The translations under genes and the position numbers were made by a program. 64,000 nucleotides of DNA from Octopus vulgaris (lineage: Eukaryota): positions 92,690,001 to 92,754,000 of the forward strand of contig OX597824.1 in NCBI GenBank assembly GCA_951406725.2, given 5' to 3'. Below the pieces are notes generated by a model. It had not been told where the DNA came from. It saw only the letters and a list, made by a program, of their open reading frames with translations, and made no database searches. Positions within the stretch are counted from its first letter, which is position 1. Each line of letters begins with the position of its first letter. Positions 1 to 64,000 of the stretch are shown piece by piece.

Positions 1-110
1 ATCTTTGCATAATGCTTAAAGCTTAGCAGTATTTACAATTATTTAAATATTTGCCGAGTCCTACTGCAAGGGTCGAATTTATCTTTCATCTCCGTCATAT
101 TTATATCATA

Positions 111-489
111 GTGGAGGCGCATTGGACCAGTGGTCATGGCAGCGGACACACGGTTGTAAGATTGCAGTTTCGATTCCCAGACCGGGTGTTGTGAGTGTTT
201 ATTAAGCGGAAGCAACTAAAGCTTCATGAGGCTCCGGCAAGGGGTGGTAGCGAACCCTGCTGTACCCTTTCATCACAGTTTTGTCTCACTCTTTCTTCTT
301 GTTTTTGTTTTAATTGTATTTCAAAGGCCAGCCTTGTCACACTCTGTGTCACGCTGAATCTCCCCGAGAAGTACATTAAGGGTACACGTGTCTGTGGAGT
401 GCTCAGCCACTTGCACGTTAATTTCACAAGCAAGCTGTTCCGTTGATCGGATCAATTGGAACCCTCGGTTTCGTAACCGACGGAGAGCC
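111..489 (+). mobile_element. tRNA-derived SINE, family A head with tail type X
   Basis: Starts GTGGAGGCGCATTGGACCAGTGG (A-box-like) and has GTTTCGATTCCC (B-box). The head matches the minus-strand copies at 57838 and 45771. Ends in a small hairpin followed by GGAGAGCC. Confidence 0.8.
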
Positions 490-827
490 GTAGTAATTGA
501 TATCATTATCAAGTTATGCACACTAGGTCAATATAATCTGTTACAGCACTCTATCAAAAAAGGTTTTTGGCCATCTTCCAACGGAAAGAAATCAATGTTA
601 GTACCATCACATCGCTAAAAGCAGAGATTCGGACGCGCTTGATTTACATTCTTATTAAATATGTTTAATTGATTTTTTCTCAAAAACATATTTATGTTAC
701 ATTATGTACTTACATGAGAAAGTGTGCGTCTAAATATTTTTCCTAGCTCAAAATGTAAAAAGCATACGTGTGAAAAGTTGCAGTTAGCCCTTGTAACTAG
801 ACGTAGTTTAAATTTTAACGATTTTCA

Positions 828-1060
828 TATTTTATCTCTTGCTTGTCTCACTCATTGGACTGCGGCCATCATGTTGCAACGCCAAAGAGGTTTTCACTCG
901 AATGTATCGGATGCACTACTTACGTGTTTTCATTAGGTCTGGCTCATATTTTATCGAAACATTTGCCGAACTGCTAAGGTACGTGGACGTAAACACACCA
1001 TCATCGGTTGCCAAGAGATGAGGTGGGGGAGAAACATTTACACAACACAGACACAGTGTG
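828..1060 (-). mobile_element. SINE family C, 3' half
   Basis: Reverse complement of the family C 3' region (GGTGTGTTTACGTCC...CTTAGCAGTTCGGCAAA...ATGGCCGCAGTC) seen in the copy at 39548-39930. Confidence 0.7.
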
Positions 1061-1158
1061 TAAAGAAGACGGAAAAATACCGCAAGGGATTTTTCTAACC
1101 CCTAAAATGTTTCTTCTTGGTCGTTTTAGTACATTTCTTTACAGGAACGCACACACAC

Positions 1159-1235
<77 letters not shown>

Positions 1236-1431
1236 ATGTGTGTATGTATGTATGTATGTATGTATGTATGCATGTATATATGTATATACATGTACACAAG
1301 AAGAAAACAATGGACACTCAAAATGAACAATGAAGTATAAATATATATTTTGTCATAGAGCAAACATACTCGGATTATACAGGCTACATCTCAAAATAAA
1401 CTAAAATGAAAGAACGAATTATAACTATATA

Positions 1432-1627
1432 TATTCTTTTCTACTCTAGGCACAAGTTGGGGCTAGTCGATTAGATCCACACCAGTATTCAACTGGTACT
1501 TTATTTATCGACCCCGAAATGATGAAATGCAAAGTCGACTTCGGCGGATTTTGAACTCAGAACGCAAACATAGACGAAATAACGCTATTTCGCCCGTCGT
1601 GCGAACGTTTCTGCCAGCTCGCCGCCT
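1432..1627 (-). mobile_element. tRNA-derived SINE family B (tail type 1)
   Basis: Minus strand reads GGCGGCGAGCTGGCAGAAACG (A box), GAGTTCAAAATCC (B box), then core GTCGACTTTGCATTTCATCATTTCGGGGTCGATAAATAAAGTACCAG, shared with more than 8 copies in the window. Confidence 0.8.
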
Positions 1628-1682
1628 TAATATATAAATATATATCTGTATATATTGTTACAGAGCAAACTTACTCGGATTA

Positions 1683-1800
1683 CACATGATTCCGGGTTCA
1701 GTCCCACTGCTTGGCACATTGGGCAAGTGTTTTCTGCTATAGCCTCCGGCCGACCAGACCTTTGACGGAAACTGAATGAAGTCCGTCGTACGTATATATA
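1683..1800 (+). mobile_element. SINE family C, 5' half
   Basis: CCGGGTTCAGTCCCACTG (B box), TTGGGCAAGTG (CORE-like motif), GACGGAAACTGAA, then runs into (TA)n. Confidence 0.75.
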
Positions 1801-1812
1801 TATATATATATA

Positions 1813-2206
1813 CAAGCAGTATCGCCCGGCGTTGCTCGGGTTGTAAGGGAAATAACTATATAAGCATTTTTAGAGAGTTATAGCAAAAAAATAGCAAAAA
1901 ATGCATTAAAAATTGAAAAATAATTAAGGTAAATTTTTTTTTAAATCGTTGACACATCGTAGATATTTTTAGAGAGTTACTTCCCTTATATAAAGGCGAA
2001 AAAAATGCATTAAAATGGAAAAATATGATGGTAATTTTTTTTTAAATCTTGGACTCATCGTAGACGCGCGCTAATACCCAGAAGGGCTCGATATGAATCA
2101 CGACTATAAGATACCCGCTTTTGGTTAAACTGCATCGCAAAATGTGGGAGTAGTTACGAATCTAAATCGTAGGAGACAGACACACAACTTCACTCTTATA
2201 TAAAGA
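1813..2206 (-). mobile_element. non-autonomous Helitron-like element with an internal ~100-bp duplication
   Basis: Minus strand begins A|TC at 2207/2206 and ends with a GC-rich hairpin (CCCGAGCAACGCCGGG) followed by CTTG|T, a variant of the CTRR end, so it sits in an AT dinucleotide. Two diverged subrepeats at ~1866-1963 and ~1966-2063. Confidence 0.65.
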
Positions 2207-2220
2207 TGCTTTTTTTTTTC

Positions 2221-2536
2221 AGTCATAGAGTTAGATTTATGAAGGTCTTCAGTAGAAAATCCTTCGAATTCTGACTCGCTGCTTGATATAATGAAATTCG
2301 TATCCATTTTTTGTCAGAATTACAAATTTTGAAAACACAATAGGAACAAATTTCGGAAAAAAATCTCCCATAATTCACGGAATTAAAATTACACTTCGAT
2401 TTTTGTACAAAACTGTATTTGAAGTGTTTACGAAGTATAATACGTGTTTTCACGAATGTACTAAAGAGATTTACTCTGATATTCTCATTTAAATATGAAT
2501 AGGTAAATTCAGGCGGTTTGGTAACAAAAGGGTTAA
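2221..2536 (-). mobile_element. piggyBac-like transposon left end with the start of the transposase N-terminus
   Basis: Minus strand starts TTAA-CCCTTTTGTTACC (TTAA target plus CCC terminus). The ORF from 2307 encodes the acidic MDTNFIISSSESEFEGFSTED, typical of piggyBac transposase N-termini. Truncated at ~2220. Confidence 0.55.
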
Positions 2537-3064
2537 ACGGATGCATACATAACTATATATAAGTGTCGCCTGTTTATACATAAACACTGTTTCATACTTT
2601 CAGTTTAGTCTTCCTCAAATCACTCTGTCGCTATTTACTCTCTTCCAAGAACATTTTCACTCACTCTTATCTCTTAGCTTGCCATACATTTTACTCATGT
2701 ATCTATCACCGTGATAGACAGAAACAAATATTACATCGCCATCGCCATCGCCATCGCATTCTATTGTCTACCTGTCAACACACACACAGTGAATTAGTTT
2801 CACTTTATTCGTTGCACACTTTGTGTGTACGTTTGCGTGTGCTGTAAACCAGACTAAGAAAAGCATTTGACATACACACCAGAATGTGAGTTTTCTGTAA
2901 ATTTTGCTTAATTGGAGTTTTAAATTTTAAAAACTGGACCTGGCATGACTCGATGCATTCTACTCTTAAAAATGCTAGGTAAATTGTAATTGAAGAAATC
3001 CTATATTGTAGATTTCTATAAGTGACAAAGGGAGGCAGATAAAATCTGCCTTTTATAATAAGAG

Positions 3065-3067
<3 letters not shown>

Positions 3068-3111
<44 letters not shown>

Positions 3112-3295
3112 AGTCCGTATATGTTTGTGTGCTTGTGTGTGTCTGACAACCGATGCCGGTGTGTTTACGGTCCTGTAACTTAGCGGTTCGGCAAAAGGGG
3201 AAAAGAAAAAGACCTGGGGTTAATTTGCTCGACTAAAGCCGGTGCACCAGCATGGCCGCATACAAATGGCTGAAACAAGTAAAAGAATAAAAGAA
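3068..3295 (+). mobile_element. SINE family C, 3' half
   Basis: (TG)n followed by GACAACCGATGCCGGTGTGTTTACG...TTAGCGGTTCGGCAAAAG...CCAGCATGGCCGCA...GAAACAAGTAAAAGAATAAAAG. Confidence 0.75.
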
Positions 3296-3929
3296 CATAT
3301 AAATATTTACACATACACACACAGGCACGCACATACAAGCAAACGCACATACAAGCAGACACACACACACACACACAGATACTTTTGAAATATAAAATTT
3401 GTGTAAAATTTGTGTAATCTGCATGCATATTCTTGCGTGTGACTTCTACGAGTCAATAAGAGCCTCGATGTGTGTTTTCTTTGAGAGAGACAGAGAGATA
3501 AAGGGCGGGAGAGTGCGTGTGTATTTGCGTGTATGTGTGTGTGTTTATGTATGTGTTTGTGTCTCTGTCTGTGTGTGAGCCTATCTTACAGTTCATTTTT
3601 CTTATGTCGTTTCAAACTCGTCGTACAATGCGTTCTTTCACAGCATTCATATTGCGATGTATTATTATTATATTTTTTTCCCGCCATAACATACTTCTTC
3701 CAATACAGATTTCTAGCTGCAGGATAGAAGTCGTGTTCGAGCTATATCATCGCCATCATCATCATTATCATCATCATCAACGACGTTGTCAATATTATCA
3801 TCATCATCACAATCACCATTATTATTATAATTGCCATTATCATAGTCATTATCGTTTCGTAGCGCAATATTAGTACTAAATATGGTAGTTGCTGCACCAG
3901 CTGTAAAAAAAATAAAAGCAGCAGAGTAA

Positions 3930-3930
3930 C

Positions 3931-4007
<77 letters not shown>

Positions 4008-4088
4008 GTAGTAGTAACGTCACCAGCAGCGGTAGTAGTGGTAGCAGTAGCAGGAGAAGCAGCTTCAGCACTAGTAGTAGTGGTGGTG

Positions 4089-4133
<45 letters not shown>
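3930..4133. repeat. (TAG)n/(TGG)n trinucleotide microsatellite
   Basis: Directly visible. Confidence 0.95.
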
Positions 4134-4134
<1 letters not shown>

Positions 4135-4367
4135 AAACAGTAAAATTTTCCTTATTATCTGCACCAAACTGCGATATCAGTATCCTTCTAAAAAAATTTT
4201 TTATATAACTTAACATTTCAGTGAAAACAGAAAACACGTGAAAATCACTCCCTCATACACATACACACACAATTACACTCACATAATTATAATAAGTACA
4301 AATATCCATATTCGTATACAGACACACATATATATACATATATACACATGTATATATATATATATGC

Positions 4368-4418
<51 letters not shown>

Positions 4419-4458
4419 TGTATGTATGTATATATATGTATGTATTTATGCATACGGT

Positions 4459-4508
<50 letters not shown>

Positions 4509-4671
4509 CGCACACACACACATATATATACATGTGTGTGGCTGTGTGTATGTATATAAATTTACATATATATATGTATATGAATATGTATAGTGTATAT
4601 ACATATATTTGTGCGTGTGTGCAGGTATATTTATGTGTATATGCATATCTATATAGAGAGATATAGATGCC

Positions 4672-4733
<62 letters not shown>

Positions 4734-5264
4734 TACGTTAGCAAAATTTCATAAACGAATATGTAACGTAAATATAATCTGGAGAATAGTGCAACGAGAT
4801 AATGAAAAAGATATATTATAAACGAATTTGTGTAGACGAAAGTTAATAAGAGAAAGTTTGAGAGGCAAATGTGATAAAAATAATTTTTATGAGGTCAGTG
4901 TAACAATATATGGGCGAAACCTCGACAGAATGGAAACGTGAATATGAGGATGGTTTTGATAGTTTAGGTAAGAAAAAATGGAGTAGCAGCGTGAAATATA
5001 ATTGAAGAGACACGATGAGCCATAAATAAGGAAATTAATAAATTTGAATTCAGATATTTCATGCTGAAGTATATTTAAGTATATATATTATAATGAAGAA
5101 AAGGAAGTATATACAGAAAGTAATAATTAGAGAGGAAAAAAGTGCGGGAAGTAATGAATTATATTATTCTGATAGACATCGAGATATGTAGACAGGTATG
5201 GCAGCATATGGACTGACGTAAGTGTATTCATCCGAACATGCATACTCACAGAAGCGAGTATATA

Positions 5265-5336
<72 letters not shown>

Positions 5337-5417
5337 TATAGATATAGATATATATATACATACATATATATATACATATATGAACATATATGTATATATA
5401 TATACACACATATATGA

Positions 5418-5462
<45 letters not shown>

Positions 5463-5794
5463 CGTGTGTGTGTGTAACTCTATATATGTGTGTATGAATA
5501 CAGAGAGAGTGAGGTGGGAGACAGGAGCCGATGGATAGCGATACGGATATTCATGAAGATAGAGTTGAAATTTAGTGAGAAACTTCTTTAATAGAAAGTT
5601 TGAAGATGTTAAATTAAGAAGCATGATTGATATGAAGAAGTAAATATCACAGTGCCTGTGTGTGTTTACACACGAACATACGTTCATCCACAGATTCATA
5701 AATATAAATGCATTTATTACATTCATACACATAAACACGCATCTATCAACATACCTTGCAAGATCCTTCATGTGAGTTCGTGTGTTGAAGCATA

Positions 5795-6062
5795 TTCTGT
5801 TGTGTCTGGGGAGAGTCATTATCTTTTGGTCCCTTATCATTTAACCCACACTCACCGGGAAATTTCCACTCATTTACCTATTTATTTTTCAAAAATTTCC
5901 GTCGCGTCGTACACACTTTTCAATACCTGTTGACTCTATTGAAAAAAGTTGCATTACGCAAAGAAAACTTTAGAAAAATAAATAAATGAGTGGAAAATTT
6001 TCCTGTGTGTGTGTTAAATTATAAGGCATTAAAAGAGAATCACTCTCCCCAGACTCAATAGA

Positions 6063-6063
<1 letters not shown>
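5795..6063. mobile_element. palindromic MITE / foldback element (~270 bp)
   Basis: Left arm TTCTGTTGTGTCTGGGGAGAGTCATT...TTTCCACTCATTTA is the imperfect reverse complement of right arm TAAATGAGTGGAAA...AATCACTCTCCCCAGACTCAATAGAA. Centre near 5930. Confidence 0.75.
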
Positions 6064-6138
<75 letters not shown>

Positions 6139-6212
6139 TCATATGTGTATATATATATATGTATGTATATACATATGTCTATAGATATATAAGTTATACA
6201 AATCCATGTATG

Positions 6213-6267
<55 letters not shown>

Positions 6268-6268
<1 letters not shown>

Positions 6269-6471
6269 AAGTTAATCCAAACAAGAAAGCACAAAAAAAC
6301 ACAACAACGCGAGGACGTGGAACAGATATAGTATCATTGGACGCTCAGGAAAGAAGGAAAGAAGGAGGATTTAACGTTTCGAGCGGAGCTCTTCGTCGGA
6401 AACATAGGAGAAGGAAAGATCCTGAGAAGGGAAGACAGAGGGAAAAAAATCGCCAACGGTACACACGAGGT

Positions 6472-6473
<2 letters not shown>
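6268..6473 (-). mobile_element. (TA)n-embedded short Penelope-like element with a hammerhead-like motif
   Basis: Flanked by (TA)n on both sides. Minus strand at 6370-6400 reads CCGACGA-A-GAGC-TCC-GCTC-GAAA-CGTTA. Shares the downstream CCTGAGCGT motif with the copies at 20130-20505 (CCGGAGCGT in the 28977 copy). Confidence 0.55.
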
Positions 6474-6510
<37 letters not shown>

Positions 6511-6550
6511 TGATATATATATATATATATATATCATATATATATATATG

Positions 6551-7054
6551 TATTGTATTGTATTGGCATCCTTTCTGTCTCGGGAGACAATGGAGTTGCG
6601 CATGTTTTTGTTTTTGTTTCTTTTTTGTAGTCTAGTCCGGCTTTTATATTTCATGTCCTGATACATTTCCTGCTGTGGCTGTGTAGTCCTATCCTGGACA
6701 AACACTCCCTCTGGCAGGTACCGCAAATGTAGCGAAGACTGTTCCTGGCTGGTTGTAGTGCCATAGTCTCTTGTTTATGTCTCTTCCATTCTTTCCATTT
6801 CTCCTCTCTCTCTCTGTCACTCTTTTGTATTCCCTCTTTTACTGTACGTCGCCATTCTGCACGGTTGCCGGCAACTGCCTCCCAACCGCTAATATTGATG
6901 CTGCAGGCCTTCATATCCCTTTTGCAAACATCCCTGTAACGTAAGATCGGTCTACCCACAGACCTAGTACCCCTAGCAAGCTCTCCGTAGAGTATGTCCT
7001 TGGGGATTCTGCCATCTTTCATACGGCTAACATGCCCAAGCCATCTCATACGTC
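6551..7054 (-). mobile_element. RTE-clade LINE, non-inverted 3' segment (ORF C-terminus, 3' UTR, (CAATA)n tail)
   Basis: ORF 7049-6651 reads RWLGHVSRMKDGRIPKDILYGELARGTRSVGRP...CGTCQRECLSRIGLHSHSRKC, the typical RTE C-terminus with a Cys/His motif. 3' end hairpin TGTCTC-CC-GAGACA then GGATGCCAATACAATACAATAC. Confidence 0.92.
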
Positions 7055-8135
7055 AAACAAAGGTGACCGTGGTGATTGTAACAATTACCGTGGTATATCC
7101 CTTCTAAGCACTGTTGGAAAGACGTTTGCCTGCGTTATCCTGGCCAGGCTACAACTACTTGCTTCTCGAATCTATCCGGAATCGCAGTGTGGCTTTAGAA
7201 GAAGCAGATCAACTGTCGATATGATATTCTCCATACGCCAACTTCAGAAGTCCAGAGAGCAGAAAATGCCATTATATATGGCCTTCATTGATCTAGGCCT
7301 CTTCCTCCTGCTCCAAAAAATCGGATGTCCATCAAAGCTGCTGAGGATCATCAAGTCTTTCCATGATGACATGCAAGGCACCATACAGCACAACGGTTCA
7401 ACATTAGCCGCCTTCCAAATAAAAAACGGGGTAAAGCAAGGCTGTGTCCTCGCTCCTACATTGTTTGGCATCTTCTTCTCACTCTTACTTTCACATGCCT
7501 TTCAGACATCAGATGATGGAGTGTATCTGCACAGTAGAAGTGACGGGAAACTGTTCAATCTCTCGCGCCTGCGTGCCAAGACCAAAATCAGAAAAGTCCT
7601 GATCAAGGAGATGTTATTTGCTGATGATGCCGCTCTGGTAACACACACAGAAGAAGCCCTCCAAAGGCTCATTAACTGTTTTGAGCAAGCATGTAACGAC
7701 TTTGGCTTAGCTATCAGCCTTAAGAAGACCAACATCATGGGCCATGCTACATCGGACATCCCAAACATACATATTGGAGACCACAGATTACAAGAGGTGG
7801 AGAAGTTTACCTATCTGGGCTCTACCGTCACCTACAACCTATCTCTTGACGCTGAGCTCAATATACGCATTGGCAAGGCAGCTGCTGCGATGGCCCAACT
7901 CCCCAAACGGGCTTGGGACAACAATAAGCTGACCAAGACCACGAAAATGAAGATCTACCAGGCATGTGTACTCAGAACTCTACTGTATGGAAGCGAGACC
8001 TGGACGCTATACACACGCCAAGAGCGTCGCCTAAACATCTTTCACCTGCGCTGCCTCCGAAAAATCCTCCGCATCAAATGGCAAAATCATATCCCCAACA
8101 AAGATGTCCTCAGGCAAGCAGGAATACCAAGCATA
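7055..8135 (+). pseudogene. RTE-clade LINE reverse transcriptase domain, inverted 5' segment of the same insertion
   Basis: Uninterrupted frame NKGDRGDCNNYRGISLLS, PESQCGFR, GVKQGCVLAPTLF, LFADD (7617-7628), FTYLGS, LLYGSETW, FHLRCLRKIL. The endonuclease is absent and the KAFD motif is deleted. Confidence 0.93.
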
Positions 8136-8229
8136 TATGTATATCTACTTCCATACACATATACATCGTTGTGTGAGTGTTGCGTGTGTGTGTGTTCGCA
8201 GGTACATGTGTGTGTGAACCTAATGAAAT

Positions 8230-8530
8230 TCCAAGCTACTCTAAGCTACAATTCAATACCGCTGCAGAAGGCAGCCAACAAAATATGGCGGAGATGGAAA
8301 AGAGCAACAATCGTGATATTACAGACTCAATATCCCAGGGTAGATGACAACGGTAAACAGCGATTATGAAGAAATATAAAAACCGGAGAAAGTAATTAAC
8401 TCAAGAGTTTGCTGTGAAACAAAAGAAAACCGTGTAAGTGATAATAATTGGAGGTCTACGGGTCGTTAAGAGAGAATTCTAAATTTCTTAAACTAGCTGG
8501 CACTGGAAACGATTTAGGAATATTTCCAAC
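8230..8530 (+). mobile_element. possible decayed R4/Dong-type (restriction-like endonuclease) LINE 3' fragment
   Basis: Frameshifted translation gives KRATIV...YPRVDDN and IIGGLRVV, reminiscent of the IID.AIP.D / VIIGALG.V motifs. Highly degenerate. Confidence 0.3.
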
Positions 8531-8904
8531 GATATTTCTTGTAATCTTTGAATTGGCGAAATAAAGGTTTTGCGGTTTCGATTTTTTTTTTGTTTTTTAA
8601 TGTTTTTTTTTTTTTTTGCATTTATCTAGCCATGCAATTCTGTCTCGTTCAGAATCTAATTAATTAAATACATTGATCGATTCTATGAAACTGTTGTTAA
8701 GAATCAGCATCTTTTAGAACGCAACAGGGAATTGGGTAACAAAATGCAAAAACAGCTCCAGATATTCCTGTCCCCGCCTCTCTCTCTCTCTCTCTTTCCC
8801 ACTCTCTTTCTCTCTCCATCTCTCTCCCCCTCTCTTTCTACAACCATCGCCTTCATAATATCTAAATAGTATTAAATGAGATCGAATGACATCCATATTT
8901 GTCG

Positions 8905-9110
8905 TTTATCTTTTATTGTGTCCCTTTTATATGTCTCAGTCGCTGAGTTACACCTTTAGGATCGCCTTGAAGGGTTAAATGGAACACATCGATCCCAAGA
9001 TACCTTATTTTCAATATCTGGTAATTATGCTATCGTTTGCTTGCCGAACCGCTAAGTTACGGGAATGTAAGCAATCCAATGACGATTGTCAAGCTTTAGG
9101 AACACACGCA
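8905..9110 (-). mobile_element. decayed SINE family C, 3' half
   Basis: TTGCCGAACCGCTAAGTTACGGGAATGTAA...TTGTCAAGC matches family C in reverse. Confidence 0.6.
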
Positions 9111-9356
9111 CGACAACGCGCGCAAAGACACACAGTCGTTTGAACTGTGCAGACGCACGGTGTAGAGACAACGCAACCCAGGTAAACAAAGATATCTGAT
9201 CTTGGTAATTCAGTCATGAACATTTTATAAAGTTACTTTCTATAGCGTTTCCCAAGCGCAGCTTCCAAGTTAGGTGAATAGAATATAAACGAGTTATGAA
9301 GATGTGCAGGTGTCAAGCCATTACGGCTGTTTCAAGCGGCTCTTTTAATTGATTAA

Positions 9357-9810
9357 TCCTTTCTACCATAGGCACACCGCTAGAAATTAGGTAGGGGAAG
9401 GTCAGTCGATAAGATTGACCTCAGCACACAATTGTACTTAATTCATTGAACCTAAAAGGGTAAAAGGCAACATCGAACTCGGCGGAATTTGAACTGAGAA
9501 TGTAGCAATGGGCGAAATACCTATTTCTTTACTACCTACAAGGGGCTAAACACAGTGGGGACAAAAAAAGGAGAGACAAACGAATTAAGTCGATTATATC
9601 GACCCCAGTGCGTAACTGGTACTTAATTTATCGACCCCGAAAGGATGAAAGGCACAGTCGACCTCGGCGGAATTTGAACTCAGAACGTAGCGGCGGAGGA
9701 AATACCACAAAGCATTTCGGCCGGCGTGCTAACGATTCTGCCAGCTCACCGCCATCGATTGGCGAAATACCGCTAAGCATTTCGTCCAGTGCCTTAACGA
9801 TTCTGCCTCC
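9357..9810 (-). mobile_element. nested SINE B: a tail-2 copy (9522-9753) inserted into an older tail-1 copy
   Basis: The older body lies at 9357-9520 and its head at 9761-9810. They are separated by a complete younger copy, with GGCGAAATACC duplicated at 9511-9521 and 9761-9771. Confidence 0.8.
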
Positions 9811-10211
9811 TAGCTGTCTTCCAGATGTTTTCAAAGTCTCCTAGCCTCCTTCCAGATGGTTACGAAACCTTCTAACCGCCTCCCAGTTGGTTAAAAAACG
9901 AAATTCTTAACCATACAACCTTGCCAAGTCAATCCATAATAGATATTTTCATACAACTTTAAACTCAAAAACATAGAGAATGTAGCCAAACGAATATTGA
10001 ACCCTACGAAGCGCACCTCGTAGTGTCCCTTGTCATTCAGTAATGTAGGGGACCTTATTCGAAGTCTTGCCAAAAATTCACAACGGTAATTTATTCTCAA
10101 CAGAGCTTGCCAAACCTTCGGGAAGCGACATGTTGCACATCCACCACAAGCGAGAACAATCATCTATACGTCCTCCCCTTCCATTCTTCTTTCTCCTCCT
10201 CCTGCTACAAA

Positions 10212-10267
<56 letters not shown>

Positions 10268-10278
10268 TTAATAATAAT

Positions 10279-10314
<36 letters not shown>

Positions 10315-10362
10315 GATAACATGTTCGCAGTGATGATTATATTGTTGGTGAATGAAGAAATA

Positions 10363-10442
<80 letters not shown>

Positions 10443-10914
10443 ATGGGTTCAAAAGAAAACTTAATAAAGAATACAAAAAAAAATTCTCATAAATAAATTA
10501 TTTTCTAATTAATCTTTGTTGATAATTTCGCTCCCTCGAGTAATGATGTCACAGATAACGTGGACTGATTGTGAGTTCGGCATTTAAATTTTTTCTCTCG
10601 CTCTCGGTCTTTTCCATTGATATTTTTCTTGTTTTTGCAATTGCTATTTTATTGCCCTTTTGTTACTAATGTTGTTGTTGCTGTTGGTGGTGGGGGTTAT
10701 GGTGTTGTTAGTGTTGCTGTTGTTGACGCTGGTGATGGCGCTCCAGATTGATAATGTTGAATAGAGTGGCTTTTACACAATTTCGCTTCGGTACATTTTA
10801 TTGTTTTTTTTTTCTTTTTCTCTTTTGCTACAAATTGTGTTCCTTTCTTTGTCGCTCTTCCGGTTTCCATTCTCATGTTTTCGCTCTTGCTAATTTTGCT
10901 GTTGTTGCTGCCGT

Positions 10915-11232
10915 TTTTTTTCTTCTTCTTCTTCTTCTTCTTCTTCTTCTTCTTCTTCTTCTTCTTCTTCTTCTTCTTCTTTTCTTCTTCTTCTTCTTTT
11001 CTTCTTCTTCTTCTTCTTCCTCTGCTTCCTCTGCTTCCTCTGCTTCCTCTTCCTCTTCTTCTTCTTAACCTTCTTTCTTCTTCTTTTTCTTCATTTTCTT
11101 CTTAACCTTCTTTTTTCTTCTTTCTTTTTCTTCATTTTCTTCTTAACCTTCTTTTCTTCTTCTTCTTTTTCTTCATTTTCTTCTTAAACTTCTTCTTCTT
11201 CGTCTTCTTCTTCTTCTTCTTCTTCTTTTCTT

Positions 11233-11263
<31 letters not shown>

Positions 11264-11473
11264 AACTCCTTCTTCTTCATCTTCTTCTTCTTCTTCTTCT
11301 TCTTTTTCCTTCTTCTTCTTCTTCTTCTTCTTCTTCCTCTTCCTCTTCTCCTCCTGCTGCTGCTGCTTCTTCTTTCTTCCTCTTCTGCCCTTTTCTTCTT
11401 GTTCTTCTTCACGTTCTTCCTCTTCTTCATGTTGTTGTTGTTGCTCTTCTTCTTCCGCAACTGCTGTTGCCGT

Positions 11474-11508
<35 letters not shown>

Positions 11509-12140
11509 TTACTACTACAACTACTACTACTACAACTACTTTCTTGTTCTTCTTCCTCATCATGCCATCGTTATATACTTTTCTTTTCCATATTTCTCCT
11601 TTTCGTTTCTTCTTTCTCCTGTCCTCTACTGCTGCTACTGCCGCCCTGCTGTAGCTATTTTCCTCCATACATTCATCCTCTTTGCAACTTTCTCCCATTC
11701 ACCTCCACATTTTTTCTTCCTTTCCTTCTCTCTCTCCAGCTTCTTCATCGCATTTTGCTTTTTCTACCCGTCATCGTTATTATTCTACATCTTAAGATTT
11801 CCATCACCTTCTCTTCTCTCCTTCTCCTCCACCCACCTCCTCCTCCTCATTATCATCATTCTCACCTTACTCTTCAACTTCCTCCTCCTTCACCACTACC
11901 TCCTACTCCCCTTTCTTGCTTTCTCATTTTCTTTCATTTCCCCTCTTACTTCCCGTCAACTTCTTCCTCCTTCTCCTCCCCATCATTCTCCGCCTCCTTC
12001 TCTCCACCTTCCTCCTCAATCAATCTCCGTATCCTCCTTTCTTCAACTTTCCTTCTCTCCCCTCCTCCTTTCTTTCCTCTCCCCCCTTCCTTCCTTCTTT
12101 CCTTCCTTTATCGTAACCTTCCGCTTCATCCTCCACCTCT
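10915..12140. repeat. (CTT)n-based polypyrimidine low-complexity tract with an embedded (CTA)n
   Basis: Directly visible. Includes repeated TTCTTAACCTTC units at ~11060-11190. Confidence 0.9.
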
Positions 12141-13296
12141 ACCCCAACCTACTAATACTACTGTAGTCCATCATATCTATCGGTTTCACTTACATTTTGT
12201 CTTTGTCCCCCTTTTCTAATATCTTCCCCATATCTCTACACCTTCCAGTCTTTACTGACTCATTTGTTAACTTACTTTACAGCTGTTCCAGTTTCTTTTG
12301 CTGCAGAACTTTACATTCTGCTCGTTTCACCCGTATGAACACTACACTTTTGTGGTTATCGTCGTCTCCATACAATACTATCATCCCCCAACTTTCCATA
12401 GTTATTGTTATAACTCTTTTTGTTTTTGTGTTTTGTTTCTGGTATTTGTCGTTGTCAACAGGTAGTGTTCTCCCTCCTGATTACCTTGCTTCAGGTGTCA
12501 GAGCTCAGTTTTCTCTTCTCTTCTTTTTTCCTCTTTACTTGCGTTTTCTCTTCATTTAATTTCCCCTCTCTTTCACACTCTTTTAAAGATTTCCATACTA
12601 AAAATTTCTTTCGCTCTAATTTCATTTCTTCAATCCCTCTCCATTTCTCTTTCGTTTCCTATTCTTCATAACACACACACACACGCACATACACATACAC
12701 ACACACATATATTTATATATATGCGCGTGTGCGTGTGTATACATATATATACATATATATACATGTATATACATGTATCTATCTATCTATCTATCTATAT
12801 ATATAAATATATATACATATATATCTACATGTACATACATGTGTGTGTATACATATATATACATATATATCTACATGTATATACATGTATCTATCTATAT
12901 ATATATATACACACCTGTATATATATATATATGTGTGTATATAATATACATACATATGTGTGTGCGTGTAATGTTATGTGTGTGTATGTACATGTGTGTG
13001 TGTGTTTAATGGAATTCTGTCCCCAACACATATTTTATTCCCTCTTCGTTGCACCTCATCTATCATATATGCTTATCTTCATTATACCTGTGCACGAGAT
13101 CGCATTCCAGTCCCAATATCGCTCCCTCTCACGCGCGCTGCTTAATTATTCCTTTCTTATATCGCATTATACCTGATTAGTATTTATGTCATTGCATACG
13201 CCTCTCCAGATACAAACGGTGAATTATCTTTTCATGAACCTACAAGCATATTCACGCGAGCTCGCACATATAGATATATACAAACAAACACACAGA

Positions 13297-14062
13297 CACA
13301 TACATACATACATACATACATACATACATACATACATGCATACATACATACTTACATACATACATACATACATACATGCATGCATACATACATACGTTCA
13401 TATATACATACATACGTACGTAGATATATACGTGCATACATACATACATGCATATACATACATTCATACATACATACATACGTACGTACATACATACATA
13501 CATACATACATGCAGACATGCATACATACATGCATACGTATATTCATACATACATGCATACATGCATACATGCATACGTACATACATTTATGCATATATA
13601 CATACATTCATACATACATTCATACATACATACATGCATAGATACATACATTCATACATACATACATACATACATACATACATGCATAAATATATACAAA
13701 CACACGTACATACATTCATACATACAAACATACATACGTACATACATGCATACATAAATACATACATTCATATATATTTCTTTACTACCCACAAGGGGCT
13801 ACACACAGAGGAGACAAACAAGGACATACATGCATGCGCACATACATGCATACATAAATACATGCATACATGCATACATACTTGCATACATACATGCATG
13901 CATACATACATACATACATACATACGTACGTACATACATACATGCATACATACATTCATACATACATACATACGTACATACATACATACATACGTACGTA
14001 CATACATGCATACATACATACATACATACATACATACATACATACATACATTCATACATATA

Positions 14063-14095
<33 letters not shown>

Positions 14096-14277
14096 TCATA
14101 CATATATACATACATACATTCATATATACATATATACATACATGCATACATATATACATACATATATACATACATGCATACATATATACATACATACATA
14201 CATACATACATACATACATACATAAATACATACATGCATACATACATACGTACATACATACATGCATACATACATAC
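13297..14277. repeat. degenerate (CATA)n tract containing an isolated SINE B tail-2 fragment at ~13776-13826
   Basis: About 1 kb of CATA/CATG/CGTA units. TTTCTTTACTACCCACAAGGGGCTACACACAGAGGAGACAAACAAGGACA matches the SINE B tail 2. Confidence 0.9.
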
Positions 14278-14650
14278 AGAAGGTATATATAATTGTGTAC
14301 TTTTTGTTATGCATTCTGTGGTATTACTTGATTGTGATTTGTTGTTTAAGAGAATCCGAGAAAGTAGAAATAATGTACAAAAAGAAGAGAGAACTAAACA
14401 AAGGCGCCGTTTTAGCTTTTATTTCTGTATATCAGTGATATAAACACCTCTTCAGCACATTTTGAAAAACGAAAGATGGAAAAGTCATTGCATGGGTGGT
14501 GGTGGGAGAATGAAAAATGATGAAGGTGACACGCATTAGCTGGTGTTGCTATAGTAATTAGTCTGTTTCACGTATGAGGTCGTCAAGTATGAAGTATGTA
14601 GAAAAGAAAAAAAAGTTTGCTAATGTTTTATATAAATACAAGGAATAGTT

Positions 14651-14820
14651 TTATTCATGAAAGTATGCATCCATATTGTCAATACACTTTTGCCATTTCA
14701 GTGGTACCTTGTCCAGTCCGGAACTCTAAAAGCCTGGCAATCTAGAGTCAATGAAATCTTGGAAGGCCTGTTTTACAGCATCGTCGGAATAATTTTTTCT
14801 ATCAAAACCTTATCCAAATT
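14651..14820 (-). pseudogene. mariner transposase C-terminal remnant
   Basis: Manual translation gives SDDAVKQAFQDFIDSRLPGF*SSGLDKVPLKWQKCIDNMDAYFHE*, matching the mariner ending (AFQEFVESR...GI.KL..RWQKC....G.YF). One in-frame stop. Confidence 0.8.
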
Positions 14821-14845
14821 CTTATATATTCAATACTTATATATG

Positions 14846-15000
14846 CGGGCTTCTTTCAGTTTCCGCTTACCAAATCCACTCAGAGGGCTATACTAGATGA
14901 CCTGAGGCTATACTATATGACACTTACCCAGGGTGTCATGCATTGGGACTGAAAGAGGAACCTTATGCTTGCTAAACATGGTTCCTACCACACAGCCACA
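14846..15000 (-). mobile_element. SINE family C, 5' half
   Basis: CGGGCTTCTTTCAGTTTCCG...GGGACTGAA...ACCACACAGCCAC is the reverse complement of the family C head. Confidence 0.7.
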
Positions 15001-15257
15001 GTCGAGCATGACTGCTCGCAATTTATCGGAAGCAGCTGTACATCGTTAACCAGCTACAGGAGATATACTCTTGGGGTTAACATTCCCACTAGAGTCCGTT
15101 CGATCGAACAGTCATGTTGAATTTGCTACGTATAATACTCATATATGTGTGTGTATGCGTGTGTGCGTGTGTGTGTGGCGATATCTTCTACTAAATGGCT
15201 GTGCTCCAGCATGGCACTAGTCAAAGGACTGAAACAAGTAAAAGATTAAATATATAT

Positions 15258-15510
15258 TTATATATACATTTATCCATTACGTATATCCATGGTAATACGA
15301 TTTATGTACATGTATATCTATTCGCAATACGATTTATGTACACGTATATCCATTATGTAAATCCATCTTAATACGATTTATATAAACGTATATCCATTAT
15401 ATACTTCCATTGTAATAAGATTTATATCTACCTATATCCATGATGTATATTCATCGTAATACTATTTATGTATACGTATATCCATTATGCATATCCATTG
15501 TAATACGATC
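15258..15510. repeat. ~44-bp minisatellite, about 5-6 diverged copies
   Basis: Unit approximately TATCCATTATGTATATCCATTGTAATACGATTTATGTATACGTA. Confidence 0.8.
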
Positions 15511-15756
15511 ATTTTTCTATCTTTTCACTCTTTTACACGAAATATTTACATGCTATTATTCATCTAATAAGATATGTGTGGAGATGTGCAGTTAGCACTG
15601 GCTGCAATGCCTAGGAGTAAGCTGAACTCTCAGAATAAAATTCGGTTTAAGATTCTGCTCAAGATTCAGTTTAAAATGGCCTTTCGCAAAGGAACAATTG
15701 GAACTGAAATCAAACGTGAAAATTAGATATGTATTTTGCCTTACCACCCTTAAATA

Positions 15757-16098
15757 TTCTTTTCTACTCCAGGCACAAGGCTCGAAATTTTTAGTATTTA
15801 ATTTTATCGATCCCCAAGTCGACCTCGGCGGAATTTGAACTCAGAAGGTAACGGCAGAATAAATACCTATTTCTTTACTACCCACAAAGGGCTAAACACA
15901 GAGAGGACAACCAAGGATAGACAAACGGATTAAGTCGATTATATCGACCCCAGTGCGTAACTGATACTTATTTAATCGACCCCGAAAGGATGAAAGGCAA
16001 AGTCGACCTCGGCGGAATTTGAACTCAGAACGTAAAAACAGACGAAATACCGCTGAGTATTTCGCCCGGCGTGCTAACGATTCTGCCAGCTCGCTGCC
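15757..16098 (-). mobile_element. composite SINE B (tail-2 unit joined to a tail-1 body) with a ~22-bp flanking duplication
   Basis: Junction AAATACC|TATTTCTTT at ~15867. Flanks TGCCTTACCACCCTTAAATATT (15737-15758) and TGCCTTACCACCTTTAGATATT (16095-16116). Confidence 0.8.
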
Positions 16099-16234
16099 TT
16101 ACCACCTTTAGATATTGGCTCATACATATTTAGCCCGTTCCGTCATTCAATCTTATGAGCATTCGATATTATTTTCTTTACATGTCCTTCAGAATCACAT
16201 TTTTCCCTTTTTATAACATCAATGTTTATGTGAT

Positions 16235-16505
16235 AGCGCATGGCCTTGTGGATAAGATGTTACAGACATGATCGCAAGATCTTGGGTTTGACACTCTGGA
16301 CAATATGCGTTTGATGAAAAGTGTGATGGACTTTTGAGCAAAACACTTTATTTCGCTGTACTCAAATTCCCTCAGTTGTATATGAGTAACTCTACCACGG
16401 TCCGATGTCCCATTGAGTAGAAACTTTGTACTCTCAGCCTTATACGGTTTGTAAACTGGGTAACTAACTCGATGACTCCTAGGACTCGTGACAGTACTTA
16501 CTACA
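16235..16505 (+). mobile_element. old tRNA-headed SINE related to family A
   Basis: GCGCATGGCCTTGTGG A-box-like start, GAGCAAAACACTT, and a GACTCG-type tail. Heavily diverged. Confidence 0.45.
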
Positions 16506-17559
16506 TCACTCTTTTATCCGACTCTCAACGTAATTCATGAAGCGACACTTATAAACCAGAAAACGCATCACTTTACAGCTTTCGCAAATTCTCCATATTT
16601 AATCAGATCTCATGAAATGCGTCTTCCATTTTAAACTGAATAGATCACGGCTGATTATCGAGTATGCCATATAGTATGAATATATTTCTTTCCTCTTCCT
16701 AGCTGATCATTAGTGTTCGCTTAATTATTATCGTTATGGCACCGTATCTTCATATTTGAACAATAAAACTGTTCATAATTCGAATCACATGAAATTCAGC
16801 TCCCACTTGAACTAAGAATTTTAAAAATGTAATATATTTCACATTTTTAAAATTAGAAATTTATTTCTTTTTCTAAACGTTTTTACTGGTATTCTAACAT
16901 ATTTATTCATAAAGTTTATAGTTTTCTCAATTATTGTCTGCAACTCCCCGAAGACTCGGCATTTGTATTCAGTTCCCAGAACAGATTTGATTATTCAACT
17001 GTCAGTTGGTTTTTACGACATGAACTTCATCTAATATTCTTCTAAACATAAAGAATACTAAATCTTTTATTTACTAAACGTCATGTAGATGTCAACTCCT
17101 TTGTCAAAAATGTTCACTTTTCTCTTACATGTTATAAAGTGTTTTCTTTTCCATAAGTTGTAAATAATACGTAGGTGTCTCTGTTTAGAGTGCAATCCAT
17201 TATAGACATTTACCAGAAATGATTTTGAAGTGGATACAAGATAACATGAAGTAAATGTTAAAAAGAATAATAATATAAAACTAACATCCTGATTTTTTTT
17301 ATATGATGGTCTTAAGATTTCCAAATGCTTAAATCTTTTCCAATTTTGATTTTTATCACTGTTAATTCTGTACTCAACAGCACACAAATCAAGAGTCATT
17401 ACATATGTTTCTAGTCATGTTTGTGATTTGCATTTGGAAGTTTGCGTCAATAATTCCTGCGTTTAAAGATATAAACTATGGTTTGACAATTGTTTTGGCT
17501 CGGGGTTGGGGCATTTTGAGAGGGCCGCACAGTCTATACCTGATCCATGCCTGCTGGTA

Positions 17560-18430
17560 TTCATTACTTAACATTAAATTGCATTTAATGCGAAGAGTAA
17601 ATTATATAATAATAATAAATTAATAAAACTAAAACAATAGTAGTACACAGAAAAGGTTTCATTCAATTTATTTATGTGCAAATTACTCCTGAGGCAGCAC
17701 AGGTAATTTAATGAGACAAATGTAACCTGTCACACTTACTCTTTTACTCATTGACTTCTTTCAGTCATTTGACTGTGGCCATGCAGGAGCATCGCCTTTA
17801 GTCGAGAAAATCGACCCAGGACTTATTCTTTGTAAGCCTAGTACTCATCCTATCGGTCTCTTTTGCAGAACCGCTAAGTTACGTGGACGTAAACACACCA
17901 ACTTCGGTTGTCAAGCGGTGTTAAGGAGACAAACACAGACACAAAAACGTATACATACACATACACACACACACACACGCATACATACATACATATATAT
18001 ATATATATACATATATATATGCATACATACACGGGCTCCTTTCAGTTTCCGCCTACCAAATTCACTCACAAGGTTTTGGTCGGCCCGAGGCTATGGGAGA
18101 AGACACTTTCCCAAGGTGCTGCGCATTTGGACTGAACTTATTTACAATTCTTTTGAAATCAGGAGTGAGGCTGCTTGTTGAGATCCTCATCACTGCCTGG
18201 AGGTTTATGTCAGTTAAAAGGGATATCCGTTTGCTCACAAATATATGTGGACCCAAAATTAGAAAACATTTTCCTAACAAATTCCTTCACACATGGAAAT
18301 TTTTCAGTAAATGGAGATTTGTGAAAATCTATCAGTGTCACAGAATTAAACATTTCTTTCAGCGTGTGATCTGACTGCATGTCAATTAGTTCAAGCTGCA
18401 TCTCCTCAGGTGCTGTACTTCCTTAGGTGC
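17560..18430 (-). pseudogene. hAT (Buster/Charlie/SPIN, GTF2IRD2-like) transposase C-terminal remnant, interrupted by a SINE
   Basis: MQLELIDMQSD...KMFSNFGSTYICEQ, then after a deletion/frameshift LLTDINLQAVMRISTSSLTPDFKRIVNK, resuming beyond the SINE as CDRLHLSH* (17734-17708). Confidence 0.8.
17739..18135 (-). mobile_element. 5'-truncated SINE family C inserted in the hAT remnant
   Basis: Near-complete family C sequence from the B box to the tail. ACTTA is present at both junctions (17734-17738 and 18136-18140). Confidence 0.85.
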
Positions 18431-18450
18431 TGTGGCGGGCTGTATGCACT

Positions 18451-18710
18451 TAATCCCTTTGTCTGCCCTTGTTTGTCCCCTCTATGTTTAGCCCCTTGTG
18501 GGCAATAAACAAATAAAAAACGTTAGCACTCCGTGTGAAATGCTTAGTGGTATTTCGCCTGTCTCTATGTTCTGAGTTCAAATTCAGCCGGGGTCGATTT
18601 TGCCTTTCATCCTTTCGGGATCGATAAATTAAAGTACCAGTTGCGTACTGGTGTCGAACTAATCAACTGGCACCATTCAGCAAAAAACTTCTGGCCTTGT
18701 GCCTAGAGCA
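18451..18710 (+). mobile_element. SINE B tail-2 fragment followed by a tail-1 copy
   Basis: TTAATCCCTTTGTCTGCCC...TTTAGCCCCTTGTGGG then CGTTAGCAC...GAGTTCAAATTC...GCCTTTCATCCTTTCGGGATCGATAAATT. Confidence 0.75.
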
Positions 18711-19237
18711 CAACACAGTCACCTTTACTCAATGTTTTAATCAGTAGGTGCAGAGATTAGTCTATATATAAAATGTTATCATAGGATACATAACATATTT
18801 ATATAAATAAATAAAAAACATATATATTTTCAAAACAACAACACAAAAAAAGAAAACAATTATAAATCTTAATAAAAATATATGTGAAACAAGAAAAGGA
18901 GACCAAAAAAAAAGATGATCGTATATTAGCATATTCTGTTATTCGTCGATACAGATTAGCATGAAAGCTTCAGGTGAATATGTTAGGATGTCACTCGACG
19001 TTGATTCTAAATATTCATTCTTCTGGAAGACATTCTGTATGGATCAGAAGCTGCCTTATAAAACGATGATGCGTTCCATGCACTTTTGGGGTGGGGCCAG
19101 GGGGGCAGTGGTGTTTCTGCTGATACGCTTGGCTTCTATTATATTGCTTATTTCTTCATTTTTTTTCTTTGTGTTTATTGCTCATGTTGTTGCTTACGCT
19201 GACATTGTTGTACTTTGCTGCCATTGCTGTTGCTGCT

Positions 19238-19343
19238 CTTCTTCTTCTTCTTCTTCTTCTTCTTCTTCTTCTTCTTCTTCTTCTTCTTCTTCTTCTTCTT
19301 CTTCTTCTTCTTCTTCTTCTTCTTCTTCTACTACTACTACTAT

Positions 19344-19381
<38 letters not shown>

Positions 19382-19386
19382 TTCTT

Positions 19387-19433
<47 letters not shown>

Positions 19434-19490
19434 TCCGCTTCTTCTTCTTCTTCTTCTTCTTCTTCTTCTTCTTCTTCTTCTGCTTCTTCT
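19238..19490. repeat. (CTT)n-(CTA)n-(CTT)n compound microsatellite
   Basis: Directly visible. Confidence 0.95.
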
Positions 19491-19812
19491 ATTTCTTGAT
19501 GTTGAATAATCGAGCGCTGTCACATATTTGTCTTCAGATGCACACACACACACACACACATACACACACACATATACACACAGACACACACAGACACTCA
19601 CAGACTCATACATTACACATACACGGCGGAAAACATACCCATAAACACACACATACACTTAGCCACTTAGCAAACAGGTAGTCGAATGGTTGATCAATAA
19701 AAATATGCGAAGCCTCTTATGTATGAACGTATACTCTGTCCCTCCCACAAACACACAAGCACATACAAACACACTCATAGAAATGCATAAATACACTAAC
19801 ACACACATTCAC

Positions 19813-19860
<48 letters not shown>

Positions 19861-20051
19861 TTTTTTTTTCATACACACATACATGCATACTTAGTTGCAT
19901 ACATACTTAATCACACATACAAATGTAAATCAATTATGATTATGGTGACGGCGGGGGTCGATAATTCCTACAATCGACAGCAAATTATTTGTTCCCAATA
20001 TTGAATAGGTTGATAGGTTGGTGTTGCTGTTGCTAAATTTACAGGGCTAGG

Positions 20052-20463
20052 TGTACAGAATCGGTAGAGCATCTTGTAAAATGGTATGCAGTATTTGTTA
20101 CACCCCTTTCCGTTCAGGATTCAAATCGTTAGCCACTACACACATTTTTCTTTTCCTTGTTTTTTTCTGTGTCCCTTTCTGTAGAAGAGCGTAGGCTCGA
20201 AACGTAAAATCCTCTTTCTATTCCTGAGCGTTGTACTAATATATCTCTTTGTTTTGTACAGAATCGGTAGAGCATCTTGTAAAATGGTATGCAGTATTTG
20301 TTACACCCCTTTCCGTTCAGGATTCAAATCGTTAGCCACTACACACATTTTTCTTTTCCTTGTTTTTTTCTGTGTCCCTTTCTGTAGAAGAGCGTAGGCT
20401 CGAAACGTAAAATCATCTTTCTATTCCTGAGCGTTGTACTAATATATCTCTTTGTTTTGTACA
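20052..20463 (+). repeat. 203-bp tandem duplication, each unit with a decayed SINE B head and a hammerhead-like Penelope-type segment
   Basis: TGTACA at 20052, 20255 and 20458. The units look near-identical (one visible difference, AATCCTC vs AATCATC). The motif CTGTAGA-A-GAGC-GTAG-GCTC-GAAA-CGTA is at 20179 and 20382. The element continues to (TA)n at ~20506. Confidence 0.9.
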
Positions 20464-20505
20464 TCACCTGTGTTCGTCTTTTGTTCTTTTCGTAAACTTT
20501 CCCGT

Positions 20506-20540
<35 letters not shown>

Positions 20541-21454
20541 ATGTATGTATATACATATATGTATGCATGTACATGCGCATGTGTGTGCATGCATATGCTT
20601 GCATACACCTATGCAAATAAGTGAATATGCATCTGCACATGACCATGTTGTCGTGCACTTTACGATTATATTTAACGTTTATATTTCGCCATATAAATTG
20701 CGAAATTACTACACAGTTTTGCCTCAAAGAATAGCGAATTTAAATTTAAATGTTGCGTTAAAATTAGTGAAAATAGAATTAGATATTCCAGTGTTTCTGT
20801 TTGTCGGTCATGGGATTCTGTTTCCAATTGCTCCGTTTCTGTATTGCGTTTCGCATAGCATTTTCTTCTTGCTAATAAATCTATAAATATTGGCTCCCGT
20901 TAAAGTACTTTTTTCTTAATATTAAACTTTTGTGCGTCTAAAGTTATATTTGATTTATATCTTAGCTTCGCAGTTATCATTATATATAATGTTATTATTG
21001 TTGCTTTTCTTGGTGGTGGTGGTGGTGGTGGTGGTGGTGGTCGGTTCTGGTGGTATTTTTGCTGATATATTTTCCATACGATTATTATTGCATTTTCTAT
21101 TTCCTGTTTAACTGTTTCCGCTCATTAGATATTTAATTATTACAATTATCACAATTCCATCTGAAGCGAGAGCTTCGATCTCCTCACACGTACGCACAAT
21201 TTGTGTAGAGATATGCACATAATTTTATGCTTATACATATTTCAAACCACCCCGCAACTTTCTCTCTCTCGCTCTATATATACATACATATACACATATA
21301 TATATATATATGTACATATATACATATACATATATATATATATATACATACATACATATATATATATATAAATATATATATATACTTACATACATGCATA
21401 CATATATATGTATGTATATACATACATACATACGTATATATATATATACATACT

Positions 21455-21486
<32 letters not shown>

Positions 21487-21642
21487 GTATTAAGTGTCGA
21501 CACATGCATGCGCCTGTGTATTTATTCGTTTATGCTTGTGATTTTTGTGTACCTTTAATTATGAGGCTACAGGTGTGTGCCGTACGTTACGTGGACTTAC
21601 ATGGTACTTAGTACTAATTTAGTAATCCTCTTGATAAGTATA

Positions 21643-21681
<39 letters not shown>

Positions 21682-21838
21682 ATAGACACACACAAATATA
21701 TGCATGTATGTGTGCATATGTATATATGTGTATGTTTTTTATTCACAAATGTATGTGGTGTTCTAGTGAGTTGCGCACGAGAGAGTTGGCGTGTCGATAT
21801 ATGTGCTCGAACACTCGTCTATTTTGGCATCCATGTAT

Positions 21839-21886
<48 letters not shown>

Positions 21887-22481
21887 TACAAGAAAAGAAT
21901 GTACAAGTGCTGTCACACACATATGAGAACATCAATAACCAGTGACAGAGATAGGCAAAATTGTTTCCTAATTAAAATCAAAGAAAATTTGTTTAAAATT
22001 CAATGAAAATTAACTTGTTAACAAGATTTTTCCAAACACTTTAATGAAATTAGGCAAGACGTGCCATTCTTAGCTTGTTTATTTTCTCTACCTATCCATA
22101 TATCAACTGTAGAAACCGTTCTCATGTGAGGAGAATTGCAACAATGTTTCATTTAAAACGCGAGAGAAATTAGCGCAGATACAAAACTAAAATCGTATTT
22201 TTAAAAAAAATGGAAGACAAAAGTTAAAAGTAAAAAGGTACAATAAACTGTAGACGCTATATTAAAATAGTTTCTAAATGATGTTCGCTGAAAGGTAAGA
22301 AAGCAGGAAAACAGTTATTGTTAGACAATGGGAGACATGTTCGGAGAAACGGAAAATTTGATTACAGTTTATCAATGTACACGTTATTCTTTCCTTGTCT
22401 CTAGCGGAAAACAGGTCCGGAATTTTTTTCAGAATTTATTACCAGCATTGAAGAAACCTGACAGCTTGACAACTATCAGTG

Positions 22482-22548
<67 letters not shown>

Positions 22549-22585
22549 GCCCTCTGTCTACCTATCTAGCCCTTTATGTATATGC

Positions 22586-22620
<35 letters not shown>

Positions 22621-22641
22621 GTGACAATTATTCGGTAGCCA

Positions 22642-22744
<103 letters not shown>

Positions 22745-22861
22745 TATATACACACACATGTGTTATTTCTGTAGCGTGGGATACGTTTTTAGGGGATGGG
22801 TAGTGCTAGCCCTATGCCCAACCTACTCCATTTTAATCCGGATCTGGGCGTGGGACTAAAA

Positions 22862-23254
22862 AATTGGGGGTGTTTCAAAATGAATGTTTATGAAAATATT
22901 TGAAGGCGTATTGGCCGAATATGATCTCGAATAACCAATGACACCACCAGGCTAAGGTGGAACCAATAAGAGAAAGTATTGAAGCAAGGAGATGGAAATG
23001 ATTGTGTCGAGGTTGTCGCTATAAACCAAGCTCAATATTCAGGATCGCTTTGCCATGGGTTCCACAAAGTGAAAAAAAAAAAGACGAGGCTGACCAAATG
23101 AAATATGACAAAAGACAATAACAAGCGACCTTAAAAGCAGATGGTTAACAATAAAACAAGCAATGAAGGACGATTTCAGTGTTAGAAGGTAGACGCAGCT
23201 TACTATTGCATCAAGTGATACAAAGCACAGTGAGAACCGAATGAATGAATGAAT

Positions 23255-23255
<1 letters not shown>
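22862..23255 (+). pseudogene. decayed RTE-type LINE 3' fragment with (GAAT)n tail
   Basis: Translation with stops: GVFQNECL*KYLKAYWPNMISN...EPIRESIEARRWK*L...RIALPWVPQ...RG*P, the RTE C-terminal pattern. Ends GAATGAATGAATG. Confidence 0.7.
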
Positions 23256-23306
<51 letters not shown>

Positions 23307-23744
23307 ATGTGTGCGTGTGCTTATGCGTGTGTGTGTATGTGGATGAATGCATATATATACAAGGATATACACACACATATATACACATATAAATCGGTGT
23401 ATACATCTATCAACGTAAATGCTTTACAGTTGCGCAGCCCAAAGCACTGACATCCCAAAATTGTGGTTTTGATTCCAGGTTCGAGTAGGGTGGTGTATTC
23501 TTGATCAAGACATTTCATTTCACTGCGCCATTGAAGCTCTTATTGCTTACACCTCTGCTTGTACATTTTTGACCCTGCATCTCCCTTCTCATCGACATTT
23601 ATTGAGGAGAAGATATATCTTAGTCATATATGTAATTTTGTTGTTTTATTTCTAATAACAAAATATATATGGTTGTTGACATTCCAGCCATGGTCATTCC
23701 ATCTATTTTTTTTCATTGTTAACCATACACATTTCTGTTTCAAG

Positions 23745-23950
23745 TCTTAGGACTTACAATAGGTCCGTGGCGTATAAGCGAATACCCCTAAACGAGACCA
23801 CCTCTAAACGGGACGCGAGACCGTCACAGACCACAGACCTACATAGTTAGTGTTGAGTGGGTTGGAACAATGCGGAATGCTTTGCTCAAAATACAACGAA
23901 ATGTTTGAACTGGGAATTGAAACCACTATCATGCGATTGTAATTGCAAGG
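23745..23950 (-). mobile_element. decayed tRNA-headed SINE (family A-like)
   Basis: CTGGGAATTGAAACC (reverse B box), CTTTGCTCAA and GGGACGCGAGACCGTCACAG, similar to segments of the 45473 and 57546 copies. Confidence 0.45.
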
Positions 23951-24782
23951 ATATATCAACTGAAGTGGAGGTATTTACCATTTCTAAAAGACTAGCACAC
24001 TATTTACGTTTGAGAGATAACACTACTCCTTCACCATTAATTCAATAATATTTTTAAAGTGATCAATATACTTTTATATTAAATAACCTAAAGTTAGGAA
24101 CCCATAGAAGTGCTCCAGTAATCAGCTATGCCTCTTGATAATTTCAAACTGAAGCACTTCCTCTTCTTTGCCATAGAAAACAGCAAAAAGAACATCTCGT
24201 CGCATTCCAACACCACTTCTCTAATCGTTCTACCATCTTTACTGCCATTTACACAAAGCTAGAATTCTTCACGAAATATTTTTTTTCTGTTAAATAAGAA
24301 TGGAAATCATGCAATTTATGTAACTACAGTTAAAATATTGAAATCTTTTTTATAGATAATTTGTTGAATATTCATAATGTAATTTAATTTAATATTTTTT
24401 TTATAAAGGTCAAAATCGTTAAACTACCCAGAGAATACAGAATGTCTTTGTGCAATAATGACAATAGAAAAAAAAATATAGTTGAAAATAATCAATGATC
24501 GAAATTACTAATAAAGAAAAAGTTAAAGAATGAACATGAATACTTAAATATGACATGAATAATTAAATATTGCTAGCGTCTTAAGCCATAATATGTTCCA
24601 AGAGGTGAAATGGTTGATATGGTTATTGCCACATGATAGACGTATCACGAGTTCAAATCCACTGCTGTTCTTACTATTTACGCCGAAGTTGAACACTTTA
24701 TTCCACAATGCCTTATATTTGCATTGCCGCAGTATTATCCTACCACCTCTAACAGCCTTTCAAAGTTTGTATAACCTATATC

Positions 24783-25220
24783 CGGCGTGGTTTCGTGGTA
24801 AGAGGTTTGCTTTGCAATCACATGGTTCCGTGTTCAGAGTCCACTGGATGGTACTTTGGGTAAGTGTCTTTTACTATAGCCTCGAATCTACCAAAGTCTT
24901 GCCGCTGGATTTGGTAGAAGGAAACTGAAAGAAACCCGTTGTACATATATATATATATATGTGTGTGTGTGGCTGTGTGTGTATGAGAGAGAAAGAGAAG
25001 GAGAGAAAGTGAGTGTATGTGTCTATATGTCACTTTCTCTAGCAACCGGTGCTGGTGTGTTTACAGCTCCTTACCCTAGAGGTTCGGCAAAAGACAAAGA
25101 TAGGATAAGTACTTCGTTTACAAAATGTACTGGGGTCGATTTGTTCGACTAAAAATTCTTCAAGGCTGTGCTCCAGCATGGTCACTGTCTAGTGACTGAA
25201 ACAGTTAAGAGATAAAAGTT
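24783..25220 (+). mobile_element. full-length SINE family C
   Basis: CGTGGTAAGAGGTTTGCTTTGCAATCACATGGTTCC head, GGAAACTGAAAGAAACCCG, central TA/TG repeat, CTCCAGCATGG...GACTGAAACAG tail. Confidence 0.8.
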
Positions 25221-25541
25221 AACAGGTAACCGGTTACTAAGGAAATAGGTCTTAAATGTTTTAAAATTCTTCATCTGCTATCTTATATGTTGTTATGTTC
25301 CGTTTATTGGAATTCTTCAGGCCATGGTTTGGTGCCACATTAGCATTGGTAAAAGATGATGATAATGTTGAAGATAGGGCACTTATAATATGGATGTCTT
25401 TTGTCCATCCCCAAACCTTAGGAGGTGTAAACAACACAACGACTATTGTTAGGTGGCGGAGGTGTACAAACACCGAAATATATATTTACATATGTATATG
25501 TGTATGTATATATGTACATATATATATATATATAGATAGAT

Positions 25542-25598
<57 letters not shown>

Positions 25599-26315
25599 TA
25601 GATATAGGTATATATACACATATATGTATATATACATACATACATGTGTATATATATGTGTGTGTGTGTGTATGTATATATCACCGTATAAATGCATATG
25701 CACATGCTTACATAAATATAAGTATGTATATATACATACGTGCATACATGTATAACATACATGCGTAACGAGTATCTTACCAAGCTCCGTTTAACAAACG
25801 TTCACTTCCATGTTAATGATTGTCACGTAGCGAGTATTTGGTGAGTGTATCGCGTAGTGAGATCAAACCTCAAGCCATTCTAATTTGGAATATTTTTCTC
25901 CGTTAATGCCATGACTGTTTGAAACTTTCTAAGGCGTAACACGAAGGATATACTTTGCTTCAGCGTGAAGAAATCACAAGTATCAAGCATTTAAAAAAGG
26001 ATATTATAAAATAATAGAAAAAAGCATTTTGGCAAACTGAACTTGAAACGAGAAATCGGAATAGTTTCTTTCAGTGTGAGAAATACGGAAAAGAATATAA
26101 CGCGTTGACATAAATCGTAATTCAAGAAATATGAACATTTAACACGAAGTTAAAGCAAAACATTGGCTTGGAATCCCTTAAAATTGGCTTGGTATCCCTT
26201 AAAAGTCGAATGTTCTATTTCTGAAGCGGTTTTTTTTCATTGTGGTTTATCACCCATACATCCCTAAAGCAAAAGATCTTAAGATTACTATTGTTCTAGC
26301 GATGAAGAGGCTACG

Positions 26316-26409
<94 letters not shown>

Positions 26410-27041
26410 CTCTCTCTGAATGCGTGTGTGTTTGTTTGTTTGTTTGTTTGTTTGTGTGTGTGCGTGTGTTCTGAACATATAGGCTAAAAACATTATTGAA
26501 ATTGTCCTCGAACCGTAAGTCAGTAAGATATAATAATTCCACAGAAATTGAGTGTTGTTTGTAGCGAATCGAAAGACCACTTACAAGATTCGTTGTTGGC
26601 TTATCGAAGCCGATATGTTCTGCAACAACACATCGAGAATTATGTGCGATAACACGGAAACCTGACACCTCTTCTGGTATATAAACATTGAATTCGCTCA
26701 AATCAAAACGGCAGGTTAATAAAACGTTGTCAATTTGAAATATGCGATTACAGCTCTGTTGCTTCACAACGAAGTAGGAATGCCTTAAAGTGAGGCTGAC
26801 TAGGTTGTTATGAACTAAGCGGATGGAGTGTGTGGTGGAGCCTCCTAGAGCTGATAAAAGGATGGAGATTGACGTTCTTCTCTCTATAGATGAGCGTAAA
26901 GTAGTAACCTGTCGGATGTGAATTTAGAAAAGGAATGTCGGAAGCATTCCGTTGAGAGATCCGGAAAAATTGGCATTTATATGTATATGTATATATATAC
27001 ACATACATATGTGTGCCTGGATATACATGGGTGTACAGGTT

Positions 27042-27080
<39 letters not shown>

Positions 27081-27093
27081 ATGTATATGCATA

Positions 27094-27129
<36 letters not shown>

Positions 27130-27151
27130 TGTATGTATGTATGTATGTATG

Positions 27152-27182
<31 letters not shown>

Positions 27183-27381
27183 ATTTATATAAATAAGGTT
27201 ATGGTCGTTATTTTTATGCCGATCTTATCAGGTGGTTAGCATGGGAAGAAAAACCTTCACATTTAATAATTATTAAAATTATAATTTAGGGTATCTAAGA
27301 GATACCGCCACGCTGGAAATAGCAGCCAACACTTGACTCTAAACCACATTAAAAGTTCATACATATATAAATATATATAAG

Positions 27382-27412
<31 letters not shown>

Positions 27413-27441
27413 GTGTGTGTGTATACATATGCATATATGTA

Positions 27442-27539
<98 letters not shown>

Positions 27540-27549
27540 TATAAATATA

Positions 27550-27614
<65 letters not shown>

Positions 27615-28302
27615 TGCATACATTCATGCACACCTCCATGCGCATATGTTGGGGAGATAATGTATAAAAATATACGAATTATTATACTAAGAAATATACT
27701 AGCCTCAGATTTTAATTTATAACAGCGCATTGATGTGGCTGTAAACCTATACCTGTTATTACTTAGCAAGCTTTCGTCTTACTCATAGCATAATTCCATG
27801 ATAAAGCCACATGTCAATGCCATCCTTACAATATATTTTATATTATGAATGAAGTTCTCTTTTTCTTTTAACTCGAACAACTCACCTATGAGATGTTATT
27901 CAACAGATACTGCGTAGGTTTTTCGAATATTTATGTTGCACACTAACCCTAATAATAGGAACAAGATATAAATTAACTAACGTGTATTTTAATATAAACG
28001 ATATTACACATCATACAAATGTAATATTTAATATCGTTTATGTCAATAAGCTTTGGAGTTAAAGGCTACTGCGCCGTTATGATTGAAGCTTTTTATGAGA
28101 ATCAAACATTAAGAGCATGTGTAAATTACAAATTAATGCACAGAGATTTAATAAATAGGATATTACATATCATACTTACGTAAATATTTAATATCGATTT
28201 TATTAAAAACATTACCCGTTAATTAAACATTTTACCCCGTATTTTGTGGTTTGTTTTATTCTAGAATATTCAAGTAAGTAGGCAGACTTAAGTTCCATAG
28301 CC

Positions 28303-28533
28303 ATTTCTTTTCTACCCACATGGGGCTAAACACAGAGATGACAAGCAAGGACCGACAAACGGATTAAGTCGATTATATCGACCCCAGTGCATAACTGGTA
28401 CTTAATTTATCGACCCCAAAAGGGATGAAAGGCAAAGTCGACCTCGGCGGAATTTGAACTCACAACGTAACGGCAGACGAAATACGGCTACGCATTTCGC
28501 CCGGCGTGCTAACGACTCTGCCAGCTCGCCGAC
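28303..28533 (-). mobile_element. SINE B (tail 2), near-intact
   Basis: Complete head, core and tail. Approximate flanking duplication GACTTAAG at ~28285 and ~28531. Confidence 0.85.
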
Positions 28534-28838
28534 TTAAGATCTATTCCTTGGACATTCGTAAAAGTTGCATACTCTGCTTGAGTGTAATGACTGTCGAATT
28601 AACATTGAAGAAGGCGGGATAGTACAGGAAATGGGTATGCGACACAGGAAGCAAGATATTGAAAACTATTTATTATAGTAAAATACAGGACAACCGGGCA
28701 CCATCTTCCAGGAAGTATTACTTGCACTAGTTTATCATATCTACTATACACATGTAAGTTCATAGACATAGATACACACAAACAAACACTCATGTATATA
28801 CGAATATATATATATATATATATATATAAATGCATACT

Positions 28839-28917
<79 letters not shown>

Positions 28918-28976
28918 GTATTTATTTATATATATGCATATACATATATATATATTCATAGATATATACATATGTA

Positions 28977-29121
28977 TCTCGGTTTATTTTATCGTGTTCC
29001 TTTCTGTTGAAGAGCGTAGGCTCGAAACGTAAAAGACTTTCTCACCTTCCGGAGCGTTAAACTAATTCACATGTTTGTTGTTTATACACCTATCTTCGGC
29101 TTATGTTTTTTGGGAAATTCC

Positions 29122-29125
<4 letters not shown>
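28977..29125 (+). mobile_element. (TA)n-embedded Penelope-like short element with a hammerhead-like motif
   Basis: CTTT-CTGTTGA-A-GAGC-GTAG-GCTC-GAAA-CGTA-AAAG at 29000-29035. Ends in (TA)n. Confidence 0.6.
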
Positions 29126-29177
<52 letters not shown>

Positions 29178-29789
29178 CCAGGAACGTTTCAGCATCCCTT
29201 CGCAACGAACAAATTTATTATACCTAAACAAGATTATTATTGACAGTGATGTCTAACTCATATGTTTGGTCACTCAGAATCGATCTTATGAACTGGTCTT
29301 ATCACATAAACTAGTATCCGGTCATTGTCACGCAAATTTCTTAACTACGAATATTATGTTGAAAGTGATTAACAAAAATTGAAGCCAACACAAGTGGAAG
29401 GCATATGATTTGAAGATCTTTTGAAGAAGGTCTTTTGTTATATACTCGATTTACCTGACATACTCCAATTTTGGGTATAAGTGTTGGAGCACATATTTTT
29501 TTGAAACGTGTCACGAAAGCATTCTATGTGACAAATCTGCAAGTCTGGATTTATAGAGAATAGGGAAGCTGAATGTAAAACTCACATGGGACAGGACATT
29601 TCTTATTAGATCTGGAATGTATTATAATTGATGCCCTAAACTCGCCGAGTGCAATAATTTATCATTGATAACATTTACCAAAAATTTCCTTCAAATTATT
29701 CACTTCCCAGTAAGATATACATTTGAATAAATTTTCTTGTCATAACTTTTGTCGTACAGGGTTCTCCTGCATAACATGGCAATGCGACT

Positions 29790-30170
29790 CAAAAATTCGC
29801 GTTCTACTCATGAAACTGGAATTTAAGTTTCCATCCCACTGTGTAGCAACTTAGCCAAAGATTTTCTATTATGGTCGTGAGATGACCTATGGCTTCTGAT
29901 TGAATTTGTTTGAAGGAAACTTTGCGGATTCTCGTTGTCCCTGTATAAATGTGTGTGAGTTTACTGCGTGCATGGGCGCGTGTGCGTTTCTTCCCACTAC
30001 CTGTTGACAACCGATGGTTTGTTTACGAGCCAGTGCATGTCATCTGAGGACAAATTTAAAATAAACATCAAATTTTAGAATGAATCTTTTGACTAAATCT
30101 TTGAAGACGTTGGCACAGCATCGCTGGAGTGCAATAACCACAACAACTAAATCATAAAAGATACAAGATT
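29790..30170 (+). mobile_element. old SINE family C copy
   Basis: CCCACTGTGTAGCAAC, GGAAACT, TTGACAACCGATGG, GACTAAA and CAGCATC occur in family C order. Confidence 0.5.
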
Positions 30171-30697
30171 CATTGTTTTTCATGGAACAACACGAAAATC
30201 AACGATTCTGATTGTTTTGCCCGTGTTATAATTGGGATGAGTTTTAACACAGTTGCAATATCATTGATTCAATGTGCAAATAACTCTACAAGTTTTATAG
30301 TTGTTAGTATTTCATTTATTGAAACAACTTGTTAGACTGTTTGGAATATTTTCATCTGTTTAGAGTTCATTTAAATGCAAATACTTCTCTTTTGTTCATT
30401 CAGATGTGCATCTTGTTCTTTGTATCGTGTTGTTTCACAATACAACGTTGGGAAATTTTGCTGTGAACTGTATTTTAGTTTAATTGCCATATTAAAAGTG
30501 ACAATATCGTGCGTGCAATTAAAATGGAAAATATTTGTAAAAACAAACCTGCTTTATTTTGTTTACTCACGGGTATCGAAGGCAGATAGTTTTCGAGTAA
30601 TTATAATTCATTTCATCAAGTACACTAATGAAGATTGTATAACTTTAGTCTGGCTTCGGAGCAAAATCTATACACGTGTGAACGCTTAAAAAAACTC

Positions 30698-30698
30698 A

Positions 30699-30737
<39 letters not shown>

Positions 30738-30936
30738 TAATAATAATAATAATAATGATAATAATAATAATTACAATAATAATAATAACAATAACAACAC
30801 TAATAATGATAATAATGATAATAATAACAATAAAGAATACAATAATAGGAATTAATATAATATTAATAATAATGGTGAAAATAACGATAGTAGTAGTAGT
30901 AGTAGCAGCAGCAGCAGCAGCAGCAGTAGCAGCAGC

Positions 30937-30984
<48 letters not shown>

Positions 30985-31084
30985 GGTCGTTGTGGTCGTG
31001 GTAGAGTTCGTGGCGGCGGTGGTGAAGGGACTTGTAACGATGAAGATGATGTCGATGATGACGATGATGATGATGATGATGATG

Positions 31085-31115
<31 letters not shown>

Positions 31116-31168
31116 TAAGAATATTAATACTAATAATAATAATAATAATAATAAAAATAATAATGATG

Positions 31169-31230
<62 letters not shown>

Positions 31231-31260
31231 AAATAATAAAAAATAATAATAATAACAATA
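30698..31260. repeat. compound trinucleotide tract (TAA/TAG/CAG/TGG/TGA)n
   Basis: Directly visible. Confidence 0.95.
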
Positions 31261-31664
31261 AAAACAATGAAGTATATGAAATATAATACAATTAAGACTG
31301 ACTAACGTAATTTATCGTTTTCCATTTTATATATTCAACGAGAAAGTTTTCATAAAAAAAAAATCGTAGAACGGTTTATTACAAAAGTTCACACTTTCAC
31401 AAAAATGTCCATTGATTAATTATTCAATACGATATAAAGTGCTAAACATTTTAAAGAACATTAAGAATATTAGAAATTAACTGAGAATAAAACAGATTTG
31501 CATTTTATCTCAACGTTGACTTGGATTGTTAAATGTTTAATTTCAAGAATTATTGAAAATAAATCGAAAGCACCATACATGCACACGAACATTCATATAA
31601 ATGTTTGTATATGTGTGTCTGTGTGTCTGTGTGAGTGTATATCTGCGTATCTGCATTATATGTT

Positions 31665-31707
<43 letters not shown>

Positions 31708-31771
31708 ATACAAACAATCAAACGCACACAAGCACACACACACTCACACACAAAAACATCACACAGATATA

Positions 31772-31823
<52 letters not shown>

Positions 31824-31915
31824 GAGAGAGAGAGAGATAAATATATCTACACAGCCGCTTATTTGTCTTACGCATACACATAAATATACACATATATATA
31901 TTGTATGTATGTATG

Positions 31916-31949
<34 letters not shown>

Positions 31950-32049
31950 CATATATACTTTGCTCTTTCTTTCTCTCTCTCTCTCTATACACACACACAC
32001 ACACATATATATATATCCGTACATACATACACACACACAGCCTTATATG

Positions 32050-32083
<34 letters not shown>

Positions 32084-32494
32084 TGTATGTATGTATGCAT
32101 GTATGTATGTGAATAGGAAACAGACCAACTGATGTTGTCCATGGGAATGTTTAAATATTGGTATTTATAGACGTATCAACTGGGTTCTCAGTTTCCTTGA
32201 TGCCGAATAACGTAAACTCACCAAATCTGTGAAATGACACAGTGAAATAAAAAAGATCTCAGCTATATATCAGTTGTAACACCATATATAACTTATACAT
32301 TCACCAGGTATAAATATAGTCTTTGTAAATATACATAAGCAGGTTACAGTAATAAAAAAAAACATATATAAACACTCATTTTGAAAATATATATCATGTT
32401 GGGGTTAAAAATATATATATACACCTGCTGTTTATCTTGGTGTAGATAATGACCGACAATATAACAACTAGGGACTTCCTATCTTTGAACATCT

Positions 32495-32790
<296 letters not shown>

Positions 32791-32890
32791 CAAATAGTTG
32801 GTAAGTTTTAAAGCCTGTTTCAAGCAAACATTTATGTATTGGAGACTGACTTTTATATACATAAATACATACATACATATATACATACAT

Positions 32891-32926
<36 letters not shown>

Positions 32927-32977
32927 GCATATATACATACATTTATATATACATATATACATATATCTTTATATACA

Positions 32978-33051
<74 letters not shown>

Positions 33052-33052
<1 letters not shown>

Positions 33053-33260
33053 GTAGAACAGAGTTGAATAAAATAGGAGATGGAATGTGTAATAGACTTT
33101 ATTAGGTACAACACTACAACACATGTTTCGACCAGTTCTGGTTCTCTTCAGGTACATCAGTAAAAAGTCCCATATACACGTCCAGTGTGCGATGGATAAA
33201 TTATCTCCATTTCATATTTGTAATTTCATCATGGTTTGTTTTAGTTTTGTCGACTACACA
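33052..33260 (-). mobile_element. Penelope-like terminal-repeat fragment with a canonical-core hammerhead motif
   Basis: Minus strand GTAC-CTGAAGA-GAACCAG-AA-CTGGTC-GAAA-CATGTGTT-GTAG (33155-33113), then AATAAA and (TA)n. The right boundary is uncertain. Confidence 0.55.
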
Positions 33261-33389
33261 GCTACAGTATGGTCAGTTGGGTATTGTCCGTGAGATAAAC
33301 AGTACGATGATGCAATTCACTCTACCAGAAATTTTGGAAACAGTATGTTGTACTGCTTGGTATTCGTTACCGGAAGCTACGATACGGAA

Positions 33390-33670
33390 AGATGGTGGAC
33401 ACACAGAACAACCGTTGGTGTGACGTATCAACACAACACATACAGAGAGTGATATCAATCATCCAGTAAACATCATGGTGTTTAGAGTGATCCCTAGTGA
33501 TGGTGATGTTATGCCTCCATTCATTTTCCCACACGGCCTCAGGATCCACACAGAGGCCTACATCAAATACCTAGAGGAAATAGTGCTGACCCGGGTCCAG
33601 ATGCTGCTGCTAAACCACCCTATTCCTGGTAACAGGACACTTGCACCATGCTTTATAAGCAGAACTCAGT
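33390..33670 (+). pseudogene. Tc1/mariner-superfamily (DD37D/maT-like) transposase catalytic-domain remnant
   Basis: HPVNIMVFRVIPSDGDVMPPFIFPHGLRIHTEAYIKYLEEIVL, then frameshifted PYSW*QD, resembling the PYVWQQDSAP motif. Confidence 0.7.
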
Positions 33671-33679
33671 TGGATAGAT

Positions 33680-33816
33680 ACGTAGATTGATACATACATA
33701 CATAGGTAGATAGATAGATATATAGACAGATAGACACATGGATAGATTGATAGATAGACAGATACATAGATATAGAAATAGATAGATAGATAAATAGATA
33801 GACAGATAAATAGATG

Positions 33817-33857
<41 letters not shown>

Positions 33858-33860
33858 TTT

Positions 33861-33894
<34 letters not shown>

Positions 33895-34097
33895 CAGATA
33901 AATAGATGGATAGATAGATACATGCATAAATTCATACATACACACACACATACATACATACATACATACATAGGTAGATAGATAGATATATAGACAGATA
34001 GACACATGGATAGATTGATAGATATACAGATACATAGATATAGAAATAGATAGATAGATAAATAGATAGATAAATAGATGGATAGATAGATAGATAC

Positions 34098-34154
<57 letters not shown>

Positions 34155-34385
34155 CAGATAAATAGATGGATAGATAGATACATGCATAAATTCATACATA
34201 CACACACACATACATACATACATACATACATAGGTAGATAAATAGATATATAGACAGATAGACACATGGATAGAGTGATAGATAGACAGATACATAGATA
34301 TAGAGATAGATAGATAGATAGATAAATAGATAGACAGATTAATAGATAAATAGATAGATACATGCATAAATTCATACATACACAC

Positions 34386-34416
<31 letters not shown>

Positions 34417-34450
34417 CATACATACATACATACATACATACATACATACT
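33680..34450. repeat. higher-order ~260-bp triplication built from (GATA)n/(CATA)n
   Basis: The landmark TAGGTAGA...GACACATGGATAGA...CATGCATAAATTCATAC recurs from ~33703, ~33971 and ~34231. Confidence 0.85.
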
Positions 34451-34529
34451 TACATGATTATGAAGAAGATGATGATGAAGACCGATAGAATTTCAGTGGT
34501 TATGAAACCGATCTTTGAGAGACATGTTT

Positions 34530-34699
34530 TTGTTAGTGCCTACACTTAGCAGATGTAAAGTGAGAATCGGTACACAGGATCGGGCGGCACTTTTTTCCCT
34601 CGGATGTTGGGTCACAACGATTCAGCGGGCCAACAGAGATGCGGTGGGCACCCTGGCTAGTTGAACAGTCCTTCACTGGAAAAGCTGCACCTACCCCTG
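34530..34699 (-). mobile_element. GC-rich fragment with a hAT-like terminus (CAGGGGTAGG)
   Basis: Minus strand starts CAGGGGTAGGTGCAGCTTTT at 34699. No partner TIR found. Confidence 0.3.
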
Positions 34700-34851
34700 A
34701 TATATATAGAGAGAGAGGAGGAGAGAGGACAGACTCACAGACGGACGGACGGAGAGACATACAAGTTGATTGATAGATAGATATGTAGACAGATTCATAC
34801 ATACATTTGCATGCTTATATATACGTGTATATATATATATATGTGTGTGTT

Positions 34852-34899
<48 letters not shown>

Positions 34900-35343
34900 T
34901 ATGTATATATATATATACAACATACATACATACATACGTAAATGTGTGTGTATATATAAAACTATGTATGTATGTATCTTGCACAAATTCTCGCATTAAT
35001 TTCGCATTAAGTAACACTTCCTTATAATACCAGCTACAAACAATTATAAATATAATTGCATATGACACGATACGATGGGTCGATATCAGGGATTGATAGA
35101 ATGGCGTCCTACAACGACTTCAAATTGAGAAAACCTCCACATTTGGCGAAGAGTGCACGAAATGTATTTGAATATAAATGATTATATTTGTACGAATTTA
35201 ATTCTATGAAAACAATATTAAAATACTTGCCGAAATAATCATAATAGAAAATTCAAAATGTTAATCTATTTAAAACAAACGCTATTGTCGTGTATTCAAT
35301 AACCTATCCAAAATTAATTATACTAGGAAGGAACAATGGATTT

Positions 35344-35429
<86 letters not shown>

Positions 35430-35441
35430 GATATATATATA

Positions 35442-35476
<35 letters not shown>

Positions 35477-35776
35477 ACATATATATGTATACATTACTAT
35501 AAATAAATGTATGTGTATACATACATATATGCATATGTATATATACATTCATATAAATGTGTGTGTGTGCTTTATTTGCATATGTGTGAGTGTGTGTGCA
35601 TTCGAGTTCATAGCTGAATTCTTGATTTGAATACGTGCACATATGTTTGGCTTGTGCGTTTATATGTGTCTATATGTTTCTGTTTGATAGCGTTAAAATG
35701 TCAGTAATAGAAATTGTGAAACTTTAATCAAACACACGTATTCCTACATTCATGTGCTTTGAGACACCATATATAT

Positions 35777-35839
<63 letters not shown>

Positions 35840-36225
35840 GTATGTATGTATAGGGACATCGCCTTTATCACAATCTGAAGTCCTATTTTTGAAACGAATC
35901 TCCATGTTTAACACGATACAGTATTGTACTCATTGCGTAAACCTACGCACATCCATTATATCGCAAACATACAAGTATTGTCTATATACATTCTGTGAAA
36001 AGATGAAGAAGGCAAACACAATTAATGAAAGCAATTTAATAATTAAAATGTTATTCACAATTGGAATAATAATGTTGATAATAAAGATAACATTATTTAT
36101 TAATTATTAATTATTATTATCATTTCTTCATTCTTCTTCTACTACTACCACAACAACTATTACTAAAGCTGCTTCCCTCGTTACTACTGCTGCTGCTCCT
36201 GCTACCACTATTTCTATTACTATCA

Positions 36226-36270
<45 letters not shown>

Positions 36271-36619
36271 ATACTATTACTACTAATACTAGTACTCCTT
36301 TTTATTTCTACTTCTGCTTATTATTATTATCATGATTATTACTCTTGGGGTTGTTATTATTATTAATATTAATCCTTTTGAAAATAAATGTTAATATCAT
36401 CTTAAGTAATAGGAGTAACAACAAGCAAATACATGAACACGAACCCCCCACGACCGCCATCCTTATTCTCTATGACCTCTGCAAAAAACACTAAATAAAA
36501 TAAACACAGAAGCTGAAAGAAAATGACGACAATGAAATCAAGAGCAAAATAGCACCAACACCACCACGACCACCACTACCACAGCCGCAACAACACTGTC
36601 GATTAACAATACAACTGAC

Positions 36620-36636
36620 AATAATAAATAATAATT

Positions 36637-36690
<54 letters not shown>

Positions 36691-36834
36691 TATAATAATA
36701 ATAATAATAATAATAATGATAATAATGATAATAATAACAATAATAATAATGATGATGATATTAATAATAATAACAAGAACAATAATAATGATAACAATAA
36801 TAATAATAATAACAACAACAATAATAATGATAAC

Positions 36835-36893
<59 letters not shown>

Positions 36894-37002
36894 TGATGAT
36901 GATAACAATAATAATAGTAATAATAATAAATATAATAATAATAATAATGATGATGATGATAACAATAATAATAGTAATAATAATAAATATAATAATAATA
37001 AT
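36620..37002. repeat. (TAA)n-based microsatellite with an internal ~60-bp duplication
   Basis: Directly visible. GATGATGATAACAATAATAATAGTAATAATAATAAATATAAT occurs twice. Confidence 0.9.
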
Positions 37003-37561
37003 TTTGATAGCATATGAATGGATTATAGGTTAGAAAATTGAATTCCAATCAAATTAAAAACGTATTTATGGAAAAAGACAGCTGAGAGGAGCCAAAACAA
37101 CGAAGACTTCAACTCGTTAGAAAAACAAAAATCCAGTAATAGAGAGAAGTGTGTTAACATTGCATATGTTTATTATCAGAATTAAAACGATTTAAATAAT
37201 GGGAGAGACAGAACGAAGGAGAAAAGCGACATAATGTGTAATTGTATAAATTCGTTGTTTTGTCTGTGATGTCATCGTGATGTATTTCATCAAGTATTTA
37301 TGCGTATTTGATTTAATACCCCTTTCATTCATTTGTTTGTTTTTAACTGCTCTCCTTTATTTTTCGATATTATTTCCACATTTTCCATTCTATAGGGAAT
37401 ATATTAAATTTTTATTCGTGTTCATTTTTTATTCCTGATTATAAGATTATTTTTCGTATGTTTTGTCCGTTATTTGCTACAGTACAAATAATGTTTTGTT
37501 CTATGTAAATTGCTTTTAAGGCATTTGAACACAAACACACATATATATATATATATATATA

Positions 37562-37720
37562 TAATTTAAATAAAGAAACCAATAAAAATGTAGAAAAAAT
37601 GATAAAATCGTGTGTGAAGACATGCACAAGAAATATATTAATTTTACACTTGGTGAAGGAAGAGAGTTAGCGTTAACATTCCGAGCAGAGCTCTTCGTGA
37701 GAAAGAGGAATGTCAACATG
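37562..37720 (-). mobile_element. decayed copy of the 6268-type Penelope-like element
   Basis: GTTAACATTCCGAGCAGAGCTCTTCGTGAGA resembles TTAACGTTTCGAGCGGAGCTCTTCGTCGGA. Adjacent to (TA)n. Confidence 0.45.
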
Positions 37721-38305
37721 GATTACGGCACCTTTTTACTTGCAGATTCATGTAATGCGTCCCTGCTAAATCAAATTAATGGAAAGTAAATCGAATTTTC
37801 CCATTTCAAGAAAATTGTATTTGTTTATTTCCAAAATGAGAACCTTAAAATACAGGGTCATTTTATTATCGAGCCAAATTACAATGCAGTATATAGTTAC
37901 AAATCATTACTTTCTGGGTTCAATTCTTCCCAGTTCGAAACTATTTATCAAACCTCCGGGTGCTGTACTAATTCAATTAATCGACTTCCAAAATCACAAA
38001 ATTGGTAGATATGTTCTTAGATTATAAAAAATATATATTGAGGCAACTACTTGAAAATTTTCATTAGAAATTGAAATTCATTTTTATTTCCTTTTTGTCT
38101 TTCCATTTTTCCCAAGTTTTGTTGTACCTCCTGGAGTCTGGCATACGTAGCGGGCTTACGTACAAAGAAACATATTATTATCATTTCATTATATGTAAAA
38201 ACCCATACTTTATGTCTGTCTTGGTATTGTCCACCTCACCCTTCGTCCCTATGGCAAACGAATGTAATCATTATCAGTATTATTATTATTATTATTATTA
38301 TTATT

Positions 38306-38860
38306 GAGTGAGAGAGCAGTGCATGCCATCAAAGTGACACTGGGGTAAAATATACGAAGCCCAGTATACCCATCATGACTACTCGTCTGATAAGGGTACA
38401 CCAGGTACATGCATCACAACCATATGTGCACGACATGGTGATCTCATATCAAGACAAACAGCACATGACCTTGCAGGTGGGGCCCAGTTAGAATTTTCTT
38501 CAGGTTGAGTAACCCATCCCGCTCAAAAGGTCCCTGAATAAGGGTCATTTAAGGATGTTGAACGAACCACCCATGTTTCCAGAGGTGAATTATTCAAACC
38601 CCAAATAATTCCTCTCAACACATGGCTATGATGCTCCCCCACTACTTCTGCTCGTGATCAGAGATGCACATATCATCAGCCACTAAGGGACATGCTCAAC
38701 TGGTTATGGTCAAACAACTGACAAGCAAATCTGTGGTATTGAGTAGAATATTTGCTGTAGCCCATCTTTCATACCAAGACAAAACAATGTACATGATAAC
38801 ACTTCCAATCAGTTAAGATCAGAAGCCATGAGAGCCACTGCCTAGTACTGCATCAGAGCA
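38306..38860 (-). mobile_element. 555-bp non-coding interspersed element inserted in a (TAA)n microsatellite
   Basis: Complex, higher-GC sequence with sharp boundaries and (TAT)n directly on both sides. No ORF. Strand is tentative. Confidence 0.6.
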
Positions 38861-38886
38861 TTTATTATTATTATTATTATTATTAT

Positions 38887-38918
<32 letters not shown>

Positions 38919-39547
38919 TGCTTGCAAAAGAACGTATTTTGTTTTTTAGAGTGAACAAAGTTATTCAGTTCTTCTTTGTCCCACCTTTCATCTTCTGAGT
39001 CTAGTCGGCTTTTTAATATCTTCGTCTGTTCGGGGTGATATTCAAAAATTGATAAGCGAATATACATATTTAACAAAAAGAACAGTATCGTTTCTCAAAT
39101 CGGGTGAGGAGATAATTCTTAGAAAAATCCGTTATGAAAATGGTTTTGCCATCACTACCTGATACAGTTAAAATCAAGGAAGTATTAATAACGATGACAA
39201 CGATACCATCATCCTCATCAAAAGCACTATTGAAGAGAATGGTAAAAGAAACACGACCATCATATCAAACAGCTACAAATACGAGCTAAATCATTAGCAA
39301 CAATAATGGCAAAATTACAAAGAACACTGACACAGATATGATCACAGACACCAATTTATACGATGTACGGTCATTTAAGTCCTTCTTCAACAGCTGTAAG
39401 TATGCATATCTACAGGAAATGCCTTACGCGTTGCTATATTGTTTTGGAAAGAGGTGGGATTGGGAATGGAGCATCCTTCATCTTGGGTGAAGATGGTAAC
39501 TACGTGAGGATCACTGAGAGTTTGATGTATAGTATTTGTTTATTGCA

Positions 39548-39930
39548 CAAGCGTAGGAATGGCTTGCTTACGAACCACATAGATCCGGGTTCAGTCCTAC
39601 TGCGTGGCACCTTCGGCAAGTGTCTCCTACTATAGCCTCGGCCCACCAAATCCTTGAGTGGATTTGGTAAACGGACACTGGAATATATACGTATATATAT
39701 GTATGTGTGTGTATATGTTTGTCTGTCTGTGTTTATCCCCCCCAACAACCTTGACAACCGATGCTGGTGTGTTTACGTCCCCGTAACTTAGCGGTTAGGC
39801 AAAAGAGACCCATAGAATAAGTATTAGGCTTACAAAGAACAAGTCCAGGAGTCGATTTGTTCGACTAAAGGCAGTGCTCCAGCATGGTCACAGTCAAATG
39901 ATTGAAACAATGAAAAGAGAGAAAAAGAGA
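39548..39930 (+). mobile_element. full-length SINE family C (well conserved)
   Basis: GCTTGCTTACGAACCACATAGATCCGGGTTCAGTCC...GGCACCTTCGGCAAGTG...GGTGTGTTTACGTCCCCGTAACTTAGCGG...CTCCAGCATGG. Confidence 0.85.
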
Positions 39931-40678
39931 GTATGTACCTGCTATCCAGTGAGAACGAAAGATCTGTACCGCATTGGTGGATAAATATTCGTTTGTGTGT
40001 TAACAAAGCCACAAATGGCTTCAGAGGAAGAGTTTATCATAACTGTTCAAACGTATTTCACCATTACATATATATACGCATATATATGTTTAAATAGATA
40101 AATAGGTTTTTACACACATATGTGTCTATATATTTTTTTTTGTATATGTTCATACACTCCAATAACGGACAATGAGTGTTCGCCTTTTTTCTATGTCCTT
40201 GTAACCAAGGTTTCCGACAAAGGGACCAACAAAATAAGTAAGCAAGTTAAAACCTATACTCTAATGTCAAAACGTCGACGAAGCACTCTCCTTTGATGTC
40301 CCAGTATCGCCGCATTCCAATGGCTGAAACAAGAAAAAAATGGAATAAAAAGATGGAACCATGATATCGTAAAATTTTGTTTGCACACGTATGCATATTT
40401 CATTTATTGTATAGAAAGTTCTAATTAGCTTTTATAATGGTTTTACATATATTATAAAATTTGCTCTCAAAAACCAGGCATCGATATGGCGGGTAATTTA
40501 CATGATAAATAAAAGGAACTAAAAGTAACGAAATACAACGCCATCGATTTCCCGGTGAATGTTCCTTTGAACATTCCAGAATATAAAAAAATCGGGCAGC
40601 ATATAATAGTTTGGTATGACTTAGCTGCAGGGGATCTGGAGAAAAAGTGAGATGACTCACTATATGTATATATACATA

Positions 40679-40721
<43 letters not shown>

Positions 40722-40951
40722 ATTAATGTGTATCGCAGTACCATACCTTCTAGCTAGTTCACGGAAAATATAGTCCTTCATGGTTTATGTACATATATAC
40801 ACACTTACCCAGACACACATACATACAGACACACTTATAAGGTCCACACACGTAAGGGCAAAATCTCACTTCATCTTCATGTTTCTCTTACTAATTTTTT
40901 GTTTTGAATATATATATACATACATATATGCATGCATACATACATACATAA

Positions 40952-40993
<42 letters not shown>

Positions 40994-41002
40994 CATACAT
41001 AT

Positions 41003-41041
<39 letters not shown>

Positions 41042-41515
41042 CATATATACATACATACATAGATACATAGATACATAAATATATAGATAGAAAGAAAGAA
41101 ATGAAGAAAGATAGATACGTGTATTCTCGTGTGCGTGTACGTTGTGTGTATATCAATGTGCACATATGTGCGTGAGTGTATTTGTAGTACATGCGTGCAT
41201 ATTCAAGTGTTTGTGTGTGTGTATATGTTATGAGTTTGCTGTTGATAAATAATATTCAGGGCGAACCTACAGAGCGAACATTAAGAGTTTATCTGGTTTG
41301 TGGTTTGTTGATTGTCTGTGTAACTCTCTGCTGTATTCCCTGAAGCAATAAACACTTAAAGGCGAGCAATTTAATGTCTGCTTAGTAAATCCAAGCTAGC
41401 GGTGTAAAATGATTTCGTCATTGAATCTGGGGCAGAGCGTCAAAGGTAGATTTTTCAAAAAATAACATAAAGCACTTACATCTGAGAGTAAGCGTGCGTT
41501 CAAAGTTATTGCAAC

Positions 41516-41566
<51 letters not shown>

Positions 41567-41589
41567 AATATTTATACATATATATGTGA

Positions 41590-41641
<52 letters not shown>

Positions 41642-41696
41642 TTATATATGTGTGTGTACAGTGAGAGAGAGAGAAATACTTATACATATGTATATG

Positions 41697-41735
<39 letters not shown>

Positions 41736-41863
41736 TCATGGGGTTATATATATATAAAACTATATATTTATGTATGCTTGTGGATATATATATATATATG
41801 TGTGTATGTCTGTGTGTGTGTATATTGTATATATATATGAATGTGTGTATATATGTATATGTA

Positions 41864-41905
<42 letters not shown>

Positions 41906-42273
41906 ATATACACATATACATGCACAAACACACACTCCACACATATATTTATATACACAAGTTGACCTGACACTAAGCATTAACAGAGGACATGTGAAAT
42001 AGTAAAATATAGACCGTAGTATTGAGTCAGCATAGTGTTCAAGGGTTCGATATCTCGAGAGATTACCGTTTCATCTTTACATTCATACATATTGTCGTCA
42101 CAAGCAAATTATTATCTCCGTTTCAACATTCAGTACTCGTCTCTTCATTATTAGAGAGTCAAAAAAATATTATTTGCACCATCCAGGTACAAGCCTGCGC
42201 ACGCACACATATGTACACATACACATGTGCAAATATATATCTATATATATAAATATATGTATGTACACCCACG

Positions 42274-42312
<39 letters not shown>

Positions 42313-42359
42313 CACAAATTTTCAGAAAAACATAGTGATATAAATATATGTATATATAT

Positions 42360-42530
42360 AGGGGTAGGCGTGACTATGACTATATGGTAAGGAGATTGCT
42401 TCATAAGCTCAGGGTTCCAGGTTCAATTCCACTGCATGGACGATTGGGAAATTGTTTCCAACTATAAGTCCTGGAGTGAAAACTTTGTGAGTAGATTTAG
42501 TAAACGGAAACTGAAAGGTGCTCACCTTCT
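42360..42530 (+). mobile_element. SINE family C, 5' half
   Basis: GGCGTGACTATG...TGGTAAG, GGTTCAATTCCACTGC, GTGAGTAGATTTAGTAAACGGAAACTGAAAG. Confidence 0.65.
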
Positions 42531-42597
42531 TTATATATATATATATATATATTTATATATGTACACACACATTCATTGAATGTGTATATGAAGATAA

Positions 42598-42628
<31 letters not shown>

Positions 42629-45001
42629 TATATATTTATGTATGTATTAAATATGTATGTATATGTCTGTGTATATAGATGTATGTGAAATTCATACGGA
42701 TGTTGACCCTCCGACATCGCGATAGATTTGGTGGTTAAACACACCAAAGAACTTATGTGTAACATATTGGTATTGATTACGAATCTTTGAATCGATATTG
42801 CATTGCATATTGTAACCCCCCGCCCCACATACTATTGCTGTTTGAAGTGCGCGTTACAAACCCTATTTTTGCTCCTCTTTTGCTTTTCTTTTCATTTCTC
42901 GCTTTTACATTGTACATAATGTTGTTTGCATGTTTTTTCTTTGTTTATGAAAGTGATGCAGATTCCGTCGACATTCTCTATATATGGAATGCTTCTTTAC
43001 CAATGTTTATTCTTCTAGCAGAGATCTTTTGAAATTATCTACGTACGTTTTTTTCATACATACTACATACAAGCATACATACATATATATACGTGCATAC
43101 AAACTTGCATACATACATAGTACTTACATACATATATATATGCATACAAGCATACATACATATAAATATATATATATGTACATACATACTTGCATACACA
43201 CCTACATACATACATACACACATACACACCTACATACATACACATATACATATATACACACTTATGTACATACATTCATGCATTCATACATGTGTGTGTG
43301 TATACAGGTGTGTTTGTGTCAGAGTGCATACTTCTGGTTATTCTTCTCTTTTGTTCATGATATTCTCATCTTCCTTATGATACGGATTTTGTTTACGATC
43401 CATTGTCCTCCTCCCGAGCGCTCTCCACCCGGTTTTCAATCGCTTAATTGACGGCTTGAATGATTTATAGTCTGTATAATTACGTGTAATTTCCATTCTA
43501 CTGTCATATCAGCTTCGCACGATACGAACGTGTTAATACTTTGACAAAAGGATTTATAACGGATTTTGCTAGGTGTGATGTAAGTGATGAAATTACATAA
43601 TGCCTTCCTTCGACAGTGGATTTGAAAGGGCTAAATCTCTGACAGCTTTCATTTACATTTAGAACATTCTCGCGTACAAGCTTTTGTGTTGTGTTGCCAA
43701 TAGATGTGAACTTGGTGTTTGCGATGCACTCATACGAATTCCTTGAAATAATTAGTGTATGCACTGTTCATTACGATGTATGTGTTTAGAACAGTGTATT
43801 TGAAATGGTTACCACTGTTTAGTTCCATTTCTTAAAAAGAAAACATCTGTTTATCTTCGTGTAACACTTCAGAGAATTTCACCTTGGAATAACTCTCTAA
43901 CAACATTTGCCTAGTGGCAGATTTCTACTATGAATATTTTAGCCCATCCAGGTGTATTATCATACCGAATGAGATACCCTGGAAAGCAAATTTTGGCGTT
44001 AAATACAGTTACAATTTGGTAACTAGCAAACAACGCTCACCATGTATTTTTATTCTATGGGTCTTTAAAGCATGAATTTCGCAAACATTATATCACACCG
44101 CATTGCCAATAGCAATGTTTTAATAGTACTCCATTATATCTAACGATAAAATATTTAAATATTTGGTGTTATTCAGGTAATATAGCAGCTGGATTAGTTC
44201 TATGACTGGACAATCCAAACTGTAACTCTCTGAAATATTCAGAAATTATTTATGGATGTAATAATAATGAGCAATAATCTTAATATTTGCTGCGGTCAAC
44301 ATAAATTGAACCATAAATACTTAACATAAATACATGATATATAACCTGCAATGAAGAAGGCAAATCGTGAATGGTATTCATAAAATTTATATACAAAACG
44401 TTATCAATGTTGCTGGCAGGATGACATATCACCTTTTCTTCAAAACTTAAAATATTTAATTCAATATTGACAAGTCATTTAGATAGTGTAATAACTTGTC
44501 CCAGACTTGTAAATATTACACATTCGGTTAAATTATTGAACTTTAAACTACATGTAGCTTGTAACTATTATATTACTGGAATATATGGTATTGATAAAAC
44601 TTGGAAATAGAATTTCTATGAGCCGTTTGCATCTACTTTTATATTAAACTTGAGAGAATTCGTAGAATGATTTAATGATCCAAGGACGGTTGTTCAGTTA
44701 ACAATCGTAGATATTTAATTTAATAACAAACCACTGCAGTAATAATCTAACATAAAACTACACGAAGTCAGCAGCGACGTTTTAGGTTAAAAGTTTTATC
44801 TACTTCTGTTATTGATCCTGCTGCGGCCATGCTTGAGCAGCGTCTAGAAGACGTTAATTGAAACACTCGACCAGAATTACACATTTTTGTAATGTCGTCT
44901 CTGTAAGCTTTCAGTCCCTTTTCCTTTGTATCTGTCTTTGTGTCTACCTGTTTGTTTTTCATCTGTCTCCTTATCTATCCGTTTGTATTTGTATGCATGT
45001 G

Positions 45002-45471
<470 letters not shown>

Positions 45472-45472
45472 C

Positions 45473-45771
45473 ATTGTTCCTTCTCGAGTCATGCCTAGTT
45501 CATAGGGCCGGTTCACCGGTTTCATTGGCGTATAGGTTCCCCAACTGGGCGAAACGCCGGTCCGTCGCAGTGGACCTGTAAGATGCAGGAGGAAAGAGTG
45601 AGAGGAAGTTGTGAAAAAAGAGTCAGCAGAAGTTCGCCATTTCCTTCTGCCGGAGCCACTTGGAGCTTAGGTGTTTCGCTCATAAATATACACATTGCCC
45701 GGTCTGAGATTCGAACCCGCGATCCCTCGACGGCGAGTCCGCTCCTCTGACCCCTAGGCCATGTGCCTCCA
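45473..45771 (-). mobile_element. tRNA-derived SINE, family A-related head with a V-domain-like tail
   Basis: Minus strand TGGAGGCACATGGCCTAGGGG, GGGTTCGAATCTC (B box), CTGCGACGGACCGGCG, and tail GACTCGAGAAGGAAC. Confidence 0.75.
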
Positions 45772-45859
45772 TACATACATACATACAAGTAAACGTTCGC
45801 TCATCTTTAAGATGTTTTTTCTCAGAGTGTTTGACAGTGGGCGGTCACATTTACACAAT

Positions 45860-46255
45860 TTGTGGTATCCCGTGCTGTTTCGTGGATACTATGGACTTAT
45901 TAATTTGTCTTCCCTTCATGGCATATCCGAGATTTCAGCGTTTCAAAAAGGCGAAGGGGATAAATTCACTACAGAAAATCCGGTGGACGAGTTCCTAAGG
46001 AATATATGCAGAATTACATTTATGCACTATATGGCATCACGTGTCGTTCCATGGAATCTATGGTCTTATTAAGTTGTCTTCCATTCATGGCATATTTGAG
46101 ATTTGAGCGTTTCAAAATAAATTCCCTACAGAAAATCCGGTGGGAGAGATCCTAAGGAAAATATTTTCAATTACATGTATCCAATGTAAGGCATCCAGTG
46201 CAGTTGCATGGATACTAAAGGAAACTTGTCTTTCCTTCGTGGCATATATGTAATT
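45860..46255. repeat. ~160-170-bp tandem repeat, about 2.3 diverged copies
   Basis: TTGTCTTCCC/ATTCATGGCATAT...GAGATTT.AGCGTTTCAAAA...CTACAGAAAATCCGGTGG...CCTAAGGAA recurs. Confidence 0.8.
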
Positions 46256-46905
46256 GGAGAAGGGGTAAATATACTTGGAGCTAGGCGTTTACTTCTAGAA
46301 AAAGATTGGCCAGGCTCTCAAAAGGTGGTTAAGTTAGTTTCTCTAAAATACTGTCAAACAATATTGGTCAAGTGACCAGATCATTAATACGTCATTGCAA
46401 TAGTATTTTAGTAACACGTCCGTTTCCATTTACCTACATTTTCCAATAAATGGAACCGTTTTACCCGCAGGGGTTTTTGACTACCTACATAGAATTTTAC
46501 GGATAGAATAAGAGTTACGAACAGACTTAAGAATAGTAATTTACACACTTACAATAATTGTACAACAGATAATAAGAAACGGCATACGATTAGAGGAAGT
46601 TTTGCGATGCTGATGAGGGGTTAAGCACAAATAAGTATATATATCTGATTTCTACACTGTTAACAACCGCAAACGGACTCCATGCAGCATATATTGGAAG
46701 CTCTTCACCGTTGGCCGGCATTGTTCCAGAGGAAAACCAAGACTGCGTATATAATTGGAGTTTAAGTACACACATGAGGCTATACTTGGTGCGACTTCGG
46801 CAGAACAAACCACAGACAATTAACGACATTTTCACATATATGCACAGACAGAAAGAACTAACAATTGAGCGTGTCCGTGCATATATATGTATATATATAT
46901 GTATG

Positions 46906-46936
<31 letters not shown>

Positions 46937-47228
46937 AAATAAAATATGCAACTGTATTATATTTGTTTTTTTCAACATTGATGTTTGCCAACATATATAC
47001 ACATACGTGTGTCTGTACATAAAGTGTGCGTGTATGTGTTTGTGCCAATATAGTGGTCGACATGTTTGCATGTGTATATATGTGTGCATACGTGTATGTT
47101 CATGAACATCTATGTGCAAATAACAATGGGCTATTAATATTTTATTATATGCATAGGCGAAGATGAATGTATAAAAGCACAAATATTCATACTACAAACA
47201 AGCCGACATATGTATATATATGCGTGTG

Positions 47229-47289
<61 letters not shown>

Positions 47290-47321
47290 GCACACGCACA
47301 CATATATATATATGTACATAC

Positions 47322-47352
<31 letters not shown>

Positions 47353-47601
47353 AGTATGTATGTATGTATACATACATATATATGTATGTGTAAATGTCTG
47401 TGTGCGTGATTATGAATGTGTGAAGTTGGAAAGGTGTGAATATTTTGAGAGTAGTTCGTATGAATTGAAGTTTGTCTGGTTCGTTCTATACTTATACAAC
47501 CTGCTTTAATTGCACACTAACACAGAACGACAACATCACACATGTAAGCATACACTAACTCACTCACTCACTCACATACACTCACACACACACACACACA
47601 T

Positions 47602-47651
<50 letters not shown>

Positions 47652-47759
47652 CTGCAAACACATAATACCCGTTTATAAGTACAAATATAAATATAGTGCA
47701 TCTAGGTATATATATACGTATGTATATATATGTATATATATATATATACAAATGTATGC

Positions 47760-47794
<35 letters not shown>

Positions 47795-47897
47795 TATATA
47801 TATACATGTATATATATGTATATTTGTGTATATATATATACATACATATGTATAAAAATATATTTATATTTCAAAGATACATACATATACACATTCA

Positions 47898-47955
<58 letters not shown>

Positions 47956-47960
47956 TACAC

Positions 47961-47992
<32 letters not shown>

Positions 47993-48448
47993 TTATGTAT
48001 GTATATGTGTCTACATATGCAATTTTATAAAGATAAAATGTAAGTATTAGCCCACACAAAGAAAGATGGCAAATATCAAATATTACATAAGAGACAAGAA
48101 AAACACTACACACACGGTACCAATGTTTCTTTGATATGATTTACCATTATTGATTAATAAATGGATAGACGTTTCTTCCACTTCGCCAATTTGAATGGTT
48201 GCTGCGGCAACTTTGCGATCATTAAATCAACTTCTAAAAGCTTCTTTTCATAGGAAGAGAGGTATGAATATTTCGGAAGGAAATAAACAGAAACTCGCAG
48301 TGTACGTGTGTGCGTGTAGGTGGAAATCTATATAAGTGTATGGTATGGATGTAGTTGTGGCTGTATAATTAAATATATGTATATATACGTGTCTATGTGT
48401 GTTTTTGTGTGTGTGTGTGAGTGTGTGCGAGTTTGTATAAATATACAC

Positions 48449-48520
<72 letters not shown>

Positions 48521-48665
48521 TTATCAGCAGGCACAGGCACGCAGACAGAAACATACACGTGCGCATAGATACATACATATATATATATATGTATGTATGT
48601 AAGTATGTATGTATGTATGTATGTATGTATGTATGTATATATATATGTGTGTGTGTGTATGTATT

Positions 48666-48706
<41 letters not shown>

Positions 48707-49411
48707 AGAAGGAGAAATGGGAACGGGTATTTTGTACCTCTCCTAATACACTTTTCAGACAGACACACACACACACACACACACATTCGAGCAGGCACGC
48801 ACACATTATATGTGCGCGTGTGTGTGTGTCTGTATGTGTGTGTGTGTGTGTGTGTGTGTATGTATATATTCAACAATATCGGTTATAATACATCTTTTGT
48901 TTCCTTTGTATATTCCTCAGAATATTTTTGAAATACCTTAATATTTCAGAAATTTACCTCATTAATTCCTGTATGTTTTTCTAAGTAAATGTGTATATAT
49001 ATATATTCATAAAAATACATTTATATAAATTATATAGTTGTACACATATATGTGTATACACGCGCGCACGCATATATACACACCCACACTCATACATACA
49101 TGCATGTATATGTCTGTGTGTGTGTCTGTGTGTGTAATGAACCTCTTTTCCTTCGAACGTGTGCCGATATGAACATAAAGGACTAATAAATATCAAAAAT
49201 GTTTAATAAGAGAACATTGAACTGGAACGCACTCATATCTACAATTTACTAGGCAGTTACTGACGCACACACACACATACACACACACACACACATACAC
49301 ACACGCGTGCGTACACATACGCATAAATCCCTATACACACCTAAGAACTCGTGGAACCACTCTTGTACAATATCATTACCAGCTACATTATATTCTATAA
49401 CATATACCTTC

Positions 49412-49457
<46 letters not shown>

Positions 49458-49989
49458 CTCTATGTGTATGTGCATGCGTAAACATACGTGCTCATACACA
49501 TTTTTCTACATTCATGGTGCCTTGCATATATATATATTCTCGCCATATTAGTTATAATGTTCTTATTACAATTTCGTAATTGTTTCATTGGCGGCTCAGT
49601 TCTTAGATATATCTATTTAGTTTTCGTGCTTTTGTGTTTTAAAACATCTTGCAATTCATGAGGAAGGACCTTCACCGTTTTGGCTCTCTCGGTATAACCA
49701 TTCACTAACCAGAATTATATTCAAAAGACAAATTATACCATAGAAATCAATTTGTATTCAATGCATTGACCAAATATATAAGAATAATTAATATATTCTT
49801 CCACTAATTGCATTTCCTTTCCACTCTGGCAACGAAGCTGACTTTGCGAATTTTGTTTGCTTGCATAAGAATGGTTTAATTTTGTTGTGTATTATGCGGT
49901 GCTTAATTTTTGAAAGCTGCTCATTTGTTCCCCTTTACTAAATCCATCGAAGACTATCCCAATGCGAAATATCTGCTACTGTGAAAGGC

Positions 49990-50370
49990 TGAAATAGTTA
50001 AACCTCTAGTTCTTAAAAACATAGGTGGGAAAGATATGTAGAGATATATGTTTGGAAATTCCTGGAATGATGTACTAAAGTGTGGCACTAAAAGTTACAC
50101 AAAAAGCAAAATAGGATGCCATTGCACAGTGCCAAAGATCCGAAAATCATCATCCATATACAGAACAAGATACTGGAGCATCTTTCGTTTCAAGACTCTG
50201 CAGCTCTTCAATATTGTCCCCAAAATCCCGAGAGCTGTGTTTGGGATGAAGATAGGTGGCTACAAAACAAAACTGAATATCTTCCTGTCAAGACTTCCAG
50301 ATGAACCTACTTCACTACAGGAAACGCAGATGAGGGCAGCAGAGCAAAACATTTTTATTACATTATATTG
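49990..50370 (+). pseudogene. CR1-group LINE ORF2 extreme C-terminal fragment
   Basis: IGCHCTVPKI...YRTRY...LQLFNIVPK...KTKLNIFLSRLPDEP matches the LFN.LP...FK..LD.FL..VPDEP ending of CR1-group ORF2. Confidence 0.7.
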
Positions 50371-50598
50371 GCCATAAGGCCTTACATAGAGAAAGGAAGT
50401 CACGGGCTGGATGTAGACATAATGTTATATGAAATGGAAATGAAAATGATGATTAATGGGAGGAAAACGACACCCGTCGATCGATTTTTCCCGAGTACAT
50501 TGATCTCTTGTATATTGTTCATGAGGCAACAAACCTCTACACTGTTTACAATATTTAATAACAAAAGGAACTTTCAATAACAGAGGTCTTTCAACTTC

Positions 50599-50852
50599 TT
50601 ATCCAGATTCCTCCTCAACATCGCTTGTGCCCTCATCCTTCGCCATCCCCCACGCTTCATTCAAGATCAAAGCGGGTGCCGTGTCGGCGTCACCCGGATA
50701 CAAGCGATATTTCTCATTGAGTCCCTCCTGGCTAAACGTCACGTCCAACGTTATGACCTCCACAGATATCTGCAGAGGCCATTCGGGATCCTGTGTGCAG
50801 GCTAAAGGTGCTCCCTTACGGTGCTTTTCCACCACCTTTTCAACCTCTCTGC
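50599..50852 (-). CDS. candidate terminal coding exon of an unidentified gene (REVEKVVEKHRKGAPLACTQDPEWPLQISVEV...EEESG*)
   Basis: Non-repetitive GC-richer island. Pyrimidine-rich acceptor TCTTCTTCTATACAG just before 50852. Open frame with purine-rich first codon positions to TAA at 50601-50599. No homolog recognised. Confidence 0.35.
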
Positions 50853-51897
50853 CTGTATAGAAGAAGACCAATAATTCGTCTCAGAACAAAACTTATTCAT
50901 TCACTAATTACCACATATCTGAGAAGGTTTCAATGAGAGTGTCGTAAAGCTGACGGTGGTACACCAGCATGGCCGTACCTCACGACCCGAAACTATTCAA
51001 AAGCCTAAAGCTTATATAAACTACCACATTGACTCCTATTATACATATCAGCCGTAGTATCCACGCTACAGGAGATATATTATATCAAATCTGATTCACC
51101 GGGGAATGGTTAAAATAGAAAAAAATATCCCTTGTATCTCAATTTATAGAAGTGTGATGAGGTTATATTTCAGGTTGTATGATAAAAATAAAATACTTCA
51201 TGATTCTTTCTTCCCAGAATTCTTATTATAGAGGGCAACGCTCTGATAATTTATATATGATTGTGTATATGTATTTATATATGATTGTATCTTGCATCCT
51301 TCTGATATCTGTATTCTCTACACTTCGTAAATTTTGAATGATTTTCAGATTTGGAGTTTGAATTGTGTGTAGTTTGAACCAAATTATTGTGAAGCTTCAT
51401 AAAGCACATTCACCGTTGCCTACCATGGCATATTATGAATATAGAGTAGCGAGCCACCGGTGTTAGGTATACTGTTAAGATGTCTGGACGTGATTTGTGT
51501 CAGATTTATGTTTAGGAAGCGGAGCAGCCGCATAGAAACAGTCATTATACATACTGCTCAATGTCTATAATCTAGACAAGACTCTAAACAAATACAAAAT
51601 CACAAGATTGTAATAGCCGTGCATTAATAAATATTCTCTTTCATAGCATTAATATAAGGCATTGTTAATTAAATGTATGAAAATGCTATATTGTATTATA
51701 TCAAATGTAGTTTACAGACGTTTGTAGCTTTAACATTACATATTCTCCTCGCTCTAATAATGTTTATTTTTCTATTTCTGGCTATTTTTTTTTCAGATAT
51801 TCTCTCATCAAATTGGAACCTTGAAGTGGAGCAAATGTCTTAGTCGATTCATCGGCTCGGATAAAAGCATATACATATGTAAATATCCACGTGTTTG

Positions 51898-51946
<49 letters not shown>

Positions 51947-52889
51947 GAGAATATAAATATATATATACACATACACACACATACATATCTATATGAATAC
52001 ATACACACACATACATACATATATATATATATACATATATATGTGTGTGTGTGTGTGTGTATTCACAGACAGAGAAAGAGAGAGGGGGATAGACAGACAG
52101 ACAAAAATCGATATATTTTCTTATACTCTTTTACTTTTTAATTGTTTCAATCATTTGACTGTGGCCATGCTGGAGCACCGCCTTTATACGTTTTTTTTTT
52201 TAGGGGGAAAAAGAAAAGCCTACAGTTGTACGTGATAGAACTTGTTTTGTCACTTCGGCTCAGACGAACTCGTTTTGTTCCATTGGTTTTCGAACAACTC
52301 CGTATAGTTTAATGAAAAATCTGACATGTTCTTCACTCCCATCTTTATCACCTATTGCGGTCGTTTAATTGTGAACGATTTCTATGTATGCGACACAATT
52401 ACAACCTGATGCGACACACTTTCTATTAAGTCAGTGGCAATACTCATTAGAGAATTCGATTTTCCCTTCAGGGTCGTTCATTTGAATTTAATAACGTGTC
52501 CAGTCTTTTACTCTAAGTAATGAGAAACACCTTATTCAATATACCGATTCACCTCTTTCTGACAAGAATTGTTTACAAACCGGAAACTTGTAAGTGTGAA
52601 GTACATTGACGGCATTTCAAGTGAACCGCTTGTTAGAACTTTTCAGTTAATGATTAAAATGACTTTATTACGCTATGTATACAAGCATGTCCGCTGAGAT
52701 ATGGCATTTGTTTCAGCGGTAATTATGTGATAAATCATTGTAAGGTTTATAATAGGCTCAAAAATATAGCCAAACCCCACTTAAATCCAACACTGAAGAC
52801 CTCTGTTCAAAAGATATTGATAAAGACTATATTGGCTAAAGGTGTATTAAATATACGTCCTTGCAATGAAATGCGATGGCCGTAGCAGC

Positions 52890-53345
52890 AGTGAGAGTTA
52901 TAGCAGTCACAATCTAATCATTACGGGGAAAATGTTTTATGGCCATTCGTCAGTTTTTATTGTTTGAGTTCTAATTCCGCCAAAGGCGACTTTGCTTTTC
53001 ATCCCTATGGAGGTCGATTAAATAAGTACCAGTTGATGACTGGAGTTAATGTGTTTGACTTTGATCTTGTTTGGTTGGAAATTGCTGTCCTTGTATCAAA
53101 ATTTGAGACCGATATAACAAAGAAGTTAGGCAGCGAGATGGCAAATTGATTAACACGCCGGTCAAAATGCTTTGCAACAATTCGTCCGTCAAAATGCTCA
53201 ACAGCATCTTAACGTTTTCAATTCAATTTCCGCTGAGGTAGGTCAGCGTTGCCTTTTATCGTTAGTAGCAGTTGAGCACTGGAGTCGATGTAATCGATAT
53301 ATACGCTGTAACCGAATTCGTTGGTCCTGTGCCAAGATTTGAAAC
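52890..53345 (+). mobile_element. two tandem decayed SINE B copies
   Basis: GAGTTCTAATTCCGCCAAAGGCGACTTTGCTTTTCATCC...GTCGATTAAATAAGTACCAG, then a second head GGCAGCGAGATGGCA at ~53129. Confidence 0.65.
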
Positions 53346-54143
53346 CAACACAATAAAGAAGTTATTTTCATTTTTGGCAGAAAGCAACTAATTTTGAGGA
53401 AAGTGGTCAGTTGTTAGCATTTTTATCTTTCGTGAAGGGACATAAAACTAAGTTGAACTCAGCGGTATTTGAACCCAGAATGGAAAAGGCGAGAAGAAAA
53501 TGCCACCATGTCCCTACTTTGATATAACGAATACCAAGGCACGTACCATCTTATGTGGTGCGTTATACATCGTATGGTGCGATGTGGTGCGATTCTCCAT
53601 CTTATGTCATGCGATATACATAAGTTGAATGTTGTCCGCAAACACACAAATGGAACAAATATATTTTGGTTCTTAGTCCTTTGTGGATATCAAGTGATAT
53701 TTTGAATCGCAATCTAACATTGACGTGCTCTCTGGAGATTGAAAAGGAATCACAGAATCATCGCCAAAAGGTAGCCAATTTCTCATCGATCGTTGGTTTC
53801 ATACAAAACCGTTTGGAATTCTATATAAATCAGATGAAACCTTAAAAGAAAATACGCAGGTGCCAACTTCAGTATGAAAAATATTCATACAAGGGATATC
53901 AATAAAGAGAAAATAATAGATTTGTCTGCGATTACTGATGTTAGTTAATTCACAGTTCTTTCTTCAATTTCCCTGTCTTTCGTTATCTTTCTTCCTCCTC
54001 ATTCTCTTCGTGACCTCCCTTCGTGTTCTCACGAATACGCTCATTTTCACGCGTGCATAAATGAGTATATACACTCATAAACTCACAAACATACCCATAT
54101 ACATACGTACAAATCCATCATAAATGGATGCACACATATATAA

Positions 54144-54199
<56 letters not shown>

Positions 54200-54455
54200 G
54201 TTTATGTATGTGTGTACTTTGCCTTTCATTGTATTATGTATGAATTATATTATATTTAAACATCCGTTTCATAATGCATCAATTTTATCCATCAATGGAT
54301 GTTTATTTCAACTAATTATTTATAGATGAAGACAGATAACCCATGTATTATTTGTATTAAATTAGACATTTTTTATGTTCGATTGGCTCTTTGGATGCCG
54401 TGAATATGGAATAATAGAATTCTTTTCTCCACTTTAGGTTCATACGATTAATATA

Positions 54456-54602
54456 CAGTGTACATTTAAACACATTAGGAGGTAACCATCATAGGACTCC
54501 CTTACGCTAGAAGGAACCGCTAAAGTCCAAACCATTAATTAGGGATATATTTTCGAAGGGAATGAAAAATAAATACATCTTAATGTGTTTAAATGTACAC
54601 TG
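54456..54602. mobile_element. Tc1/mariner-type MITE, 147 bp, 25-bp TIRs, TA target duplication
   Basis: TA|CAGTGTACATTTAAACACATTAGGA ... TCTTAATGTGTTTAAATGTACACTG|TA, with one mismatch between the TIRs. Confidence 0.85.
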
Positions 54603-55061
54603 TATTTTATATGAATAATATATAGTCTATTGACTCATTTTTCTATACGCTAGGCCACTGGTAGTAAATATTTCTAAAATATTTATTACCCTGATATTAT
54701 TAATTATGTTCATACGATTATTTAGGGATTCTTTTAGTGATTTACCTTTAAATGACACTTGGCCCCAATGAAAAGTTTAAGGTCAACATCGTTTTTAGAA
54801 ACATTAATTTTAAGGAATATTATTGCTTCGCTCAGAAATAATGATTTATAAAGCCGTCATATTGCCTGAAATAAGTAAATGGGAAGACATCACAAATTCT
54901 TCATCCGGTTATTTAACAAAACCAACGGTATCGCTAGGAGCAATACACGTGACATACACAACCTTTATTGACGCTACAAATAATGATTATGAGATAATGA
55001 GATTATTATGAGATGAATACAAACAATGATAATGAGTATCTGACATAATAGCTAAGAATAT

Positions 55062-55270
55062 GGCAGGGCATTGAATTGACAGGAACGCTAGCACGCCGGA
55101 GAAAAGGCTTAACGGTATTTCGTCCGTCTTTATGTTCTGAAATTCCGCAGAGGCCGACTTGAACTTTTGGAGTCCATAGGTTAAGTACCAGTGGCACACT
55201 GGGGTCGATGTTATCAATTTACACCCTTCCACCACGAACTTACTGATCCTGTGCCAAAGTTTGGAACCAA
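55062..55270 (+). mobile_element. SINE family B
   Basis: CGCTAGCACGCCGG...GGTATTTCGTCCG...AATTCCGCAGAGGCCGACTT...AAGTACCAG...CTGGGGTCGATG. Confidence 0.7.
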
Positions 55271-56938
55271 TATTTAGCTATAGCCTTATATATTCTCAGT
55301 TTGAATCCCGATGAGGTTAACTTACTTCGCATCCGTCCAGTATACTCTTAAGATATGCAAATGAGACGGCTGGGCGTTGAGCATTTGGATGTGCTGAATT
55401 GGAGAGCAGACATACACATGTGCGCTCGGGAAATATACGCATATAACTGGAGTGAGAGAGAAACGGAGAGGTAGAGGGCAAATATAAAGGCAACCAGATG
55501 CTCACATATATAAATAGACAGTAACGGAGAGAAAGAGATGAGAGGACATTACAATTTATTTATTGAAGGTGATTGACATAAACGTTTCCTCTCTCCTTAT
55601 ACAGAGAAAGAAAAATAGGTCGAAGATGCGGAAGAACGACAGAAACAATAAAAGGTCTGCTGTCAAATAAGCCAGCGTCGAATCAACGACAGAAAATAAG
55701 CGTTACCAAGACGACTGTGCCAAAACATCTACACGTAAAAAAATATATCAGAACAAATATAATGAAACTGATATATTATTACTAGCGTTTCATTAATTGA
55801 ATGTATTCTCCCCCATATTTAGATTAACCAATAATCTACAGGAAGTAAACTTGCCATACGAACATAAGGTGTAGATTATTTAACAAAAGTAAATGAGTTG
55901 TTTTAGTATGATTTTTTTCGCTCCCGAGGTGATGTGTCTCACGGCATCCTCGTGGAGGATGTTGTTTGGGATTTTGAGCCATGTTGTGTAAATATGAAAC
56001 GAATCTTGCAGAACTTTACTTTAAGGAAGGCGTGTTTCACTGCATGATATTGCAACGGGTGAAGAGATTAAGTGTGCGATTGCAGATATACTGGTACAGA
56101 TATAGACAATTCCAGAATTCGTTATAAGGGTGTTAGACGAAATAACGAAATAGGCCGTACGTAGAAAAATAGGTAAACTAATAACTTCGTCTGTCAATGA
56201 TTACTTGCGTACAGAAACTGTACTAATTAGTCCCTTGTTTGTGAGCAGGACTATAATACGAAACATAGTTAAACAATAAATCTATGTTTAATACTTCTAT
56301 GAATATTATCTGCAATAGGTAGTTAGGAAATAAAGCGTTATATTATAAGAGGTAAAAGCAGTGTTAAATAGTGTAAAACATAGGTATACACTTTCTAGTC
56401 TAAGTCACACAAGAGTTTAGATAAATACCAGAACAGAAAAAAAGGACAAATAAATGCAATAGACCAACATTGAAACATACTAATATGATGAGAAACAAAA
56501 CACGAATCTATAAATAACGTAAATAGAGGTCTTATAAATAAATAACATAATACCATAACACATATACTCTTCAACGAAACACTGCAGGTGTGAAATCTTT
56601 GGATACAATTAACTTCGGAATCAAAAGACAGCTGGAGAGTATATTTGAAGGAAATCGAATTTCGGATTGCATGATGGCGGACGAAGTGAAAATGGTTTTG
56701 TTGAAATTTTCACTGACTTGTATTGAAATCAGATAGAATTTTCACATCGTCTGATTCACTGTTTACACACTTCATGTTATTGATATTATTGTTGTTGTCT
56801 CTGTTGTTACAAGAAGTATAATACTTGTTGTTGTTGTTGTTGTTATTATCATTGTTATCATCATCATCGTCATCATCATCATAATCATCATCATCATCAT
56901 CCTCATCATCATCATCATCATCATCATCATCACCATTA

Positions 56939-56970
<32 letters not shown>

Positions 56971-57448
56971 GTTGTTGTTGTTATTATTATTACTATAAAG
57001 TATTAGTAGTAGTTGCAGTAGTAGTAGTAGTAGTAGTAGCAGCAGCAGCACCAGTTGTAGTAGTAGTAGTTATGCTCGTGATATTGATATTAGAGTGGTT
57101 TGTATTTTTTCGTGAGTGTGTGTCTATATATATGTATATATATATACGGCATGCGTGTATAAATGTATATAATACATACAGTATAATTCAGTGATGTACA
57201 TTTACGCACGATCGGAAATCTAGGTGCGTATATACAGGCAAACACACGTCCTTACATTTAAATGAACATTCAAAATCGTACGCACTCAAATATAAGCATA
57301 TTCACAGATCTACGTAAAATGTCAGTCACCCGCATGACATTCTTTCAACATGGAGTTGCCTGAATTGAATTAACAATACTGACATCATTTGTGTATGTGA
57401 ATTCAAAACAACCACTTCTTAAAATCGCGTTAAGAGAATTTTATCTGT

Positions 57449-57489
<41 letters not shown>

Positions 57490-57545
57490 GCAGAAGTTAA
57501 TATACACACATATATATATATATATATATATGTATGTATATTAAC

Positions 57546-57834
57546 TTCTGCCTTTTCAAGCCTAGCCAGATTCATGGGCCCGGTTTCCCGGTTTCCGTGG
57601 CGTATGTCTTCCCCCCAGCTGGACAAGACGCCAGTCCATCGCAGCGTTACTCAAGAAACAGCGAGTAAGAGTGAGAGAAAGTTGGGGCGAAAGAATATAA
57701 CAGGGGTCGCCACTACCCCCTGCCGGAGCCTCGTGGTGTTTTAACTAAAAAAACACACAACGCCCGGTCTGGGAATCGAAACCGCGATCCTCTGACCGAG
57801 GGTGCGCTACCCTAACCACTGGGCCATTGCGCCT

Positions 57835-57838
<4 letters not shown>
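57546..57838 (-). mobile_element. tRNA-derived SINE family A with a V-domain-like tail (type Y)
   Basis: Minus strand GTGGAGGCGCAATGGCCCAGTGGTTAGGG, GGTTTCGATTCCCAGACCGGGCG, then GCTGCGATGGACTGGCGTCTTGTCCAG, which resembles the V-SINE motif (recalled, not searched). Confidence 0.85.
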
Positions 57839-57908
<70 letters not shown>

Positions 57909-58720
57909 GTGTTATTTTGTTATCGTTACTAAAAGCACACAACATATACGTCAGCCTTGAGTAACTGCGTAAAATTACTATATATATTGATATGAAATTA
58001 TAGGTTGAGCTTTAATTTAAATTAGTATTACAGTATTTTTGTAATTTGAACAGAATTCGAAAACCCTTTTCATCTCGCTACGCACAATGCATTCTGTGTG
58101 TGGCGGAGAAATGCCATCATCAGATACTTTCACATTAAATGGTACAGGGAAGACACGCTTTCACGACTGGAAAAAATGGTATAAAATCTGTTTTAGTGAG
58201 AAAATACCTTGTAGATTAACACCAGTGATAATTAAGAAAATCAACTTGTAATACTAGTTTTTACTACTTACTTTAATCCAATTAGATGTAGGAAAACGGC
58301 ATGAAACGATGAGCAAAATCAGTTGTGCTCTTAGAAGATGTCGTGAATTGCAGAAAACTTGCAAGATGTAAGATACGGGAAACGTAATCGTGGAAAAACA
58401 TGAGATCAAAATAAATGAACATATAGACATACTCACACTCACACACAAACATGCATATACACGCACATGTATTCTTAGTTTTTACTTGTTTTAATCACTA
58501 GTCTACGAGCATGATGGATTCACTGCTCTAAAAGTGTACAATCGAAAAAATCACCTCTAACACGTTTATTAAAGCCTGGAACTTTGGTACTTCTTTCGCT
58601 CTGTCTTCTTTGCCGAAATATTAAGTTACGACTCCCAAAACAATCAAGGGTGGCAGTAAAAGTTGGTAAATCTCCAAACAGAAACATAAAGAAAAATATA
58701 GGAACACACATGTCTGTTTG

Positions 58721-58784
<64 letters not shown>

Positions 58785-59486
58785 GCTAGCTAGCTAGCTA
58801 GCTAGCTCTATATATCTATCTATCTAACTATTTATCTATTTATCTATCTATCTGTCTGTCTGTCTGTCTATTTATGTACCTATCCATCTATCTATTTATC
58901 TATCTGTCTGTCTATCTATCTATCTATTTTTCCATGTATCTATTTATGGCTTACACATAGGTGCCTTTATATCAAATTTAATCACACGTCATTGTCTATC
59001 ATGGCACAATAGTCAAAACAATTGCTCTATAAACCACGGAGCAGGAGTGAACCAAAAACATTGCGGTTACTATGTAAGCTCTTTACTCCCAGACGTATGA
59101 TTGTCCTTATTTATTCGAATTTACATATGGTGCACTTATATATAATCAAAACAACTTTGGCCCTACAGATGGAGAGAAATGTCAAAGGTTTAATAATTCT
59201 AAAATAAGTCAATTGAAGTACAGCAGAACAGAAGCTTAGATTTTTACACTGAAGGGAATATCTGAAAGTTGGCAAATCTCCAAAAAGAAGTAAAAGAGTT
59301 AATATATTTTAAGATTCCATGGTTTTCTGATAACACAAAATATTCATACATGCTAAAATTTATTTCTCTTGCAAGATATACAAATGTATACATTATAAAT
59401 GGCTCTGTATGTGTTGGAATGTCTATTTGTGTGTGCACATACGTATATACATACTTACACAAACACACACACACACACACAAATAC

Positions 59487-59525
<39 letters not shown>

Positions 59526-59545
59526 CACATATATATATATGTATG

Positions 59546-59628
<83 letters not shown>

Positions 59629-60334
59629 CTAGACACACATATGTACACATACGTAGTTTAATGAGTTCTCCTGAATTCATTAAATTCATTTTATCTCGTA
59701 AAGGAAGAAAAAACTAAAATTTAAAAATGAAGAAAATAAATCTCACAAACATGATTAGAGTTGCAAAGAAAATCAAGATTAAAAATAGAATAGAGAAAAT
59801 AAAAAAAAAAAACAAGATGAGCATTAAAAGTAAATAAAATATATTTTATTAGCTTAGCTAACTTAACTGTCACTTTTGTGTGGTTTAATCAAAACACCTA
59901 GAGGCATAAAGACGGGGAAGGTTCTAAAAAAAATCCAAGAAGCAAAGGCAAGTTATAGAAAGAGCATAGAGGAATATGTATGAGTGTATATACATATATG
60001 CGTGTTTGTATGTATGCGTTTTCAGTTATAGTTACAAATATAAATTTCTATATATATTTACATATACATATATGTGTGTGCTTGTAATTGTGTGTTAGTG
60101 TGTGCTTGTTTGAGAATGTCTGTATGTGTGTGTATATATGTGAAGGTTGGTAATTAACAACTATGGAAGAAGAAAAAACAGAGTAAAAATATTACTTGTA
60201 GAGAAATAACATGAATATACATTAAAGTAAGGAAATTAAAAATAAAGGAAAAAAAGAGAAAAGCTATAAATAGAGTGGAATAAACCTAGAGATAAGGTGA
60301 TAGCTGCGAGTATATAGATTGGAGAAAAAAGTAC

Positions 60335-60378
<44 letters not shown>

Positions 60379-60403
60379 TAATAGTAATAAAAATAATAAT
60401 AAT

Positions 60404-60441
<38 letters not shown>

Positions 60442-60916
60442 TGATGATGATAATAATAATAATAGTAATAATAATGATAATATTGATGATAATAATGATA
60501 ATAATAATAATAGGTGTATAATGATGGTTCCCAAAGTGTAAAACGATAAACGGCAAAAGTAAAATGCAATAATATATTCTAGTAAGATAATATATGTATT
60601 TGATATAAAAATGTTTGACCGCAGCAGTTAAGTAGACAGGATTATTATAGGTTGTGCTAGTTTGGGTATATGAGTGTATGTATGCATGTGTATATATATG
60701 TATATATATATATATATGCATTATGAATATACATATATAGAATATATATATATATATATATACATTAACATGTATGTATATATATATATGCATATATAGA
60801 TAGATAGATAAATAGATAAATATACATACATGTATACATATATCTATATATATGTATATACACACATGCATACATACATATATATATATATATAAATATG
60901 TGTAAATATATGTGTA

Positions 60917-60949
<33 letters not shown>

Positions 60950-61619
60950 TAGACAGAGGGAGAGAGAGAGATAATATTTGCACACATGCATATATACATA
61001 CATATGTATCCTTCATGATCCGGGTGACATTACATCGATTGAAACGAACTATTTGTGTATATACATGCGAGTGTGTAGTTGAACTTATACTAATGTTGAT
61101 GTACGTGCATGCGTCTTTAGGCAAGCGCACTCGCATGCGTAGGAAGGCAGAAGCAGTTACGTTCTGACCCTTTTCTAGCACTAACATCTAAGACATTTAT
61201 CACGGTTAACTTGATAATTTCTTTAATCTAGATAATTTTCTTCCCCAGACACCTTGACTGCACTTTAACCAATTTTTCTCTACCAGTTTCTTTATCTCGG
61301 CGTTAGAATAAAAGCCGTAATATTTCCTTCTATACCGGTTAGCATAGTTATCTGTCAAGCAGTTGATCCGAGTTCCACTTGCGACTGACTCTCTCCCACG
61401 AAAACTGAAGAATACAGAGAGTGAGAACTGTGCAGAGGAAATCATAAAAATAATTTCTAAAGATTTCTATAAGGTTTCAGAGTAAACATTCACAGAACAC
61501 TACAAAATATTTGAGTGGTTCCAATGAAATAGCTTACTTGTAACATGCAAATAATTAACGCTTTTTAGTTCTTTGTCATTACAGCTCTGTAGACGAGGGT
61601 GATACCGATCGATTACAAA

Positions 61620-62545
61620 ACCGTTGATGAAGCAGATGTAACAGGGGTCCTAGAATGTGTTCAAATTCAGCAACTGGTCCGGATGGCTTCCCCACTATTC
61701 TCCTGAAGTCACGTAAGCAGGCTTTAGCGAAGTCACTTCAGATAGTTTTCCAGAGTTCCCTTGCAGGTATTAAACTTCCTAAGCGAATATTTCCTGTCGA
61801 TAAAGGCAGAACAGTAGTTAAAATCTACCGGTCCATCTCTCTCACTTCACGTATCTGCAAAGTCATGGACTGAGTCGTCAGAAGGAAACTGATAAAGCTC
61901 CTACATGAAGAGGACTCGCTGAACGATACTCAGTGTGGATTCCGTGCTGAATGAAGCTACCTCACAGGGCTTTTCCTTTATATGACTGCTTTTCGACGTA
62001 CCTGCTCTACCTTTCAAATATATCAATGTGGTATAACTTTACTTTGCAAAAGCCTTTGACAAAATGTATCCTGATATATGTTACAGACTGTGAGACCTTG
62101 GTATAGCTGGTAAACTGGGAGGGTGCGTACAAAACGTCTAACTAAAAATCAGAACTCAGTTTTAGCTGATCTTGTCCTCACTAGGGAAACATAAAATTTG
62201 TGTCCTTCAGGGGTCTCACCTGGGACCATTAACTTTTATTGTATTTCTCGTAAATAAGTAGACAAGTACATGGTCACTCAGACATTTGCCATCTCTATAG
62301 TTGATAAGGTGTTGTTGTAAACCTGCTGCCGGAACAAAAATGCAATATGCAACTACGATGAACAAATCACCATGCAGTTTAATGCAGGAGAATTTCAAGC
62401 ACCACGCAAACATCTTATAAATGCATTTATAGGACGTGAAGGAGCTGTATTTCTAGAGTCAGGTGAGTGACCTGTTTGAGCATTAGTGTTTGCAATGATG
62501 CATAATTTCATGTGCATATTACCAAGATGGTATATGTTATAATTA
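61620..62545 (+). pseudogene. decayed CR1-group LINE reverse transcriptase fragment
   Basis: SATGPDGFPTILLK...YRSISLTSRICKVM, QCGFR, FAKAFDK (~62044-62065) and VLQG/LGPL (~62200-62232), with many stops and frameshifts. Confidence 0.8.
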
Positions 62546-62734
62546 AGCATGGGTCATAATTTAAATACGGAAAATTCAAGACGATCTAGACAGACGGACA
62601 GACAGATAGATAGATAGGTAGACGAACAGACAAATGATAAATAGATACATAGATAAAGAGAGAGAGGGAGAGAGAGACAGAGAGAGAAAGAGTGAGGGAG
62701 ACAGAAAGAGACAGAGACAGACAGGCAGACAGTC

Positions 62735-62789
<55 letters not shown>

Positions 62790-62893
62790 CAGGCAGACAG
62801 ACAGACAAAGAGACAGGCAGACAGATGGATAGATAGACAGAGAGACATGCTGGTAGACAGACAGAGAGACAGACAGATAGACAGACAGACAGG

Positions 62894-62925
<32 letters not shown>

Positions 62926-63075
62926 CGAACAGACATGACAAATAGATAGATAGATAAAGAGAGAGAGAGAGAGAGAGAGAGACGGACAGACAGACAGACA
63001 GACATGCATGTGTACATGTGTGTCTAGGTGTATATCAATATGGATTGGTTTACTCGTGTGCATGCGTATAATATA

Positions 63076-63120
<45 letters not shown>

Positions 63121-63549
63121 GTCTTTATATATCTATGTATCTTTGTAAGTATGCATTATTGCTTGGAGGCCTATATATATGTGTGCCTAAGCATGTAATA
63201 CTGTAAACCGTATCCTATGCCATAAAACCCTAAATCAGACACTTTAATGATCTCTTGTGATACGTTTAATCTTCTCATAATAGTGTTGCATACTTTTTTA
63301 TCTTCTTATACCTTGTCTCTGGTATATTACTCTTGTTGTTGTATGTTTTCTTGCTTATTTTGTTATTATTGATGTTGTAGACTATTTCTCTTTGAAATGT
63401 TCTTTTTTTTTTCAGGTTTTAAGAAATTTGTTATTTTTTTTATTTTGCTGCTATTTTTATCTGGACTTAAACAACACATTTGGGCAATTCATTTTTTTCT
63501 TTTTAATAATTTTTACTTATTTTATTTGTGTGGATCTTTAGTGTTTATT

Positions 63550-63568
63550 TTTATTATTATTATTATTA

Positions 63569-63642
<74 letters not shown>

Positions 63643-63662
63643 GTTACTATTATTATTATTAT

Positions 63663-63710
<48 letters not shown>

Positions 63711-63733
63711 CATCATTATTATTATTAGTATTA

Positions 63734-63771
<38 letters not shown>

Positions 63772-63800
63772 ATTATTATCATTATTATTATTATTATTAT
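63550..63800. repeat. (TTA)n-(TAG)n-(TTA)n microsatellite
   Basis: Directly visible. Confidence 0.95.
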
Positions 63801-63802
63801 CA

Positions 63803-63888
63803 AGGCGGCGTGCTGGCAGAATCCTTAACGAAGCCAGGCGCGATGCTTAGCCGTATTTCGCCAGTCGGTACTTTCAAATTCTGTCGGA
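63803..63888 (+). mobile_element. SINE B head, truncated
   Basis: AGGCGGCGTGCTGGCAGAATCCTTAAC...GCTTAGCCGTATTTCG...CAAATTCTGTCG. Confidence 0.65.
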
Positions 63889-64000
63889 GTGAAAAATTCT
63901 TTAGCGTTTCGAGCCTACGCTCTTCCACAGAAAGGAACACAGAAAGAAACAAGGAGAGAAAATAAAGAATGCGTAGTGGCTAACGATCTATCATGGCGAA
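63889..64000 (-). mobile_element. Penelope-like short element with a hammerhead-like motif (runs off the window end)
   Basis: Minus strand CTTT-CTGTGGA-A-GAGC-GTAG-GCTC-GAAA-CGCTA-AAAG. The upstream ATCGTTAGCCACTAC matches the copies at ~20125 and ~20328. Confidence 0.65.

Follow-up and report, generated by a model that had tools for sequence, protein, structure and literature searches.

How does a single retrotransposon come to lie in two opposite orientations between one pair of TSDs? The question is raised by positions 6544-8142 of the window, by which we mean the whole 64,000-nucleotide stretch of Octopus vulgaris DNA analysed here. A first-pass annotation had read the interval as one RTE-type LINE split into opposite orientations by twin priming. 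Six-frame translation of the window places an RT frame on the plus strand and its continuation, RMRWLGHV..., on the minus strand. We measured both parts against L073, a real uninverted copy of the same family, whose oriented positions 1201-5125 serve as the ruler ('ref') throughout. As shown in Table 1, window 7055-8134 (+) aligns to ref 2290-3401 with 95% identity, and 7054-6550 (-) aligns to ref 3422-3916 on the same ruler with 93%, the 3' piece and its tail together reaching 6549. A search of the 2.8-Gb genome scored 39 other places, and most of these have the two parts collinear, with about 20 nt between them. The alignment to L073 and the collinear family copies bear out the claim of one split element; the proposed start of the RT part at 7055 holds as well, but its proposed end at 8135 does not, as alignment to the element goes no further than 8134.

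The outer end of the inverted piece corresponds to ref 3401 and the 3' piece starts at ref 3422, which places the origin of the inverted piece upstream of the 3' piece. Sized against the family, as the annotation had proposed, the deletion between the two pieces is 20 nt (ref 3402-3421), and the missing bases are identical in 32 of the 34 copies that span them. The inverted piece matches Pfam RVT_1 with an E value of 1.2e-24, and its best named protein relative, at 78%, is from Octopus bimaculoides. Both halves are free of stop codons (359 aa in the inverted part, 133 aa in the 3' part), and the ORF ends within the 3' piece in what is presumably a C2H2-like motif. The inverted part has lost 3 nt near 7245 and 30 nt near 7295, both in frame. 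The 30-nt deletion is private to this copy: it is absent from every other projected copy in sample 1 (defined below) and from all 71 spanning alignments in sample 2. The window copy is a dead, 5'-truncated RTE-type LINE copy with its front 1.1 kb inverted and has no evident function. To its left, window 6266-6480 is a separate dispersed repeat, also present in 6 of 100 loci in sample 1 and 7 of 88 in sample 2.

Table 1. Parts of the inverted element and their coordinates in the window.
Feature	Position	Strand	Basis or remark
TSD, tail side, ATATATGTAT	6544-6553		6549-6553 shared with the tail; runs on into an (AT)n tract
(CAATA)n 3' tail, 3.4 units	6549-6565	-	sequence
3' UTR of the RTE-type LINE	6566-6650	-	stop codon at 6653-6651
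3' end of the single ORF, 133 codons RMRWLGHV... (ref 3422 onward)	6651-7054	-	alignment; presumed first, tail-primed cDNA
Inversion joint, ref 3422 meets ref 2290	7054/7055		no microhomology, no extra bases
Inverted RT piece, ref 2290-3401	7055-8134	+	RVT_1; presumed second, internally primed cDNA
TSD, second-primer side, ATATATGTAT	8133-8142		8133-8134 (AT) also matches the element

Full-length copies of the family contain a single frame of 1095 codons, stop to stop, followed by a 3' UTR of about 85 nt, and their nearest full-length relatives are proteins of 1040-1130 aa with PF03372/PF14529 and PF00078. A single ORF with AP endonuclease and RT and no ORF1 is the RTE architecture, and we take the motifs RWLGHV and GDFNARVG to be RTE-like as well. 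Our putative placement in RTE rests on this architecture and these motifs rather than on a tree. Consistent with it, the family has the short 3' UTR, microsatellite tail and TSDs of that clade: the passages found of PMC6007223 describe RTE elements whose short 3' UTR has a microsatellite tail and whose TSDs measure about 7-15 bp, and those of PMC4245944 give a peak of TSD length at 10-12 bp, which the TSD lengths here fit. Tail units vary among the 100 loci of sample 1 (L001-L100), with (CAATA)n, (CAAA)n, (CAAC)n and (CAATAC)n all present, and many copies lie in (AT)n or (AAT)n tracts. The 5' leader of full-length copies (L168:1839-3421 and others) consists of tandem 181-bp monomers, at least 8.7 units that are 98% alike; older subfamilies have another leader, rich in triplet repeats. 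Rfam returned 0 matches at E 1 for the family's 5' region. Three locus pairs with the same flanks (L014/L016, L111/L176, L164/L165) are local duplications that include the element. RTE-2_OV of the same species, as far as it is described in the available part of PMC9115989, is likewise an octopus RTE-clade LINE with endonuclease, RT and a C2H2 finger, but its ORF of 1109 aa and 3' UTR of about 600 nt differ from the 1095 codons and 85 nt or so found here. By this description it is likely to be another family.

The element in the window is enclosed by the 10-bp sequence ATATATGTAT, which occurs in direct orientation at 6544-6553 and 8133-8142, abuts the inverted piece and cannot be extended. It is thus present at both ends, as had been claimed, but it is of low complexity and half of it is tail: five of the ten bases of the left copy also belong to the (CAATA)n tail, a 5-nt first-primer microhomology. 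As the same 10-mer occurs 43 times on the plus strand of the 64-kb window, the TSD is weak on its own. In a cross control, the 5' flank of the window copy matched the 3' flank of 1 of 100 other copies over at least 10 bases, whereas its AT-rich 3' flank was matched over at least 10 bases by the 5' flanks of 20 of 100. Given this control and the frequency of the 10-mer, the TSD of the window copy is supportive and falls short of decisive.

The right TSD had also been thought to overlap in-frame S-I-Y codons of the element and so to document a microhomology with the second primer. The family, however, reads AGC ATG TTT (S-M-F) at ref ~3401 and continues GTTTGC. The I-Y codons are therefore target DNA, and the second-primer microhomology shrinks to the 2 nt AT, a match of at least 2 nt being expected by chance at 16-28% per junction. 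Over 10 nt the target end and the RNA would form 6 Watson-Crick pairs and one G-T wobble. The inner joint at 7054/7055, which the annotation had also marked out for a check of microhomology, has 0 nt of it, no extra bases and no flank DNA.

Inverted copies, for which the annotation had recommended a genome-wide count, were counted here in two samples of the family. Sample 1 was drawn with a 31-mer of the 3' end that has 535 exact matches; the first 100 of these, on contigs C1-C3, were taken blind to inversion and with all rows kept, among them two loci that are mutual duplicates and one whose 5' end contains an N run. Sample 2 was drawn with a 5' marker at ref 602-624, whose 131 matches contributed their first 100; of these, 12 are in sample 1 and 88 are new. 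Six of the 100 copies in sample 1 are inverted (L004, L060, L061, L062, L071, L088; Wilson interval 2.8-12.5%), or 4 of 48 when only copies of at least 500 bp are considered. Among the 88 new loci of sample 2, seven are inverted (L109, L112, L113, L124, L135, L148, L182) and two more are doubtful (L141, L170). The junctions of L004, L060, L061, L062, L071, L109, L112, L124 and L135 were read by eye.

In five of the six inverted copies of sample 1, the sequence that is inverted originates 5' of the 3' piece. The inversion in L060 is accompanied by a 12-nt deletion, that in L088 sits inside a bipartite copy, and L061, L071 and L004 skip 1.2-3 kb between the pieces, the inversion of L004 being visible only once the 5' leader is added. 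L062 has its inverted piece (ref 3780-3855) inside its own 3' piece, which starts at 3758, with a 4-nt microhomology, and is an inverted duplication. The inverted pieces of L112 and L004 are themselves rearranged (L112 has a leader piece and then ref 652-83, and L004 begins with a short additional segment), which points to switching of template in the course of second-strand-primed synthesis. L156, a full-length copy, carries its last 40 bases twice, in inverted orientation, at the 3' end.

Five inverted copies among the 188 loci have non-repetitive TSDs, of 15 bp in L071 and 11 bp each in L088, L112, L124 and L182, which removes the low-complexity objection for the family. In four of the five the TSD overlaps the inverted piece, by 2, 3, 2 and 3 nt, with a chance expectation of 16-28% each; L124 has no overlap and shows an imperfect T-run between TSD and element. 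The TSDs of L004, L061, L062, L109 and L135 lie in AT-rich repeats and are untrustworthy, and L148 has no 3' end. Automatic calling found TSDs of at least 7 bp in 42 of 100 copies, compared with 5.4% of 1500 cross pairs; the count of 42 is a minimum, because (CAAC)n and (CAATAC)n tails escaped the tail parser. The family-level case is stronger than that of the single window copy.

These data allow us to propose how the window copy arose, and twin priming on a single RNA most likely made it. The claim of twin-priming geometry in an invertebrate RTE element is sustained by that geometry itself, the TSD, the 20-nt deletion, the same subfamily on both halves, and recurrence in the family with unambiguous TSDs; the steps that follow are our reconstruction. 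The element's endonuclease would nick one strand at an AT-rich site, where the (CAAUA)n tail would pair over 5 nt and prime a first cDNA reaching ref 3422. A second nick 10 nt away would free a 3' end, and this would pair at ref 3400-3401, with two exact pairs and imperfect pairing beyond, just ahead of the first cDNA. The second cDNA would then run 1112 nt to ref 2290, sequence 5' of that point would never be copied, and host repair would join both cDNA ends without microhomology. The 3-nt and 30-nt deletions likely came later. Twin priming is favoured, too, by how close the second priming point is to the end of the 3' piece: 20 nt, where the element offers more than 3.9 kb.

An ordinary 5'-truncated insertion whose front was inverted later, by double-strand-break repair, would also leave a blunt inner joint, and the private 30-nt deletion attests that the copy was damaged afterwards. 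We regard this as improbable, however. One break would have had to coincide precisely with the boundary of the old 5' end and the TSD, so that the TSD stayed direct; flank DNA is absent from the inner joint; and the same coincidence would be required in L071, L088, L112 and L182.

Inversion during insertion but on DNA templates, by snap-back of the cDNA or templated synthesis by a repair polymerase with subsequent loss of the duplicated part, appears quite improbable for the window copy. L062, with its inverted piece within its own 3' piece and its 4-nt microhomology, fits snap-back, and L004 and L112 have extra template switches; snap-back is also reported for R2 protein inserts in the passages found of PMC11371274. 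In the window, by contrast, no part of the element is duplicated and the whole inverted piece derives from sequence upstream of the retained 3' piece; a snap-back origin would need a later, exact 1.1-kb deletion.

If two RNA molecules or two separate insertions had supplied the halves, these might differ in their nearest relatives, and the raw distances lend this some colour. The RT half has 17-22 differences in about 1079 sites from most copies and is as near the youngest subfamily (17/1079) as L078 (19), whereas the 3' half is clearly nearer L078 (7/419, against 17-23); over the 23 copies that span the RT piece, the rank correlation of the two halves' distances is negative (-0.37, p 0.08). 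The long-range inverted copies L061 and L071 could likewise involve a second RNA. Against such a dual source, the bases at diagnostic sites among the 23 copies match the L078 lineage in both halves (inverted half, 9 of 9 sites; 3' half, 19 of 22), which answers the concern, raised in advance, that the halves might belong to different RTE subfamilies. In addition, 20 nt separate their ends on the family map, both sit within a single TSD, and there is no second tail. We consider a dual source very unlikely and infer that both pieces came from one RNA molecule.

An assembly artefact is extremely unlikely: the family is of high copy number and the inner joint was not seen among the listed contigs, but two other runs also contain the outer junction (differing from the window by 10 letters and one gap over ~465 bases), both halves carry private variants, and other inverted copies have base-exact TSDs. 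For this comparison we aligned contigs of four public runs (X2, X4, X8, X9) to 6530-8570, X2 and X9 having no coverage of the outer junction. One contig each of X4 (8107-8570) and X8 (8105-8570) contains that junction, extending 28-30 nt into the element, below our 31-nt criterion, over non-repetitive sequence. The differences amount to about 2%, and the nine that were listed are all in the flank, so the outer junction is common to a lineage about 2% apart. Of the two joints whose confirmation the annotation had advised, the outer one is present in these contigs, while the listed contigs do not bridge the inner one: among the contig pieces listed for X1, X2, X4 and X8 on 7005-7104 none crosses 7054/7055, the longest near the joint being 50-51 nt and each on one side only, and such holes prove nothing. 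No empty allele was seen on 6530-8570 in the contigs of the four runs, with X2 and X9 lacking coverage. In three runs a contig connects window 8198 with 6799 through an identical 12-letter stretch; it probably stems from another copy next to a similar microsatellite.

The copy had been taken for a young insertion because it is free of stop codons. It is stop-free, but it has 14 private substitutions in 1498 sites, compared with 1-8 in about 1500 for the youngest subfamily and up to 24 for older copies, and on this ground we rejected a very young age. These substitutions, the private 30-nt deletion and the outer junction in contigs about 2% different in the flank together argue that the copy is not very young. 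Judged by its sequence differences it is older than the youngest subfamily, and 'young' would apply only in a relative sense. The family itself was recently active, as had been proposed: 12 of the 88 new loci in sample 2 hold frames of at least 1000 codons.

Twin priming was put forward by Ostertag and Kazazian in 2001 for 5'-inverted mammalian L1, as described in the passages found of PMC2912911 and PMC4245944. The window copy shares with such L1 the order of TSD, inverted upstream piece from an internal priming point, small deletion, 3' piece, tail and TSD, and a TSD of at least 10 bp; the short second-primer microhomology of L1 may have its counterpart in the 2 nt found here, a match within chance for one copy. 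It differs in being a single-ORF RTE-type element with a (CAATA)n tail in an octopus host. The frequency differs too: an excerpt of PMC2912911 gives 639 of 2068 human- and chimpanzee-specific L1 copies (30.9%) as 5'-inverted, whereas we find 5-6 per 100 family copies; roughly 1 in 20 insertions of the family take this form, compared with about 31% for these young L1. According to the part of PMC4245944 available, 5' inversions were confined to L1 in human cells, with the exception of a single Nimb-2_DR insert, and a dependence on L1 and on host factors was proposed. The Nimb-2_DR insert, in chicken DT40 cells, is by the same passages also a 5' inversion of a non-L1 LINE, with TSDs of about 12 bp; it is a single engineered event in a foreign host and from another clade, in contrast to the many genomic germ-line copies of the window family.

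Also unlike L1, the inner joint of the window has no microhomology, a feature that is frequent and not obligatory in twin priming, and several family copies skip 1.2-3 kb between the pieces. Ichiyanagi and Okada are said to have surveyed RTE junctions in work of 2008. RTE 5' inversions are reported neither in the passages found of PMC4245944, PMC6007223, PMC5786205, PMC4476161, PMC13174262, PMC11371274, PMC9115989, PMC13282606, PMC5389967 and PMC2912911 nor among the titles listed by literature searches, a set of titles and excerpts that does not establish absence from the literature. Most likely, our observations represent a mechanism already known, in a clade and a host for which few descriptions of it exist, here with family-level counts.

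The junctions of the family point to a further regularity near the start of the ORF. Direct internal deletions of more than 500 bp among 5'-marker copies leave their 5' part at ref 632-728 in 9 of 15 cases, each junction being distinct (p 7e-10 against a uniform distribution over 624-3400; the 5' marker conceals junctions before ref 624). In the blind sample 1, all four bipartite junctions lie at ref 642-691. In the bipartite copies (L015, L052, L088, L100, L102, L110, L117, L149, L182) the 5' part is fused to the final 60-240 bases. That 5' region occurs in inverted and tailless copies as well: the inverted piece of L071 starts at ref 648 and the inverted segment of L112 runs from 652, and L164:3618-4247 (duplicated in L165) is a tailless 5' fragment, ref 19-648, with an 11-bp TSD, as if left by internally primed reverse transcription. 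Other inverted copies start elsewhere, at ref 298, 940, 1193 and 1271 and in the leader. Several zone junctions have A-rich or 6-8-nt microhomology, which may explain them locally. Long-range RNA pairing was considered as a cause and set aside, the best window in the zone ranking 12 of 170 in duplex energy with the 3' end.

The bipartite copies recall Bov-A and RTESINE, which the passages found of PMC5786205 describe as bipartite non-autonomous RTE derivatives: 9 of 100 5'-marker family copies have likewise lost everything between the 5' region and the 3' end. Unlike those derivatives, all nine family junctions differ, so the copies look like separate events and not amplified families, and the window copy itself is not bipartite. 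Tentatively, and with real doubt, we suggest that RTE RT might re-enter at one preferred zone (ref 630-730, at the ORF start) with three uses, in direct jumps, inverted second-strand synthesis and tailless priming; that twin priming might be general to ORF1-less invertebrate RTE elements; and that the same protein-held RNA loop might be the source of bipartite derivatives that seed SINEs.

Together, the repeated inversions enclosed by TSDs in this RTE-type family, which has a single ORF and resides in a cephalopod, show that ORF1p, a poly(A) tail and a mammalian host are not needed for such events. They imply that the second nick can occur before the first cDNA is finished, and the family offers many natural junctions at which this could be measured. 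The re-entry zone is a testable lead on why RTE elements in particular yield bipartite derivatives.
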